A stretch of DNA of 64,000 bases from an uncultured Candidatus Saccharibacteria bacterium (GTDB lineage: Bacteria > Patescibacteriota > Saccharimonadia > Saccharimonadales > 2-12-FULL-41-12), in the NCBI GenBank assembly GCA_964648105.1, contig CAZYMH010000001.1, positions 15,999 through 79,998 on the forward strand. The letters run 5' to 3'. Numbering within the stretch: position 1 is the stretch's first letter; each line of letters begins with the position of its first letter. A program made the position numbers and the translations under genes. Below the pieces are notes generated by a model that was not told the DNA's origin, made no database searches, and worked only from the letters and a program-made list of their open reading frames with translations. This document shows positions 1 through 64,000 of the stretch, piece after piece.

Positions 1-1107
1 TACATAATTACCTGCATCATAAGGACTATCGAAGGTTTTTACCTGACAGCCAGCAGCTTCGGCTCTAGGAGCGAGATATTTATTGGCATCAGAACCAATT
101 GTGACTACCAAATCAAGTTTATCGGCTCGACAATAATCACCAACTTGCTCGTGGAGTGCTTGGCTAGTTTGCCCTAGTTCATTCATATTACCCAAAATGG
201 CTATCCGTTGAGGAGCATCGATGTCATAAACTACATCAAGACCAGCTTTGATAGCAAGCGGACTAGCGTTATAAGTGTCATCTATTAATAAACTATTTTT
301 TAGACCATGCAAGGTATTCATTCGCCCCGCATAAGGGGTAATTCGCTCGATTGCTGCCGATATTTCTGGTAGTTTTATTTGCAGTACATCGGCAACGGCA
401 ACAGCTGCTAAAATTACTTTACCACCTTGAACACCAGCTAAATTTATCTCTGTATTTAATAAATCTTTTTGATTTTTGTAGATACTGATCCGCTGGTTAA
501 GACCATTGGCGGTAGGTGTAAGTTGAGCCGAATATGTCGGTTGGTTGTTTAGCCCATAACTTAAATATCCGTTGATATTTTTGAGAAATTTTGGGTCAAT
601 GTCATCTGTACCTAATATATTTTTTGAGCAAAAATTAATTATCGATAATTCTTCTTTGGCAACTGCGTATAAATTTCCAAAAAATTCCATATGCTCAGGT
701 GCCACCGAGCAAACTACGCCAATTTCAGGGTTTAGATAGGCAAATTCTTGCAACTGACCTGGGCCATCTGTGCCTAGCTCGACCACAACGATATCAGCAT
801 TTAGGCCATTTTTAATTTGTCGTTTATTGGCAAAAATTATTTTTAACCATTTGCTTAACGCCATTACACCAGGGTTTTCATGGCCAAAAATTACCAAAGG
901 AACGGTTAATCGATCATTGTAATTTCCTTCTTGCCAGCGAACTTTTCGACTGGCTGACAAAGTTTTGGCAATTGCCAGTTTAGTTGAGGTTTTGCCGACA
1001 CTACCAGCCACCGCAACGATAATAAATTGGTGTTTTTTGCGTAATTTAATTACTTGTTTTTCCAAAATATTACACAGTAAACTTCTGCCAAACTTTTTTA
1101 GATTCAT
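1..1107 (-). CDS. murF: MurF-like Mur ligase (UDP-MurNAc-tripeptide--D-Ala-D-Ala ligase); C-terminus runs off the window start
   Basis: Manual minus-strand translation from ATG at 1107: MNLKKFGRSLL...IVAVAGSVGKTSTKLAIAK (Mur ligase P-loop), then GNYNDRLTVPL, VELGTDGPGQ, DDTYNASP, ILGNMNELG (MurF-type motifs). Frame stays open to position 1. Absent from the ORF track because the window edge truncates it. Confidence 0.8.
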   Translation of the reverse strand, partial: MNLKKFGRSLLCNILEKQVIKLRKKHQFIIVAVAGSVGKTSTKLAIAKTLSASRKVRWQEGNYNDRLTVPLVIFGHENPGVMALSKWLKIIFANKRQIKNGLNADIVVVELGTDGPGQLQEFAYLNPEIGVVCSVAPEHMEFFGNLYAVAKEELSIINFCSKNILGTDDIDPKFLKNINGYLSYGLNNQPTYSAQLTPTANGLNQRISIYKNQKDLLNTEINLAGVQGGKVILAAVAVADVLQIKLPEISAAIERITPYAGRMNTLHGLKNSLLIDDTYNASPLAIKAGLDVVYDIDAPQRIAILGNMNELGQTSQALHEQVGDYCRADKLDLVVTIGSDANKYLAPRAEAAGCQVKTFDSPYDAGNYV

Positions 1108-1142
1108 ATTTATGATTATAGCAATTTTTAGCGAGATAATTA

Positions 1143-2072
1143 CTAGCTTTTTGGACTAATTCGAGATTGTAACTCGTCGATAGTGATTGTTTTGGTAGGC
1201 AATTCTACATTTTGGAAAGAGTTGTAATCGAGATAATCTTCGATTCGACCATTGTCGTACTCAACTTGCTTTAGCTCACGCGACAAAGCATCAATTTTGA
1301 AAGTAACGATTATTTGTTTCGAATCACTGTAATTTGAGGCTTGTAAAGCTTCGTTGTCGCCAAGGCCGCTATATTTAGCGTATGTATTCAAAACTTCGAT
1401 GTAACTCTTTGGTTTAACGCTCATTTGGACAGTATAAACTGGTCGCATATTTTCATAGCTAAGTTTAGAATTTTTAACATCGTAAACTTTCTTCGACTTA
1501 AGTGCGTTCGACAACTCTAAAGAGCGGTCACTCGAGAAATTACCAAATGGCACAAAAGTAAATAATGCTTGGTTAAATACTTCGGGTTTTTGATCTTTCT
1601 CTGAGTCGGCTTTGCGGACTGCCCACGTATCGAGCAACTTATTGTAATCAGTTTTATCACTTTCGGTTTTAGTAATCTGAATATTTGTATAGCGTAAGTA
1701 ATCGGCATCTTTAGTGCCGACCGATTCGCTGGTTACAGATGATTTATTGCGAGATTTATCAATTTGTTCAACCACAGTCAAGGTTTTCACAAGCGGTGTA
1801 GGCGAAAATTGTAAATAAATTCGCTCATCTTGTGTGCTTGTGCCATCGGTTTGGACAACTTTTTTAGTTACACTTTTGGCCTGCAAGCTATTATCGACCA
1901 TTCCCCAAAAAATATTATCGTGTTTGAGAAAAATATTTTGATACCAATAGTAGCTCGAAAATCCAAATAAGCCTAAACCAATAATTATCATAGAAGTTAT
2001 CATTAGTTTGAATGATTTAAAGTTTGGCTTTTTTTTGAATCGGTTAGTTAGTTTGTTACTTGAAATTTTCAT
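1143..2072 (-). CDS. hypothetical membrane-anchored protein
   Basis: 309-aa ORF with a basic N-terminus and one hydrophobic helix (MITSMIIIGLGLFGFSSYYWY). No recognisable motif. Same strand as murF, 35 nt upstream of its start. Confidence 0.6.
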   Translation of the reverse strand: MKISSNKLTNRFKKKPNFKSFKLMITSMIIIGLGLFGFSSYYWYQNIFLKHDNIFWGMVDNSLQAKSVTKKVVQTDGTSTQDERIYLQFSPTPLVKTLTVVEQIDKSRNKSSVTSESVGTKDADYLRYTNIQITKTESDKTDYNKLLDTWAVRKADSEKDQKPEVFNQALFTFVPFGNFSSDRSLELSNALKSKKVYDVKNSKLSYENMRPVYTVQMSVKPKSYIEVLNTYAKYSGLGDNEALQASNYSDSKQIIVTFKIDALSRELKQVEYDNGRIEDYLDYNSFQNVELPTKTITIDELQSRISPKS

Positions 2073-2128
2073 TTACCCTCTTTTTCCTACTTTTCAAATT
2101 GGTTTAAAACAACCAGCAAAGATTATTT

Positions 2129-2205
2129 TGGTGGAGCTACAGGGACTCAAACCCTGGACCTCATCGCTGCCAGCGATGCACTCTAATCAACTGAGCTATA
2201 GCCCC
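2129..2205 (-). tRNA. tRNA-Ala (anticodon GGC)
   Basis: Reverse complement GGGGCTATAGCTCAGTTGATTAGAGTGCATCGCTGGCAGCGATGAGGTCCAGGGTTTGAGTCCCTGTAGCTCCACCA folds as a cloverleaf. Anticodon loop CTGGCAG, G3:U70 Ala identity pair, encoded CCA. Confidence 0.9.
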
Positions 2206-2294
2206 GAACTAAAATTTATAAGTAAAATATTTACTCCTCTAATTTACAGATTTATTTTAACACAAATTATATTGTTCTGGCTAAAGCAAGAAAT

Positions 2295-3776
2295 TTAATG
2301 AATTACAGCTGCAGGTTTTTTAGATGATTTTTTCGATGTTTTAACTTCTTTGATAAATACCAATACAATCACAACACCAATCAAGGTCAATAATGCTCCT
2401 ACCATAAATGCTTCTTCGAAGCCTTTTACTTGTGCTTGAGCTAAGTTGGCTGAGTTGGCCCCATTTTCGCGGATATATTGAATCGCCGCCGAACTCGCAA
2501 CCCCCGATAAAACCGCTAAGCCCAATGAGCCGCCGATTTGCTGAGAAGTATTAAGTAAACCAGATGCCAGTCCCGAATCTTTCTCGCTAACACCGTTAGT
2601 AGCTGCCGTGGTCGTCGAAACAAATATCAAGCCCATGCCAACTGCCAATATCGACAGGCCTGGTAACACATCATGTAGATAGGTCCCGTTGACTCTAACG
2701 TGACTAAGCAAGAACAGCCCAATCGCCATCAAAATTGGCCCGATAATTAGGGGTACTTTAAAACCAATTTTATCAAGTCGTCTGGCTATCATAGTTGATA
2801 CAAAACCAATAATAAATGTGATTGGCAAAAAGCTTAGCCCAGAACGAATTGGCGAATAATGAAGAATATTTTGTATATAAAGTGTCAAAAAGAAAAACAT
2901 CGAAAACATACCAGCCGTTATCGGCAACATCGTTAAGTTAGCTCCCGACAAATTCCGCATCTTAAATATACTTAGCGGCATCAGCGGGTGCTTCGACCTA
3001 GATTCATTTATCACAAACAGAACCAGCAATAAAATACTTGGCAGGATATACCACATTGCTTGATGACTCAACCAGCCATGTTTAGGAGCTTCGGTTAGAC
3101 CATACACTAACATCATTAGTCCAGATGTAACTAGCACCGCCCCTGGTATGTCTAAATGATTATGATCAAGATCGGCTGTACTTTCTTTGACGTATTTGAT
3201 TGTCATGGCAATAACCAATATTCCAACTGGCACATTTACAAAAAAGTTCCAACGCCATCCTAAATATTCGGTCAAAACGCCACCAATTAATACTCCTGCA
3301 GCGGCTCCACCAGCGGCAATTGCTCCCCATACGCCGAGAGCTTTGTGACGCTCTTTACCTTCGGAAAAGGTAGTTAACAAAATCGATAAAGCAGCTGGCG
3401 ACATAAAAGCTGCGGCAAAGCCTTGCAGTGCACGTGCGATGTCAAGAGTGACGGTATTATTGGCTATTCCACAAACAAACGAAATAAAGGTAAATAACAC
3501 TAGGCCAGACAAAAAAACTTTTTTGCGGCCAAACAAGTCTGCGGCTCTACCACCCAATAATAAAAACCCTCCAAACACTAATGTGTAAGCTGTAACCACC
3601 CATTGTAGACTCTCTGGACTATTATAATTAAGAGCTTTAGCAATCGATGGCAAAGCTACGTTAACAATCGCTGTGTCCAACACAACCATAAATTGAGCTA
3701 AGCCTATGATCAAAAGTACTAGGTTTTTATGCTCCATATTTTTAATAATTTTTTTAACCATTTTTTCTCCAATCAA
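2295..3776 (-). CDS. MFS transporter, DHA2 (EmrB/QacA-like, ~14 TM) drug/H+ antiporter family
   Basis: 493 aa and hydrophobic throughout. N-terminal VLDTAIVNVALPSI and GGRAADLFGRKK (MFS motif A-like) are typical of the DHA2 subfamily. Confidence 0.85.
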   Translation of the reverse strand: MIGEKMVKKIIKNMEHKNLVLLIIGLAQFMVVLDTAIVNVALPSIAKALNYNSPESLQWVVTAYTLVFGGFLLLGGRAADLFGRKKVFLSGLVLFTFISFVCGIANNTVTLDIARALQGFAAAFMSPAALSILLTTFSEGKERHKALGVWGAIAAGGAAAGVLIGGVLTEYLGWRWNFFVNVPVGILVIAMTIKYVKESTADLDHNHLDIPGAVLVTSGLMMLVYGLTEAPKHGWLSHQAMWYILPSILLLVLFVINESRSKHPLMPLSIFKMRNLSGANLTMLPITAGMFSMFFFLTLYIQNILHYSPIRSGLSFLPITFIIGFVSTMIARRLDKIGFKVPLIIGPILMAIGLFLLSHVRVNGTYLHDVLPGLSILAVGMGLIFVSTTTAATNGVSEKDSGLASGLLNTSQQIGGSLGLAVLSGVASSAAIQYIRENGANSANLAQAQVKGFEEAFMVGALLTLIGVVIVLVFIKEVKTSKKSSKKPAAVIH

Positions 3777-3811
3777 TTACTAAGTATATGTTTATTTTGG
3801 CTTAAACACAA

Positions 3812-3892
3812 TAAAAAAGAGCTGATGCGTACCCACCAGGCTCGGTTGTTTTAATGTTTTTGTTTTAACAGCTCAAGCCTATACGCACCAGC
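3812..3892 (-). terminator. intrinsic-terminator-like long hairpin plus U-run in the 5' leader of the MFS gene
   Basis: On the minus strand, GCUGGUGCGUA (3892-3882) pairs with UACGCAUCAGC (3831-3821). An inner stem AGGCUUG/CGAGCCU includes G-U pairs that only work on this strand. The hairpin is followed by UCUUUUUUAU (3820-3811), about 35 nt before the MFS ATG. Confidence 0.45.
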
Positions 3893-3974
3893 CCTCAACC
3901 TGCTTATGATTACATACCTTCTTAGTAAAATCAACTGGGTTATAGTAGAGTATGCTTATACTTAAAATAATAAG

Positions 3975-4259
3975 ATGCAACCGAATACAAAAATAATCAA
4001 TTTTAGGTCTATCGACAGGCACAGTTTTATGGGCTGGGGAATATTAACTTTGCTTTGCTTAGTTACGGTTATTCTGTGGATGATGGGTACAGATTCGACC
4101 CAAATTTTCACTATATCTGTCCGCCAAAATACTTTAAATATTGGCCGTATTACAGGACTAAGTGGTTCCCCACCGATGGTGCAATCAATCAAAAAACAAC
4201 TAATTCAAAAAGGCGTTAACAAAACAAACATTCATTCTGAAGAATTTTCAATGAGCTAA
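3975..4259 (+). pseudogene. possible remnant of a ferric-reductase-like / FAD-NAD(P) oxidoreductase with a large internal deletion
   Basis: In the 94-aa ORF, an N-terminal TM segment (FMGWGILTLLCLVTVILWMM) is joined directly to GSPPMVQSIKKQLIQKGVNKTNIHSEEFSM. That tail looks like the extreme C-terminus (GPxxM...GV...IHxExF) of ferredoxin-reductase-type NAD-binding domains. The roughly 300 aa normally between them are missing. Confidence 0.3.
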
Positions 4260-4443
4260 AACATGTGGTTAAAAAAATTAGTCGCAATTACACTAATTAA
4301 TCATAACTAGTTTTAGCTTATTTGGCGTCACGTTAGCTGGCGTCGGCTTTACTCAAAACGACAAAGTTACGTTAGTAAATCCCGATGGCTCAACCACCAC
4401 AATCAGCAAAGCCGAAGCCGCGAAAAATCCCAATATTGTAGCA

Positions 4444-7893
<3,450 letters not shown>

Positions 7894-7894
<1 letters not shown>

Positions 7895-8763
7895 TAAACT
7901 TTACCTATTGAGTCGCGTAAAATCTCAATCCGTTTCTCGATTGGAGGATGGGTGCTAAATAAATTAGCCAATGCCCCAGCTTTAAGTGGGTTAGCAAAAA
8001 ACAAATGAGCAGTTGATGAGTTAGGCTTTTGCAAGCTACTGCCATACTCTGATATTTTCTCGAGGGCCGATGCTAAACCTTCAGGGTAACGAGTAGTCAT
8101 TGCCCCAGTAGCATCTGCCAGATATTCGCGTTGGCGAGATATTGAGGCTTGGATTGCTGTAGCGACAATCGGTGCCAAAACTATCGCCGCAAGTCCAATA
8201 ATCATGACATACGGACTTTTGTTGTCATTGTCCGAAAACCATGTAATCTGCATTATAAAATCAGCAATAATCGATACAACCGCCACTAACGCAAAGGCAT
8301 ACATACTTACTCTAATATCATAATTTTTGACATGACCTAATTCGTGGGCCATCACTCCTTGCAACTCTGTACTGTCCATAATTTCGAGTAGCCCAGTAGT
8401 GGCACAGACTGCCGCGTGGTTTGGATCGCGACCAGTTGCAAAGGCATTCGGGGCGGGGTCATCCATAATATAAACCTTCGGCATCGGCATGCCGTTTGTG
8501 ATGGCCAGATTTTCAACTGTACGGTACAGTCTAGGCTCATCTCTCTTTGACACTTCTTTGGCTCCATTAACCGCCAAAGCCATTTTGCTGCCCGAAAAAT
8601 ACATAATCATCGCATAAATAGCAGCGGCGACCAACACAAATGGTGTCAGCAGCGGCCGACCTAAATAAATTGACACTAAATAGCCAAGTAAACCCACAAA
8701 AACAATAAACCCAACAAATATATATACTGTTTTACGTTTATTGGCAGCAATATTGGAATACAT
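7894..8763 (-). CDS. htpX: zinc metalloprotease HtpX (M48 family)
   Basis: 289 aa with N-terminal TM helices, HELGHVKN (HExxH) and the downstream EYLAD glutamate motif. Confidence 0.9.
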
Positions 8764-8802
8764 AAACTAAATCAACCTACCTAATTATTATTAATTTATA
8801 AT

Positions 8803-9369
8803 TTATTCGTCAAATTTGGCGTCAACTGGCTTATTGATAGCACTTGACTCAGCTTCTTCAACTTCGAAGAATTCGCGTTCTTTAAAACCTAATGGTCCCG
8901 CAAATAAAATGTTTGGAAATGTCTTGATTTTGATATTCAAATCTCGAGCAGCACCGTTGTAAAAACGACGTGAAGCCTGAATTTTATCTTCTGTATCAAC
9001 TAACTCATTTTGCAAAGACTGAAAGTTTTGATTAGCCTTAAGATCTGGGTAAGCTTCACTGACGGCAAACAGACTTTTCAAAGTATCAGAAAAGGCATTT
9101 TCAGCTTTGGCTTGGTCATGAGGACCTTGAGCATTCATAGCATTAGCTCGAGCGGCTGTGACGCGATCAAAAACTTCTCTTTCATGCTTAGCATACGCCT
9201 TAACAGTATTAATCAAATTAGGAATTAAGTCATAACGTCGCTTCAACTGAACCGTAATATCGCTCCATGCTTCGTCAACTCTAACTTTACTTTTTACAAG
9301 TCCGTTATAAATTGCCACTGCCACAATTACCAGCAATGCCAAAACCCCTAATATTACCCAAAGTACCAT
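8803..9369 (-). CDS. lemA: LemA family protein
   Basis: 188 aa with an N-terminal TM helix and then NGLVKSKVRVDEAWSDITVQLKRRYDLIPNL, typical of LemA. The lemA-htpX pairing is a common gene neighbourhood. Confidence 0.9.
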   Translation of the reverse strand: MVLWVILGVLALLVIVAVAIYNGLVKSKVRVDEAWSDITVQLKRRYDLIPNLINTVKAYAKHEREVFDRVTAARANAMNAQGPHDQAKAENAFSDTLKSLFAVSEAYPDLKANQNFQSLQNELVDTEDKIQASRRFYNGAARDLNIKIKTFPNILFAGPLGFKEREFFEVEEAESSAINKPVDAKFDE

Positions 9370-9430
9370 CTTAATTCCTTTCGTTACTTACACAATCTAT
9401 TTTAACATAAACTTCTTGATAAAACCGACT

Positions 9431-9517
9431 TGGTGCGCAGGGCGGGACTCGAACCCGCAAGCCTTGTAGGGCAAGAGATTTTAAGTCTCTCGTGTATACC
9501 AATTCCACCACCTGCGC
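9431..9517 (-). tRNA. tRNA-Leu (anticodon TAA)
   Basis: Reverse complement GCGCAGGTGGTGGAATTGGTATACACGAGAGACTTAAAATCTCTTGCCCTACAAGGCTTGCGGGTTCGAGTCCCGCCCTGCGCACCA. Class II tRNA with a long variable arm; anticodon loop CTTAAAA. Confidence 0.9.
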
Positions 9518-9564
9518 TTACCTAAACTTTATCATTTATTTAGCTAATTTCAATGTTCATTTTA

Positions 9565-9638
9565 TGGAGGCACCTGCGGGTAACGCTCCCGCCTACACGG
9601 TTTTGCAGACCGTTGCCTAACTTCTCGGCCAAGGCGCC
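9565..9638 (-). tRNA. tRNA-Cys (anticodon GCA) with non-canonical D and T loops
   Basis: Reverse complement GGCGCCTTGGCCGAGAAGTTAGGCAACGGTCTGCAAAACCGTGTAGGCGGGAGCGTTACCCGCAGGTGCCTCCA. It has a 7-bp acceptor stem, anticodon stem ACGGT/ACCGT with loop CTGCAAA, T stem GCGGG/CCCGC and discriminator U73 plus CCA. The T loop reads AGCGTTA rather than TTCRANY. Confidence 0.55.
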
Positions 9639-9673
9639 AGCTCCATTGAATATATTATAGAGTTATTTTGGTA

Positions 9674-9710
9674 TTAAAAAAAGAGGCTACGTTAATTTCG
9701 AGTAGCCTCT
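9674..9710 (-). terminator. rho-independent terminator downstream of the 277-aa secreted protein gene
   Basis: Stem AGAGGCTA (9682-9689) / TAGCCTCT (9703-9710). On the minus strand it is followed by a U-run (forward A-run 9675-9681). Confidence 0.65.
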
Positions 9711-9727
9711 TTAATTAATTATTTTGG

Positions 9728-10561
9728 TTATCTATTTGATACTACGCTAGATACACATTGACCTTGGTTTTTGTATGGATTTCCGTTTTCGTCATACAAA
9801 GTTCTCCAGCCATTGTTTTTGCACTGATTTTTGTCAGTTGGGCGTGGCAAATCTTGTTCAAAGTCATAAACTGTTCCATTGAAGTTTACAGCGTCGACCC
9901 GAATGTCCCAGTTAGGGTTGCTACTACCGACATTTACAGCTTGACCAACTACTACAGCATTTGGATAAAGAGTTTTTAGCTCGTTCAATGTATAAGTTTC
10001 GTAACCAGACATAACTGTGCCGTTACCAATATCGTGAGTTGACCAAAAATGTCCACTATCGACATCCCAAGTTTGCCATACACCTGGTACTACAGCTGCA
10101 TTACCTTCTGATACATATGGTTCATAAACTAGGTTAGTCCCAACTTGACCTGTGCCAGTCGACGATGGATTACAGCCAGTAGTGCTAACACCGTAAAAAC
10201 ACGTAGATAATTGGTAACTAGCAGTACCAGCTACAAATGTCGAGCTTACTTGCTTAGTCGAATAGCTCAATACACTTATATCGCTCAAAGGTTGATTCTC
10301 TACCCTAGAATAATTTGCTTTGTCTTGCGATGGACTTGGAGTCGAGTTACCAGTTAATAATTGTAATGTTCCGTTGCCAAGTGGTGCAGTTGTGTCTGCA
10401 ACAAAATTTACTTGACCATTAGTTCTAGATTCGGACGTGTTCCAACCTTTAGTGTCACTCGGCCGAACTACAACTGTAGTTGCAGCACTAACAACTGATG
10501 GCAGAACCAAAACCGCACATGCAGCAACTGCCAAGCTTAAATTTAATAATTTCTTCCTCAT
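9728..10561 (-). CDS. secreted hypothetical protein with a Cys-containing C-terminal motif
   Basis: 277 aa with a clear signal peptide (MRKKLLNLSLAVAACAVLVLPSVVSA). The body is T/S/N/G-rich and the C-terminus reads KNQCKNNGWRTLYDENGNPYKNQGQCVSSV. Confidence 0.65.
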   Translation of the reverse strand: MRKKLLNLSLAVAACAVLVLPSVVSAATTVVVRPSDTKGWNTSESRTNGQVNFVADTTAPLGNGTLQLLTGNSTPSPSQDKANYSRVENQPLSDISVLSYSTKQVSSTFVAGTASYQLSTCFYGVSTTGCNPSSTGTGQVGTNLVYEPYVSEGNAAVVPGVWQTWDVDSGHFWSTHDIGNGTVMSGYETYTLNELKTLYPNAVVVGQAVNVGSSNPNWDIRVDAVNFNGTVYDFEQDLPRPTDKNQCKNNGWRTLYDENGNPYKNQGQCVSSVVSNR

Positions 10562-10692
10562 TATTTACCCTCCTTTAACGTCCATTACTATTTGTTTAGG
10601 GCCTTTGTATTCTAACATTCAATTTTATAAAATATCGCTAACACCAAGGAAATTTGGTGGGTTGACAAAAAATTTATCAAGTAAAATTTTAT

Positions 10693-10721
10693 TTGAAGTT
10701 GCGTAAGTAGATTGTTATAAT
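10693..10721 (+). promoter_or_regulatory. sigma70-like promoter for tRNA-Gly
   Basis: TTGAAG (10693-10698), a 17-nt spacer, then TATAAT (10716-10721), 13 nt upstream of the mature tRNA-Gly 5' end. Confidence 0.6.
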
Positions 10722-10734
10722 CTCCATATCATAT

Positions 10735-10810
10735 GCGGGTGTAGCTCAGTTGATAGAGCGCTTCCTTGCCAAGGAAGAGGCCAGGGGTTTGAGTCCCCTC
10801 ACCCGCACCA
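10735..10810 (+). tRNA. tRNA-Gly (anticodon GCC)
   Basis: GCGGGTGTAGCTCAGTTGATAGAGCGCTTCCTTGCCAAGGAAGAGGCCAGGGGTTTGAGTCCCCTCACCCGCACCA. Anticodon loop TTGCCAA, encoded CCA. Confidence 0.9.
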
Positions 10811-10865
10811 TAATATTTGAATTTTACTCTTATTTTAATTTAGGGTCTGAGGGCAGTAAATATCA

Positions 10866-11408
10866 TTGACAAATAAAAAGATTACTTTTATTGACTTATT
10901 TGCTGGTATTGGTGGATTTCATTTTGCGTTACATAATCAAGGTGCGAAGTGTGTTTTTGCTTCAGAGTTTGAAGAAAATTGTCGATTGTCGTATGAAGAT
11001 AATTTCAAAAGCATTTCACCAGAGTTATTTAAACTAAAGCCATGTAATACTAATAGTGGAAGTCTTTTTACTAGTGATTTTGCAGGTGACATAACAAAAG
11101 TTAATCCACATAGAATTCCTGACCATGACATTCTATGTGCAGGCTTTCCTTGTCAACCATTTTCTATATCTGGTCGCAAGAAAGGTTTTAATGATACTAG
11201 AGGAACCCTTTTTTTTAACATCATGGAGATTGTGAAAGCAAAACATCCTAAAGTTATTTTTTTAGAAAACGTTAAGCACTTAGTACACCATGATAAAGGA
11301 AATACACTCCGCGTAATTTTAAAAGAACTTGAAGATACTGGATATAAAACTTCTTGGAAGATTTTAAATGCAAATAATTTTGGTTTAGCACAAATGGCGG
11401 CGGGCTAG
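10866..11408 (+). pseudogene. C-5 cytosine DNA methyltransferase, 3'-truncated (motifs I-VII only)
   Basis: TTG start. Contains FIDLFAGIGGF (motif I), GFPCQPFS (IV) and FLENVKHL (VI). It ends at ...NFGLAQMAAG*, inside motif VIII (expected QxRxR). The TRD and motifs IX-X are absent. Confidence 0.7.
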
Positions 11409-12106
11409 CTTCTTGGTCGCCGCTGATTATTCTGGGTTCGATCAGAAAATATTATTGGCTTATCGATAATTTTCGCATCAACAGGTGATTGCGACTCAAG
11501 TATATCTTTAACGACTCTTATTTGCTCATCAGCTAGCGGTTCAGGAAATTCAAATTCGCGGATATTTAATGATTTTAAGTATCCAACTATATAAATTCGC
11601 TCTCTGGCTTGCGGTAATCCATAATCGCTTGACCTTAACACTTGATAAAAAACTTCATAACCTAGCTCGTCGAGTGTTTTTAGGATAATCTTTAGTGTTC
11701 TGCCACTATCATGTCTTGCAAAATTCTTTACGTTTTCAAGCAAAAACATTTTAGGCTTTTTGGCATTCAAAATTCTGGCTATGTCGAAAAATAACGTTCC
11801 CCTAGTATCGTCGAAGCCATATTGCTTACCAGATATACTAAATGCCTGACAAGGAAAGCCCGCCAACAAAATATCATGATTCGGTATAGTTAACTCATCA
11901 ATTTTTGTAATATCGCCAGCTGGAAATTCACCAAAATTTCGCTGGTAAGTTTTGGTCGAGTTTTTGTCCCACTCTGAACTAAAAACGCATTGACCACCAA
12001 GCTGTTCAGCCGCAATTCTAAAACCACCAATTCCTGCAAAAAGGTCAATAAATGTAAAGCTCTTCTTACGACTTTGCCAGCTTTTTTTAGTTGTTTTTGC
12101 AGACAT
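11405..12106 (-). pseudogene. C-5 cytosine DNA methyltransferase, 3'-truncated (motifs I-VIII, no TRD/IX/X)
   Basis: Contains FIDLFAGIGGF (I), GFPCQAFS (IV), LLENVKNF (VI) and GLPQARERIYIVGY (VIII). It stops after 233 aa with no GNxV motif X. The stop abuts and overlaps the stop of the convergent fragment at 11405-11408. Confidence 0.7.
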
Positions 12107-12285
12107 TTATTTACTTAGTAGTTGCTATAGATCGCTCATTTTAAGCAACTGACACCTCTTATTCACGTTTATTTAAGTTATCTTTATTATAACAAGATTT
12201 TTAGGTTACAGCGTAATAATTTATTTGCTGTTACAAACCATAAGCATATAATTAGTTATAGAATCGAAAGGATTTATTAATTATT

Positions 12286-12930
12286 ATGTTTAAAAAATTA
12301 AGTTTATTCATCGGCGTGGCTTTTTTTGCGACCGCTTTAGTGACACCAGCAATATCATATGCAGTAGATGATAATGAGCAAAAACCAGAGCAAACACAGT
12401 CTGAAGATAGATCAGGCAGAGATAATACAAAGGCAGAGCGAGAACGCACCGAAAAATCTGAAAAAGTAAGCGAAAAAGAAAATGAAGTCGAAAAAGCTAC
12501 CCAAAAAGAGAAAAAGGTAGCCGAAAATAAGCTCAAAGCTTGCGAAAATCGCCGTGAATCAGCCAAAAAAATCATGGAGCGTATCAGCAACAGAGGCGAA
12601 AAACAAATTGAGGTGTTTACCAAAATATCAGATCGAACTCAAGAATTTTACAAACAAAAAGGCTACAATGTCGCAAATTATGATAGTTTAGTAAGCGATG
12701 TAAATGCCAAAAAACAAGCGGCTCTAGTTGCTACAGAAAATACCAAAAAGTCCGCTGAAAAATTTGTATGCTCAAGCGATAATTCTGTAGGCAATTCTGC
12801 GGTATTTAAAAATAATCTAAAACTTCAAATTCAAGCAATCAAAGATTACAAAACGTCCGTAAAAAATCTTATTGTTGCAGTCAAATCAGCTAACCCAAAT
12901 AAGTCAACTGGCAGTCAGGAAAGTAATTAG
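12286..12930 (+). CDS. secreted K/E-rich (coiled-coil-like) hypothetical protein
   Basis: 214 aa with signal peptide MFKKLSLFIGVAFFATALVTPAISYA and then a charged helical region. AAAGGA RBS upstream. The stop lies 1 nt before the next ATG. Confidence 0.6.
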   Translation: MFKKLSLFIGVAFFATALVTPAISYAVDDNEQKPEQTQSEDRSGRDNTKAERERTEKSEKVSEKENEVEKATQKEKKVAENKLKACENRRESAKKIMERISNRGEKQIEVFTKISDRTQEFYKQKGYNVANYDSLVSDVNAKKQAALVATENTKKSAEKFVCSSDNSVGNSAVFKNNLKLQIQAIKDYKTSVKNLIVAVKSANPNKSTGSQESN

Positions 12931-12931
12931 C

Positions 12932-13228
12932 ATGAGAATTAATCATAAAGGTTTTTCGATAGTTGAGATAGTTATTATTGTAGTAGTAGTTTTTATTATC
13001 GGATTTGCGATTTATGGAGTCGCCAAAAACCTTAACGGATCAACAAGATCGATTACTCAAAGTAACAATTCTACCGCTGAAAGCTCAGTAGCTACTGACG
13101 TCCCCTCGGCCCCACAGATAAAGACTTCCGAGGACTTAACTACCGCCGAAAAAACTCTGGATGCGACCGATCCTTCTTCTTCCCAAGATAAAGATTTAAA
13201 GCAATTAGACTCGACTCTCGTTTTTTAA
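12932..13228 (+). CDS. prepilin-type N-terminal cleavage/methylation domain protein (type IV pilin / pseudopilin-like)
   Basis: Internal ATG of the 12872..13228 ORF. MRINHKG|FSIVEIVIIVVVVFIIGFAIYGV is a class III signal peptide (G-1, F+1, E+5) followed by a hydrophobic helix. 98 aa. Confidence 0.7.
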   Translation: MRINHKGFSIVEIVIIVVVVFIIGFAIYGVAKNLNGSTRSITQSNNSTAESSVATDVPSAPQIKTSEDLTTAEKTLDATDPSSSQDKDLKQLDSTLVF

Positions 13229-13447
13229 TAAAACCTATATTATAAGTTAATTAACAGGTATTAATTTGTAGTTTGATTATAAATAAATATCAGGCGAATT
13301 ATTTTTATTAATATAATCCCTCTCAAAAGAGTTTAAATTGTTGTTTGTTGATTCAGTTTTCATTGTTACCTCTACTTTGCTTAGTTAATGTAAAAGTATT
13401 TATATGATAAATTGGATAAGTTTAAAATTCTGTACTCTAGACAACAA

Positions 13448-14284
13448 TTAATAATTACCTTTTATTTCGCAGTACTCGCCAAGCAATTTGACCTTGCAAC
13501 CTGATTTTTTGATCTCGTCTAACATCTCATCATGGTCATTAGGTAACTCGTAATCTATATAAAATTTATAATGGCGTTTATCACCAGCAATCGGATGACT
13601 ATCAAGTTTGGTAAGATTAGAGCGATGGCTATTAAAAATACTTAACACGTTAAGTAATGAGCCTGCATTATGAGAAGTTTGGACTATAACTGAGCCATGA
13701 GTAGGTTTAGTTTCTAAGTCATTTTTGCCTTTTTGGAATAAGACAAATCTTGTGTAATTGCTTGGGTCATCTTGAATTGCCTCGGCAATCACAGCCCCGC
13801 CGTTCATCTGACACGCAAAATCACCAGCAACGGCCAGTAAGTTGGTTTGTTGAGATTTTACTACTAAGTTCACTGCACTGGCGGTATCATCATATTCTTC
13901 ACGTTTAGCGTTGGGCAGATTTTCAGTTAACCAGCCATCGACTTGAGCTAGGGCAACTGGATGCGAAGTCACTACTAGGTCGTTTTTAGCTCTTAATTCC
14001 TCTAAAGACATCTGTTGGCAGCCGACTAAATTTTGTTTGATATGCAAAGTTATCGTTTTTGTTATCCATAAATCGTCGCTTTTATCTAATAGGCCATAGA
14101 TTTCGTTGATTGAGCCATGAATGCTGTTTTCGATGGCGACTAAGCCAAGGCTAACTTCGCCGTTATTTATAGCCGAAAAAACATCTTTAAATCTCTTTTC
14201 GGGTACTACTTGGGCGTTTTTGTCTATAAGATGGGCAGCTTGATCATGAAAAGACCCTGCCACACCTTGAATTGCAATTTCCAT
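13448..14284 (-). CDS. pheA: prephenate dehydratase
   Basis: 278 aa. The PDT domain has ENSIHGSINE and NYTRFVLF (TRF motif). The C-terminal ACT-like domain has GSLLNVLSIF and LTKLDSHP. Confidence 0.85.
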   Translation of the reverse strand: MEIAIQGVAGSFHDQAAHLIDKNAQVVPEKRFKDVFSAINNGEVSLGLVAIENSIHGSINEIYGLLDKSDDLWITKTITLHIKQNLVGCQQMSLEELRAKNDLVVTSHPVALAQVDGWLTENLPNAKREEYDDTASAVNLVVKSQQTNLLAVAGDFACQMNGGAVIAEAIQDDPSNYTRFVLFQKGKNDLETKPTHGSVIVQTSHNAGSLLNVLSIFNSHRSNLTKLDSHPIAGDKRHYKFYIDYELPNDHDEMLDEIKKSGCKVKLLGEYCEIKGNY

Positions 14285-14447
14285 ATCTAACTATTCTAAC
14301 AAAATGTCTATAGTATTGCTAAAAACTCACTTTTCTTTTAGTAAAGAGTAAGTTTTTGTTATAATTAGAAAACTAAGATTATAAATTTTAACTCAGTTAG
14401 TAAATGATTAACTGTTTCAAATTTTTTAGTTTAGTAATTGCTAGTCT

Positions 14448-14550
14448 AGTCCTTTTGCTCAGTTGCCATGGGCAGAGGCCTGAAGAGTGTAGCCTTGAGC
14501 TTTGTAATATTGGTCCCCTAAGGGACACAAGGCTCGAAATCTGTACTTCA
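14448..14550. repeat. scrambled tRNA-Phe-derived fragments (5' half in + sense, variable/T-stem piece in - sense)
   Basis: 14457-14465 GCTCAGTTG and 14472-14487 GCAGAGGCCTGAAGAG match the D and anticodon arms of the adjacent tRNA-Phe exactly. 14522-14535 is the exact reverse complement of its GAGCCTTGTGTCCC segment. Confidence 0.6.
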
Positions 14551-14566
14551 TATTTAAGTTAAGTGT

Positions 14567-14642
14567 GGCTCTTTAGCTCAGTTGGTAGAGCAGAGGCCTG
14601 AAGAGCCTTGTGTCCCCAGTTCGAGTCTGGGAGGAGCCACCA
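14567..14642 (+). tRNA. tRNA-Phe (anticodon GAA)
   Basis: GGCTCTTTAGCTCAGTTGGTAGAGCAGAGGCCTGAAGAGCCTTGTGTCCCCAGTTCGAGTCTGGGAGGAGCCACCA. Canonical cloverleaf with anticodon loop CTGAAGA and encoded CCA. Confidence 0.9.
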
Positions 14643-14693
14643 AAGTACATTTCAAAATCTAGCTAATTTTATTAACGAAGCTTGATAGACACT

Positions 14694-14790
14694 AGGCTCT
14701 TCAGGCCTTAGCCTTCAGAGGATAAATATTTTAGCTAAAGGCTTCTGTCCCCAGTTCATATCTAGGATGGAGCCACCAGAGTACATTTTA
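14694..14790 (+). repeat. decayed partial copy of tRNA-Phe (inverted anticodon arm plus degenerate 3' half and flank)
   Basis: 14694-14708 is the reverse complement of the tRNA-Phe anticodon arm. 14746-14757 TGTCCCCAGTTC, 14769-14778 GGAGCCACCA and the flank AGTACATTT repeat the tRNA 3' half and its downstream flank. The T arm is disrupted (TTCATATCTAGG). Confidence 0.6.
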
Positions 14791-14826
14791 AGAATTTTAA
14801 TTTTATGTTAAAATATGTAAATGTTT

Positions 14827-14903
14827 GGGTGATTAGCTCAGTTGGCTAGAGCATCTCGTTTACACCGAGGGGGTCGGGGGTTCGAGTCCCTCATCACCCA
14901 CCA
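14827..14903 (+). tRNA. tRNA-Val (anticodon TAC)
   Basis: GGGTGATTAGCTCAGTTGGCTAGAGCATCTCGTTTACACCGAGGGGGTCGGGGGTTCGAGTCCCTCATCACCCACCA. Anticodon loop TTTACAC, encoded CCA. Confidence 0.9.
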
Positions 14904-14906
14904 ATT

Positions 14907-14940
14907 AAAAAAGACTATTTTTTTATGAATAGTCTTTTTT
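14907..14940. terminator. bidirectional rho-independent terminator
   Basis: Perfect 9-bp stem AAGACTATT (14911-14919) / AATAGTCTT (14928-14936), flanked by an A-run on the left and a T-run on the right. It sits between the tRNA cluster (+) and a convergent small ORF (-). Confidence 0.7.
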
Positions 14941-14959
14941 AATTATCAAATGTTTTGAA

Positions 14960-15130
14960 TCACACTCCTGAGAATGGTCCATCGGTTTCTGGATTATAAG
15001 GACGAGTAACTGCGACATAGCCTACTTTAGCTACCACATCTTTAGGCACTACACCTTTTGCCTCTTCATCTGGTCCACTAAAGCCATATTCTTCAACTGC
15101 AACTTTTTCTCTAAATTCAATTTCTTCCAT
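14960..15130 (-). CDS. small acidic hypothetical protein (56 aa; below the ORF-track length cutoff)
   Basis: Manual translation: MEEIEFREKVAVEEYGFSGPDEEAKGVVPKDVVAKVGYVAVTRPYNPETDGPFSGV*. AAGGAG sits 8 nt upstream of the ATG. Terminator-like hairpins bracket it on both sides. Confidence 0.5.
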   Translation of the reverse strand: MEEIEFREKVAVEEYGFSGPDEEAKGVVPKDVVAKVGYVAVTRPYNPETDGPFSGV

Positions 15131-15153
15131 TATTTTATCTCCTTATATAAATT

Positions 15154-15180
15154 AAAAAACTTCAGTTAGTGGCTGAAGCT
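15154..15180 (-). terminator. rho-independent terminator (minus strand)
   Basis: Minus-strand CUUCAG-CCACUAA-CUGAAG followed by UUUUUU (forward A-run 15154-15159). It lies downstream of tRNA-Leu(GAG) and upstream of the small ORF. Confidence 0.45.
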
Positions 15181-15359
15181 TGTTGATAACCTTATTTGAC
15201 TGTACTTTAGTGAGTTATATTACTCCAAGCTTCAACCTTATCAAAGCACAGCCCATTCAGACTGAGTCTAAGTAACTGCAAGCAATTAATATAACTCAAA
15301 TTCATACTTCTATTTTACAAAAAATAAATCCAAAACATCAAATTAAAAATTAATAATTT

Positions 15360-15446
15360 TGGTGCGGATGAGAGGACTTGAACCTCCACGGGATTACTCC
15401 CACTACGACCTCAACGTAGCCTGGCTACCAATTACAGCACATCCGC
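15360..15446 (-). tRNA. tRNA-Leu (anticodon GAG)
   Basis: Reverse complement GCGGATGTGCTGTAATTGGTAGCCAGGCTACGTTGAGGTCGTAGTGGGAGTAATCCCGTGGAGGTTCAAGTCCTCTCATCCGCACCA. Long variable arm; anticodon loop TTGAGGT. Confidence 0.9.
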
Positions 15447-15529
15447 TTAAGATAAAAAAGGTTCAAGTAATATTATATAGGACTTGGTCACCTCTGGCGA
15501 CCCCGAAACTTCCGCCTTTGAAAACCAGT

Positions 15530-17167
15530 TTAAGTTCGCGGCATATGCGAGTAAAGATGCTGTAACGAAAATTGATGGCGAACTAACGGCATAATTGAAT
15601 CTTTGTCAACATCGATTTTTACACCGCTATTGAGAATATTAAAGGGGTCGAAAATTTTCTTTATCTTTTGGAACAACTCATAAACTTCATCGCCATACAT
15701 GTCTTTTAGGTACGGTCCACGCAGACGTCCATCGTTATATTGAGCAGACGTACTACCACCAAATTCTTTAACTAGACTATAATATTCGTCCATAATCTTA
15801 AACGTTTTTTGTCGATCTCCGAGTTGAGACAAGTCAAGCAACGGCTGTACATGCAAATTGCCCTCGCCGATATGTCCCCACATGGTGACAGGCGTGCCAT
15901 GACCTTGAAACATCTTGTATACTCTCTCGATAAATTCGGTCACTTTTTCGACTGGTACAATGCTGTCATCGATAATCGGCAGAGCTTTGGCACTACCATT
16001 CCCATGAGCTACAACGGATGCTACACTCTGCCGTAATTTCCATAATTGTTCAACCTCTAGCTCTTCAGATTCCATTTTGTAGCTTAGTTGTTTGCGTTCT
16101 AAAATCTTACAAACTCGCTTAGCCATTTTGCTTTGAGTTTTGGTCGAAATATTATCGAATTCGATCAGCAGTGCAAAGTGCGGAAACGGATGCTTAACAA
16201 TATCACGAAGCTGATTAGGATTGAACTGATTAACATAATTAAGGAGTTTATTGTCGACCATTTCGATTGAGCTTGGCGGTTTGGGAAGTTTTTTGAGTTG
16301 AGATATCAGGTCTTGCAACTCCCCTAAATCATCGCAAAAAGTAGCTATTAGTGTACTAGCTGGGTTATACGGCTCTGTCCGTAAGGTTATTTCAGTAACA
16401 ACACCTAAAGTGCCTTGGCTACCAATAAATAGTGGCGACAAATCAAAACTACCGTCTTTTCGTTTGACTTGGCTGATAGCATAACCAGCCGAGTTTTTCT
16501 CAAGATTTAACTTTGTTTTCTCAATTAACTCTTTGTTTTCTTCGATTAAGGTGTCTAAAGCTCGATAAATTTCGCCCTCCAGTGAGGCTAGACCCATTTT
16601 TTTGCTTAGCTCGCGTTTGGATAATCGTTTAGTTTCAATCGCCTCGCCATTGGCCAAAACCACTCTCATACACTCCACATAATTAGCGGTGGTGCCATAT
16701 TTTACACTCTTTATGCCACCTGCGTTGTTGGCAACTGCTCCGCCTAAAGTCGAATATTCGATAGATGCTGGAAATGGTGGCAAAAAACGACCATGGGTAT
16801 GTAGTGTCTGTTGCAACTTAGCGTAATTAAGCCCAGGTTCGACTGTCACTGTGCCGCTCTTGGTATCTAGTTCCAAAATCTTATTCATATGAGCAGGAAA
16901 AACTAAAACTACACCTTTGCCAATCGCTGCTCCAGACTGATCAGACCCAGATCCACGAGCGGTGATCGGGATTACTCGGCCACGTTCGGCTAATTGCCAT
17001 GTGAATCGAGCAGTTTTACGAACGTCATTTTCATTACGTGGGTAGGCGATTATCGATGGCACAACCTCAAAAATGCTACTATCGGTCGAAAAGTAACGCC
17101 TCGCATCATCACCAACAATGATTTCACCGACTAAATGTTCCTGCAAATAGTGTGCGACCTTATTCAT
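15530..17167 (-). CDS. FAD-binding oxidoreductase (PCMH-type FAD domain; GlcD / D-lactate dehydrogenase-like)
   Basis: 545 aa. The N-terminal FAD_binding_4-like region has ITARGSGSDQSGAAIG and TLGGAVANNAGG. The C-terminal FAD-linked oxidase domain has HIGEGNLHV. Confidence 0.8.
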   Translation of the reverse strand: MNKVAHYLQEHLVGEIIVGDDARRYFSTDSSIFEVVPSIIAYPRNENDVRKTARFTWQLAERGRVIPITARGSGSDQSGAAIGKGVVLVFPAHMNKILELDTKSGTVTVEPGLNYAKLQQTLHTHGRFLPPFPASIEYSTLGGAVANNAGGIKSVKYGTTANYVECMRVVLANGEAIETKRLSKRELSKKMGLASLEGEIYRALDTLIEENKELIEKTKLNLEKNSAGYAISQVKRKDGSFDLSPLFIGSQGTLGVVTEITLRTEPYNPASTLIATFCDDLGELQDLISQLKKLPKPPSSIEMVDNKLLNYVNQFNPNQLRDIVKHPFPHFALLIEFDNISTKTQSKMAKRVCKILERKQLSYKMESEELEVEQLWKLRQSVASVVAHGNGSAKALPIIDDSIVPVEKVTEFIERVYKMFQGHGTPVTMWGHIGEGNLHVQPLLDLSQLGDRQKTFKIMDEYYSLVKEFGGSTSAQYNDGRLRGPYLKDMYGDEVYELFQKIKKIFDPFNILNSGVKIDVDKDSIMPLVRHQFSLQHLYSHMPRT

Positions 17168-17226
17168 TATCCCCCTTTATATACTTATTGTATATTTTAG
17201 CATAAGCAAAAACTGAGTAATAGTGT

Positions 17227-19005
17227 TTATTGTTTTTTTACCATACCTGTTTTTATGGTCCAATTAATCACATTGCTATACCTATCGACTGGCGTTTGCA
17301 TATTTTTTACGTCGAAACCTTTTAGAACTGGACTGGCGATATATGTATATTCTGGTGAATAAAGGGCTAGTGCAGGTGCATCATCTCGCCATGCTTGTAA
17401 AAAAGGCTTATATTTTACTACTCTTACAGCGGGGTCGGATCTTGTCCGTCCAGCTTCTAATGCCTTGTCGGCCACTGTAGATTTATACTCGCTTAAATTT
17501 AGTCGAGTCTCGGACTTAATGCTGCCTTGCGTGCTGTGCCAAAATGCGTAAACATCTGGGTCCGAACCAATCGAAATTCCATATAGCAGGGCATCATAAT
17601 TATGTTGAGATACAATACCGCTAATATCTTGTTCGTTTTCTAGGTTTACCTCAACTTGAATACCATTTTCTCGCCATTGTTTTTGTAAGCTGGTGGCTAC
17701 CGACGTATATTCGCTATTTGCAACACTGGTCAATACAAATTTGAGTTCTTTGCCATCTTTCTTGCGATTTTTGGTTACAGGATCAATTTTCCAACCTAGT
17801 TTATCAAGTTCGGCTTGAGCCTCAGCTTTTTTGTTGAATATTTGAGAAAATTCACTACTGTAACCAACCTGATTTTTGAGCAGAGGCCCATCGACCGAAT
17901 TTGGCTTAAAAGATAGTTGGTTTAAAACTTCATCTTTATCAATCAATTTAACCAAAGCCTGCCTCAGTTGCTTATCAGCCAAAAGCTCTTGAGAATTTTT
18001 GAAAAATACCATTACTTGGCCACTTATAGGTATATCATAGACACTGCTTTCAGTTTTTAGGCTATCTGGTTTATTTTTTAGGCCAGAAATTGCATCGATT
18101 TCTCGGTCGTTATAAGCTGATATTACTTGGCTTTCTTCCTCATAAGATACAATTGTGATTCGATTTAACTTCGGTTGACCTAAGGCGTATTTGGGATTAG
18201 ATTTTAGAGACAGTGCGTTGTTATTTTTTTTGGTATTTTCTTCAAGCTGGATTTGCGAAAACATAAATGGACCACTACCAATAGGATCTTGAGTATTAAA
18301 AATATTTGATCTTAGCTGATTAGCTGGAATTTTGCCCAAAATATGTTCAGGAATAATCCCAACCGTCAAAGATTGATTGAAGCTACTCAATGCTACACTC
18401 AAGCGAAATTCAACAGTTAATTCATCGATTTGCTTAACCTCAACCGCCCTCCAACTTGGTAATAAATACGACTTTGTTTCGAGGTTTTTTATCGAATTGA
18501 TAGTATAAACCACATCTTTGGAGGTTAATTTTTGACCATCGTGCCATTTTAAATTTGGTTTAAGTTTAACTGTATAGACTGTCTCGCTAGCGTCTAAGCT
18601 GTATTTTTCAGCTAGCTCAGGGGCTAACTTGCCATTTTCATCGTATTTATACAGCCCTGCAAACACTAAGTGCGACACAGATGAGTCAATATCACTTTGG
18701 GCAAATAAAGGGTTAAAGTTACTAAATTTACCAATTATTCCTTCGCGGTAATTACCTCCCGATACTGGTCCATTTACTAAATAAAATTTCTCGAGGCTCA
18801 GGGCTTGAGCAGCTACCACCCCAATCAATAAAATAATTAGCAGTAGCCAACCAAGCACGAATCGCCTGACTTCAATTAGTCTAGCCAGCCGCTTGATCAA
18901 GTATCTATCAAAATTGTCATCAGCCGTGTTGGTAATTTTCATCACTTGTTTTTGGCTTTTTTTGAATTTGCGTTCAATCGAAAGCTGATTTTTTTTACGT
19001 AACAT
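17227..19005 (-). CDS. ABC transporter substrate-binding protein, family 5 (peptide/nickel type), membrane-anchored
   Basis: 592 aa with an N-terminal TM helix (FVLGWLLLIILLIGVVAA). Its size and motifs (LKPNLKWHDGQKLTSKDVVYT, GSGPFMF) fit SBP_bac_5. No partner permease or ATPase genes are adjacent. Confidence 0.75.
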   Translation of the reverse strand: MLRKKNQLSIERKFKKSQKQVMKITNTADDNFDRYLIKRLARLIEVRRFVLGWLLLIILLIGVVAAQALSLEKFYLVNGPVSGGNYREGIIGKFSNFNPLFAQSDIDSSVSHLVFAGLYKYDENGKLAPELAEKYSLDASETVYTVKLKPNLKWHDGQKLTSKDVVYTINSIKNLETKSYLLPSWRAVEVKQIDELTVEFRLSVALSSFNQSLTVGIIPEHILGKIPANQLRSNIFNTQDPIGSGPFMFSQIQLEENTKKNNNALSLKSNPKYALGQPKLNRITIVSYEEESQVISAYNDREIDAISGLKNKPDSLKTESSVYDIPISGQVMVFFKNSQELLADKQLRQALVKLIDKDEVLNQLSFKPNSVDGPLLKNQVGYSSEFSQIFNKKAEAQAELDKLGWKIDPVTKNRKKDGKELKFVLTSVANSEYTSVATSLQKQWRENGIQVEVNLENEQDISGIVSQHNYDALLYGISIGSDPDVYAFWHSTQGSIKSETRLNLSEYKSTVADKALEAGRTRSDPAVRVVKYKPFLQAWRDDAPALALYSPEYTYIASPVLKGFDVKNMQTPVDRYSNVINWTIKTGMVKKQ

Positions 19006-19022
19006 ACTTTGGTTAACTTAAT

Positions 19023-19235
19023 TTAGGCTAAAACTATCATCAAAAGCGATAGCGAAAATACAATTGCAGATAAAATTGTAATTTGGTGGATAGTTTTGTC
19101 GGTTCCACGACGAACAATATTCACTTCACCACCACCTCCAAGTCCAGCACCTAGCCCTGCACCTCTAGTCTGAATCAAAATTAAAATAGTCATAATCACC
19201 ATTGAGCCAATTGCAATGTATCCAAATATACTCAT
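19023..19235 (-). CDS. secG: preprotein translocase subunit SecG
   Basis: 70 aa with two TM helices flanking a Gly-rich loop (LIQTRGAGLGAGLGGGGE), the typical SecG layout. Confidence 0.75.
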   Translation of the reverse strand: MSIFGYIAIGSMVIMTILILIQTRGAGLGAGLGGGGEVNIVRRGTDKTIHQITILSAIVFSLSLLMIVLA

Positions 19236-19293
19236 TTATTCTCCTTTGCTTGGTTTATTACAGTTTAGCAAAATTTAACTAGTTGTAGCAAGG

Positions 19294-20493
19294 CTACTTT
19301 GGAATATTTTGTGATAAAACTTCTGCACCGTTTTCAGTTATTAATATATCGTCTTCTATTCGAATGCCAATTTTTTCATCAGCTATGTAGATACCTGGTT
19401 CGACAGTCAAAACCATATTTTGAGTTAGTGGTTGGTCGCTCATGCCAACGTCGTGAACATCAATTCCTAAAAAGTGTGATGTGGCATGTGGGTAAAATTT
19501 ACTAACCAATGTTTCATCGATCGAATTTATCAAACCAAGTTCACGCAGTTTCTCACCCATAAATTGCCTGACTTCTTTTTCGTAATCTTTCAATAAAACT
19601 CCGGGCTTGAGTAAATTAATCGCAAATTCTTGGCAACCAAACACCGCATTATAGACTTGTTTTTGGCGTTTAGTCGGACTAGTCAAATACGTTCTTGTGA
19701 TATCTGCATTATATTTATCATATTTAACGGCTACATCGATTAATGTTGGCTTCTTTAGATCAAGTTCAGAATTATTTTGATTATAATGCAAGGTAATTGA
19801 GTTTACTCCATTGGCAATAATCGGCTCATACGCAAATTCTAAACGGTTTTTTAACAAAAACTTTTTTGCTTCATCAAGTAATTCTTGCTCATTTTGAGCA
19901 TCAGGCAGTTTATTTTCAAAAAGTCGATGAAGTTTGGCAGTATTTTTGATTGCCTCACGAATAAGCATAATTTCTTCTAAAGTTTTTTGGCTTCGCATTT
20001 TGGCCAAAATTTTACTTAAATCGATTAGTTTTAGCTCAGGATTTTCTTTGAAAATGTTTTTCAAAAATCTTGATTTAGAAGGGTTAGTGAACATATACAA
20101 ATCTTCAATATAACTTGGTGGTGGCTGGATGGTTGCCAAATGACCTGATTTACGAATTCGCTTATTTAGCCGCTCGAGTCCTTCCTGGTGTTCATAAATT
20201 TTATCAATTCCGGAGATTTTGATAATTTCGTCTATATTATTTTCATCATGGAAAATTCTTTGATAATCACTAATTTTAGGCGAAATAATATATTGTTTAC
20301 CGTTATCAATTACTAATACAAACCCTGGTTTATCAATCCCCGTCAAATACCAAAAACTAGAATCTTGACTAAACTCATAAGTCGTATCACGACTTTTTTG
20401 CATTAAGCAATTGCCTATAATTACAATCGGTGCTGTACCTTCGAAATTTGCGAGTAATTTACTGCGATTATCTTTAAAAAATTGGGCGTTCAT
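19294..20493 (-). CDS. Xaa-Pro aminopeptidase (M24B family)
   Basis: 399 aa. The N-terminal creatinase/AMP_N-like region is followed by a pita-bread catalytic domain with DVAVKYDKYNADITRT, HATSHFLGIDVHD, EPGIY and IRIEDDILIT (metal ligands). Confidence 0.8.
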   Translation of the reverse strand: MNAQFFKDNRSKLLANFEGTAPIVIIGNCLMQKSRDTTYEFSQDSSFWYLTGIDKPGFVLVIDNGKQYIISPKISDYQRIFHDENNIDEIIKISGIDKIYEHQEGLERLNKRIRKSGHLATIQPPPSYIEDLYMFTNPSKSRFLKNIFKENPELKLIDLSKILAKMRSQKTLEEIMLIREAIKNTAKLHRLFENKLPDAQNEQELLDEAKKFLLKNRLEFAYEPIIANGVNSITLHYNQNNSELDLKKPTLIDVAVKYDKYNADITRTYLTSPTKRQKQVYNAVFGCQEFAINLLKPGVLLKDYEKEVRQFMGEKLRELGLINSIDETLVSKFYPHATSHFLGIDVHDVGMSDQPLTQNMVLTVEPGIYIADEKIGIRIEDDILITENGAEVLSQNIPK

Positions 20494-20530
20494 TATGGTT
20501 TTAGTAAAATATTATCTAACCAGTTTATAC

Positions 20531-22063
20531 TTATTTTTCGTTAGTTTCAATTTTTGCTGTATCAAAATACTCATAAATTTTGCTCGCTAATTTTGGGCCT
20601 ACCGCGTTTGTCAAATCATCTTTGCTGGCTGTTTTTACCGCCGACAAACTACCAAATTTTCGAATTAATTTTTTGCGAGTAATCTGACCTACGCCCGAGA
20701 TATCGTCTAGCTCACTGGTAGTTTGGCGTTTGCGTTTAAGCACCGAATGGTAGCTAACTGCAAAGCGATGACTCTCGTCGCGAATCCGCTGTAGTAATTT
20801 TATAAGGTTAGAATTATGCGGTATGTTGATCAACACAAAATCTTTTGATTCTGTAATAAATCCACCTAATTTATTTATTTCGAGTAAATTTATATTGACA
20901 TTACTGCCCGAGTTTTTAGAATTCGGTTTTTTGATAACGATTTGTTCCTGCCGTTTAGCAAGCCCAATAAAAACTAGCTGTTCTTTACCCATCTCACGGC
21001 GTGCTTTCAAAGCAGCATCGAGTTGTCCCTTGCCGCCATCTATCAAAAACAAATCAGCCATCCCCCACAAATTGATGTTTTTGTCGCTTAGTCGTCGCCT
21101 AATTGTTTCGTTCATATTATAAAAATCATCATTTTGGTCTTTTTTGGTTTTGAATTTGCGGTATTCGCCCTTGTCACTTACACCGTTAGTAAAAACTACC
21201 ATGCTCGCTACAACATCTCTTCCTTGCTGATGTGATATATCATACCCTTCAATTCGCCTAGGGAATTTAGAAATACTTAACACGTTAACTAATTCGCTTA
21301 AAGCATGGTCTTTAGAAATATCCATAAACTCTTTATCCGAAAAAACAACTTGTTTATCAAGATTTTTAAGATGAATTATTTGGTTGCGAATTTTGGCAGC
21401 TGTTTCAAAGTTGTGGTCTTTGGCCATCTGTTTCATTTCTTTTTCGAGTTCCTTTATCACAGCTTTTTGCTTGCCTTCAATAACGTTTATCATTCGACGT
21501 AAGTTAGCCCTATAATCTTTTAGGCTAGTGCGGCCTTCTTCCAGACCTGGATCAAGCCCAATATGATAATGCAAACTAGCTCGAGTTTGACCATGTTTTT
21601 TGCTGGTGGCAAACGGAAATATTTTACGCAAGATTTTTAGAGCCTGACGAACGCTATATGTACTAAAATACGGCCCAAAATATTTAGCTCCATCATCGAG
21701 TGGCCTGCGAGTAGTCGAAACAGTTGGATAGTCGCTATCATAATCAATCTTAATGTAGCTCATGGCTTTGTCGTCACGTAGCAAAATATTATATTGCGGC
21801 ATGTAACGACGGATCATCTCAGCTTCCAAAAATAAGGCTTCTATCTCCGAGCCAACCACCATCCAGTCAGTGTCATTTATCTCATTTACCAAAGCATCGG
21901 TTTTGGGGTCACGAACTCGCGATTTATGAAAATATTGCCTAACGCGATTATTCAATTTAGCTGCCTTGCCTACATATATAATTTCGCCTAGCTGGTTTTT
22001 ATGAAAGTACACGCCAGGCTCTTTGGGCAGGTCTTTTAGTTTTTTGGCTAATTCCTCGTTCAT
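20531..22063 (-). CDS. uvrC: excinuclease ABC subunit C (short form)
   Basis: 510 aa with an N-terminal GIY-YIG domain (GVYFHKNQLGEIIYVGKAAKLNNRVRQY), a UVR region, the C-terminal endonuclease domain and (HhH)2 (ISGVGQITRKKLIRKFGS). Confidence 0.9.
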   Translation of the reverse strand: MNEELAKKLKDLPKEPGVYFHKNQLGEIIYVGKAAKLNNRVRQYFHKSRVRDPKTDALVNEINDTDWMVVGSEIEALFLEAEMIRRYMPQYNILLRDDKAMSYIKIDYDSDYPTVSTTRRPLDDGAKYFGPYFSTYSVRQALKILRKIFPFATSKKHGQTRASLHYHIGLDPGLEEGRTSLKDYRANLRRMINVIEGKQKAVIKELEKEMKQMAKDHNFETAAKIRNQIIHLKNLDKQVVFSDKEFMDISKDHALSELVNVLSISKFPRRIEGYDISHQQGRDVVASMVVFTNGVSDKGEYRKFKTKKDQNDDFYNMNETIRRRLSDKNINLWGMADLFLIDGGKGQLDAALKARREMGKEQLVFIGLAKRQEQIVIKKPNSKNSGSNVNINLLEINKLGGFITESKDFVLINIPHNSNLIKLLQRIRDESHRFAVSYHSVLKRKRQTTSELDDISGVGQITRKKLIRKFGSLSAVKTASKDDLTNAVGPKLASKIYEYFDTAKIETNEK

Positions 22064-22080
22064 TTACCAGATATTATATT

Positions 22081-22695
22081 CTAAACTCCAAAAAACTTTG
22101 CAACTTCTTGCCAATTTTTGCAACGTGTGACATTGGCTGGCAACGGATGCATTTGGTTCCATTTATAGTCACCAAACAAAACTGCCTCGTAGCCAAACTT
22201 AGCCGCATCAACGCAGTGCTTGAGTTGATCATCAATCAGATAATCAAAATTCAAATAACTTCTCAAATTACCTTTACTTTTCTTCATTTCTTTATCGATA
22301 TCGAACTTATCTTTTCTATCGAAAAACCCAGAATAATAAATCCCCTCAAAGATATCTCCATAATGATAATCTAGCCAAGCTCGAGTCTCTTTATCTGCAA
22401 TTTGCCAGCGAGAAGTCAAAATTATCAGTTGGTAATTATCGGCCAGTTTCTTTAGTATTTCATCAGAATTATTATGCGGTTTATATTTGATTATTTCACC
22501 ACTTTCATAAATCTCTTTTACGCGTTTGTTCAGATTTTGATGATCTATTTTCCAGACTTCACCCCAATGCTCAGCATAATCATCGACTGTTAAATTTGTC
22601 CCCCAACGTTTGTTGCTAAACTTAACAAAAGCCTCGGCCTGCATAGCCAAAACATCATCCACATCAATCGCAATTATCGGTCTAACATCACTCAT
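22081..22695 (-). CDS. HAD-superfamily hydrolase, 5'(3')-deoxyribonucleotidase-like
   Basis: 204 aa. N-terminal IAIDVDDVLA is the HAD motif I DxDxV. The size and layout resemble NT5C-type nucleotidases. Assignment is tentative. Confidence 0.5.
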   Translation of the reverse strand: MSDVRPIIAIDVDDVLAMQAEAFVKFSNKRWGTNLTVDDYAEHWGEVWKIDHQNLNKRVKEIYESGEIIKYKPHNNSDEILKKLADNYQLIILTSRWQIADKETRAWLDYHYGDIFEGIYYSGFFDRKDKFDIDKEMKKSKGNLRSYLNFDYLIDDQLKHCVDAAKFGYEAVLFGDYKWNQMHPLPANVTRCKNWQEVAKFFGV

Positions 22696-22757
22696 ACATT
22701 ATCTCTCAAAATATAATAATCTTAATAAATTATACATCTAAATCGAGGAAAATTTTA

Positions 22758-23675
22758 TTACTTTTGTTTTAAAGGGATTTTTGAACCAGACAAGGATTGC
22801 TTTTGGCAGTTGGGGGTGTGGAAGAGGAGGTCTTGGTTGGTTTTGCATTTTTGGCAAATTAGGACCAGATCATTGCAGGCGACCCAGGCACAATTTTCGA
22901 AGTTAGAGGTGCGAGCTTTACAATGGGTACATTGGCCAATGTCAACGGCACTGCTAGAGAATTTGTGGTTCATACGATTGTCGAAGATGTACAAATTGCC
23001 TTCCCATAGCCCATCTTCACCATATTTTTCGCCGTATTTTACGATTCCGCCATCGATTTGATAGACTTCTTTGAAGCCGCGATTTTTCATCATGACACTC
23101 AGGACTTCGCAACGAATGCCACCTGTGCAGTAACTAACTACGGGCTTACCTTTTATGTCATTATATTTATCACTATCAAGTTCAGTTATGAAGTCCCGCG
23201 AAGTTTTGGTGTCTGGCACGACCGCGTTTTTGAAACGCCCAACTTTTGCCTCATATGCGTTACGACCGTCGAAAAACACCACTTCGTCTCCACGTTCCTC
23301 GATCAATTTGTGCAAGGCTTCGGGCTTAAGATGCTTTCCACCGCCAACAACACCTTTTTCGTCGACTTTTATTTCATCGGGGCAACCAAAGGCCACAAGT
23401 TCGGGCTTGACCTTGACACTTAGCCGCGGAAAATCCTGCCCTGTGCCATTGCTCCATTTGTAGGTAATACCACGAAAAATATCACTAGCATTCATTTGAC
23501 GTTTGTATTCACGCAAATTTTCAATGTGGCCGCCAAGCGTTCCATTAATACCATGTTTACTAATAATAATTCGGCCTTTTAGCTCTAAATTTTTGCAAAG
23601 TTCTCTCTGCCAGAGCATGGTCATTTTGGGGTCATTAATTGGCACAAACTTATAGTATAAAATCACCTTGTTCAT
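22758..23675 (-). CDS. trhO: rhodanese-domain tRNA uridine(34) hydroxylase TrhO (UPF0176/YceA family)
   Basis: 305 aa with N-terminal ILYYKFVPINDP...GRIIISKHGINGTLGG, the rhodanese active-site loop YCTGGIRCE, and a C-terminal Cys cluster. Confidence 0.85.
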   Translation of the reverse strand: MNKVILYYKFVPINDPKMTMLWQRELCKNLELKGRIIISKHGINGTLGGHIENLREYKRQMNASDIFRGITYKWSNGTGQDFPRLSVKVKPELVAFGCPDEIKVDEKGVVGGGKHLKPEALHKLIEERGDEVVFFDGRNAYEAKVGRFKNAVVPDTKTSRDFITELDSDKYNDIKGKPVVSYCTGGIRCEVLSVMMKNRGFKEVYQIDGGIVKYGEKYGEDGLWEGNLYIFDNRMNHKFSSSAVDIGQCTHCKARTSNFENCAWVACNDLVLICQKCKTNQDLLFHTPNCQKQSLSGSKIPLKQK

Positions 23676-23914
23676 CTAGTATATTTTACCAAAAATCAAT
23701 AAATTTTGCACATTACTTGACATAAGTGGTATAGTATAAGCTAAATTAAATTTAATGAGGAAAGGGTCGTCTATAATGGCTACATCAAAATTTATGTACG
23801 TAAATACAAAAATGGTTGTCACTGGCAACGGCACTTTTCTTAATTTCTCTTCTTAAAGTTTTTTACTAAACTTTTTCATAAACAATCTACAAATCTAATA
23901 TTAAAAGGTAAAAT

Positions 23915-25690
23915 ATGACTAAAATTAATTCTGTAACTATCTTAAAAACATATCTAAAATATGTTAAAAAATACCCTGTTCGCACTGGATTGTTACTGTT
24001 AGTAACGCCGCTTGCTAATATATCTTTTCGGATGATTCCGCCGTTAATCGCTGCCACTGTGATCAATAAACTTTCTAAAGGCCAGTATATCAAGGGAGAT
24101 TTATGGGCCAGTTTTAGTAACGAAATATGGCTGTTTGCACTCTTTACTTTGCTGGGAGGTATTGTGCTGTGGCGAGTAGCGATTTATTTAGTCTGGACAC
24201 TTGAGTCTTATATTACCCGCGATATAAATCGTGACATGCTCAATAAATATTTAGAACTCGACAGCCAATTCCATGCCGATAATTTTGGTGGTTCGCTGAC
24301 TTCAAGAACCAGCAAACTGACGGGTGCTTACGTTCGCGTCCAAGATACTATTATATTTCAATTTTATTTGTTAATAATAGCCTACATTTCGATTACGATT
24401 ATTATGTACAATAAATCGCTTAATTTTGTAATATTTATGTGGTTGTTTACGATTGTTTATATTTTTGTGTCTTTCTTTATTACCAAAAGTGTCCGCAAGG
24501 TGGCTGCCGAAGAAGCCGATGCTTACAATAAAGTTACTGCCAATTTAGCAGATGCAATAACTAATATATTGAGTATTAAAAGTTTTGCAAAGCGAAAATA
24601 TGAGAATGAACGCTTCGCAAAAACAACCGAGAACGCTCGCCGAAAAAGTATAAATTTAATGTGGAAAACGATTTACCGAGATACATTTTCTTCGACAGTA
24701 ACTTCACTGATTGCCGTTATCGCCTTAATCATTGCGATTTATTCGGTAGTTAACAAAAATATGGACATCGCAGTTGTGTTTTTGATTTTTACATATACTA
24801 TGGATATTACCGAGCGGCTATGGGAGTTTAATTCGTCGGCTTTACGCAACTTTAACCGAGCGATTGGTGATGCCACGGAAGGTATAAAAACTCTACTGAC
24901 GGAGCCAAAAGTTAAAGATCCGACTAAGCCTGAGCCATTTTTGGTAAAAGAACCGACGATACATTTTGATAATATTGATTTTGCCCACGAAGGAAACAGC
25001 GTTTTGTTTAGTAAATTCAATTTATCGATAAAAAGTGGCAGTAAAATTGGTTTAGTCGGACATAGTGGATCTGGTAAAACTACATTAGTTCGTTTGCTGA
25101 TGCGTTACATGGACTTAGATAACGGGCAAATAAAAATCAGTGGCCAAAATATAGCTCAAATTACGCAAGAAGATTTGCGGAATCAAATTGCTTATGTAGC
25201 TCAGGAGCCAATGCTGTTTCATCGCTCGCTGGCCGAAAATATTAGTTACGGTAAACTAAATACATCGACAGCCGAAATAGAAGAAGTCGCTCGAAAAGCT
25301 CATGCTCATGAATTTATACAAGACTTAGCAAAAGGTTATCAAACTCTAGTTGGAGAGCGAGGTGTGAAATTGTCTGGTGGTCAACGACAGCGAGTAGCAA
25401 TTGCCAGGGCTATGCTCAAAGATGCTCCGATTTTGGTGCTTGATGAAGCGACATCGGCTCTAGATTCAGAAAGTGAAGTACTAGTCCAGGATGCGTTATG
25501 GAAGTTAATGCAAAACAAAACAGCTATAGTTATTGCTCATCGCTTGAGTACAATCCAAAAAATGGACCGCATAATCGTGCTTGACAAAGGTAAGATTATA
25601 GAAGATGGTTCGCACCAAGAATTACTCCAAAAAAATGGAAAATACACAGAACTATGGAACCACCAATCGGGCGGATTTTTAACTGAATAG
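23915..25690 (+). CDS. ABC exporter, fused permease/ATPase (type I exporter half-transporter)
   Basis: 591 aa with a 6-TM N-terminal domain. The NBD has Walker A GHSGSGKTT, signature LSGGQRQR, Walker B ILVLDEATSALD and H-loop AHRLST. Confidence 0.9.
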   Translation: MTKINSVTILKTYLKYVKKYPVRTGLLLLVTPLANISFRMIPPLIAATVINKLSKGQYIKGDLWASFSNEIWLFALFTLLGGIVLWRVAIYLVWTLESYITRDINRDMLNKYLELDSQFHADNFGGSLTSRTSKLTGAYVRVQDTIIFQFYLLIIAYISITIIMYNKSLNFVIFMWLFTIVYIFVSFFITKSVRKVAAEEADAYNKVTANLADAITNILSIKSFAKRKYENERFAKTTENARRKSINLMWKTIYRDTFSSTVTSLIAVIALIIAIYSVVNKNMDIAVVFLIFTYTMDITERLWEFNSSALRNFNRAIGDATEGIKTLLTEPKVKDPTKPEPFLVKEPTIHFDNIDFAHEGNSVLFSKFNLSIKSGSKIGLVGHSGSGKTTLVRLLMRYMDLDNGQIKISGQNIAQITQEDLRNQIAYVAQEPMLFHRSLAENISYGKLNTSTAEIEEVARKAHAHEFIQDLAKGYQTLVGERGVKLSGGQRQRVAIARAMLKDAPILVLDEATSALDSESEVLVQDALWKLMQNKTAIVIAHRLSTIQKMDRIIVLDKGKIIEDGSHQELLQKNGKYTELWNHQSGGFLTE

Positions 25691-25709
25691 TCTGTTATAA
25701 TTTATATAA

Positions 25710-27560
25710 GTGAATAAAGAAACTGTCTACAGAGGTCTATTAAAGACGGTCGCAAATAAAAATGAGCGTGACTTAATAAAACAGACAGTTGGTATTTGGA
25801 GAAACCATTTACAACATTACAAGTTGCAGGTTTTATTAGGATTGTTACTCAAGTTTTTATCTAATTTGTGTAGCAATATTTTAATGCCAATTTTGCTAGG
25901 GTTTATTATCAATCATTTAGCAAAATACCCGCAAAACATAGATAGAACTTTTATTTATCAAAAAATAATTCTAATTATTGTTTTGTTAGTTTTGAGTATA
26001 ATATTTGAATATTATTGGAATGTCGTATGTGCAAAATATTTGGCTAAATCTCGCTCTGACTTAGAGCAGTATGTTTTTAATGAATTACTAAATAAAAAAT
26101 ATAGTTTCCATACAGGTAGCTTAAGTGGTGCGGTTGTATCTCAATATAACCGCTTCATGAGTGCATATGTATTTTTCCACGATATTTTGTTTAGAGAGCT
26201 ATTTAGTATAATTATTAATTTTAGCCTAACCTTAATTGTTTCATTTTATTATTCTATGGCAGTTGGCTTAGCAATGCTTATTTGGTCTATTGTATACATC
26301 GTAATTATATTGAGTGTTTCGAAAAATAAATTTGATACAAAAAAAAGTTCCGCACGCAAAATATCGCGAACGACTGGTTATTTTGCAGATGTTATTTCTA
26401 ATATAATTACGGTTAAAATATTTGCCCGCGAAAATTTTGAGAAAAATAATTTTCGAAAAATTTCGAATAATAAGTTACATTCAAGCATAAATACTTGGAA
26501 ATGGTCTGCGAAAATAACGGCACTAATAAGTGGATTAATGATGGTTTTGAACGTCACAATTTTGGTTATTTTAGTCGAGTCTTTGCAGCAAAAGGCCATA
26601 ACAATTGGTGTTTTAGTACTAATCCAAGCATTTACAGCCAGAATAAGTATCCAGTTATGGCAACTAGGGAATATACTTCGTGATTTGGACAAAAGTTTTA
26701 TAGATAGCGGTGAGTTTACAGAAATATTAGTTCATCAGCCTAAAGTATCTGAGCCAGAGCTTATCAAGAAATTCGAAATTAAAAATGGCCAAATCGACAT
26801 AAAAAATGTTAGTTTTGAATATCCAGATGACCAAAGTATTCCTAAGTTCTTCAAAAATTTATCGCTAAATATTAAACCAGGTGAAAAAATTGGAATTGTC
26901 GGACCGTCTGGAAGTGGCAAAACGACTTTGATAAAACTTATTCTAAGATTAGCCGAGACCACAGAGGGAGAGGTTTTGATTGACGGCAAAAACATAAAAA
27001 CTATACCTCATAAATATTTACGTGATGCTATTTCTTACGTTCCGCAAGAACCAATTTTGTTTCATCGTACTATTTTAGAAAATATAAAGTATGCTAATCC
27101 AAAAGCTAACCATGATGAAATTGGTAAAGCTATTAGGCAATCTCGTAGCTACATATTTATTGATAAATTGCCAAAGGGCCTTTACACTGTCGTTGGCGAG
27201 CGTGGAATTCGTTTATCTCGAGGTCAACGTCAAAGAATTGCTTTAGCTCGATCATTTCTTCGCCCCACACCAATCTTGATTTTAGATGAAGCTACATCTG
27301 CAATCGATTCGGAAAGCGAGATTTCGATTCAAAAATCGTTAAATCAACTTACTCGCTCTCGCACAACATTAGTTATCGCTCACCGCTTTAGTACTATTGC
27401 CATGATGGATAGAATACTTTTTATGAGCCATGGCAAAATCGTCGAACAAGGCTCGCATAGTGAGCTAATTGCTAAGAATGGAGCATATGCCAAACTCTGG
27501 AACATCCAAACAAGCGATTTTATCGAACAAAATGATTTGGAGGCCAGCCTTAAATCTTAG
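25710..27560 (+). CDS. ABC exporter, fused permease/ATPase (probable heterodimer partner)
   Basis: 616 aa with a GTG start 19 nt after the upstream stop. Walker A GPSGSGKTT, altered signature LSRGQRQR, Walker B ILILDEATSAID, H-loop AHRFST. Confidence 0.9.
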   Translation: MNKETVYRGLLKTVANKNERDLIKQTVGIWRNHLQHYKLQVLLGLLLKFLSNLCSNILMPILLGFIINHLAKYPQNIDRTFIYQKIILIIVLLVLSIIFEYYWNVVCAKYLAKSRSDLEQYVFNELLNKKYSFHTGSLSGAVVSQYNRFMSAYVFFHDILFRELFSIIINFSLTLIVSFYYSMAVGLAMLIWSIVYIVIILSVSKNKFDTKKSSARKISRTTGYFADVISNIITVKIFARENFEKNNFRKISNNKLHSSINTWKWSAKITALISGLMMVLNVTILVILVESLQQKAITIGVLVLIQAFTARISIQLWQLGNILRDLDKSFIDSGEFTEILVHQPKVSEPELIKKFEIKNGQIDIKNVSFEYPDDQSIPKFFKNLSLNIKPGEKIGIVGPSGSGKTTLIKLILRLAETTEGEVLIDGKNIKTIPHKYLRDAISYVPQEPILFHRTILENIKYANPKANHDEIGKAIRQSRSYIFIDKLPKGLYTVVGERGIRLSRGQRQRIALARSFLRPTPILILDEATSAIDSESEISIQKSLNQLTRSRTTLVIAHRFSTIAMMDRILFMSHGKIVEQGSHSELIAKNGAYAKLWNIQTSDFIEQNDLEASLKS

Positions 27561-27615
27561 ATTATCAAGCTAAAAGCCTACCATATTATTGGCTTGGCTT
27601 AGTTAGAATTCGGTT

Positions 27616-28299
27616 TTATTCGGATTTTTCGTCTTTTAAGTCGGGAGATTCGGCTGGTGTTTCAGATTCTGAGCTATCCTCGGCGGCAGGCTTGTCGGCA
27701 TCGGCAGCCAAATCAGCAGCCGCAGCATCAGCTTCAGCAATCTGATCTTTTGGTATTTCGACACTGGCAACTAATTGATCTGGTTCGGTCGTGACAGTCA
27801 CTCCAGCAGGGGCTTTAATATCGGCAACAGTCAGTTTATCTCCAGCACCGACCAAAGTATTGGCATCGATTACAATTTCATCGACTAAATCTTTTGGTAA
27901 AGCCTCAACCTCAACATGGTCTATACCAAGTACTACTAGCAAACTAGCTTTTTCTGCTGGAATGCCTTCGCTTAATTTGATTGGGATTTGGGCGTTTACT
28001 TTTTCGTTGGCTTTCACAGCTTGAAAAACTGTGTGATACATTTTGGCTGTAGCTGGTTTGTAGGTAACTTCCTTGATAAGCGTTGTGAATTTTTTGCCGT
28101 CAACTTCTAGCTCAACAGGTGCGTGCTTACCAGCTTTATGGTATACGGTACTCAAATCTTTTGTGTTAACTAAAATATGATGCGAATCTTTGCCATGGTC
28201 ATGAATAACGGCTGGTACATTGCCTTCGGCACGCAATGTATTTGGTTTTGTGCCTTTTAAGTCACGCTTTTTTGCTTCTAATTTAATTGTATCTCCCAT
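27616..28299 (-). CDS. rplY: 50S ribosomal protein bL25 (Ctc form) with acidic C-terminal tail
   Basis: 227 aa. The N-terminus IKLEAKKRDLKGTKPNTLRAEGNVPAVIH is the L25/Ctc signature. The C-terminal ~50 aa is A/D/E/S-rich. Confidence 0.85.
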   Translation of the reverse strand: MGDTIKLEAKKRDLKGTKPNTLRAEGNVPAVIHDHGKDSHHILVNTKDLSTVYHKAGKHAPVELEVDGKKFTTLIKEVTYKPATAKMYHTVFQAVKANEKVNAQIPIKLSEGIPAEKASLLVVLGIDHVEVEALPKDLVDEIVIDANTLVGAGDKLTVADIKAPAGVTVTTEPDQLVASVEIPKDQIAEADAAAADLAADADKPAAEDSSESETPAESPDLKDEKSE

Positions 28300-28373
28300 A
28301 GCTCCTCCAGATGATTCTACTGATTTATGTCTAGTAATTATAGCATAAATATTGTTATAATCCTTAATAGTTT

Positions 28374-28997
28374 ATGCATTTATTTAGTCCAGAAACTATC
28401 GCTGCAGGCGGTTTGATTTTAATAGCGTTTATCGTCTTTGCCGAAAGTGGCTTGTTATTTGGCTTTTTCTTTCCTGGCGATACATTGTTATTTTTGGCCG
28501 GAATTTTAGCAGCTCAAGGTAAATTTAATATAATTTTAACGGTAGTAGTGATCGCACTTAGTGCCATTTTGGGCGGCGAAACTGGTTACTATATTGGTAA
28601 GAAATTTGGACCCAAATTATTCAAGAAAAAAGATGGCATTTTATTTAAGCACGAATACATTGAGCGATCAGAAAAATTCTATGAAAAGCATGGCGGCAAG
28701 ACAATTATCCTAGCTAGGTTTGTGCCGATAATCAGAACGTTTGCTCCTGTTGTGGCTGGCGTTGGCAATATGAACGTCCGAGCATTTAGTTTTTATAATA
28801 TTGTTGGTAGCGTAATTTGGGCAGTTTCTGTCACATTAGCTGGATATTATTTGGGTAACATGATTGGCAACATTGAAAAATATGTTTTGCCAGTTGTTGC
28901 GTTAGCTATGATTTTAAGTTTTGCTCCACCAATATATCATGTATTAAAAGATCCAAAATCGCGTAAGCTTTTGCTCGATAAGCTCAAAAAAGATTAA
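28374..28997 (+). CDS. dedA: DedA family membrane protein
   Basis: 207 aa with [12 protein letters not shown] and [15 protein letters not shown], the hallmark DedA/SNARE-associated motifs. Confidence 0.85.
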
Positions 28998-31816
28998 CTC
29001 AATAAAACTTTTTTCAAAAATTTACCAGTATAAGACTTTGAGTTTTTGCTAACTTGTTCAGGTGTGCCTTCGGCTACAATTTCGCCGCCACCAAAGCCGC
29101 CTTCGGGCCCCATGTCGATCACATGATCAGCTGATTTTATAACGTCGAGGTTATGTTCGATAACAATCATACTATTACCTGTATCGACTAATTTATGTAA
29201 AACATGTAATAGTTTGTCGACATCAGCCATATGCAAACCTGTAGTCGGCTCATCGAGAATATATAAAGTTTTGCCTGTTGGGCGGCGAGACAGTTCGGTA
29301 GCAAGTTTGATTCGCTGTGCCTCGCCGCCACTTAGCGTAGTTGCAGATTGCCCAAGACTAATATAGCCCAGTCCAACATCAACTAAAATTTGTAATTTTC
29401 GGGCAATCGATGGGATGTTTTCAAAAAATTCATGAGCTTGCTCGCAGGTCATAGCCAAGACATCACTAATTGTTTTACCTTTGTATTTTATCTCTAGAGC
29501 TTCACGGTTGTAACGTTTGCCCTTGCATTCGTCACAAGTAACGTAAACATCGGGCAAAAAATGCATTTCAATCTTAATTATTCCATCGCCTTGGCAATTT
29601 TCGCATCGTCCACCACGCACATTAAAACTAAACCGACCAGCACTATAGCCACGAATTTTGGCTTCTGGCAGGCCGGCAAATAGTTCCCGAATTGGTGTAA
29701 ATAAACCAGTGTAAGTGGCTGGGTTGGATCGAGGCGTTCGCCCGATTGGCGACTGATCAATCACGATTACTTTATCTAATTCTTTTATGCCTTGAACTTC
29801 GTCATGCCGCCCAGGGTTGGTATGAGAACGCATCAATCGAGCTAATAATTCTTTGGACAAAATATCGTTAATAAGACTAGATTTACCCGACCCAGAAACA
29901 CCACTAACTACAACTAATTGGCCTAGCGGTATATCAACTGTAATGTTTTTTAGATTATTTTCTCTAGCTCCAACAATCGTTAACTTTTTGCCGTTGCCAG
30001 TGCGACGTTTAGCAGGGACATTAATTTTTAGGTCACCGTTTAAGTATTTACCTGTAATTGATTTGGAGTTTTTCATAATTTGCGAGGGTGTTCCTTTAGC
30101 GATAATCTCTCCACCATGGATACCAGCCCCTGGACCAATATCCAACACAAAATCAGCAGTTCGAATTGTGTCTTCGTCATGTTCGACCACTAAAACTGTA
30201 TTACCTAAATCACGCAAGTGAGTTAATGTGGCAATTAAACGCTCATTATCGCGTTGATGAAGTCCAATTGATGGTTCATCTAAAACATACAAAACTCCTT
30301 GCAATCCAGAGCCAATTTGGGTGGCTAAGCGAATTCGTTGAGCTTCACCGCCGCTTAAACTAGCTGCACTACGAAGAAGATTGAGGTAATGCAAACCTAC
30401 ATCGACCAAAAAATTAAGTCGCGAATTCACTTCTTTGAGGATTTGTTTGGCGATTTTTTCTTGGTTGGTATCGAGCTTGATATTTTTGAAAAATTCAACG
30501 GCTTCGTTAATCGACTTTTCACAAACATCCATAATCGATAAACTATTGATGGTGATTGCCAAAACTTCAGGTCGTAGCCGTCGTCCTTGACAAGCATGAC
30601 ATGGACGCTCTTGCATGAATCGCTCTATATCTCGTCTCATAAAATCGCTATCTGTTTCTTTGTATCTTCGCTCTAAGTTTGGTATCACACCTTCATAAGT
30701 TGTATCAAAATATCGGCCTGTGCCAAGTTTGATTGTGTATTTTTCGTTGCCTGTGCCGAACAAAATTTTATCTATGTCTGATTGGGAAAGTTCACTAGTT
30801 GACACATTCAAGCTAAAGCCGTATCGACTAGCCACAGCTTGCATTTTTTTCATATACCAAGCGTCTGAATTCACGCGGTTAAATGGTCGAATCGCTCCTT
30901 CGCTAATTGTTAATTTACCATTTGGGATTACTAGTTCAGGGTCTACTTCCAAGCGATTACCGAGTCCAGTACAGGTAGGACAAGCACCAAATGGACTGTT
31001 AAAGCTAAAGGTTCTTGGCTCTAGTTCAGGAATTGTGATTTCGGGATGATCGATACAAGCATACATCAAACTGTAAGCGTGTTCATTATTATCATCGACG
31101 TTACTAACCACCAATTTACCGCTGGCTAGTTCTAAAGCTTGTTCGATACTTTGAGTCAATCGACTCTGGCTATCAGCATCATTGACTAGTCTATCAACTA
31201 CAATTTCGATATTGTGCTTATAATTTTTATCAAGTTCTGGCCATTCATCTAGAGCATAAACCACATTATCGACTCTTGCTCTAACAAAGCCTAGTCTCTG
31301 GTATTGCTCAGGAATATGCTCGAATTGACCTTTTTTACTCATTACAATTGGTGCCAAGATCATCAGTCTGGCGTTTTTATCAATACTAGCCACTTGGTCA
31401 ACAATCATCGTCGGCGTCTGGCGTGATACTTCTTTGTTACAAACAGGACAATGCGGCACACCAATTCGGGCATATAAGAGTCGTAAATAATCATATATTT
31501 CTGTGACTGTGGCCACCGTACTTCTAGGATTTCGGCTAGTCGACTTTTGATCAATGCTAATTGCTGGGCTGAGGCCGTCGATCTGTTCGACATCAGGTTT
31601 TTCCATAAGCCCTAAAAATTGACGAGCGTAGGCACTCAAACTTTCGACGTAACGTCTTTGGCCTTCAGCATAAATTGTGTCAAAAGCTAAGCTCGATTTG
31701 CCTGAGCCACTTAGACCCGTCATAACTACTAATTTATTACGGGGGATGTCAACCGAAACATTTTTCAGGTTATGTTCTTTGGCACCGCGAACAGAAATAA
31801 ACTCACTCATAGACAC
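28994..31816 (-). CDS. uvrA: excinuclease ABC subunit A
   Basis: 940 aa with two ABC ATPase modules ([18 protein letters not shown]; LSGGEAQR twice) and zinc-finger cysteines ([24 protein letters not shown]...CDECKG). Confidence 0.95.
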
Positions 31817-31845
31817 TTAATTATACCAAAAAGCTAATATTAAGA

Positions 31846-32562
31846 CTAAATTAAACTAGATGTTCGCTCGAAGTATTCTTGCAATGGACCTAGCGTAGCT
31901 GAAATCTCTCGACCAAACATATACCTACTAGTGTCCCGAATCAAACTACTCATTGCTACATTGGCTACCAAAAATGGTAAAGTCGGAGTCCACTCGTTGC
32001 CACGGTAATTTGGAGGATAGATCTTGCGATTAGTCAATACTCCATCGATAATCATTCGTTCGTTTAATAGGGCGTCGACAACTTCAGTTGGTTCAGGCAA
32101 TAACGCAAGACCACTCCGTGATTGTTTTTCGCCTTTGAACTCGATCGGCACAAGTCCGAAAAATTTAATTTGTTTGCCCACCATAGAATCCGCAATCTCG
32201 CTACCATAAATTTTTCTACCAATTTCTTGAGTTGCCCCACGCCAGTTATTTTCGGATATTTTATTATGTTTGTGAGTTTCGGCAATAACTTCGCGGTAAC
32301 CTACCACGACTAATTTACCCTTGTCTTGGTTAAATGGACTAAAGTCAATCGATGCTCGACCTAATCTCAATGCACCCTCTTCAAAATCCTTCATTTCAGC
32401 TTCGACATCCGAGAAAAAATCCATGGCTCCAGTCGAAAAATTTAATCTATGAAAAAGTCCAAACCGTCGCTCAGCTGATGTATCATGATTTTCATTTCCG
32501 ATATCTCGTGGACCTCTTCTTCCACGTTGTCCTTTATTGCCTCTAATCGCTCCTCGTCCCAT
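31846..32562 (-). CDS. hypothetical protein with Arg/Gly-rich N-terminus
   Basis: 238-aa ORF starting MGRGAIRGNKGQRGRRGPRD. No motif recognised. It lies 29 nt upstream of uvrA on the same strand. Confidence 0.55.
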   Translation of the reverse strand: MGRGAIRGNKGQRGRRGPRDIGNENHDTSAERRFGLFHRLNFSTGAMDFFSDVEAEMKDFEEGALRLGRASIDFSPFNQDKGKLVVVGYREVIAETHKHNKISENNWRGATQEIGRKIYGSEIADSMVGKQIKFFGLVPIEFKGEKQSRSGLALLPEPTEVVDALLNERMIIDGVLTNRKIYPPNYRGNEWTPTLPFLVANVAMSSLIRDTSRYMFGREISATLGPLQEYFERTSSLI

Positions 32563-32627
32563 ATCTTCTCCTAATAATTTCTAATTGCAGTATACCTTAT
32601 AAAATCGATTTTAGTATACTAAAGGAT

Positions 32628-33056
32628 ATGAAGAAAAATGATCATAGTTTAGCGAAGCGAGTTTTGATCGATATTGCTGGTTTTGGCCTGATTGTTATAT
32701 CGCCGTTTATTGGTTGGCTACCTGGTCCAGGCGGAATTGCTGTTTTTTTGGCTGGACTTGGGTTGTTATCGATAAATCACCAATGGGCCAAAAATTTAAT
32801 CGATCAATTCGAAAATAATCGACAAAAATTCGAAGCCAAATATCTAAATAACAATCCCAAAGTCGCTCGAACTATCGATATTTTGTGTATGGTTTTGATA
32901 ACACTTTCAATAATTGCAGTTTATAGCTTAGACAACAAATTACTTAGATATATCTCGATTGGCCCTGGTAGTTTGGGCTTAATTTTACTAATCCTCAACC
33001 AAAATCGTTTCGATAAATTTTTAAGATTCTTAAAATCAAAGCTTAAGCACGAATAA
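32628..33056 (+). CDS. small membrane protein, PGPGW-motif family-like
   Basis: 142 aa with AAAGGA RBS. GWLPGPGGIAVFLAGLGLL resembles the PGPGW transmembrane family. Two to four TM helices. Confidence 0.6.
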   Translation: MKKNDHSLAKRVLIDIAGFGLIVISPFIGWLPGPGGIAVFLAGLGLLSINHQWAKNLIDQFENNRQKFEAKYLNNNPKVARTIDILCMVLITLSIIAVYSLDNKLLRYISIGPGSLGLILLILNQNRFDKFLRFLKSKLKHE

Positions 33057-33131
33057 AATATACTTGCTTTTTTTGCTAAATTTATGCATAATTCGCTTAA
33101 ACTTTAACTAAATTTATTGCGGGAGCGAACA

Positions 33132-33314
33132 ATGTGGCAATACATAGTGCTAGGTCAAATACCTGGTACATCAATTTACATCTCTTTTTATGATTGGCTT
33201 AGCCTTATAACATTTCTTGGTGGATGTTATATTTTATACAAAGTGCTTTCGCCAACCAAAAAGCTAAAAAATTATCGACGAACTCAAGCTTTGATCAGCC
33301 AAATATCAATTTAA
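33132..33314 (+). CDS. small hypothetical membrane protein (60 aa)
   Basis: ATG at 33132 preceded by GGGAG 6 nt upstream. MWQYIVLGQIPGTSIYISFYDWLSLITFLGGCYILYKV contains one hydrophobic helix. The 3' end overlaps the convergent sbcB by 9 nt. Confidence 0.4.
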   Translation: MWQYIVLGQIPGTSIYISFYDWLSLITFLGGCYILYKVLSPTKKLKNYRRTQALISQISI

Positions 33315-34727
33315 ATCTAATTCGATTAAGCTTTGGGCATAAAGGCTCAACTCTTCTAAAACGTATTGTTTTTCAGGAGTTAATTTTTGGTTAGCGAGTT
33401 CATTTAACCTTGCCGAAAACCTTGGTGCTTGAGCAGCTATTTTTTGGTTTTTGTAATCTAGCCAATTTTTCTGCTCATCATCCGATAAATATTTGGGGTA
33501 GTTGCGAGCTTTGTATAATTTCCATAAGTTTTTTAGACGTTCATCTGTAAAATTTTGATAAAAATTATCAGTTTTAACGCTCTCGTCACTGCGTGCTTGA
33601 GTGAATAACTGTTTATCGTGATTATTTATAAACCCATCGTACAACTGTCCGTCAACATCCTTTTGATCATTAATAAACTCAGCTTGCCTTGAAGTGGTTT
33701 GCAGTTCGTAGGCCTTTAAATATTTATTGCTTATGGTGTTTCTTAAGTCGGTTAGTTTTTGATAATTACTTTTTATTGTATCGAGGTTGATGTTTAACCT
33801 CTCTTGATCGGGCTTGGTTAATACGCTGAGCGGGGCAATTGCTGGACAACGATTAGGCTTGAGCAACTTGATTGGCAGCGGCAAAATTTCGTCATCATCT
33901 GCCCATGACATCCGCTTATTTAGCTCTTCAATTGATAATTCGGCAACTAGTTCTGGGTCATTACTAAGATCAAAAACTAAAAATCCCTGATTTTTCACTT
34001 CGCCTATTACAGTAACTAACGCCAATTTTTCGCTATTTGACGAGTACCTGCCACTAACATAGGCAAAAATTGGATTGTTATTTACAAATTCGCTAACGCT
34101 TTTTTTGGTTCTTAGATTAAGCAAATAATTAAATAATTTTGGTTGCTTAGTCTTGATCATTTGTGCCACTGCAATGGTTGCCGTAACATCACTTAAGGCG
34201 TCGTGAGCATCAGCGTGATCAAGTTTGTTGAGCGAACTAAGTAGTTCCAAGCGATTCGACGCTTTGCCATCACTAGCAAACGGCCATTTTATGCCATCAG
34301 GTCTTAAAGCACGAGTGATTCGCACCAAATCAAGTACATCCCAGCGACTTGTGCCATCCTTCCATTGCCATTCATAGGCATCATAAAAATTACGGTACAT
34401 GCCAAACCGCATAAATTCATCATCGAACCTTACCGAATTGAAACCAACGAATATGGTATCTGGCGTAAAAATTTCGTTATAAAAAATCCGAAAAAATTCA
34501 GCTTCACTCATGCCTTCTGCAAGTGTTTTTTGTGGAGTAATACCTGTTAGCAAAATTGCATCTGGCTCGGGCAAAATATCCTCGGTAAGCTTAATATAAT
34601 AATTATAAGCTTGCCCAATCGGTTTTAGATTCATGTCCGTTCTTTGGCCAGCAAATTGCATAATTCGCGAGCTGTAAGGACTCACACCACTGGTTTCTAA
34701 GTCATAAAAGAAAAAACTTTTAGCCAT
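33306..34727 (-). CDS. sbcB: exodeoxyribonuclease I
   Basis: 473 aa. The N-terminal DEDDh exonuclease has FFFYDLETSGV, NSVRFDDEFMR and AHDALSDV, closely paralleling E. coli ExoI (FLFHDYETFG, NNVRFDDEV, AHDAMADV). Similar overall length. Confidence 0.85.
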   Translation of the reverse strand: MAKSFFFYDLETSGVSPYSSRIMQFAGQRTDMNLKPIGQAYNYYIKLTEDILPEPDAILLTGITPQKTLAEGMSEAEFFRIFYNEIFTPDTIFVGFNSVRFDDEFMRFGMYRNFYDAYEWQWKDGTSRWDVLDLVRITRALRPDGIKWPFASDGKASNRLELLSSLNKLDHADAHDALSDVTATIAVAQMIKTKQPKLFNYLLNLRTKKSVSEFVNNNPIFAYVSGRYSSNSEKLALVTVIGEVKNQGFLVFDLSNDPELVAELSIEELNKRMSWADDDEILPLPIKLLKPNRCPAIAPLSVLTKPDQERLNINLDTIKSNYQKLTDLRNTISNKYLKAYELQTTSRQAEFINDQKDVDGQLYDGFINNHDKQLFTQARSDESVKTDNFYQNFTDERLKNLWKLYKARNYPKYLSDDEQKNWLDYKNQKIAAQAPRFSARLNELANQKLTPEKQYVLEELSLYAQSLIELDLN

Positions 34728-34750
34728 ACTGTTAGTATAACTTACTACGA

Positions 34751-35416
34751 CTAATATTTTTTGTTAGCTTGCACCAGAGTTAATGAATAGCCACCTAGCC
34801 TTCGCTCAATATTTAGCTGTCTAAAAACATCGAACAATGAAACTTCAAGTATTCTATTACCAGCTCGGAAATCTTCTATATCTCGCTCGGCAATAATCGG
34901 CAAATCCTCTTCTGTAAATATACCTTCATAGTCAGATTGCTCAGTCATAACATCAATATATCTATCTACATCTCCCGAGTTTAAGGCCTGATAAAGTGCT
35001 TCTTGCTCTGTATCTTCTAATCCTGGAACAATTCGTATTGAAGCAATTGATACTTCTTCTCTGTCGGGATAGCTTTGTCTAATTAAATCATCAATCATAT
35101 TTAATTGTGTAGCAGCAAAGGCAAAAGCATTTCTCTCTGTGGGACTGAAATGCATATTGTCAGCATTTTCATCCAAATTATCAGCAACTAATCCTAGCTC
35201 AGAAACTGACTGTGTATTTATAAAATGTTCACCTAAATCTGAGTAAAATGGTTGATCCTCTTCTTCACTAAATTCATGCCATTTCTTAAATCTATCAAGT
35301 GCATAAATAGAAGGAATTTTGACTAATTGTCGCCCAATTTGAGCCACTGCCCGCACATACTCAGGCTTTAGCTGATGATCACCAATTTCGATATGAGCAG
35401 GTATAATTTCTGACAT
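34751..35416 (-). CDS. acidic hypothetical protein
   Basis: 221-aa D/E-rich ORF with no motif recognised. It sits between obg and sbcB on the same strand. Confidence 0.55.
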   Translation of the reverse strand: MSEIIPAHIEIGDHQLKPEYVRAVAQIGRQLVKIPSIYALDRFKKWHEFSEEEDQPFYSDLGEHFINTQSVSELGLVADNLDENADNMHFSPTERNAFAFAATQLNMIDDLIRQSYPDREEVSIASIRIVPGLEDTEQEALYQALNSGDVDRYIDVMTEQSDYEGIFTEEDLPIIAERDIEDFRAGNRILEVSLFDVFRQLNIERRLGGYSLTLVQANKKY

Positions 35417-35457
35417 AACAACTATATTATACCAGTTTTAGCTAATTAATACAACGA

Positions 35458-36741
35458 TTAGTATAACAGTGGGCCGAAGGCACAGTTTTGGCCAAAAAAA
35501 ACTTTGTTGTCTGGTTCGATTGCTTGACGTTCTAGTTCATGCATAATACCCATCTTTCGCATAATATCGCGTAATCTATCGACGCCAGCAAAATTATCAA
35601 AATCTGTTTGCGAAGCAAATCGTTCAATTTTACGACCAGTAATCAGATAGTAGTCGTTTTGTTTCTTTATTTCCCAGCGGTTAGCGGTAGTCGGCAAGCT
35701 AATTACCTCCATAGCCTCAGGCACTATTTGCTTTTTTGAAGCTTGCTGGTTTGCTTTATCGACTGCCTTGTTTACTTCGTACAATAACTCTTTAAGCCCC
35801 TGACCACTGCTAGACGAGATTGCCATTAATTTGGCTTTTTTAGTCAGCGAAGTATTTAATTTATTAATCTGATCCTTAACAATTTCATTATCAAGACCTT
35901 CGATTTTGGTCAAAACAATAATTTCTGGACGTTTTGATAAATCGATTTTATAGTTCTCAAGTTCGTTTCGAATAATTTTGTAATCGCCAGCAACATTTTC
36001 ACTGTAAGCATCAATTAAATGAACTAAGACTTTTGTGCGTTCGACATGTCTCAAAAATTCATCACCCAAGCCTTTGCCCTCACTAGCCCCCTCAATCAAA
36101 CCAGGTATGTCGGCGACTAAGACTGATGTATTTTCGTCGATTTTGGCCACACCTAAATTAGGTTTGATAGTAGTAAATGGGTAATTAGCAATCTCTGGTG
36201 TAGCGTTGGTGATTCTGGATAGTAAGGTCGATTTACCAGCATTAGGTAGGCCAATTAGCCCAACATCGGCAATTAATTTTAGTTCAAGATCTACCGACAG
36301 TTCTTGGCCAGGTTCGCCTTTTTCGGCGACTCGTGGGGCTTGGCGTCGACTACTTACAAAGTGAGCATTGCCAAAGCCTCCACGCCCACCATAAGCGACA
36401 ATTACTTCTTGTTTTTCGCTCAGTATGTCACCGATTAATTGGTCAGCTTCATTATAAATTGCCGTACCAACTGGTACATCAACTTTTAGATCTTCGGCTG
36501 ACTTACCATGTTTTTTACGTTTTGAGCCAGGTGAGCCATTTTTGGCGAGCAATTCTTTTTGGTATCGAAAATTAGCGAGTGTGTTGGTGCGATTCGAGCC
36601 AATCAAAATTACATTGCCACCCCGACCACCATCGCCACCATCTGGACCGCCTTTATCAATGAACTTTTCATGCCGAAAACTAACTGCACCATTTCCACCA
36701 TCGCCAGCTTTAATCGACACCTTAACTTTATCTACAAACAT
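35458..36741 (-). CDS. obg: GTPase Obg/CgtA
   Basis: 427 aa. N-terminal Obg fold MFVDKVKVSIKAGDGGNGAVSFRHEKF. The G domain has GLPNAGKST, DIPGLIEGA and TKIE. C-terminal OCT-like extension. Confidence 0.95.
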   Translation of the reverse strand: MFVDKVKVSIKAGDGGNGAVSFRHEKFIDKGGPDGGDGGRGGNVILIGSNRTNTLANFRYQKELLAKNGSPGSKRKKHGKSAEDLKVDVPVGTAIYNEADQLIGDILSEKQEVIVAYGGRGGFGNAHFVSSRRQAPRVAEKGEPGQELSVDLELKLIADVGLIGLPNAGKSTLLSRITNATPEIANYPFTTIKPNLGVAKIDENTSVLVADIPGLIEGASEGKGLGDEFLRHVERTKVLVHLIDAYSENVAGDYKIIRNELENYKIDLSKRPEIIVLTKIEGLDNEIVKDQINKLNTSLTKKAKLMAISSSSGQGLKELLYEVNKAVDKANQQASKKQIVPEAMEVISLPTTANRWEIKKQNDYYLITGRKIERFASQTDFDNFAGVDRLRDIMRKMGIMHELERQAIEPDNKVFFGQNCAFGPLLY

Positions 36742-36786
36742 TATTAATTTATTATAGATTAATATTAGCCATTGTTTAAATCGAAT

Positions 36787-37848
36787 TTAGTATATAAACA
36801 TGAAATTACTAAACTCGCTAGGAGTAATAGTACGATAAGTTACCCGACCCCAAATCGGATAATTCATATCAGATACCAAGAAGGTGCCATCACCATTATC
36901 TTTTTCGACAAAAGCAACATGTCCAAGTCCACCAATATTTTTATGCCACAAAACAGCCCCAGCTTGAGGTGTACTGCCAGTCGGTATACCAGCCGCTCTA
37001 GCTAAGCTCAGCCAAGTGTTGGCGTTGCCTAAATTACTCGGGATTGGTCGACCAATTTCTTTACGTCGATTGGCAGCGTGCCAGGTACACCAACCATAGT
37101 CATAGCCGTTATTTCCATAGACAGGAGCTGAACCAAATGCAAAACGTGATGAATAACTAGCAACTGGGCTTTCCGCACGAGCTGTTCTAACAGCAACTGG
37201 CTCAGACGGAGCTACACCATCGGGTACAACAATCCGATCACCAACCGTAAAGCTATTACTGACTTCGGCATCATTAAAAACCACTAAATTGTCTTTATTA
37301 GTGCTGTATCGACTCGCGATCGATTGAGGTGTATCGCCTGCTTTAACTGTGTAGACAAGCCCATTAACAGGGCTGATTATAAGTTTTTTGCCAGCCTCGA
37401 CCGCGTCTCCACGAATATCATTAGACAGGCGTATAGTGTCGGCTGATATGCCAAACTTGCTAGCTACAGAAGTAATTGTGTCACCCTGAACAGTGACGTA
37501 TTCTTTTATGTCTTTTTTAGACTTTAGACCAGCACCGACAATTTGAGGCTTGGTAACTACAGCTTTATCAACGCTTGTGACAGCTAGTTGTGCATTAGCC
37601 GAGTCGGCATTGTTAACAACTGCTACCGATTCTGACAAACCTGTTATCCGAGCGACATTAACCGCTACATCGGCTGACGAAACTTTATCGATAGGTTTTT
37701 GTAACTTAGAATCACTAGCATTAGATTCGTACAATATTCCCGTTTGCTCACTATTTTTTGCTGATAAAACTTTCGACGACGAAACAGAGTTGGAATTCAT
37801 CGCAATCAAGGTTACACCAACAATCAAGAATACATTAAAGCATACCAA
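36787..37848 (-). CDS. peptidoglycan hydrolase with two LysM domains and a C-terminal CHAP domain
   Basis: 353 aa from a TTG start. LysM repeats are YTVQGDTITSVASKFGISADTIRLSND and YTVKAGDTPQSIASRYSTNKDNLVVFND. The CHAP domain has GWCTWHAANRR and GHVAFVE. The true start may be upstream (see findings). Confidence 0.85.
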   Translation of the reverse strand: MVCFNVFLIVGVTLIAMNSNSVSSSKVLSAKNSEQTGILYESNASDSKLQKPIDKVSSADVAVNVARITGLSESVAVVNNADSANAQLAVTSVDKAVVTKPQIVGAGLKSKKDIKEYVTVQGDTITSVASKFGISADTIRLSNDIRGDAVEAGKKLIISPVNGLVYTVKAGDTPQSIASRYSTNKDNLVVFNDAEVSNSFTVGDRIVVPDGVAPSEPVAVRTARAESPVASYSSRFAFGSAPVYGNNGYDYGWCTWHAANRRKEIGRPIPSNLGNANTWLSLARAAGIPTGSTPQAGAVLWHKNIGGLGHVAFVEKDNGDGTFLVSDMNYPIWGRVTYRTITPSEFSNFMFIY

Positions 37849-38161
37849 TCCCCACCTTACGATGCGTTTCTTAGTACGTTTATTTAGTTTAAGCTGAGGG
37901 CTATTTAGCCCTTTTTTACTTGTTTTACCACTTCGATTAAGTAGTGGCCGAACAATTAAATTTGATTTACTAATACAATTCTCCCGACACTTACTACTAC
38001 TGTAGAAATGTCTAAGACCTTACATAAGTGAGTTTAGTTATATATCTGAAGCCGCAAAAAAATGTGAGGCTTCGTTTAATTAATAAAAATGCACTTACTA
38101 AGGACAGCATCTAAAAAATGAAAATATCTACTTTTAATAGATACTGTACCTATAATTGTAT

Positions 38162-38188
38162 CAAAAAACTTGGATAAATTCAAGTTTT
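38162..38188 (-). terminator. rho-independent terminator downstream of mltG
   Basis: Minus strand AAAACUUG-AAUUUAUC-CAAGUUUU followed by UUGA. It begins about 36 nt after the mltG stop. Confidence 0.55.
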
Positions 38189-38223
38189 AACCCACTTTTT
38201 GTGGTGTTTTACGCGTCGGGAGC

Positions 38224-39246
38224 TTAGTTTCCGCACTGTTTAGTGCAGTATTTTTTGATATTGGCTTCGTGATCTTCTAGAGTTTTTGAAAAATGAGTTC
38301 GTTTGTCATCACCAGATACAAAATATGTCCAATCAGTTGAAGCTGGGTAAGCCACAGCATCGATAGAACTTTTTGTAAAATTACTGATTGGCCCAGGGGG
38401 TAATCCTGAGATTTTGTAAGTGTCATAGGCTGGATTTTTCTTAGAATATTCATCTGTGGCGTTAGACTCTAATCTCATACCCTCTTTTAGACGTTTCAAG
38501 AAAACTTGTGCCACAATTGGCCTATCTTCATCTGTCGGGACTTCGTTCTCGATAATTGACGCGATAGTTATAGCTTGGTGCAAATTAAGCCCTTGTTTGG
38601 TTATTGCTTGGCGAATATCGGGCGACAAGACTTTATGAGTTTCGTCTAAAGACAGAGTAATTATCTTTTCTAAAGACGTATCGGCTGTTTTTTGGAAGGT
38701 TTCGGGGTATAAATAGCCTTCTAAGCTTGCATTTGAAGGTTTATCAGTTAGGGCAGGGTCATTTTGATATAGCTCTGGTTTTAGAGCCGCTTCAACTTGA
38801 GCCTTACTAAAGCCTGACTCTTCGAATTTTTGAGCAATTTGCTCTAAATTTTTGCCAGGTAATATTGTAATCAAATCGGTGGCCACCTTTCCGCTAGATA
38901 TTAATTTTACAATTTCTTGAACAGATTGATTCTCGTCAATCGCATAAGTTCCTGCTTTGAGTTGATCACGGGCTTGAGCTTGCCGAACGTACCACTCGAA
39001 CGCCCAATTACTCCTAATCGCCCCTTTGTCAGCTAATTTTTCAGCAATTTGTGATGGCGTACTGCCTGTTTCGATGGTTATATAATGAATTTTGCTAGTT
39101 TGGCTAACTGGACGCAAATTCTGAACATAAGAGCGTCTCACAAAATATGCCACACTAATCATGGCGATTAAAACAACGGTTATCAAGCTAGGGATTAGAT
39201 AAGATGGTAATTTGGAGCTTTTTTTATTAATTCTTCTGAAAATCAT
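38224..39246 (-). CDS. mltG: endolytic murein transglycosylase MltG (YceG-like)
   Basis: 340 aa with an N-terminal TM anchor, a LysM-like subdomain and the conserved catalytic region ASIIENE ... YDTYKISGLPPGPISN. Confidence 0.9.
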   Translation of the reverse strand: MIFRRINKKSSKLPSYLIPSLITVVLIAMISVAYFVRRSYVQNLRPVSQTSKIHYITIETGSTPSQIAEKLADKGAIRSNWAFEWYVRQAQARDQLKAGTYAIDENQSVQEIVKLISSGKVATDLITILPGKNLEQIAQKFEESGFSKAQVEAALKPELYQNDPALTDKPSNASLEGYLYPETFQKTADTSLEKIITLSLDETHKVLSPDIRQAITKQGLNLHQAITIASIIENEVPTDEDRPIVAQVFLKRLKEGMRLESNATDEYSKKNPAYDTYKISGLPPGPISNFTKSSIDAVAYPASTDWTYFVSGDDKRTHFSKTLEDHEANIKKYCTKQCGN

Positions 39247-39265
39247 CGATTTATCCTATTTATAG

Positions 39266-39676
39266 TTATTTTATCAAATATTCGTTTAATATAAAGCAGG
39301 CCGCAACTGAGTCTTGGTCGGTTGAACTTAATTTATGGGTTTTGATATATTCATCGGCTCGTTTCGAGCTGAGAGTTTCGTCGGCAAACTCGATTGGAAT
39401 ATCGAATTTAGACTTTAGTTGTGTGGCAAATTGGCGTATTTCGGCTGATTGCCCAGTTTCACGGCCATCTAAATTTCGTGGTAGGCCAATAATTATCATT
39501 CCAACGTCTTGCTGCTTGATAATTTCGCTAATATTATCCCAAATATGCTCGTCATTTTTAAGATGATTTAGCGGTTCGGGCAGCTGAGCAATAGCGTTTG
39601 CTCGTGCTACACCAATCCGACTCTGGCCAACATCTAATGCCAGAAATGTTTTTTCGGCTGCCATTGGAGACGTCAT
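39266..39676 (-). CDS. ruvX: Holliday-junction-resolvase-like pre-16S rRNA nuclease YqgF/RuvX
   Basis: 136 aa. FLALDVGQSRIGVARAN and IIIGLPRNLDG match the YqgF family. Confidence 0.85.
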   Translation of the reverse strand: MTSPMAAEKTFLALDVGQSRIGVARANAIAQLPEPLNHLKNDEHIWDNISEIIKQQDVGMIIIGLPRNLDGRETGQSAEIRQFATQLKSKFDIPIEFADETLSSKRADEYIKTHKLSSTDQDSVAACFILNEYLIK

Positions 39677-39677
39677 T

Positions 39678-41336
39678 TTACTGAGAACCCTCGAATATCA
39701 CATTAATTTTCTTCTGATTATTTGGTACGGTAAAGTTCCAAAATGGTGAAGTGTCAATTTTTACATCTTTGATACTCGGTCGATTGCGAATTGCTTGCTC
39801 AGCTTTGCCTCGTTTTAGACCAGCCACTAACTTTTTGATATCATCTTGATCAATGTCTGGGCCTGCCACGACAGTAGTTTTCAGATTTACTTCTGTACGT
39901 GTGCCGTTTTTGTTGCCCAGTGCATAAACTGCCTTAGCTAATCCATCGTCTAAGATTACTTGCTTGTTAGTATCGATACCCGCCTCACTAACGGCTTTGT
40001 TGCTAATTAATTTATGCAGGTCATCTTTTTTGATACCAATCATCGTATAAGTGATAGTTTGGCTAACACTTACCTCACTAGCTTCGGTGTCGATTCCAGG
40101 TGATGGTTCGGCTGGAGAGGCGGTAGTTTCGATACTTGGAAGGATTGGCACATAGCCAGCAGCAACTAATATTGCTTTTAATTCTTCGCTACTAGCCGCT
40201 TTTTTGTCGCTAACTTTAGATTTTGCTGTTTGAATGTCGTTGGCGGTTACCACCTTGACGATTTGATTAGTGCCGCCACTCATAGCACTACCACTAGCGT
40301 TTACGGCTGGATTGCCTGCAACAGTATAGTTAGTTTTATCTATATTGTATTGTTCGCCAGGGTTTTGAGCAATAACGCTAACATCGGTGGTTGGCGATTT
40401 GCAAGTACCACCACCTGAAAATTGGCTTGGGTCGAGCGTTACGCTTGTTTGAGTAATATAGGTTAAGCCGTTGGCACTGACTCCACTGCCTGCTGGAATA
40501 GTCACATCATTATCGCTTTTGGTGCAATTCCTTAGAGTTACTTTACCAGAAGCTTTGTTGCCTTTATTTACTTGACCAGTAGTTGGAACTTTTACTGCCT
40601 CAGTTTTTTTGACTTCTTTTTGAGTCGAGGGGACAATTTTATTTTTTTCGTCAAGACTAGTCGCCGCCGTATCAGCAATTACGACTGTATCGATGTTTTT
40701 TACCTGCGTGTCGCCTTTGATCGTAATTTTTGCTTTAGGAGCAACTACCATGCCCCAATAGATAAATCCGATCAACAAAATTAGTCCCAAAACTCCAAAT
40801 ACCAAACCTTTACGAAAACGATTAAAATTCGGGACCTTCATATTTGATTTAGGTAATTTTACTTTCGGTTTTTTGGCTAGTGCAGCAGATGCAACCGCTG
40901 CTTTTGGCGACTTAGACTTACCCTTAGTAGACTCGTTAGCAGTCTTTGGTTCACTTGCTACCTGTTCAGAAGTCTCATTATCGACCGTCTGGGTAACTTC
41001 ATTATCTACTTCTATTGCCTCTTCGCTTGCAGTCGAACCTAGGTCGCTAACCTCTGGTACTTCAGGTAAATAAGGCTTAGATTTTAGATCTTTTGCCACA
41101 TACAAATTACTAACGCCTGCCATCGATATAACACTTGAATTAGACGTTATTAAGACTGGTTTTTTACTAGCTGCGTCGGCTGCTCTTTTGAGTAATTTCA
41201 GATTGACCAGTGATTGAAAAACAGGTGCATTTTTAGGCAAGACTAGGGCAATAATCGTCTCATCACAAGAGCGAAGCTTGTCGATTATGCCTGTGATTTC
41301 TTCGTCAATATCAATATAAAGTGTTTTTGGCTTCAT
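39678..41336 (-). CDS. hypothetical bitopic membrane protein translationally coupled to ftsA
   Basis: 552 aa: a ~110-aa N-terminal cytoplasmic domain, a charged linker, one TM helix (VFGVLGLILLIGFIYWGMVV) and a ~345-aa T/S/V-rich external domain. It overlaps ftsA by 4 nt. Its stop lies 1 nt before the ruvX start. Confidence 0.6.
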   Translation of the reverse strand: MKPKTLYIDIDEEITGIIDKLRSCDETIIALVLPKNAPVFQSLVNLKLLKRAADAASKKPVLITSNSSVISMAGVSNLYVAKDLKSKPYLPEVPEVSDLGSTASEEAIEVDNEVTQTVDNETSEQVASEPKTANESTKGKSKSPKAAVASAALAKKPKVKLPKSNMKVPNFNRFRKGLVFGVLGLILLIGFIYWGMVVAPKAKITIKGDTQVKNIDTVVIADTAATSLDEKNKIVPSTQKEVKKTEAVKVPTTGQVNKGNKASGKVTLRNCTKSDNDVTIPAGSGVSANGLTYITQTSVTLDPSQFSGGGTCKSPTTDVSVIAQNPGEQYNIDKTNYTVAGNPAVNASGSAMSGGTNQIVKVVTANDIQTAKSKVSDKKAASSEELKAILVAAGYVPILPSIETTASPAEPSPGIDTEASEVSVSQTITYTMIGIKKDDLHKLISNKAVSEAGIDTNKQVILDDGLAKAVYALGNKNGTRTEVNLKTTVVAGPDIDQDDIKKLVAGLKRGKAEQAIRNRPSIKDVKIDTSPFWNFTVPNNQKKINVIFEGSQ

Positions 41337-42631
41337 ACTCGTAATAGTTTATCAAATTTATCTTTAATATTTACACTAGCATTGGGTTCAGAGTCTTGAG
41401 ACACTGTGTCCAAACCGACTCTTAATAAACCCATGGCCGTGACAAAGGTATGATCAAGTAATTCGCTAGCTGTTTGGTCGTTGATGCCAGCCACTTGATC
41501 AGGCGTAATAAACGAGATAACTGGTTTTTTGGTGAAGGCCACGTCGTGATACCAATTAGTCTCTTCTAATGTATGCTTGATGTTCTCGAGACTTGAGCCA
41601 CCACCACATAATAAAATCCGATTTGGAATATTATCGAGGTTTGTGAATTCACTGAGAGCTAGTTCTACACCAGATGCCCAAACATCACATGTTTTATCTA
41701 GAGCAGTCTGAACTTCTTCGGAAAGAATATTTACTTTACCCTCACCGAGTTTGGTTGCTTCGGCTTCTTCGAAGCTAATACCTAACTCTTTTTCGATTGA
41801 TTTTGTATAAGCTCGTCCGCCTATTCCAAACATTTTTGTGCCTTGAACTCCGCCATCATTAATTACGGCAATATCGGTTGTGCCACCACCTACGTCCATC
41901 AGTACTGCACTCATCGTGGCATTAGGGTCATCACCAATCACCGACCGTGCAACTGCAAATGGCTCAGCCGCAACTGCCAACAAATCTAGATCAAGTTCTT
42001 TGGCTACTCGCTCAAGAGCAGCGATATGAATTAAGGGAGCAAAAGCTGTATATAACTGGACCAATACATCGCGACCCTTAAAACCAATCGGATTAGTCAC
42101 TTTATAACCATCGATTGTTATACCTACCAACGCACTGTTAACTAGTCTTACCTCGGGAGCTTTGCCGCCCAGTTCGATACTCAAATTTTTGCGGGCAACT
42201 TGGCCTGCTCTTTCTTGAACTAAACTAATTATGTACTCCATCTCGTCGACATCGATGTCTTTTTCAGGATTTTTGCGACTGCAACGGACAGCTGTAGTAG
42301 TACCCTTGACAAGTTCGCCAGCGATACCAATTACTGCCGTACGTACACTCACGCCAGCTTGTTGCTCGGCTTCGGCTAAAGCATCGGCACAGTTAGCTAC
42401 CACAGCACCGATATCAGCTATGGCACCCGCTTGCATGTCAGACAATTCTTGGTGTTTGCGGCCAATCCCGACAATTTCTAATTTGTCCCCATTAATTTTG
42501 GCGATTAAAGCTTTGACATATTCCGTACCAATATCTAATCCGACAATATATTTATCGGTGTTGACAGATTGACGCAAATTGTTGGTCTTAGCCAATAAAT
42601 TATTACTAGCATTCTTTATTTTACTAAGCAT
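41333..42631 (-). CDS. ftsA: cell division protein FtsA (actin-like ATPase)
   Basis: 432 aa with VGLDIGTEYVKALIA (phosphate 1), LMDVGGGTTDIAV (phosphate 2), LCGGGSSL (adenosine) and a C-terminal amphipathic tail KDKFDKLLRV. Confidence 0.8.
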   Translation of the reverse strand: MLSKIKNASNNLLAKTNNLRQSVNTDKYIVGLDIGTEYVKALIAKINGDKLEIVGIGRKHQELSDMQAGAIADIGAVVANCADALAEAEQQAGVSVRTAVIGIAGELVKGTTTAVRCSRKNPEKDIDVDEMEYIISLVQERAGQVARKNLSIELGGKAPEVRLVNSALVGITIDGYKVTNPIGFKGRDVLVQLYTAFAPLIHIAALERVAKELDLDLLAVAAEPFAVARSVIGDDPNATMSAVLMDVGGGTTDIAVINDGGVQGTKMFGIGGRAYTKSIEKELGISFEEAEATKLGEGKVNILSEEVQTALDKTCDVWASGVELALSEFTNLDNIPNRILLCGGGSSLENIKHTLEETNWYHDVAFTKKPVISFITPDQVAGINDQTASELLDHTFVTAMGLLRVGLDTVSQDSEPNASVNIKDKFDKLLRV

Positions 42632-42687
42632 AAGTAGTTACTATTATACCACGCCAAGTTGCTACAATCGGTGACTAAAAGTATGAA

Positions 42688-44205
42688 TTAGGAGACTAAG
42701 TTATAGACCACAACATTGTCGTTTCTGAGCGGTTGATTTGTGCTAGGAAAAAAGCAAACTGCCGCGAATTTTTGTGATGATAAACCTGTTAAATTACTAA
42801 ACCAAGCACGAATAGTATCTAAACTGGCTTGAGTAATGTTAGGGTCAGCATTTTTTGGTAGATCTCTCAAGTCGTAAAAAGCTGACAAAGGATATAGTCC
42901 TGTCGCTTTTATATTTGGATTATTTGGGTCGTTTGACTTGACGATACTTAGAGCTTTTTCGAGTGGTGATTTAAAGAAGGCCGCACCCCCACTAGCTCCT
43001 GGTGAGCAAACAGCGTTAGCTGAATTCTCACTCCTTATTCCGACCATTGTCGTTATAATTGGTGATTTATCGCCTCTGGTCATTAATATATTGTTTTTAA
43101 GCACTTCGCCTTCGATTAATTGTTGTTTGATTTCGCCTTGGTTATTTGGTTGGCGGAGCGGATAACCAGTGATCGTCACAGCTGTGCCAACAGGCTGAGC
43201 TTGGTTGGTCATCGATTGATTAATCGCCTCCATCGATGATTGTAAAGATACGCCTTTTGGTACCAAATATAAGGCATCATTAGGGTCAGGACCATTTGGC
43301 GAAATCATTCTGTCGACAGTAGTGACAAATTGTTTTTTATCTAAGGAATCACCATTATAAATTTGCAGTGAGCGTAGCGAACTTTGGTTCCCGGAAATGT
43401 TTCCTTTGCCGCAATGATCAGCAGTTCTGATAGCCGCAATTTTGCCATTATTATCCCTAACCACCGAGCCACTGCATCCCGAAAACTCAACATACACGGA
43501 GTTGGCCTTGATAATTGTGTTATAGGCCTCGGGTAGATTAAATGGCGTTTCTGGGTTGGGCGGCTGATTTGGTGGATTATCGATAATCGGTGGTTCGGGT
43601 GATGGCACAACAGGCGGAACAGTATTTTGATTGGACGGAGGTATGGGTGTCTCGATTGGGTTGGTTGGGCGGGTTAGAGTTGTCGATGATTTTTTGATAA
43701 TTCGCTGTTTAATATACACCCAGGCTTTGGGATTTTTCGGGTCGCCAATAATTTTTGCACCAGGCTTTAACGAGCTAAAGATTAGTTTTTTGGTTTTGGG
43801 GTTGATGGTTTTTTTATAAAACCCGACTACTTCTTGACTTACTTGCTCATCTGGATTCAACTTGCTCGGTGTTATCCCACCGAATTTTAATCCATGATTT
43901 TTGAGATCTTGCTTAGCTCGAGTTACAGTTATACTTTTGCCGTTAACAATAAATTTTGGCACTTTGTAGTCTGGCTTAGCAGCCATCTCATGGACTGCCT
44001 TAGAATTATCATTTGGATTGATAGGTAACTCACTGTCAGGTTTGGTTGCAGCATAAGTACTATCAATCATTTCACTTGTGCCAACTAAGCCACCGAGTGC
44101 TAATGCAGCCATAGCTCCAGCCACAGATTTCTTAAAATTATTGCTTCGATCTTCGTGATTGTTCAGGTTAAATTCTGAGTGATTGAGCGGAGGTGTATTT
44201 TCCAT
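42688..44205 (-). CDS. membrane-anchored/secreted trypsin-like (S1 fold) serine protease with Pro-rich linker
   Basis: 505 aa with an N-terminal hydrophobic segment (AGAMAALALGGLVG) and a P-rich linker (PIETPIPPSNQNTVPPVVPSPEPPIIDNPPNQPPNPETP). The C-terminal domain has TADHCG (His) and CSPGASGGAAF (GxSGG Ser). Confidence 0.6.
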   Translation of the reverse strand: MENTPPLNHSEFNLNNHEDRSNNFKKSVAGAMAALALGGLVGTSEMIDSTYAATKPDSELPINPNDNSKAVHEMAAKPDYKVPKFIVNGKSITVTRAKQDLKNHGLKFGGITPSKLNPDEQVSQEVVGFYKKTINPKTKKLIFSSLKPGAKIIGDPKNPKAWVYIKQRIIKKSSTTLTRPTNPIETPIPPSNQNTVPPVVPSPEPPIIDNPPNQPPNPETPFNLPEAYNTIIKANSVYVEFSGCSGSVVRDNNGKIAAIRTADHCGKGNISGNQSSLRSLQIYNGDSLDKKQFVTTVDRMISPNGPDPNDALYLVPKGVSLQSSMEAINQSMTNQAQPVGTAVTITGYPLRQPNNQGEIKQQLIEGEVLKNNILMTRGDKSPIITTMVGIRSENSANAVCSPGASGGAAFFKSPLEKALSIVKSNDPNNPNIKATGLYPLSAFYDLRDLPKNADPNITQASLDTIRAWFSNLTGLSSQKFAAVCFFPSTNQPLRNDNVVVYNLVS

Positions 44206-44269
44206 AATTTTTTATTATTAGTTAGTTTATTTGATTATTATACCACTTTTGTCAAATTTACAGAGGTAT

Positions 44270-46171
44270 TTATATAAGGACGGCTTTAATTCGGCGTACT
44301 CCAGATGATGAGGCTTCTTCTTTCTTAATTTTGAACTTTTTGCCGCCAGCAGCAAGTTCATTAGTATGTCCAACATGCGGTCCGCCACAAAATTCAATTG
44401 AGTAAGCTTGGTCAAACTGTGGTTTAGTTTCTGTGGCACCACTTGGGCCAACTGAATAAACTGATACTAAACTAGGATATTTGGCACCAAATTCATGTTC
44501 GGCATTTAGTTTTTCGGCTTCTTCAAGTGGCATTTCGGAGCGAATAACTGGCAAATTTTGGTCAATTTTATCATTTACAATCTTCTCCACTTCATCAAGT
44601 TGCTCTGTTGTTACTTTTTCGGGGTGCGAAAAATCAATCCTTAATCGCTCAGCAGTTATATTGCTACCTCTTTGAAGTACATGGTCACCCAAAACATCTT
44701 TCAAGGCTCTTAGTAACAAATGATGGGCTGTATGTAACCGCGTTGTTTCGACAGAATGGTCGGCCAGTCCACCCTTAAAAACACCTTGGCCTGCCGTCCG
44801 ACTTCTATCTCGCTGTTGCTTCATTGACTCATCAAACACTTTCTGCCAATTATCTTTTAGGTCGATGTTTTGTTTGTAAGCTTCCTCGAGGCTTAGTTCT
44901 AACGGAAATCCATAAGTGTCGTGCAACATAAATAAATCTTGGCCATCCAGTCCACCCTTGCTTAGTTTTGAAAATTCACGTAAGCCCTTTTTTAATGTTT
45001 CGCGGAATAATTTCTCTTCTCTAACCAAAATTTTAATAATATCAGCTTCGGCTTTTTTAAATTCTGGGTAGCCAGACTGATAAATATCAATCACGTTTTT
45101 AGCAATCGCATCACAGATCTCTTGTTCAATTCCTAGTTCGAATGCAAACCTAATCGCTCGCCGCATTAGCCGCCGCATGACATAGCCTTGCTCTTTGTTG
45201 CTTGGCTCTACGCCATTGCCAGCCAAAAATACAGCCCCACGAAAATGGTCGGTGATTACCCGCATACTAGCTTGATGAGCATCGTAATGTTTGCCACTCA
45301 ACACCTGTAATTGCTCTATAATTGGATACAGCAAGCTAGTTCGATAAACATCTGGACTATCAATCGCAGCCGCCGCAATTCGCTCCAAGCCACCACCAAA
45401 ATCAACATTTTGCTTAGGTAATTTATCGAAGCCATTGGCTGTTTTTATATATTCCATAAACACCGAATTACCTAGCTCAATATATCGGCCACAGTCACAA
45501 TTTATATGACATTTTTGACCGTAAGCTGGGTCATGTGGGACATCTGGATATAGATAAAATACTTCGGTATCTGGTCCGCCTGGCTCGCCAATCGGCATAG
45601 TATCAGCATTGCCACTACGACACCACCAGTTTTTATCCGAGTAATAAAAAATTCGGCCCATTTGTTCACCGATTTTTGCACCGTTTTCTTCTGAACCAAT
45701 TTCGACTTCTTTAGCATCTATACCTTTGTCGGCAAATAAAACTTTCCAGATTTCGGCCGACTCGTAATCTTTTGGTATGCCTGCTTTTTCGTTGCCGCTA
45801 AAGCACGACACATAGATTCTATTAGGATCGAGCTTGATTTCATCTGTTAAGAATTTCCAAAAATTTCTTATTTGCTCTAATTTGAAATAATCACCTAACG
45901 ACCAGTTACCAAGCATTTCGAAAAAGGTGGTGTGTCGATTGTCGCCGACTTCGTCGATATCTTGCGAGCGTAAACACGGCTGAGAGTCAACTAACCGCTG
46001 GCCTTCAGGGTGAGGTTCGCCCAATAAATATGGAATCAATGGTTGCATACCCGAACCAGTAAATAATGTCGATGGGTCATTTAATGGTACAAGCGGAGCT
46101 GGAGGGATAATTTTATGGTCTTTTTTTACTAAAAAATCTAAATATTTTTGGCGTATTTCTTGGGCATTCAT
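44270..46171 (-). CDS. alaS: alanine--tRNA ligase, short form lacking the C-Ala domain
   Basis: 633 aa. Class II catalytic core (RFLDFF-like N-terminus YLDFLVKKDHKII, FEMLGNWSLGDYFK). Editing-domain metal ligands HTAHHLL and CGGPHV. It ends about 40 aa after the editing domain. Confidence 0.9.
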   Translation of the reverse strand: MNAQEIRQKYLDFLVKKDHKIIPPAPLVPLNDPSTLFTGSGMQPLIPYLLGEPHPEGQRLVDSQPCLRSQDIDEVGDNRHTTFFEMLGNWSLGDYFKLEQIRNFWKFLTDEIKLDPNRIYVSCFSGNEKAGIPKDYESAEIWKVLFADKGIDAKEVEIGSEENGAKIGEQMGRIFYYSDKNWWCRSGNADTMPIGEPGGPDTEVFYLYPDVPHDPAYGQKCHINCDCGRYIELGNSVFMEYIKTANGFDKLPKQNVDFGGGLERIAAAAIDSPDVYRTSLLYPIIEQLQVLSGKHYDAHQASMRVITDHFRGAVFLAGNGVEPSNKEQGYVMRRLMRRAIRFAFELGIEQEICDAIAKNVIDIYQSGYPEFKKAEADIIKILVREEKLFRETLKKGLREFSKLSKGGLDGQDLFMLHDTYGFPLELSLEEAYKQNIDLKDNWQKVFDESMKQQRDRSRTAGQGVFKGGLADHSVETTRLHTAHHLLLRALKDVLGDHVLQRGSNITAERLRIDFSHPEKVTTEQLDEVEKIVNDKIDQNLPVIRSEMPLEEAEKLNAEHEFGAKYPSLVSVYSVGPSGATETKPQFDQAYSIEFCGGPHVGHTNELAAGGKKFKIKKEEASSSGVRRIKAVLI

Positions 46172-46200
46172 AAGATGTATTGTAGCAAGTCCAATCTGTT

Positions 46201-47268
46201 TTAGGCAATAATTCCGCCGCCTACAACCCGTTTGCCGTCATAAATTACTGCCGATTGACCGGCGGCGATTGCTCGCTCGGGGTTATCTAACTTAATTATT
46301 AATTGGTGATTATCGGCTTGTAGACGGCAACCAACTAATGGACCACGGTAGCGAAATCTAACCAGATATTTCGAATCGAAATCTGGTTGACCATTGATAT
46401 AATGAACATCGTTAACAATAATTTTGTCATGCCACAGACTTGCGTCCGATAAATTATTAGTAACGTAAACAATATTTTTGGCAATATCTTTACCAGACAC
46501 ATAATAGGGCAGTCCGCCCCCGATATTTAAGCCATGACGCTGGCCGATTGTATAAAAAATTGCCCCTTCGTGCGTGCCGATTTCAACTCCATTATTATCC
46601 AAAATTGGCCCAGATTCTGCTACAACGTATTGTTTCAGAAAATCTTTTATACCAACTTTCCCTACAAAACATATCCCTTGGCTGTCTTTTTTGTCTGCAG
46701 TATCCAAATTTCGTTCCGAGGCAGCTTGCCGAACATCATTTTTACTCGCAAAATCGCCAATTGGCATAAGTGATTTTGCTAATGCTGACTGCTCTACCCG
46801 ATAAAGAAAATATGTTTGGTCTTTCTCTAGATTATCTGCCATCTGTAGCTCGACTTGGTTTACGAATTTTTTGCTTTTTACAACTTTAGCATAATGGCCT
46901 GTCGCAATCATATCTGCTCCATTTTGGATTGCAGTATCCAAAAATAGCTTAAACTTTACTTCTTGGTTGCACATAATATCAGGGTTTGGCGTGCGACCGA
47001 GCGAATATTCTTGGATCATGTAGTCGACAACTTTTTGTTTGTACTCAGTCTGAAAATCATAGACTTCGAGCTTTATCCCTAAGCTAACTGCAACTCGCTT
47101 GGCATCTTGATAATCTTCATACCACGGGCAAATCATACCTGGCAAATCTTCAGTCCAATTTTTCATGTAGACACCACTCACGTCATAACCTTGTTCAATC
47201 AATAGACTGGCAGTCAACGAGCTGTCGACTCCACCACTCATACCAACAAATACTTTTATATTTTTCAC
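46201..47268 (-). CDS. mnmA: tRNA-specific 2-thiouridylase MnmA
   Basis: 355 aa with PP-loop VGMSGGVDSS and catalytic cysteines in NPDIMCN and DSQGICF. Confidence 0.95.
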   Translation of the reverse strand: MKNIKVFVGMSGGVDSSLTASLLIEQGYDVSGVYMKNWTEDLPGMICPWYEDYQDAKRVAVSLGIKLEVYDFQTEYKQKVVDYMIQEYSLGRTPNPDIMCNQEVKFKLFLDTAIQNGADMIATGHYAKVVKSKKFVNQVELQMADNLEKDQTYFLYRVEQSALAKSLMPIGDFASKNDVRQAASERNLDTADKKDSQGICFVGKVGIKDFLKQYVVAESGPILDNNGVEIGTHEGAIFYTIGQRHGLNIGGGLPYYVSGKDIAKNIVYVTNNLSDASLWHDKIIVNDVHYINGQPDFDSKYLVRFRYRGPLVGCRLQADNHQLIIKLDNPERAIAAGQSAVIYDGKRVVGGGIIA

Positions 47269-47315
47269 TTCAACATCTACATTATATCAGAGTAAAAGTA
47301 GAGAGAGACAGTTTG

Positions 47316-48215
47316 TTAGTTTTCGTTACGAGCTTCTAAACGTTTACGTAGAGCTTTTAGCTCGTATTTTCGGCCTATGTAGAATGTCGAAATAATCAAC
47401 GGGATTGCTACAGCAGCAGGTATCCATAATATTTTAGTTTTCTCTTGAGTTTTTTGATTTTGTTGGTCGGTTGTTGCCTTGGAGGCATCGGCAGCCGACT
47501 GCGACACAGGTCCGTTAGCTACTGCGACTAATTGCAAGAATGCTACCGCTCCATTTTTATCGACGGCTCTAATAATCAAGTTATAAACACCCGAATTTTG
47601 GTAGACATGTTCGATATTAATCGTACCTGCAAATTGAACACTTTTTAGTTCATCTTGCTTGCCATCACCCCAATCAATCGAGATTGCATAAGGTCCATCA
47701 CCACCAGTTAGCGTTATTGGCCAAGTTAATTTTTGACCAGGATTAGCACCTCTTTTGGCGAAACTCGAAGTTAAGGCGATTTTGGCACCAATATTTATGC
47801 CATTGACAGGAACAGTCACTCTGACTGTGGCTGAATCTGGTCCTGCTTGATCTAAATCGTCGTAGACTCTAGCTACAAGTTCATTAACTCCTGTAAACAA
47901 ATCCATCTTTATCGAAAAGCTGCCGTTATTACACTGTGATGAGCCTGCAAATACATTGTTTTTGAATAATTTAACTAGTGTATTGTTCGGGCAAATACCT
48001 GTCACGGTAATAATAGTGTCAGTTGTTGATGTGCCGTCACGTGGGAATGAAATACTGGCTGCTACAGTTGGCGGCGGCGAAGATATCTTACCCTCTAGTC
48101 CTACCGAACCAGACTCTTGAGCAGCATAAACACCGTTCGATAGTATTAGCCATGTAAATCCAGTAAATACGACTATACCTGTTGCTGCTAAGAGAATTTT
48201 ATTAGTTATTTTCAT
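47316..48215 (-). CDS. exported Ig-like / PKD-like domain protein with C-terminal TM anchor
   Basis: 299 aa with an N-terminal signal/anchor. It has an Ig-like module (ITVTGICPNNTLVKLFKNN...GVNELVARVYD), a PKD-like module (ISIDWGDGKQDE...HVYQNSGVYNLIIRAVDKNG) and a C-terminal helix with basic tail (WIPAAVAIPLIISTFYIGRKYELK). Confidence 0.65.
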   Translation of the reverse strand: MKITNKILLAATGIVVFTGFTWLILSNGVYAAQESGSVGLEGKISSPPPTVAASISFPRDGTSTTDTIITVTGICPNNTLVKLFKNNVFAGSSQCNNGSFSIKMDLFTGVNELVARVYDDLDQAGPDSATVRVTVPVNGINIGAKIALTSSFAKRGANPGQKLTWPITLTGGDGPYAISIDWGDGKQDELKSVQFAGTINIEHVYQNSGVYNLIIRAVDKNGAVAFLQLVAVANGPVSQSAADASKATTDQQNQKTQEKTKILWIPAAVAIPLIISTFYIGRKYELKALRKRLEARNEN

Positions 48216-48264
48216 TTCAAACCACTTATGTATATTTTAGCCTGTTGTTGCAAAAATATCTACT

Positions 48265-48294
48265 AAAAACCCCGAGAATTCTAACTCGGGGTTT
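48265..48294 (-). terminator. rho-independent terminator after the CscA-like gene
   Basis: 10-bp stem AAACCCCGAG (48267-48276) / CTCGGGGTTT (48285-48294). On the minus strand it is followed by UUUU (forward A-run). Confidence 0.7.
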
Positions 48295-48324
48295 AAATTT
48301 AGATTTTAGGATATTATCGATAAT

Positions 48325-49320
48325 CTAGCGTCGACGTCCACCGCTTACATTACCTGCTTTTCGGCGATACAGTAAGTATCCACCAACAACCAATAAGATA
48401 ACTACAGCTGCTAAGATTGCTACAAACCACAATGGTAAGTACCAGAAAGATTTCTTGACGTTAACTACTTCGCCACCGTTGCCGTAAGCAATACCAGCTA
48501 CTACAGTGTATTTGCCAGGCATCTTAACTCCGCTTATTCCATCAGTGAAAATTCTTTTTGATCTTGGCAAAACAATTGCTTTAGGGTCTTTGTTGTTTAG
48601 GTCATATTTACTGATTACTTTAGAGCTTTTTTCGACAGACACTGTTCCAAATGGTCGAGCAAATCCGTTACCTAAGTTTTCGACTGTTATAGAAACGTTT
48701 TTAGGAGTTTCCCAAAAATTTACTTTCTTGTTTTTAGCATTAAGGACACTTACATCATTAACACTGATTTTTTGAGTGATTTCACCTGGCACTTCCAAGA
48801 ATACAAGATGTGCAACACTGGCCGTCAATGACACTTGACGCTTTGTTTCATCAACATTGCCATCAGAAGTTACTGGTATAGCTGCATAACGCAAGGCACC
48901 AAAGTAAGCTCCTGGAGCAGCCGATACAGGCACATTAACGGTATTTTCGATTTGCTTAGTCTCGTTTGGCTTCAACCTAACTGGCGTTAGATTAGTTATC
49001 ATATTTTTCAATGAATAAGCAGTACTGTCTTTTTTGTCATCGATGATAATTGACGGGTTACCAGATGTGTTGTCAGACACAAAGTCGTTAAGGACTACTT
49101 GGGCCTCAACTTCACCTTTAGTGACGTTTTTGATTGTGACACTAAATTTCTTGGTTTCACCACGATTAACACTTATATCAGTTCTGGTTGGTGAAAGCTG
49201 TAAGCCACTACCCCCGTTCTGAGTATTAGAAGTTTGGGCATGCACGAGTGTACCAAAAACAGGCAACATGCTAAATATACCAACTATGGCAAATGTTAGG
49301 GTTTTTTTACTAAAAGACAC
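48325..49320 (-). CDS. cell-surface protein, CscA / DUF916-DUF3324-like architecture (signal peptide, two beta-sandwich-like domains, C-terminal TM anchor)
   Basis: 331 aa with a GTG start and GGAGG 9 nt upstream. Signal peptide ...FGTLVHA. LQLSPTRTDISVNRGETKKFSVTIKNVTKGEVEAQVVLNDF resembles the DUF916 N-terminal pattern. C-terminal anchor WYLPLWFVAILAAVVILLVVGGYLLYRRK. Confidence 0.6.
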   Translation of the reverse strand: MSFSKKTLTFAIVGIFSMLPVFGTLVHAQTSNTQNGGSGLQLSPTRTDISVNRGETKKFSVTIKNVTKGEVEAQVVLNDFVSDNTSGNPSIIIDDKKDSTAYSLKNMITNLTPVRLKPNETKQIENTVNVPVSAAPGAYFGALRYAAIPVTSDGNVDETKRQVSLTASVAHLVFLEVPGEITQKISVNDVSVLNAKNKKVNFWETPKNVSITVENLGNGFARPFGTVSVEKSSKVISKYDLNNKDPKAIVLPRSKRIFTDGISGVKMPGKYTVVAGIAYGNGGEVVNVKKSFWYLPLWFVAILAAVVILLVVGGYLLYRRKAGNVSGGRRR

Positions 49321-49419
49321 GATTTTTTTCCTCCATTTTTGATTTAGCCTTTGACTTTAATAATAAAGAATATATTACCTTTTGTAAATAGTCATAAGAG
49401 CATTAATTAGGAACTAACT

Positions 49420-50463
49420 TTAGAATGAAGCTGTAGCGATATAAGTAAGCGTAGTATTATAAATACCAGCTGGTTGCGAATTAGATACATTTACCAAATA
49501 ACTAACTGTAAATACATTAAAATCTGTCGAGATATTAGCTTTGGAAATAATTTGGTTTTTAAATGTAAACATATTAGGTTGGTTATAATCTGGTTCGATT
49601 GCTGATGAACCTGCCCCACTTGGGTCTAGGCCAACATTTGGCGAAGAATTGGTCCGTAAATTCATACCAAATTGGCTGACTCCTGGGATACTAGTTGTCG
49701 GTGAGTTGAGAGCAGTAATTGCATTAGTACCAGAAGACATTGTAATCCCATAAACAGATGTACTATAGCCAGTTGGATCATTGGTCGCACCAGCATATTG
49801 AGATGTCAAAAATCTTGGTCCAGTTTTAGATAACTCCCCAAAACCAACAAAATCACCATTTGCCGATGAACAATCACCCGCGACCGTTACCCCAACGCAA
49901 AAAGTTAAATATGGTGGCACAAAACCATTGACCGATACTTGATTGACAGTGGCAAAAGCAACTGTACCATCATCGACACGTGGCCCTAAAGCTCCAACTC
50001 CAGAAAAACTAGATACTCTCACAAAAACTGTCTCGGCCGACGAAGGGTTAATAATATTGGCAAAATTATACTGAGCTGGACCAACCGAAGTAAGTCCTGG
50101 CAATCTTGAAACAACAATCTTATTGGCAGTCGTGGCTGGGTCGATGGCAAAACCAGTTTCGCCTGTTTGACTAACCAAATTAGCACTCGAGACATTTAGG
50201 CCAACTGGTGGCACACAAGGTGATCCCACTAAAGGACTGTTGGTACAATATTCAAATTCCAACGAACCGATTGTGTTAACCGATGGATAATCGAACGAGA
50301 AGTTATGAGTGGTATTAGCAGAAACATTGGAGCTACCAATCGCTACACTTCGATTAGTCATTTGAAACGCTTTAGAAGAATATGGGATAAACAGCGTAAT
50401 TGCCAAAAAACTGTATACAGCAACGAATACCCAGTGACTCTTAAGTCTATTCATGTCTAACAT
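49420..50463 (-). CDS. secreted beta-rich surface protein, paralog family member A
   Basis: 347 aa with signal peptide ...YSSKA|FQ. The mature N-terminus MTNRSVAIGSSN, conserved FEYCT, VDDGTVAFATVNQVSVNGFV, FGMNL, and C-terminus GIYNTTLTYIATASF are all shared with ORFs 50544.. and 52202... Confidence 0.65.
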   Translation of the reverse strand: MLDMNRLKSHWVFVAVYSFLAITLFIPYSSKAFQMTNRSVAIGSSNVSANTTHNFSFDYPSVNTIGSLEFEYCTNSPLVGSPCVPPVGLNVSSANLVSQTGETGFAIDPATTANKIVVSRLPGLTSVGPAQYNFANIINPSSAETVFVRVSSFSGVGALGPRVDDGTVAFATVNQVSVNGFVPPYLTFCVGVTVAGDCSSANGDFVGFGELSKTGPRFLTSQYAGATNDPTGYSTSVYGITMSSGTNAITALNSPTTSIPGVSQFGMNLRTNSSPNVGLDPSGAGSSAIEPDYNQPNMFTFKNQIISKANISTDFNVFTVSYLVNVSNSQPAGIYNTTLTYIATASF

Positions 50464-50488
50464 TATACCCCAACATGCTTATGGTCCA

Positions 50489-50521
50489 CAAAAAAATATC
50501 CCCCAAAATTTGGGGGATATT
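50489..50521 (-). terminator. rho-independent terminator after paralog B
   Basis: Perfect 10-bp stem ATATCCCCCA (50496-50505) / TGGGGGATAT (50511-50520). On the minus strand it is followed by a U-run (forward A-run 50490-50495). Confidence 0.75.
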
Positions 50522-50530
50522 AGGTTTTGC

Positions 50531-51370
50531 TTTTATCTATACCCTAAAAGGTAGGTGTTGCAATGAAGGTTGATGCTACTGTGTACGAACCAGTTGGAGT
50601 GGTTGCACTAGCTGTTGCACCAAATCGTAATTTGACTAATTCATCATCGACAACAGTTTGTGAGCTAACTAGGTTAGCAGCTGTGCCTGTGTCATTCCAA
50701 GCATAGGTTGCATTACCGCTTGAGACTTCACAGTTACCTGTGTCAGTTACGGCTGTACCTGAGGCGTTGTTGTATACGCCGTTAACACTACCGTTAGTAC
50801 CGTCGGCACTACCTGCTACAGCACCTAAGTTGGCAGTAGTTCCAGATATACCATGGCCAGAGGCAGCACTGTTGGCGATACAAGTGATTTGCATACCGAA
50901 CATTTCAGAACCAGTTGTAATAGTTGAACCAGTTACTGGAGCACTGACAAAACATTGGTCAGTTAGTGTTGAGGCAATAGCGTCACAGCTAGCACCTGGT
51001 ACACGGAAAGAACGTAGTTGGTTGGTACCTGAGGTGGCGGCACTGGCATAGTATGACACCAATACACCGCTAGAAGCGTTTGTATTAACCATAGCTGCAG
51101 CAAACCGATCATTACCTGTTGAAGTCGGTGGGTTGTTGGCAACTGGCGATTGAACGACAGCATTGTTGTCAATAATACCGATATCGACATTGCTAGATGC
51201 ACTAGCTTCAGATGCAGAACAGTCTGTTGGGTAGTTAGTTGCAGCTGTGCCAGCAGTAGCGTTCGAACCAGCAGCGTTATCTAGAGCAAAGACGCAAAAG
51301 ACTAAACGCTCTTGGACACGACCAGATACGGTAAGTTGGTTAACTATTGAAGCAGCAACTGTACCATCAT
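50531..51370. repeat. 840-bp perfect direct repeat, copy 1
   Basis: By direct line-by-line comparison it is identical to 52189-53028 (offset 1658 bp). It covers the last ~275 codons, the stop and 13 nt of 3' flank of paralog B. The ORF track's duplicated antisense ORFs confirm the identity. Confidence 0.9.
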
Positions 51371-51950
51371 CCACACCTGTAGCAAAAGCTGTGTCTGAGT
51401 AAGTCGAAATACGTACGTAAACACTTGTGTTGTTGCCCGATGGAATCGACGGGTTAGTTACAGCATCTATCTGAATAGATTTGGCAGCTGCAGTTTCGGC
51501 AGTGGCTTGAGTACGAGTTACACAATAAGTTGTAGCTGATGAACCTCCAGCTGATTGTCCCGTACAGCCACCAGTATCGGCACCAGAATATTCAGCAAAA
51601 GCTGTAGCCTGCGAGAAAGTTTGAGTAGCGTTAGTTGAAGCAGTGGTATAACCAACATTCATGCCAGTTGGTAATGTACAGGTACCTAATGGTTGTGTAC
51701 AGAACATAAATGACATACTTTGGATAGCTGTAGAACCTGGCGTAGTAAAGTTGAAGCGGTAGGTTGCACCTGTAGCACTCGGTTGCGACGTCGAAATTAC
51801 GACACTCCGCGAAGTAAGTGTAGCGGCACTAGTATGGCTGGGTAGAACAACCGTCACTAAGCTAGCAAAAGCCATAACGAACGCAAACGCAAAAAACGCT
51901 CCACGTTCAAAAAACCTCTTTGCTAGGTTTATATTAGTAAATTTTAACAT
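50544..51950 (-). CDS. secreted beta-rich surface protein, paralog B (468 aa from the ATG at 51950)
   Basis: The ORF track starts at 51995 (GTG). I prefer the ATG at 51950 because it has AGGAG 10 nt upstream and gives exactly the same length (1407 nt) as paralog C. Signal peptide ...LPSHTSA|A, mature ATLTSRSVVISTSQPSATG..., ends ...SYTVASTFIATPTF. Confidence 0.7.
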   Translation of the reverse strand: MLKFTNINLAKRFFERGAFFAFAFVMAFASLVTVVLPSHTSAATLTSRSVVISTSQPSATGATYRFNFTTPGSTAIQSMSFMFCTQPLGTCTLPTGMNVGYTTASTNATQTFSQATAFAEYSGADTGGCTGQSAGGSSATTYCVTRTQATAETAAAKSIQIDAVTNPSIPSGNNTSVYVRISTYSDTAFATGVDDGTVAASIVNQLTVSGRVQERLVFCVFALDNAAGSNATAGTAATNYPTDCSASEASASSNVDIGIIDNNAVVQSPVANNPPTSTGNDRFAAAMVNTNASSGVLVSYYASAATSGTNQLRSFRVPGASCDAIASTLTDQCFVSAPVTGSTITTGSEMFGMQITCIANSAASGHGISGTTANLGAVAGSADGTNGSVNGVYNNASGTAVTDTGNCEVSSGNATYAWNDTGTAANLVSSQTVVDDELVKLRFGATASATTPTGSYTVASTFIATPTF

Positions 51951-52015
51951 ATTTATATGTCTCCTAAATTTAAACTTGATATTTATTTTAAGCACGATTT
52001 TTTTGTACTGCCTAT

Positions 52016-52045
52016 TTTATAGCATAAGCGATACATTTAGTGCAA
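52016..52045 (-). promoter_or_regulatory. putative sigma70-like promoter of paralog B
   Basis: Minus strand TTGCAC (52045-52040), 18 nt, then TATAAA (52021-52016). The -10 context ATGCTATAAA(A/G)TAGG is shared with the paralog C upstream region. Confidence 0.4.
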
Positions 52046-52107
52046 TAACTTATCCACAGTTTTTTAACACTTTATCAACATCTTTATACTCATTTATCCC
52101 CAATAAT

Positions 52108-52141
52108 TTAAAACACCCCCTTTGTATTAAAGAGGGTGTTT
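52108..52141 (-). terminator. rho-independent terminator after paralog C
   Basis: 13-bp stem at 52111-52123 / 52129-52141. The single mismatch on the plus strand becomes a G-U pair on the minus strand. It is followed on the minus strand by U-rich UUUUAAAUUAUU. Confidence 0.6.
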
Positions 52142-52188
52142 GGGATAAGAACTTAAATGTTCTTTTATAGACACATTTTACTAAAACT

Positions 52189-53028
52189 TTTTATCTATAC
52201 CCTAAAAGGTAGGTGTTGCAATGAAGGTTGATGCTACTGTGTACGAACCAGTTGGAGTGGTTGCACTAGCTGTTGCACCAAATCGTAATTTGACTAATTC
52301 ATCATCGACAACAGTTTGTGAGCTAACTAGGTTAGCAGCTGTGCCTGTGTCATTCCAAGCATAGGTTGCATTACCGCTTGAGACTTCACAGTTACCTGTG
52401 TCAGTTACGGCTGTACCTGAGGCGTTGTTGTATACGCCGTTAACACTACCGTTAGTACCGTCGGCACTACCTGCTACAGCACCTAAGTTGGCAGTAGTTC
52501 CAGATATACCATGGCCAGAGGCAGCACTGTTGGCGATACAAGTGATTTGCATACCGAACATTTCAGAACCAGTTGTAATAGTTGAACCAGTTACTGGAGC
52601 ACTGACAAAACATTGGTCAGTTAGTGTTGAGGCAATAGCGTCACAGCTAGCACCTGGTACACGGAAAGAACGTAGTTGGTTGGTACCTGAGGTGGCGGCA
52701 CTGGCATAGTATGACACCAATACACCGCTAGAAGCGTTTGTATTAACCATAGCTGCAGCAAACCGATCATTACCTGTTGAAGTCGGTGGGTTGTTGGCAA
52801 CTGGCGATTGAACGACAGCATTGTTGTCAATAATACCGATATCGACATTGCTAGATGCACTAGCTTCAGATGCAGAACAGTCTGTTGGGTAGTTAGTTGC
52901 AGCTGTGCCAGCAGTAGCGTTCGAACCAGCAGCGTTATCTAGAGCAAAGACGCAAAAGACTAAACGCTCTTGGACACGACCAGATACGGTAAGTTGGTTA
53001 ACTATTGAAGCAGCAACTGTACCATCAT
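52189..53028. repeat. 840-bp perfect direct repeat, copy 2
   Basis: Identical to 50531-51370. Identity ends abruptly at 53028/51370 (next base g versus c). Beyond that point the two genes are only moderately similar. Confidence 0.9.
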
Positions 53029-53608
53029 GCTGTAAAGTTGCAAAACCAGTGTCACTATATACAGCCATCCTAACGTAGACAGTTGTATTATTGCCCGATG
53101 GAATTGATGGGTTAGTCACAGTGTTGATGACTAGTGTTTTTGCAGCTGTGTCTTCAGCTGTACCTGCTGTTCGAGTTAGACAGTAAGTTGTAGCTGTGTT
53201 ATCACCAGCTGTTCCTTGACCATCACACGAACCTGTGTTGGCACCAGAATATTCTGCAAATGTTGCAGCTTGAGAGAAGCCAGCTTGGCTACCATAAGCA
53301 ACAGTTGAATATCCAACATTCATGCCTGTTGGTAGTACACAAGCACCAAGTGGTGCGGTACAAAACCTAAAGACCAACCCCTGCATGGTAACAGAAGTTG
53401 TCGGTGTAAACTTAAATGTGTAAGTTACACCTGTTGCACTTGGCTGCGACGTAGAGATAGTTACACTACGTGTAGCCAGAGTGTCAGCACTAGCTAGTCC
53501 CTGGAAAGTCATTGGCACTAAGCCAGCAACTGCCATGACAAAAGCTATTGCCATTAAGGATGTACTCTTTAACCGTAAACGAGCGACATCAAAATGATTT
53601 TTTATCAT
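52202..53608 (-). CDS. secreted beta-rich surface protein, paralog C (468 aa)
   Basis: AAGGAGAAAAG immediately upstream of the ATG. Signal peptide ...FQGLASA|D, mature DTLATRSVTISTSQPSATG.... The C-terminal ~275 aa are identical to paralog B. Confidence 0.7.
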   Translation of the reverse strand: MIKNHFDVARLRLKSTSLMAIAFVMAVAGLVPMTFQGLASADTLATRSVTISTSQPSATGVTYTFKFTPTTSVTMQGLVFRFCTAPLGACVLPTGMNVGYSTVAYGSQAGFSQAATFAEYSGANTGSCDGQGTAGDNTATTYCLTRTAGTAEDTAAKTLVINTVTNPSIPSGNNTTVYVRMAVYSDTGFATLQHDGTVAASIVNQLTVSGRVQERLVFCVFALDNAAGSNATAGTAATNYPTDCSASEASASSNVDIGIIDNNAVVQSPVANNPPTSTGNDRFAAAMVNTNASSGVLVSYYASAATSGTNQLRSFRVPGASCDAIASTLTDQCFVSAPVTGSTITTGSEMFGMQITCIANSAASGHGISGTTANLGAVAGSADGTNGSVNGVYNNASGTAVTDTGNCEVSSGNATYAWNDTGTAANLVSSQTVVDDELVKLRFGATASATTPTGSYTVASTFIATPTF

Positions 53609-53652
53609 CTTTTCTCCTTGTTGTTTTTTTGTTTTAGTTAATATGTACCTAC

Positions 53653-53681
53653 TTTATAGCATATGCATTTTAGTAATACAA
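53653..53681 (-). promoter_or_regulatory. putative sigma70-like promoter of paralog C
   Basis: Minus strand TTGTAT (53681-53676), 17 nt, then TATAAA (53658-53653), about 45 nt upstream of the start codon. Confidence 0.45.
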
Positions 53682-53719
53682 GCGATTTTTGATAATAAAT
53701 AAACTTAAACAAGCTAAAA

Positions 53720-54511
53720 TCAAAAAACAGGTATAACAACCAACACATGGTCCAGCCGATACGTACCAGCCGCCGAAATGTTACTGGCTTTGGCAATGTA
53801 GGAAATAGTGTAGTTGGTTTGTCCAACTGCCTGATTACCAGCGGTATTCGGCGAACGAGCAATAATGTCACCAGTGTTAAATTTATATTGATCAGGAGTA
53901 TTATAGCCAGTCTCAATTTTGCCATCAGCAAAACTATTATCAGGTATATTGACAGGGTCAGCACCCATTGAACCTGGAGCTGTATTGGTGGTTAGATTCA
54001 TACCAAACTCTTCGACACTGGCGTTTACACTGGCTGCACCCAGTGTCGATTTTGCTTGCATATATTTGTTGCTTTCATTTTTGGGAGGCAAAGAAGCATT
54101 GACAACTGTATATTCCGATGACAGGTAAGTTCGAACAGTAAATGAACAGTTACACGCTCCAGCTTGAGCTGCTCCATACGAAGGGGTATTGGTTTGCAGG
54201 ACTCCAAAATCAACTGTCGCCCCAGATACGGTCATCTCGAGGTATGGCTCACTTGGCGTAACTCCACCAGCAATTGCATCATAATTATTACTAGATGTAT
54301 TGCCAACTCCCAAAGAGCCTGCTTGCTGTTGTGACCGATAATTATTGGAAGTCGCATCAACTTCTCCACCTGTACCAAAGTACGGTTCTTCCAAGCGATA
54401 ATTATTAGACGATGCCTGTGCGTTAACCAAAGTTGGGTATGCAAAAACCAATAGACTGAGGAGAATTATCGACAAATTATTAATTAATTTTCCCAAAAAA
54501 TTTTGTTTCAT
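53720..54511 (-). CDS. secreted surface protein with N-terminal SNNY repeats, related to the paralog family in its C-terminal half
   Basis: 263 aa with signal peptide ...PTLVNA|Q. There are three S-(S/N)-N-Y repeats (SSNNYRL, TSNNYRS, SSNNYDA). TVSGATVDFGVLQ and FGMNLTTN match family motifs. It ends GTYRLDHVLVVIPVF. Confidence 0.65.
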   Translation of the reverse strand: MKQNFLGKLINNLSIILLSLLVFAYPTLVNAQASSNNYRLEEPYFGTGGEVDATSNNYRSQQQAGSLGVGNTSSNNYDAIAGGVTPSEPYLEMTVSGATVDFGVLQTNTPSYGAAQAGACNCSFTVRTYLSSEYTVVNASLPPKNESNKYMQAKSTLGAASVNASVEEFGMNLTTNTAPGSMGADPVNIPDNSFADGKIETGYNTPDQYKFNTGDIIARSPNTAGNQAVGQTNYTISYIAKASNISAAGTYRLDHVLVVIPVF

Positions 54512-54553
54512 ATATTTAGCGTTTTAAATAATTTTTATTATAACACAAGCGTT

Positions 54554-55231
54554 TTAGCGAGTCTGGAAAGATCTAACCATCTCAGTAAATTCTGAGGCGT
54601 CAGGAACAGCCCGTAAATTGGTGTAATAAAAGGTATAAGTGGCATGAGTGTTATCAGGTCTTTTGATATTAATGGCAGTATCTTTGCCGATTAGACCAAC
54701 CATAACTGTGTAGTTAGTACTGTCAGAATCGCATCTCAGTCTAACATCATTAATAATTACATCTTGAGCATTGACGCTCGATTTATCGCCTAACTTCTTG
54801 ATACAATGATCTGATACAGTCGTTGGATCAAGGCTCATTTCGGTTCCACTCATTCTAACAGGCAAAATCCGATTAGCCTCTAAATTAGCTGGGATTTGAT
54901 TAACATAAATTATCAATTCGTTTACGATCAAATTGGCCTTAATACTTCTATAGACAAATTTATTAGACGTCGACTCATTAGGAATTTCTACCCATCCTTG
55001 TGGAGCCTGAAACTGGAAAAATGGTGATTTCAAGATATTGATCGACGAAGCCATCACGCTAGATGACATGCCTGATTCGACAGGCTTAAATTGGTTGTTT
55101 TTTCTTAAATAATTTATATAAAGAGTCAAACCAATTACAACCGCAACTACTACCACAAAAGTTGATATCAACCTTACCCTAAATACGAATTTTTGCCGTT
55201 TTCGGTAATTTAAGTGATTATTGTATTTCAT
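54554..55231 (-). CDS. hypothetical N-terminally anchored extracytoplasmic protein
   Basis: 225 aa with a basic N-terminus and one TM helix (LISTFVVVVAVVIGLTLYINY). No motif recognised. It is the first gene of the minus-strand surface cluster, divergent from 55384... Confidence 0.55.
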   Translation of the reverse strand: MKYNNHLNYRKRQKFVFRVRLISTFVVVVAVVIGLTLYINYLRKNNQFKPVESGMSSSVMASSINILKSPFFQFQAPQGWVEIPNESTSNKFVYRSIKANLIVNELIIYVNQIPANLEANRILPVRMSGTEMSLDPTTVSDHCIKKLGDKSSVNAQDVIINDVRLRCDSDSTNYTVMVGLIGKDTAINIKRPDNTHATYTFYYTNLRAVPDASEFTEMVRSFQTR

Positions 55232-55383
55232 GTCTGATTTTTATTTAGCCCATATATTAGGCTGCTACATCCCTTATGCTATATTGTTTCACAAATCAAA
55301 ATTAAAGTCTAGCCATTAGCAGTGTTTTTTTGTATGCTTAGATTAAGCAAAAATAACTACAATAGTTTATTTTATGGTGGAAA

Positions 55384-56409
55384 ATGGAAAATAATAATCA
55401 ACCGAAACCAGACGAAAAACCTAACGACAGCTCACTCGCTGATCTTGAGTCAGAATCAACAATAGTTGCCGATGGCTCAGATAGTACATCGATCGACCCT
55501 AACTCATTGGCCAGTGGAACTGCTGATGATTCATCAGCAAAAAAACCCAAAAATAAAAAGGCATATACAGGTGTAAAAGGCTTGGCCGACAAGCTTAATA
55601 TCTATCTACTGCTGTTTATTTTAGTATTAATCATCGCAGGAGTTGTGGCATTTGTCAGCTTTCAAAAGAGTAAAGACGCCAGCAAAAAGCAAAGTCAGCC
55701 TGTCTCAACTACCCCACTTAGCGAGCAAGATCTCGAAAAATTACGCCAAACAGATGTAAAAGTTGGTGACCCAAAACAAATATTGAGCGTTGAGTCTAAC
55801 GCAATTTTTGCTGGCAAAGTACTGATTCGTGACAGCTTAGAAGTTGCTGGTGCTATAAAAGTCGGTGGACCATTAAATCTACCAGGAATTAGCGTATCAG
55901 GAGCTAGTATATTCGATCAAGTTCAGATTAATAACCTCAAGGTCAACTCGAGTGCCACTATTAATGGTCAACTAGGTATTCAGGGCAACACGGCAGTTAG
56001 CGGAAATTTAACTGTTGGAGGAACTATCTCTGCTGGCCGACTAAATATTGAGGTGATGCAGATAAATCAAGATTTACAGTTGTCTAAGCATATCGATGCA
56101 GGCGGTGGTACACCAACATCTAGTAGTGGTGGTGCTTTGGGCGGAGGCGGAACAGCTTCACTTAGCGGAACAGATACCGCTGGTACCATAAATATAAATA
56201 CCGGTGGTGGAACATCTGCAGGTTGTTTTATTAATGTTAATTTCTCTCAAAAATTTAGCTCACCTCACGTAGTTATAACCCCTGTCGGTGGGCCTGCTGG
56301 AGCATTGAATTATTATATCAATCGCTCGCCAACTGGATTTAGTGTTTGTACCAGCAATCCTGCCCCAGTTGGGCAGAATTTTGCCTTCGATTATATTGTA
56401 ATCGACTAG
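55384..56409 (+). CDS. membrane-anchored repetitive fibre-like protein with Gly-rich segment and lectin-like C-terminal domain
   Basis: 341 aa: an acidic N-terminus, a TM helix (LNIYLLLFILVLIIAGVVAFVSF), short beta-helix-like repeats (VAGAIKVGGPLNLPGISVSGASIF...INGQLGIQGNTAVSGNLTVGGTISAG) and a GGG-rich tract. The C-terminus INVNFSQKFSSPHVVITP...TGFSVCT...FAFDYIVID resembles H-type lectin / tail-fibre tip domains (from memory). Confidence 0.6.
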   Translation: MENNNQPKPDEKPNDSSLADLESESTIVADGSDSTSIDPNSLASGTADDSSAKKPKNKKAYTGVKGLADKLNIYLLLFILVLIIAGVVAFVSFQKSKDASKKQSQPVSTTPLSEQDLEKLRQTDVKVGDPKQILSVESNAIFAGKVLIRDSLEVAGAIKVGGPLNLPGISVSGASIFDQVQINNLKVNSSATINGQLGIQGNTAVSGNLTVGGTISAGRLNIEVMQINQDLQLSKHIDAGGGTPTSSSGGALGGGGTASLSGTDTAGTININTGGGTSAGCFINVNFSQKFSSPHVVITPVGGPAGALNYYINRSPTGFSVCTSNPAPVGQNFAFDYIVID

Positions 56410-56414
56410 TTTAC

Positions 56415-56798
56415 CTAAACATCCAAAAAGACAGTCACTCGATTTTTTCTAACATGCATAATACCGCGAGCAATCCGAACTTTCTTGTCACCCGTTTTTG
56501 ATGATCTAATCGTAATCTCGCTTGGTACTAACAGAGTAATAAAGTTGTGGTGCCGCGGCAAAATGTCGAATGGCCCAGTTAGATTTTCGGCCGATATACT
56601 TTCGGCGTCCTCATCATAATAATTTCGATACGGCGAATAAATTTTTACATGAACAGTTGTGGCCGCATTAAACTCATCTTCAGCGGCTTTATTTTTAGCC
56701 TTTTTTTCTTCTTTGGACATGTCTGATTTAGTACTAGCTTGAGCAACTTGCTCAGCTTGTGGTGCTGGAGTATTTTCTGCTTTTGTTTCGTCGCTCAT
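56415..56798 (-). CDS. atpC: F-type ATPase epsilon subunit (N-terminally extended)
   Basis: 127 aa. After a ~45-aa K/E/A-rich extension come VHVKIYSPYRNYYDEDAESISAENLTGPFDILPRHHNFITLL...GIMHVRKNRVTVFLD, which matches the epsilon beta-sandwich pattern (G.fGILp.H.p.it.L). Last gene of the atp run. Confidence 0.7.
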   Translation of the reverse strand: MSDETKAENTPAPQAEQVAQASTKSDMSKEEKKAKNKAAEDEFNAATTVHVKIYSPYRNYYDEDAESISAENLTGPFDILPRHHNFITLLVPSEITIRSSKTGDKKVRIARGIMHVRKNRVTVFLDV

Positions 56799-56801
56799 AG
56801 C

Positions 56802-58965
<2,164 letters not shown>

Positions 58966-58969
<4 letters not shown>

Positions 58970-60390
58970 TTTTTAAGCTCCACTTTCGATTTTTCTAGGA
59001 GTTGGTTGCGTATCGGCTCAAAATCTTCATCTTTTTGAATTTTGGCAGCGAACTCTCTGACATTTGCCTTCAGGGCATCGACATCAATTTTTACTTCTGG
59101 ATCAGTATTAAGCACAATATCCATCATCAGTTGCTGCTCGTTCAAAGAGAAAATCTCCGATGGGCCTTGGTTTAGAATCTTAAATATATTTTTGCCTCTT
59201 TCGAGAGCAATTTTCGACTCGAGGGCTAATTCGCTACCAAAGTGCGAGAATTCCTCAGCTTCTCGGTAGGCTGCCAGAGTTTTTAAGGTAGTCGCCGCTA
59301 AGCCTTTTTGGCGTTTGTTATGACCAACGCCACCAATACGGGTCACACTCAAACCAGTGTTCATCGCTGGTCTAATACCGCTCCTAAAGATATCCATATC
59401 CAAAATCCACTGTCCGTCGGTAATCGACATAATGTTGGTTGGCAAATAAGCAGTAATGTCGCCGTTAGCCGCATGAACCAACGGAATTGAAGTTAGACAT
59501 TTGCCGTTGCGTTCCAAACGTCCCGCTCGCTCCAATAAGCTCGAATGTGCATAAAACATGTCACCTGGGTAACTATCACGTCCTGGGCTAGTTCCCATCA
59601 AAAGGGCCATTTCCCTCAGGGCATGAGCGTGAGAAGTTAAATCATCATAAATAATTATTGTGTCCATATCTTTTTCTTGCCAAAAATACTCGGCCATGGC
59701 ACAGCCGACATACGGTGCAATGTAGCTCATCACCAATGATTCAAACATCGTCGAGACAATTACCACAGCTGTTTTTAAAGACTCAGTTTCTTGAAGTTTC
59801 GATAACAGATCATCAACATCACTTCGACGCTTAGCAATCAGTACGTAAACCACGATTTGATCAGTTGTTTTTTGATTGATGGTAAGCTGGGTGGCCATTG
59901 TACTTTTACCACTTTTACCATCACCCAAAATAGCAATACGCTGTCCTCTAACAACAGGGAAAATTCCATCGATAGCCGTAATACCACTTTCTAGTTGACG
60001 CTCAAGCAATTTACGTTCATACAGCGGCGGTGCAACACTAAATACCTTGCGAGTTGTATCTGGTGCAATCGAGCCTTTACCATCCAATGGTTCACCATTA
60101 ACGGTTATAACTCGTCCAATAAAATCTTTGCCCACTTTACATACTAATTCTTGATGCTGAACAACTGCCATCATACCAACTTTTAGGGTTTTTGCTCCTA
60201 GGTGCAGTACGACCACGGTTTCTTCGGTAACTTCCTGAACAAAGCCTTTACTGCCGTCTTCGAACATAACAAGGGCATGAACACTAATCGGCTGCAAACC
60301 GCGAATATTAATCAAGAATTTATCAACCGACACGATATCTCCGACAGGCTGACCGCTGGCTACCATTTTTTCAAAATGCTGTTGGCTCAC
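58966..60390 (-). CDS. atpA: F-type ATPase alpha subunit (short, divergent)
   Basis: 474 aa with Walker [52 protein letters not shown] and [17 protein letters not shown], all alpha-type motifs. Confidence 0.9.
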
Positions 60391-61031
60391 GAAGTTACTC
60401 CTGTTTGAGTAGGTTGAGCTTGGGTTGGTTGAGGTGGAGCAGGTTGAGGCGGAGTAGTTGCTGGAGTAGGCGTAGTTGAACTTACGACAGCATTTTCAGG
60501 TGTAGTAGGCTGTTTACTCTCTATAGCCTTAATACTTTCGACCAACTTCGGCCGACTATCAACAAAGCGATTCCGTAGACTCATATCAAACAGTCTATTC
60601 CTAGTTCTGACTGTACAGCCGGCGGCTAGATTAGGCTGCAACCCGACTTCAACCAATATTATCGGACTAATATTGGCTCTCAGCCACACAATCAATTCTT
60701 CCAAAAACTTCGGTGACGGCTCGGTCGCAAATGCCATATGGATTCTTGGAGCATGATCATTCAAGGCTGACAAAACATTAATTAGTTGCTCACGATGAGT
60801 TGCTTCAAGTAAAGATACCTTGTTGAGACTGGCGATTTCTTCTAAGCTTGCCGAAGTTTTAGGTGGTTTGACTGGTTGCCCTGGAGTTCGCAGTTCTGCC
60901 TGATGAAGCCAATCATCGAGTTTTTTTAGTTCACGCAATGTCCTAGCCATATCAACAGTAGTCACCAACCTTACAGGCATCTGCAAAGTGTTACTAGGAT
61001 TTTTGGTAGAGGGCTTTTTTTCGTCAGACAT
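60387..61031 (-). CDS. atpH: F-type ATPase delta (OSCP)-like subunit with Pro/Thr/Gln-rich C-terminal tail
   Basis: 214 aa in the delta position, overlapping atpA by 4 nt. [30 protein letters not shown] resembles the OSCP C-terminal motif (vdp.liGG..i..g....D.S). The tail reads [24 protein letters not shown]. Confidence 0.6.
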
Positions 61032-61052
61032 TTTAATTTTTCTTTTCTTCTC

Positions 61053-61676
61053 TCACGTTCCTTGGTTGATATCCTCTACAATTGCCAACTTATTTCGTTC
61101 CAGTTCGGCCATAATAAACTCTAGCTGATCATCTAAACTAATCTGATTACCAATCGCTGCTAAGACATAATGATTGACAATATCGGCCATATTATTACTA
61201 AATCTCTCAGTTAATCTAGCTCTTTCGGCCGTCAATTCCTTCTCGAGTTGTTGACCCATAATTTCTCGTTGTTTTTCGACAGTTTCTTGAGTTTTTTGAA
61301 TAGACTCGAGAGCCAGATTTTCGGCATCATTAATCGACTCTTGATACTTGGAAAACGCTTCTTTTAAGGTTTTTGTGATTTCTTGCTTCATGTAATCATT
61401 GACCTGCGAAGTAGTCAAACGCAAATCTTGTTGCAAAAACATAGCATTTTCACCAATTATCTTCTCAAAATGCAATCGACCGCGGTTTCGTAATTCTTCA
61501 CGAAATTCGTCGTTAAAGATATGCTCAACAGCTTGTTTAGTCGCCTCATTGAACATCTCACCATCTGATTGTATTGCACCTTTACCTCCGCCGTTTCGCA
61601 CCGCTAGCCAAATAAATGCCAATGTCGAGGCCAATAAACTGCCCACTACCAGTCCTGTTTGCAACCAAGAGTTCAT
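61053..61676 (-). CDS. atpF: F-type ATPase subunit b-like stator protein
   Basis: 207 aa with one N-terminal TM helix (LQTGLVVGSLLASTLAFIWLAV) followed by a long charged helical region. It occupies the atpF position directly upstream of the delta-like gene. Confidence 0.55.
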   Translation of the reverse strand: MNSWLQTGLVVGSLLASTLAFIWLAVRNGGGKGAIQSDGEMFNEATKQAVEHIFNDEFREELRNRGRLHFEKIIGENAMFLQQDLRLTTSQVNDYMKQEITKTLKEAFSKYQESINDAENLALESIQKTQETVEKQREIMGQQLEKELTAERARLTERFSNNMADIVNHYVLAAIGNQISLDDQLEFIMAELERNKLAIVEDINQGT

Positions 61677-61705
61677 TTTATTTTATGCCTACCCCCATTA
61701 AAATA

Positions 61706-62533
61706 CTAAAGCTTTAATACTAAATATACCCCAAAAATGCCCACAATGAAAATAATTAATCCCAAAACTATCACTTGCATCAAACCACGGTAGATAGTCT
61801 TTTTGGACAAAGGATTACGACCGATGGCAATTACACCACTGCGAATACCGCTAAACAAAACAACTGCCGAGATTGTGACTGTCGCCACAAACACCGTAAA
61901 ACCTAGGTATATTCTAGTTGCACTAAGCTGTTTATCAGCCACCGCCTCAGATATATTTTTCAAAAATCCAGGAACTTTATTGTTGGCTTTATCTTTAGCT
62001 CCAGGATTTTTACCAAATGCCACATCGACTTTTATCCGGCCAACTTTTACACTTTTACCGCTAGATGATTTGGCCGAACTAAGTGTGTCACCGCCACCAG
62101 TAAAATCACTAGCCGCAACGCCTACCACAAATTTACTTTCTTCGGTAGCCACTGCACCAATACCAGAGGCCGTTGAAATGCTAATAAAATTACCTTTTTT
62201 TATCGGCCCATTCTCGTCACTGACCAAAACTTCGTAAGGTCCACTGGTAGCCACAAATGTTTTCTGGCCTTCACCACTGATTGTGACAGGCGAATCATTC
62301 TTTTCAACTACTACACCCTTAAACTTATCAATTGTTTTGTCGGTAAGAGCGACAATTTTTTTATCATCACCTTCTTTGGTGGCTACCAGCATGCCGCGTT
62401 GTAGTTGCTCATCAGATGCATAACCTTGTAAGACAGTCTGTGCCGACGCGTATCCAGAGGCCAAAAATACTACTCCTATGCTAGCTACGACTAAAAATAT
62501 CAGATTTTTTTTGTATTTTTTTGTAAAAATCAT
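61706..62533 (-). CDS. exported protein with C-terminal ATP-synthase-c-like helical hairpin (GRNP loop, no carboxylate)
   Basis: 275 aa with signal peptide ...ASGYASA|Q and a ~190-aa soluble domain. Two C-terminal TM helices are joined by the loop AIGRNPLSKKTIYRG. It lies 29 nt upstream of atpF on the same strand. Confidence 0.6.
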   Translation of the reverse strand: MIFTKKYKKNLIFLVVASIGVVFLASGYASAQTVLQGYASDEQLQRGMLVATKEGDDKKIVALTDKTIDKFKGVVVEKNDSPVTISGEGQKTFVATSGPYEVLVSDENGPIKKGNFISISTASGIGAVATEESKFVVGVAASDFTGGGDTLSSAKSSSGKSVKVGRIKVDVAFGKNPGAKDKANNKVPGFLKNISEAVADKQLSATRIYLGFTVFVATVTISAVVLFSGIRSGVIAIGRNPLSKKTIYRGLMQVIVLGLIIFIVGIFGVYLVLKL

Positions 62534-62592
62534 TAGGTAAAAGTCCTTAATATTGACATTATACCGATAAACTTTAGCTTTTTCTATAGTTA

Positions 62593-63729
62593 TTATTCAA
62601 TTATTGCCGATAAAGTGTCAACCAATTTAACAATTGATTCTTTGGTAGTAAATTTACCCATACTAAATCTTAATGTTGAACGAGCTGTTTGTTCGTCTAA
62701 GCCGATTGCCTCTAGTACATGCGATGTTTTATCACTCGAAGCACTGCACGCCGAACCACTCGCCACCTGAAACTGGGCTTTATCGAGCAAAATTATTAAC
62801 CGCTCATTGTCTTGGCCTGCAAAACTTACGCTCAAATTGTTTGGCAAACGGTTTTTAGTAGGACCATTTAGCGTATACTCAGGAATTTTATTACTCAGTT
62901 GGCTCAAAAATTCTCTTTGTAAGATTATCGTCTGTTCATAAGCGATTTTTCTAGATTTTTCGGCGAGTTCCATGGCTTTAACTAACCCTGCGATGTTAGC
63001 TAAACTTTCAGTACCACTCCTCAGTCCCAATTCTTGGCCACCACCGTAAATTATTGGCTCCAAACTTACGCCACTCTTAACATACAACAAGCCAGTTTGC
63101 TTTGGTCCATAGATCTTTCCACCGTTAATACTCATCATATCGACTCCCAAGCGACTAACATGTAAATCAAGATAATTTGTAGCTTGAGCAGCATCGCTAT
63201 GCAGCAGTAGAGGTGTTTGGATTTTGCGTTTTAGACGCTCGGCTTTGATATTATCAAGCAGCTCACATATTCGCTTCAGTTGCTGAATTGTGCCTATCTC
63301 GTTATTAGCTAAAATAAGGCTGATTAACACTGTTTTATCATCAATTTTTCGTTCTAGATCTGCCATGTCGACACGGCCTTTATTATCGACTTTACAGATT
63401 CGATGTTGGTACTTTTGGGCGACTTTTAGCACAGAATCATGCTCAATTGCACTAATCACCAAGTTTTTGTTTAAATGATTGGTCATAACGCCCCGAATCG
63501 CCAAATTATTAGCTTCACTACCACCGCTGGTAAAGATTATTTCACTTGGTCTGGCCCCAATTATTTTAGCTGCTCGACCTCTCAAATCATCGAGTATTTT
63601 CTTGGCACTCCGCGACTGCGAATAAAGTGCCGATGGATTATAAAAATTTTCAATAAAATAAGGCTCCATAGCCTCTAAAACTTTACTATCTACAGGGGTA
63701 GACGCTGCATAATCAAAATAGCCATTCAT
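62593..63729 (-). CDS. cysteine desulfurase (class V aminotransferase, NifS/IscS-like)
   Basis: 378 aa with FTSGGSEANN, HSDAAQA, PLP-lysine region SINGGKIYGPKQTG and catalytic Cys loop SGSACSASS. Confidence 0.9.
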   Translation of the reverse strand: MNGYFDYAASTPVDSKVLEAMEPYFIENFYNPSALYSQSRSAKKILDDLRGRAAKIIGARPSEIIFTSGGSEANNLAIRGVMTNHLNKNLVISAIEHDSVLKVAQKYQHRICKVDNKGRVDMADLERKIDDKTVLISLILANNEIGTIQQLKRICELLDNIKAERLKRKIQTPLLLHSDAAQATNYLDLHVSRLGVDMMSINGGKIYGPKQTGLLYVKSGVSLEPIIYGGGQELGLRSGTESLANIAGLVKAMELAEKSRKIAYEQTIILQREFLSQLSNKIPEYTLNGPTKNRLPNNLSVSFAGQDNERLIILLDKAQFQVASGSACSASSDKTSHVLEAIGLDEQTARSTLRFSMGKFTTKESIVKLVDTLSAIIE

Positions 63730-64000
63730 TTTTGGCTATTTTTAATTACTGGCTCGTAAATTTCACTCTTTATTTTTTCTTGGTAAATTTTGGCAGCTTT
63801 GTAAAGTTTTTTGGCCTCTTCTGGAGTAACAAATTGATATCCCCTACCTTCTTGATGTTTGACTATGCCGTTTGGCCGTACTTCGTATTTAGTTGTTTGG
63901 ACAATATCACGACCCGTTTGATCTTTCCATTCCTCATGCCAAATCCAGGTATGCTCATCTAGGCAAAAAAATTCTCGACGGTGTCCTTTCGGTAATGGAC
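63726..64000 (-). CDS. hypothetical protein, C-terminal part (N-terminus beyond the window end)
   Basis: Manual minus-strand translation: ...PLPKGHRREFFCLDEHTWIWHEEWKDQTGRDIVQTTKYEVRPNGIVKHQEGRGYQFVTPEEAKKLYKAAKIYQEKIKSEIYEPVIKNSQK*. The TGA overlaps the desulfurase ATG (ATGA). The frame is open to the window edge. Confidence 0.5.
   Translation of the reverse strand, partial: PLPKGHRREFFCLDEHTWIWHEEWKDQTGRDIVQTTKYEVRPNGIVKHQEGRGYQFVTPEEAKKLYKAAKIYQEKIKSEIYEPVIKNSQK

Follow-up and report, generated by a model that had tools for sequence, protein, structure and literature searches.

How can two adjacent genes be identical base for base over one part of their length and anciently diverged over the rest? 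The question is raised by the 64,000-nucleotide stretch of DNA analysed here (the window), in which two tandem genes, par2 upstream and par1 downstream, share an exact direct repeat of 840 nt at an offset of 1658 (Table 1). The initial annotation had reported this block as 100% identical, and our comparison agrees base for base; outside it, the longest exact run common to the two 1658-bp units is at most 15 nt, and against a background of ~66% identity an exact run of 840 nt cannot have arisen by chance. As far as sequence comparison can tell, the locus would very probably be explained by an old tandem duplication followed by a very recent interlocus gene conversion of the 840 bp, a mechanism that is ordinary and known, in a pilus family that is newly described.

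Gene content and order identify the locus as a pam pilus operon, here in a member of the Saccharimonadia, ultrasmall parasites within the CPR (Patescibacteria). Pili of this kind were described in 2026 from Ca. Mycosynbacter amalyticus and are built with chaperones by donor-strand exchange (Troman et al., bioRxiv 10.64898/2026.03.03.709456). The Pam set of that species comprises the pilins PamA, PamB, PamE and PamT, the chaperones PamC and PamD and the anchor PamR; its pilins consist of an N-terminal beta-sandwich, a linker strand that each subunit lends to its neighbour and, at the C-terminus, a truncated Ig-like domain that acts as acceptor (bioRxiv 10.64898/2026.03.03.709456). In the window, a pamT-like gene is followed by par2, par1, the gene for a smaller pilin, that for a putative membrane-anchored chaperone and pamR; the order matches that of M. 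amalyticus, where pamT precedes a large pilin, then a smaller one, a chaperone anchored by a C-terminal membrane helix and pamR. Both loci also lie alongside ATP synthase genes (here atpA, atpG, atpD and atpC at 56415-60390), and a conserved gene on the opposite strand (55384-56409), which has no family match, occupies the site where the Pam paper reports a tail-fibre-like gene (bioRxiv 10.64898/2026.03.03.709456). The two systems further share two-domain pilins with a highly conserved linker and an occurrence, among the relatives found, in CPR bacteria; of the 31 related genome loci, 30 bear the name Saccharibacteria, Saccharimonadia, Saccharimonadales or Patescibacteria in their titles, and isolate ELA335 is given simply as "bacterium". 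They differ in that the large pilin gene is tandemly duplicated here, with a gene-converted linker and C-terminal domain, in that mnmA follows pamR in place of PamB and PamC genes, and in that par1, par2 and PamT score below NCBIfam cutoffs.

Table 1. Features of the pam locus, in coordinates of the 64,000-nt window
Feature	Coordinates	Strand	Remarks
pamR, RbmA-like terminator/anchor gene	47316..48215	-	NCBIfam NF058578, 377.7 bits (cutoff 300)
Putative pilus chaperone (PamC/PamD-like), membrane-anchored	48325..49320	-	Pfam WxLIP_PGBD, 32.7 bits (cutoff 27.3)
Smaller Pam pilin, 347 aa	49420..50463	-	NF058581 CPR_Pam_pilin_C, 137 bits (cutoff 55)
Terminator-like hairpin and T-run after par1	50495..50521	-	Intrinsic type; begins 10 nt beyond the block end
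Block copy A	50531..51370	-	3' 827 nt of par1 plus 13 nt of 3' flank
par1	50544..51950	-	Downstream PamA-like major pilin gene, 468 aa; most likely donor of the C-terminal domain
par1 variable 5' part	51371..51950	-	Signal peptide and N-terminal beta-sandwich domain
Sigma-70-like promoter match upstream of par1	51985..52014	-	Consensus match only
Terminator-like hairpin after par2	52116..52135	-	Sequence unlike the hairpin after par1
Block copy B	52189..53028	-	3' 827 nt of par2 plus 13 nt of flank; most likely conversion recipient
par2	52202..53608	-	Upstream PamA-like major pilin gene, 468 aa
par2 variable 5' part	53029..53608	-	Signal peptide and N-terminal beta-sandwich domain
Sigma-70-like promoter match upstream of par2	53667..53695	-	Overlaps a 15-nt run identical upstream of par1
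pamT-like tip pilin gene	53720..54511	-	Single truncated Ig-like domain

Individual assignments within the operon vary in strength. The pamT-like product matches NCBIfam NF058579 over its full length (E 5e-66, 222.4 bits, curated cutoff 240) and the pilin C-domain model NF058581 at 100 bits (cutoff 55), and the translation of the putative chaperone begins with an N-terminal signal sequence and ends in a hydrophobic, transmembrane-like stretch followed by basic residues. The 347-aa pilin, which shows full-length homology to par1 and par2, would occupy the PamE position of M. amalyticus, provided that accession order follows gene order. Matches of par1 and par2 to NF058581 are weak (16.2 and 11.7 bits, cutoff 55), so their family assignment depends on profile-profile homology and gene context: in hhalign, the par1/par2 family profile and the 347-aa Pam pilin align from one end to the other (probability 99%, E 9.5e-18), including a common C-terminal ...PxGxYxxxxTYIAT..F motif. 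We use "PamA-like" as a provisional label based on size, on gene order as deduced from accession numbers and on homology with the 347-aa pilin next to the pair. Pfam holds no family matching par1 or par2, and searches of a PDB copy with the par2 and 347-aa pilin sequences returned no relative and no solved Pam structure.

The block follows the architecture of these pilins. Each copy comprises 2 nt of codon 194, 274 codons (residues 195-468), the stop codon and 13 nt of 3' flank, and encodes a conserved linker segment and the entire C-terminal domain. It starts at D194/G195, bordering the stretch in which invariant columns of the family alignment are packed most densely (G196-A222), and this most conserved segment (residues 196-222) is taken to be the donor-strand linker by analogy with the Pam paper. 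An AlphaFold2 model of par2 (mean pLDDT 77) is all-beta with two domains, placing strands at residues 48-203, a low-confidence stretch at 205-212 and further strands at 216-466; model and conservation together reproduce the Pam arrangement of N-terminal beta-sandwich, linker strand and C-terminal domain. Coordinates for the split between the two domains were taken from the multiple alignment.

Both edges of the block are abrupt. Upstream of it, nucleotide identity between par1 and par2 runs at 63-82% per 60-nt window and then jumps to 100%, and 3' of it the sequences differ, each copy having its own terminator-like hairpin. The initial annotation had described the 5' UTRs, promoters and terminators of the two genes as different, which holds for the downstream sequences and terminators, but the promoter/5' UTR regions are not wholly unrelated, with 80% identity over 60 nt (53677-53618 versus 52046-51965), including a 15-nt exact run. 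Sigma-70-like matches in this region are no more numerous than expected from shuffled sequence, and the candidate promoters in Table 1 should be read accordingly. We place the par1 start at the ATG at 51950, 10 nt after an AGGAG, where the list of open reading frames extends the gene to a GTG at 51995. A diversity-generating retroelement, a shufflon and an invertase were considered and discarded, the repeat being direct, 840 nt long and exact, with no inverted repeats within 48000-56000.

The two parts of the genes differ greatly in age. Over the mature N-terminal domain (codons 40-194), par1 and par2 share 63% amino-acid and 65.6% nucleotide identity, and over the signal-peptide region 32.5% and 55%, respectively. 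A dS of 1.23 in the N-terminal domain (dN 0.31, omega 0.25, with no sign of positive selection) versus a dS of 0 in the block indicates that the duplication is much older than the tract. The collinear sister locus L009 has a single pamA-like copy and Pam proteins 79-85% identical to those of the window. Orthology of this copy to par2 is confined to the 5' half: identity is 78% over the signal peptide and 87% over the N-terminal domain (dN 0.07), with the par2 variable 5' part at 87-88% amino-acid identity to P0003/L009, but only 64% over the C-terminal domain (dN 0.25). The divergence of par2 from L009 in the C-terminal domain about equals that of par1 in the N-terminal domain (61%, dN 0.33). 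Thus, within the tract the paralogs are 100% identical versus 64% to the sister genome, and in the N-terminal domain the relation is reversed, at 63% between paralogs versus 87% between par2 and L009.

Since par2 is orthologous to L009 in its 5' half and has a C-terminal domain only 64% identical to it, par1 is most likely the donor and par2 the recipient. This direction of transfer depends on one sister genome, and the L009 C-terminal domain could itself have been replaced, as neither it nor the par1/par2 block has a relative closer than ~68%.

Related loci repeat the pattern. The pamA-like gene is tandemly duplicated in 8 of 24 well-flanked related loci, and tandem pairs with position-specific signal peptides occur in at least 15 further loci, assembled by different programs in different studies, some of the pairs being at 86-95% identity. 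In a four-taxon test with the pairs of L022 and L048, which represent two other species, signal peptides group by position (66% between the upstream copies and 75% between the downstream copies, versus 33-40% within a genome), and C-terminal domains cluster with the partner from their own genome (identity 100% within L022, 93% within L048 and 89% between genomes); the N-terminal domains are identical within L022 and still 69% apart within L048. Together with the contrast in dS and the half-gene orthology to L009, this pattern bears out the earlier proposal of recent gene conversion between older paralogs. Tracts of exact or near-exact identity reach 1370 nt in L062, where they take in the signal peptide, 1323 in L006, 1265 in L033, 1172 in L017, 1155 in L022, 484 in L014 and 292 in L002, and the copies in L062 and L006 are identical over nearly the whole gene. 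Patchwork tracts occur in L014 and L015, and recurrent patchy tracts overall in L002, L006, L014, L015, L017, L022, L033, L048 and L062; apparent "100%" segments in L008, L012, L013, L040 and L043 were excluded as artefacts of overlapping flank windows.

Across the family, distance matrices of the N- and C-terminal domains correlate at r 0.47, versus 0.86 for random column splits and 0.70-0.73 for halves within one domain. The suggestion that the genes combine a constant C-terminal with a variable N-terminal module is borne out: the boundary here coincides with the Pam domain boundary, and the same junction recurs in L002 and L048 as a rise in identity at codons 182-208, but this is not a fixed rule, as some genomes have homogenised the whole mature protein and L014 the N-terminal domain only. 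Scanning metagenomes with the par1 protein by itself gave no match; with the alignment as query, the scan yielded relatives no closer than 61% identity and no further contigs of the source population.

From these comparisons, we propose that an old duplication produced two tandem copies of a large PamA-like major pilin gene, and that a very recent non-reciprocal homologous recombination, probably dependent on a RecA-type pathway, copied 840 bp, most likely from par1 to par2. The copied stretch would comprise the linker, the C-terminal domain, the stop codon and the 13 nt beyond, and would end where homology runs out, in ~66% identical N-terminal-domain DNA with exact runs of at most 15 nt on the 5' side and in unrelated flanks on the 3' side. 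The outcome would be two separately transcribed pilins with identical donor strand and acceptor groove and different N-terminal domains and signal peptides. Identical polymerisation parts should make the two pilins interchangeable for chaperone binding and polymerisation, and they may well co-polymerise. The earlier suggestion that the repeat is a substrate for deletion of the 1658-bp unit is matched by L001, a contig from another metagenome that carries exactly the sequence expected from such a loss; on a single metagenome contig a true deletion variant is possible rather than proven.

An unlikely alternative reverses the events: a recent tandem duplication of the whole gene, after which one copy had its 5' half and upstream region replaced from another strain or lineage, would leave the block as a remnant of the duplication. 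Whole-gene duplications of this kind would resemble the nearly identical tandems of L062 and L006, the histories of the N- and C-terminal domains are decoupled across the family, contig L001 suggests exchange between lineages at this locus, and the par1 signal peptide is without a close relative, its nearest reaching at most 35% identity. On this account, however, the native C-terminal domain of par2 should be ~87-90% identical to L009, like the rest of the gene and operon, and it is instead 64% identical, with a dN of 0.25 versus 0.07. The two signal-peptide types are moreover old and position-specific in the L022/L048 test, and the residual similarity upstream of the genes fits an old duplication that included the promoter.

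It is very improbable that the arrangement is an assembly artefact, in which an assembler either joined the alleles of two strains end to end, at a locus with one gene, or collapsed diverged copies over the block. The contig is metagenome-assembled, L001 shows a single-copy path in its own metagenome, and many MAG contigs of the family break inside the pamA-like gene. Against this, par1 is preceded by the 3' end of a block copy, a terminator-like hairpin and unique intergenic sequence, not by pamT as alleles of one locus would be, and the tandem pairs in at least 15 other loci include those at 86-95% identity, which collapse cannot produce. Two Logan k=31 contigs, both 100% identical to the window, also bear on the point: L082 (SRR13355621) ends at 52999 and L083 (SRR13355620) begins at 50560, each exactly 30 nt (k-1) inside an outer edge of the block. 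Contig ends k-1 nt inside both outer edges are what a true repeat lying in two contexts leaves, as a branch, in the graph of raw reads. The inner junctions run from the block through the intergenic region into par1 and from the par1 N-terminal domain into the block. Searches for exact copies of P0003, P0002 (par1) and the 347-aa pilin returned no match, so these junctions are without a second assembly. An assembler working on near-identical copies could also have erased a few real differences between them.

We give scarcely any credence to programmed cassette-type antigenic or phase variation, in which the expressed pilin would often be switched from the other copy as a donor cassette and which the initial annotation had offered as an option: both products belong to surface filaments of a bacterium that lives as an obligate epibiont or parasite, the locus recombines recurrently and L001 is a possible copy-number variant, but both genes are complete, each equipped with a signal peptide, a ribosome-binding site, a promoter-like site and a terminator-like hairpin, what was transferred is the conserved and not the variable module, the 64-kb window holds only two copies with no truncated cassettes and no G-quadruplex motif on either strand, and inverted repeats are likewise missing from 48000-56000.

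The gene conversion favoured here has well-known counterparts. The tufA and tufB genes of Salmonella are an example of concerted evolution by gene conversion. Tandem HMA4 copies of Arabidopsis halleri have acquired mosaic divergence by interlocus gene conversion (PMC3749932; bioRxiv 10.1101/2025.10.29.685298). As in par1 and par2, the paralogs in these systems are identical in part and old elsewhere, are closer to each other within the tract than to their orthologs, have tracts that end where homology drops and show the pattern again in related lineages; the pilin tract differs in that its boundary is the domain boundary of a pilus subunit and the homogenised part is the polymerisation module.

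Programmed-variation systems are comparable in mechanism and different in design. In Neisseria and Mycoplasma genitalium alike, variable segments are moved at high frequency from silent, truncated cassettes into a single expression site, in Neisseria from pilS into pilE. In M. genitalium, recombination takes place between the paralogous adhesin sequences of MgPa and MgPar (PMC2169797). Non-reciprocal homologous recombination between paralogous surface sequences yields mosaic genes in both of these systems and in the window, whereas here there are only two genes, both complete and without a G-quadruplex, and the half that they share is the conserved one.

Chaperone-usher (Pap/Fim) pili of Gram-negative bacteria and Pam pili have their mode of assembly in common, in which a donor strand is exchanged into the truncated Ig-like acceptor of another subunit with the help of a PapD/FimC-like chaperone (bioRxiv 10.64898/2026.03.03.709456). 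Pam pilins differ from their subunits in having an extra N-terminal domain and in donating an internal linker instead of an N-terminal extension, and the Pam system in lacking an usher and anchoring its chaperones in the membrane; our Foldseek comparison of the par2 model with the PDB returned generic Ig-like adhesins and pilins only, with TM-scores of at most 0.2.

Pam pili reportedly rank with the most abundant proteins of a CPR parasite in culture and are presumed to mediate its initial contact with the host. The Pam paper mentions no paralogs, duplication or recombination (bioRxiv 10.64898/2026.03.03.709456), and a search of the literature on Saccharibacteria pilins turned up no account of gene conversion. 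Variation in Pam pilin genes had not been published on; in this locus and its relatives, copies of the major pilin evolve in concert by gene conversion, with partly separate histories for the N-terminal domain and the polymerisation module. The N-terminal domain is likely the specificity or variable surface of the pilus and offers a concrete target for host-range experiments. Exact repeats such as this one also break short-read assemblies, so pamA copy number in MAGs is underestimated, and whole-gene pilin phylogenies will mix two signals.

A more speculative reading, which we consider doubtful, holds that homogenisation of the linker and C-terminal domain is kept by selection, with the modules of co-expressed pilins matched to their common chaperone and to each other, and the N-terminal domains staying distinct. 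If so, the two N-terminal domains may be of selective value as alternative surfaces for host contact or for evasion of phage or host defence, and the tandem pamA pair might fill the role of PamA plus PamB of M. amalyticus in a locus without pamB and pamC. Loss and gain of the 1658-bp unit might then switch populations between one-pilin and two-pilin states, and L001 would be a real deletion-plus-recombination haplotype with the 5' end of pamT from the sister lineage.

The tandem PamA-like pilin genes par2 (upstream) and par1 (downstream) are identical over 840 of 840 nt (50531-51370 versus 52189-53028, offset 1658), a block that comprises 2 nt of codon 194, 274 codons, the stop codon and 13 nt beyond it, where identity ends. 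Nucleotide identity along the aligned 1658-bp units, taken in 60-nt windows, lies at 63-82% upstream of the block and is abruptly 100% within it, and self-alignment confirmed the block edges, the longest exact run that the units share elsewhere being at most 15 nt. Amino-acid and nucleotide identities are 63% and 65.6% for the mature N-terminal parts and 32.5% and 55% for the signal-peptide regions, a result that bears out the initial annotation's description of a sharp-edged identical block in two 468-aa proteins with 5' parts about two-thirds identical. A mechanical ORF list places the par1 start further out, at GTG 51995. The otherwise diverged upstream regions of the two genes share a 15-nt exact match (53665-53679 versus about 52030-52046), and ATGCTATAAA, which resembles an extended -10 element, is present upstream of both.

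Independent assemblies argue that the repeat is a property of the genome. Two Logan contigs (k=31), each assembled from a different SRA run, match the window at 100% identity; one (L082, SRR13355621) ends at 52999 and the other (L083, SRR13355620) starts at 50560, each exactly 30 nt (k-1) inside an outer edge of the block. A de Bruijn assembler halts k-1 nt inside the point where a sequence runs on into two different contexts, so the block edges are real branch points in the raw reads; this second-assembly support extends to the outer edges and not to the inner junctions of the tandem. The arrangement cannot come from stitched alleles of one locus, because what lies before par1 is the 3' end of the block, a terminator-like hairpin and a unique spacer, and not pamT. 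At least 15 further loci, from sequence data of unrelated studies, likewise have this pilin gene as a tandem pair. The remaining uncertainty concerns the inner junctions and a few real differences within the block that the assembler could have wiped out. Many MAG and metagenome contigs stop within or right beside the pamA-like gene (L007, L016, L024-L032 and several metagenome loci), as Logan contigs of the window's own population do at the block edges; it is probable that exact repeats of this gene within a genome break up assemblies in a systematic way and that extra copies go unseen.

Gene context and profile homology assign the locus to the Pam pilus system, two of the HMM scores being sub-threshold; that system became known in 2026 through cryo-EM of filaments from Ca. 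Mycosynbacter amalyticus (bioRxiv 10.64898/2026.03.03.709456). From pamT the operon continues with the large pilin, the smaller pilin, the chaperone and pamR. Beside it lie ATP synthase genes and, on the opposite strand, another conserved gene, an arrangement that matches the reported pam operons, where a tail-fibre-like gene adjoins the operon.

Coordinates and assignments of genes in the Pam region (window positions)
Feature	Position	Strand	Assignment
mnmA	46201-47268	minus	
PamR	47316-48215		NCBIfam, 377.7 bits (cutoff 300)
Putative Pam chaperone	48325-49320	minus	secreted; Pfam WxLIP_PGBD (PF06030) above threshold; C-terminal membrane helix
Pilin with Pam pilin C-terminal domain	49420-50463		NCBIfam, 137 bits (cutoff 55)
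par1	50544-51950	minus	468 aa; ATG start after AGGAG
par2	52202-53608	minus	468 aa
PamT-like	53720-54511		NCBIfam, E 5e-66, 222 bits, slightly below the 240-bit cutoff
Gene upstream of pamT	54554-55231		225 aa; kept in sister locus L009, 64% identity; no family assignment

On the NCBIfam pilin-domain model the proteins encoded by par1 and par2 score low (16 and 12 bits). A profile built from 35 sequences of their family nevertheless aligns with the adjacent 347-aa pilin along the full length of both (hhalign probability 99%, E 9.5e-18), with about 100 surplus residues as insertions, similar to the extra residues of PamA relative to PamB in the Pam paper. By size and gene order, and presuming that accession order is gene order, we place the pair at the PamA position of M. 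amalyticus. On the same presumption pamB and pamC follow pamR in that organism, whereas here mnmA directly follows pamR, and tblastn found no PamB-like or second chaperone gene within the 64-kb window. The putative chaperone is compatible with the membrane-anchored PamC/PamD chaperones; its match to WxLIP_PGBD (Pfam), the domain of WxL-interacting proteins in surface-protein clusters of Firmicutes, is a hint that Pam chaperones and WxL-cluster proteins share an evolutionary connection, a point on which the Pam paper is silent.

The block begins at a protein-level boundary. Pam pilins combine a nine-strand N-terminal beta-sandwich with a single linker strand donated to the next subunit, and the linker and its binding site are their most conserved parts (bioRxiv 10.64898/2026.03.03.709456). 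An AlphaFold2 model of par2 (mean pLDDT 77) is all-beta, with confident strands at residues 48-203, a low-confidence stretch at 205-212 and a second strand-rich region at 216-466. The block start, D194/G195, falls between the two predicted domains, at the N-terminal edge of the family's densest cluster of invariant columns (G196, V198, A199, L206, G210, Q213-L216, F218, C219 and A222). By analogy with the solved filaments, the conserved segment would be the donor strand, and the block would encode the linker strand passed to the next subunit plus the entire acceptor domain, a complete polymerisation module, while the divergent part of the pair is the signal peptide and N-terminal sandwich. The proposed constant C-terminal and variable N-terminal modules thus find their boundary at this break.

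Between par1 and par2 the N-terminal domain shows dS 1.23, dN 0.31 and omega 0.25, whereas dS in the block is 0; these values make the duplication old and the block very recent. Among genome loci the nearest is the single-copy sister locus L009 (CAZTQB010000002.1), which has one large pilin gene and is collinear with the window from the ATP synthase to past mnmA, with Pam proteins 79-85% and ATP synthase subunits about 95% identical. Against its pilin, par2 shows 78% amino-acid identity in the signal peptide (dN 0.16, dS 0.54), 87% in the N-terminal domain (dN 0.07, dS 1.05) and 64% in the C-terminal domain (dN 0.25, dS 2.76). The N-terminal domain of par1 is 61% identical to that of L009 (dN 0.33), a distance about equal to the par2-L009 C-terminal divergence. 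The simplest reading, which we think probable though far from secure, is that the native C-terminal half of par2 was replaced by that of par1. The less likely alternative is that the C-terminal half of L009 was the one replaced, with which it agrees that neither C-terminal domain, that of the block or that of L009, has a relative closer than about 68%. Conversion itself is needed on both readings, and the dS of 0 in the block, together with orthology to L009 in the 5' part of par2 only, upholds the claim of very recent gene conversion on an older duplication.

What the pair displays is interlocus gene conversion with concerted evolution, as has long been described for tandem paralogs (e.g., PMC3749932); mechanistically, direct repeats spaced 1.66 kb apart have undergone ordinary non-reciprocal homologous recombination. 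The suggested cassette-type variation does not hold: a pilE/pilS- or MgPa-type system was rejected, as both genes here are complete, there are two copies only and the shared half is the conserved half, and we found no G4 motif in the 64-kb window and no inverted repeats within 48000-56000. A tract would extend only as far as the two sequences can pair; with N-terminal-domain DNA at about 66% identity and exact runs of at most 15 nt, the N-terminal/linker junction would become a self-reinforcing barrier, and the unrelated 3' flanks would halt the tract 13 nt past the stop codon. For each gene there is a separate promoter-like match and terminator-like hairpin, such matches being no commoner than in shuffled sequence, and from these predicted signals the two are likely transcribed separately. 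The outcome would be two pilins alike to the chaperone and the growing filament at the assembly interface, with different N-terminal domains; both may be made and mixed in one filament, with the N-terminal domain touching the host. Since neither the Pam paper, which mentions no paralogs, duplication or recombination, nor our literature search on gene conversion in Saccharibacteria pilins describes it, we regard the pair as a new case of an established process, here in a recently described pilus family.

Related loci show the same process. Of 24 loci flanked by 1.8 kb or more on each side, 8 have two tandem copies, and 8 further multi-copy loci, outside these 24, lie at contig ends. In a four-taxon test of L022 and L048, signal peptides group by position (66% between upstream copies, 75% between downstream copies, 33-40% within a genome) and C-terminal domains by genome (100% in L022, 93% in L048, 89% between genomes). 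The N-terminal domains of L022 are identical and both nearer the downstream (84%) than the upstream (63%) copy of L048, whose own copies are 69% identical there. Exact tracts of 1155-1370 nt are present in L006, L017, L022, L033 and L062; most start directly after the signal peptide, at reference codons 46-61, and that of L062 also includes most of the signal-peptide region. Copies in L006, L017, L022 and L033 (several genomes) are identical from just past the signal-peptide cleavage site to the stop, with paired signal peptides 26-42% identical, and signal-peptide types are kept by position across species. Two distinct signal peptides and 5' regions persist in these genomes on otherwise identical pilins.

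In L002 and L048, identity climbs at codons 182-208, the same junction as in the window. A like asymmetry is seen in two more protein pairs, each from contigs of equal length: P0018 and P0042 (L002 contig) are 45% identical N-terminally and 90% C-terminally, and P0044 and P0046 64% and 98%. L002 (CAZIMF010000003.1, 6994-12797) carries three tandem copies, the first and third 100% identical over the 1132 nt that can be compared up to the contig end and the middle one differing in its N-terminal domain (47% amino-acid identity; 90% C-terminally). L014 (JAXLZX010000001.1, 9886-12792) reverses the window's mosaic, with an identical N-terminal domain (exact 484-nt tract) and a C-terminal domain at 91.5%. 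In L014 and L015, segments of 100% identity are interspersed with segments of 76-88%, those of L015 alternating between 96-100% and 68-77%, so the C-terminal domain is not always the homogenised part. Across 118 family members, N- and C-terminal distance matrices correlate at r 0.47, against 0.86 ± 0.01 for random column splits and 0.70-0.73 for halves within one domain; throughout the family, then, the history of one domain is in part independent of that of the other.

The repeat had also been proposed as a substrate for deletion or amplification; a single metagenome contig matches the deletion form. This contig (L001, JGI 3300027924, Ga0268731_1013046; 2903 nt) encodes par2 exactly and from position 271 is 100% identical to window 53872-52189 and then to 50530-49582, that is, the tandem less one 1658-bp unit, with par1 absent, the structure that unequal crossing-over within the block would be expected to yield. 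Its nt 1-275, the 5' part of pamT, are 100% identical to L009 9485-9759 and 24% diverged from window 54142-53868, making L001 a three-part mosaic of an L009-type pamT 5' part and a window-type remainder with the 1658-bp unit missing. At the switch point the two source sequences share 5 identical bases, in register, too few for a k-mer assembly chimera to be likely; this one short contig is plausibly a real inter-lineage recombinant within pamT.
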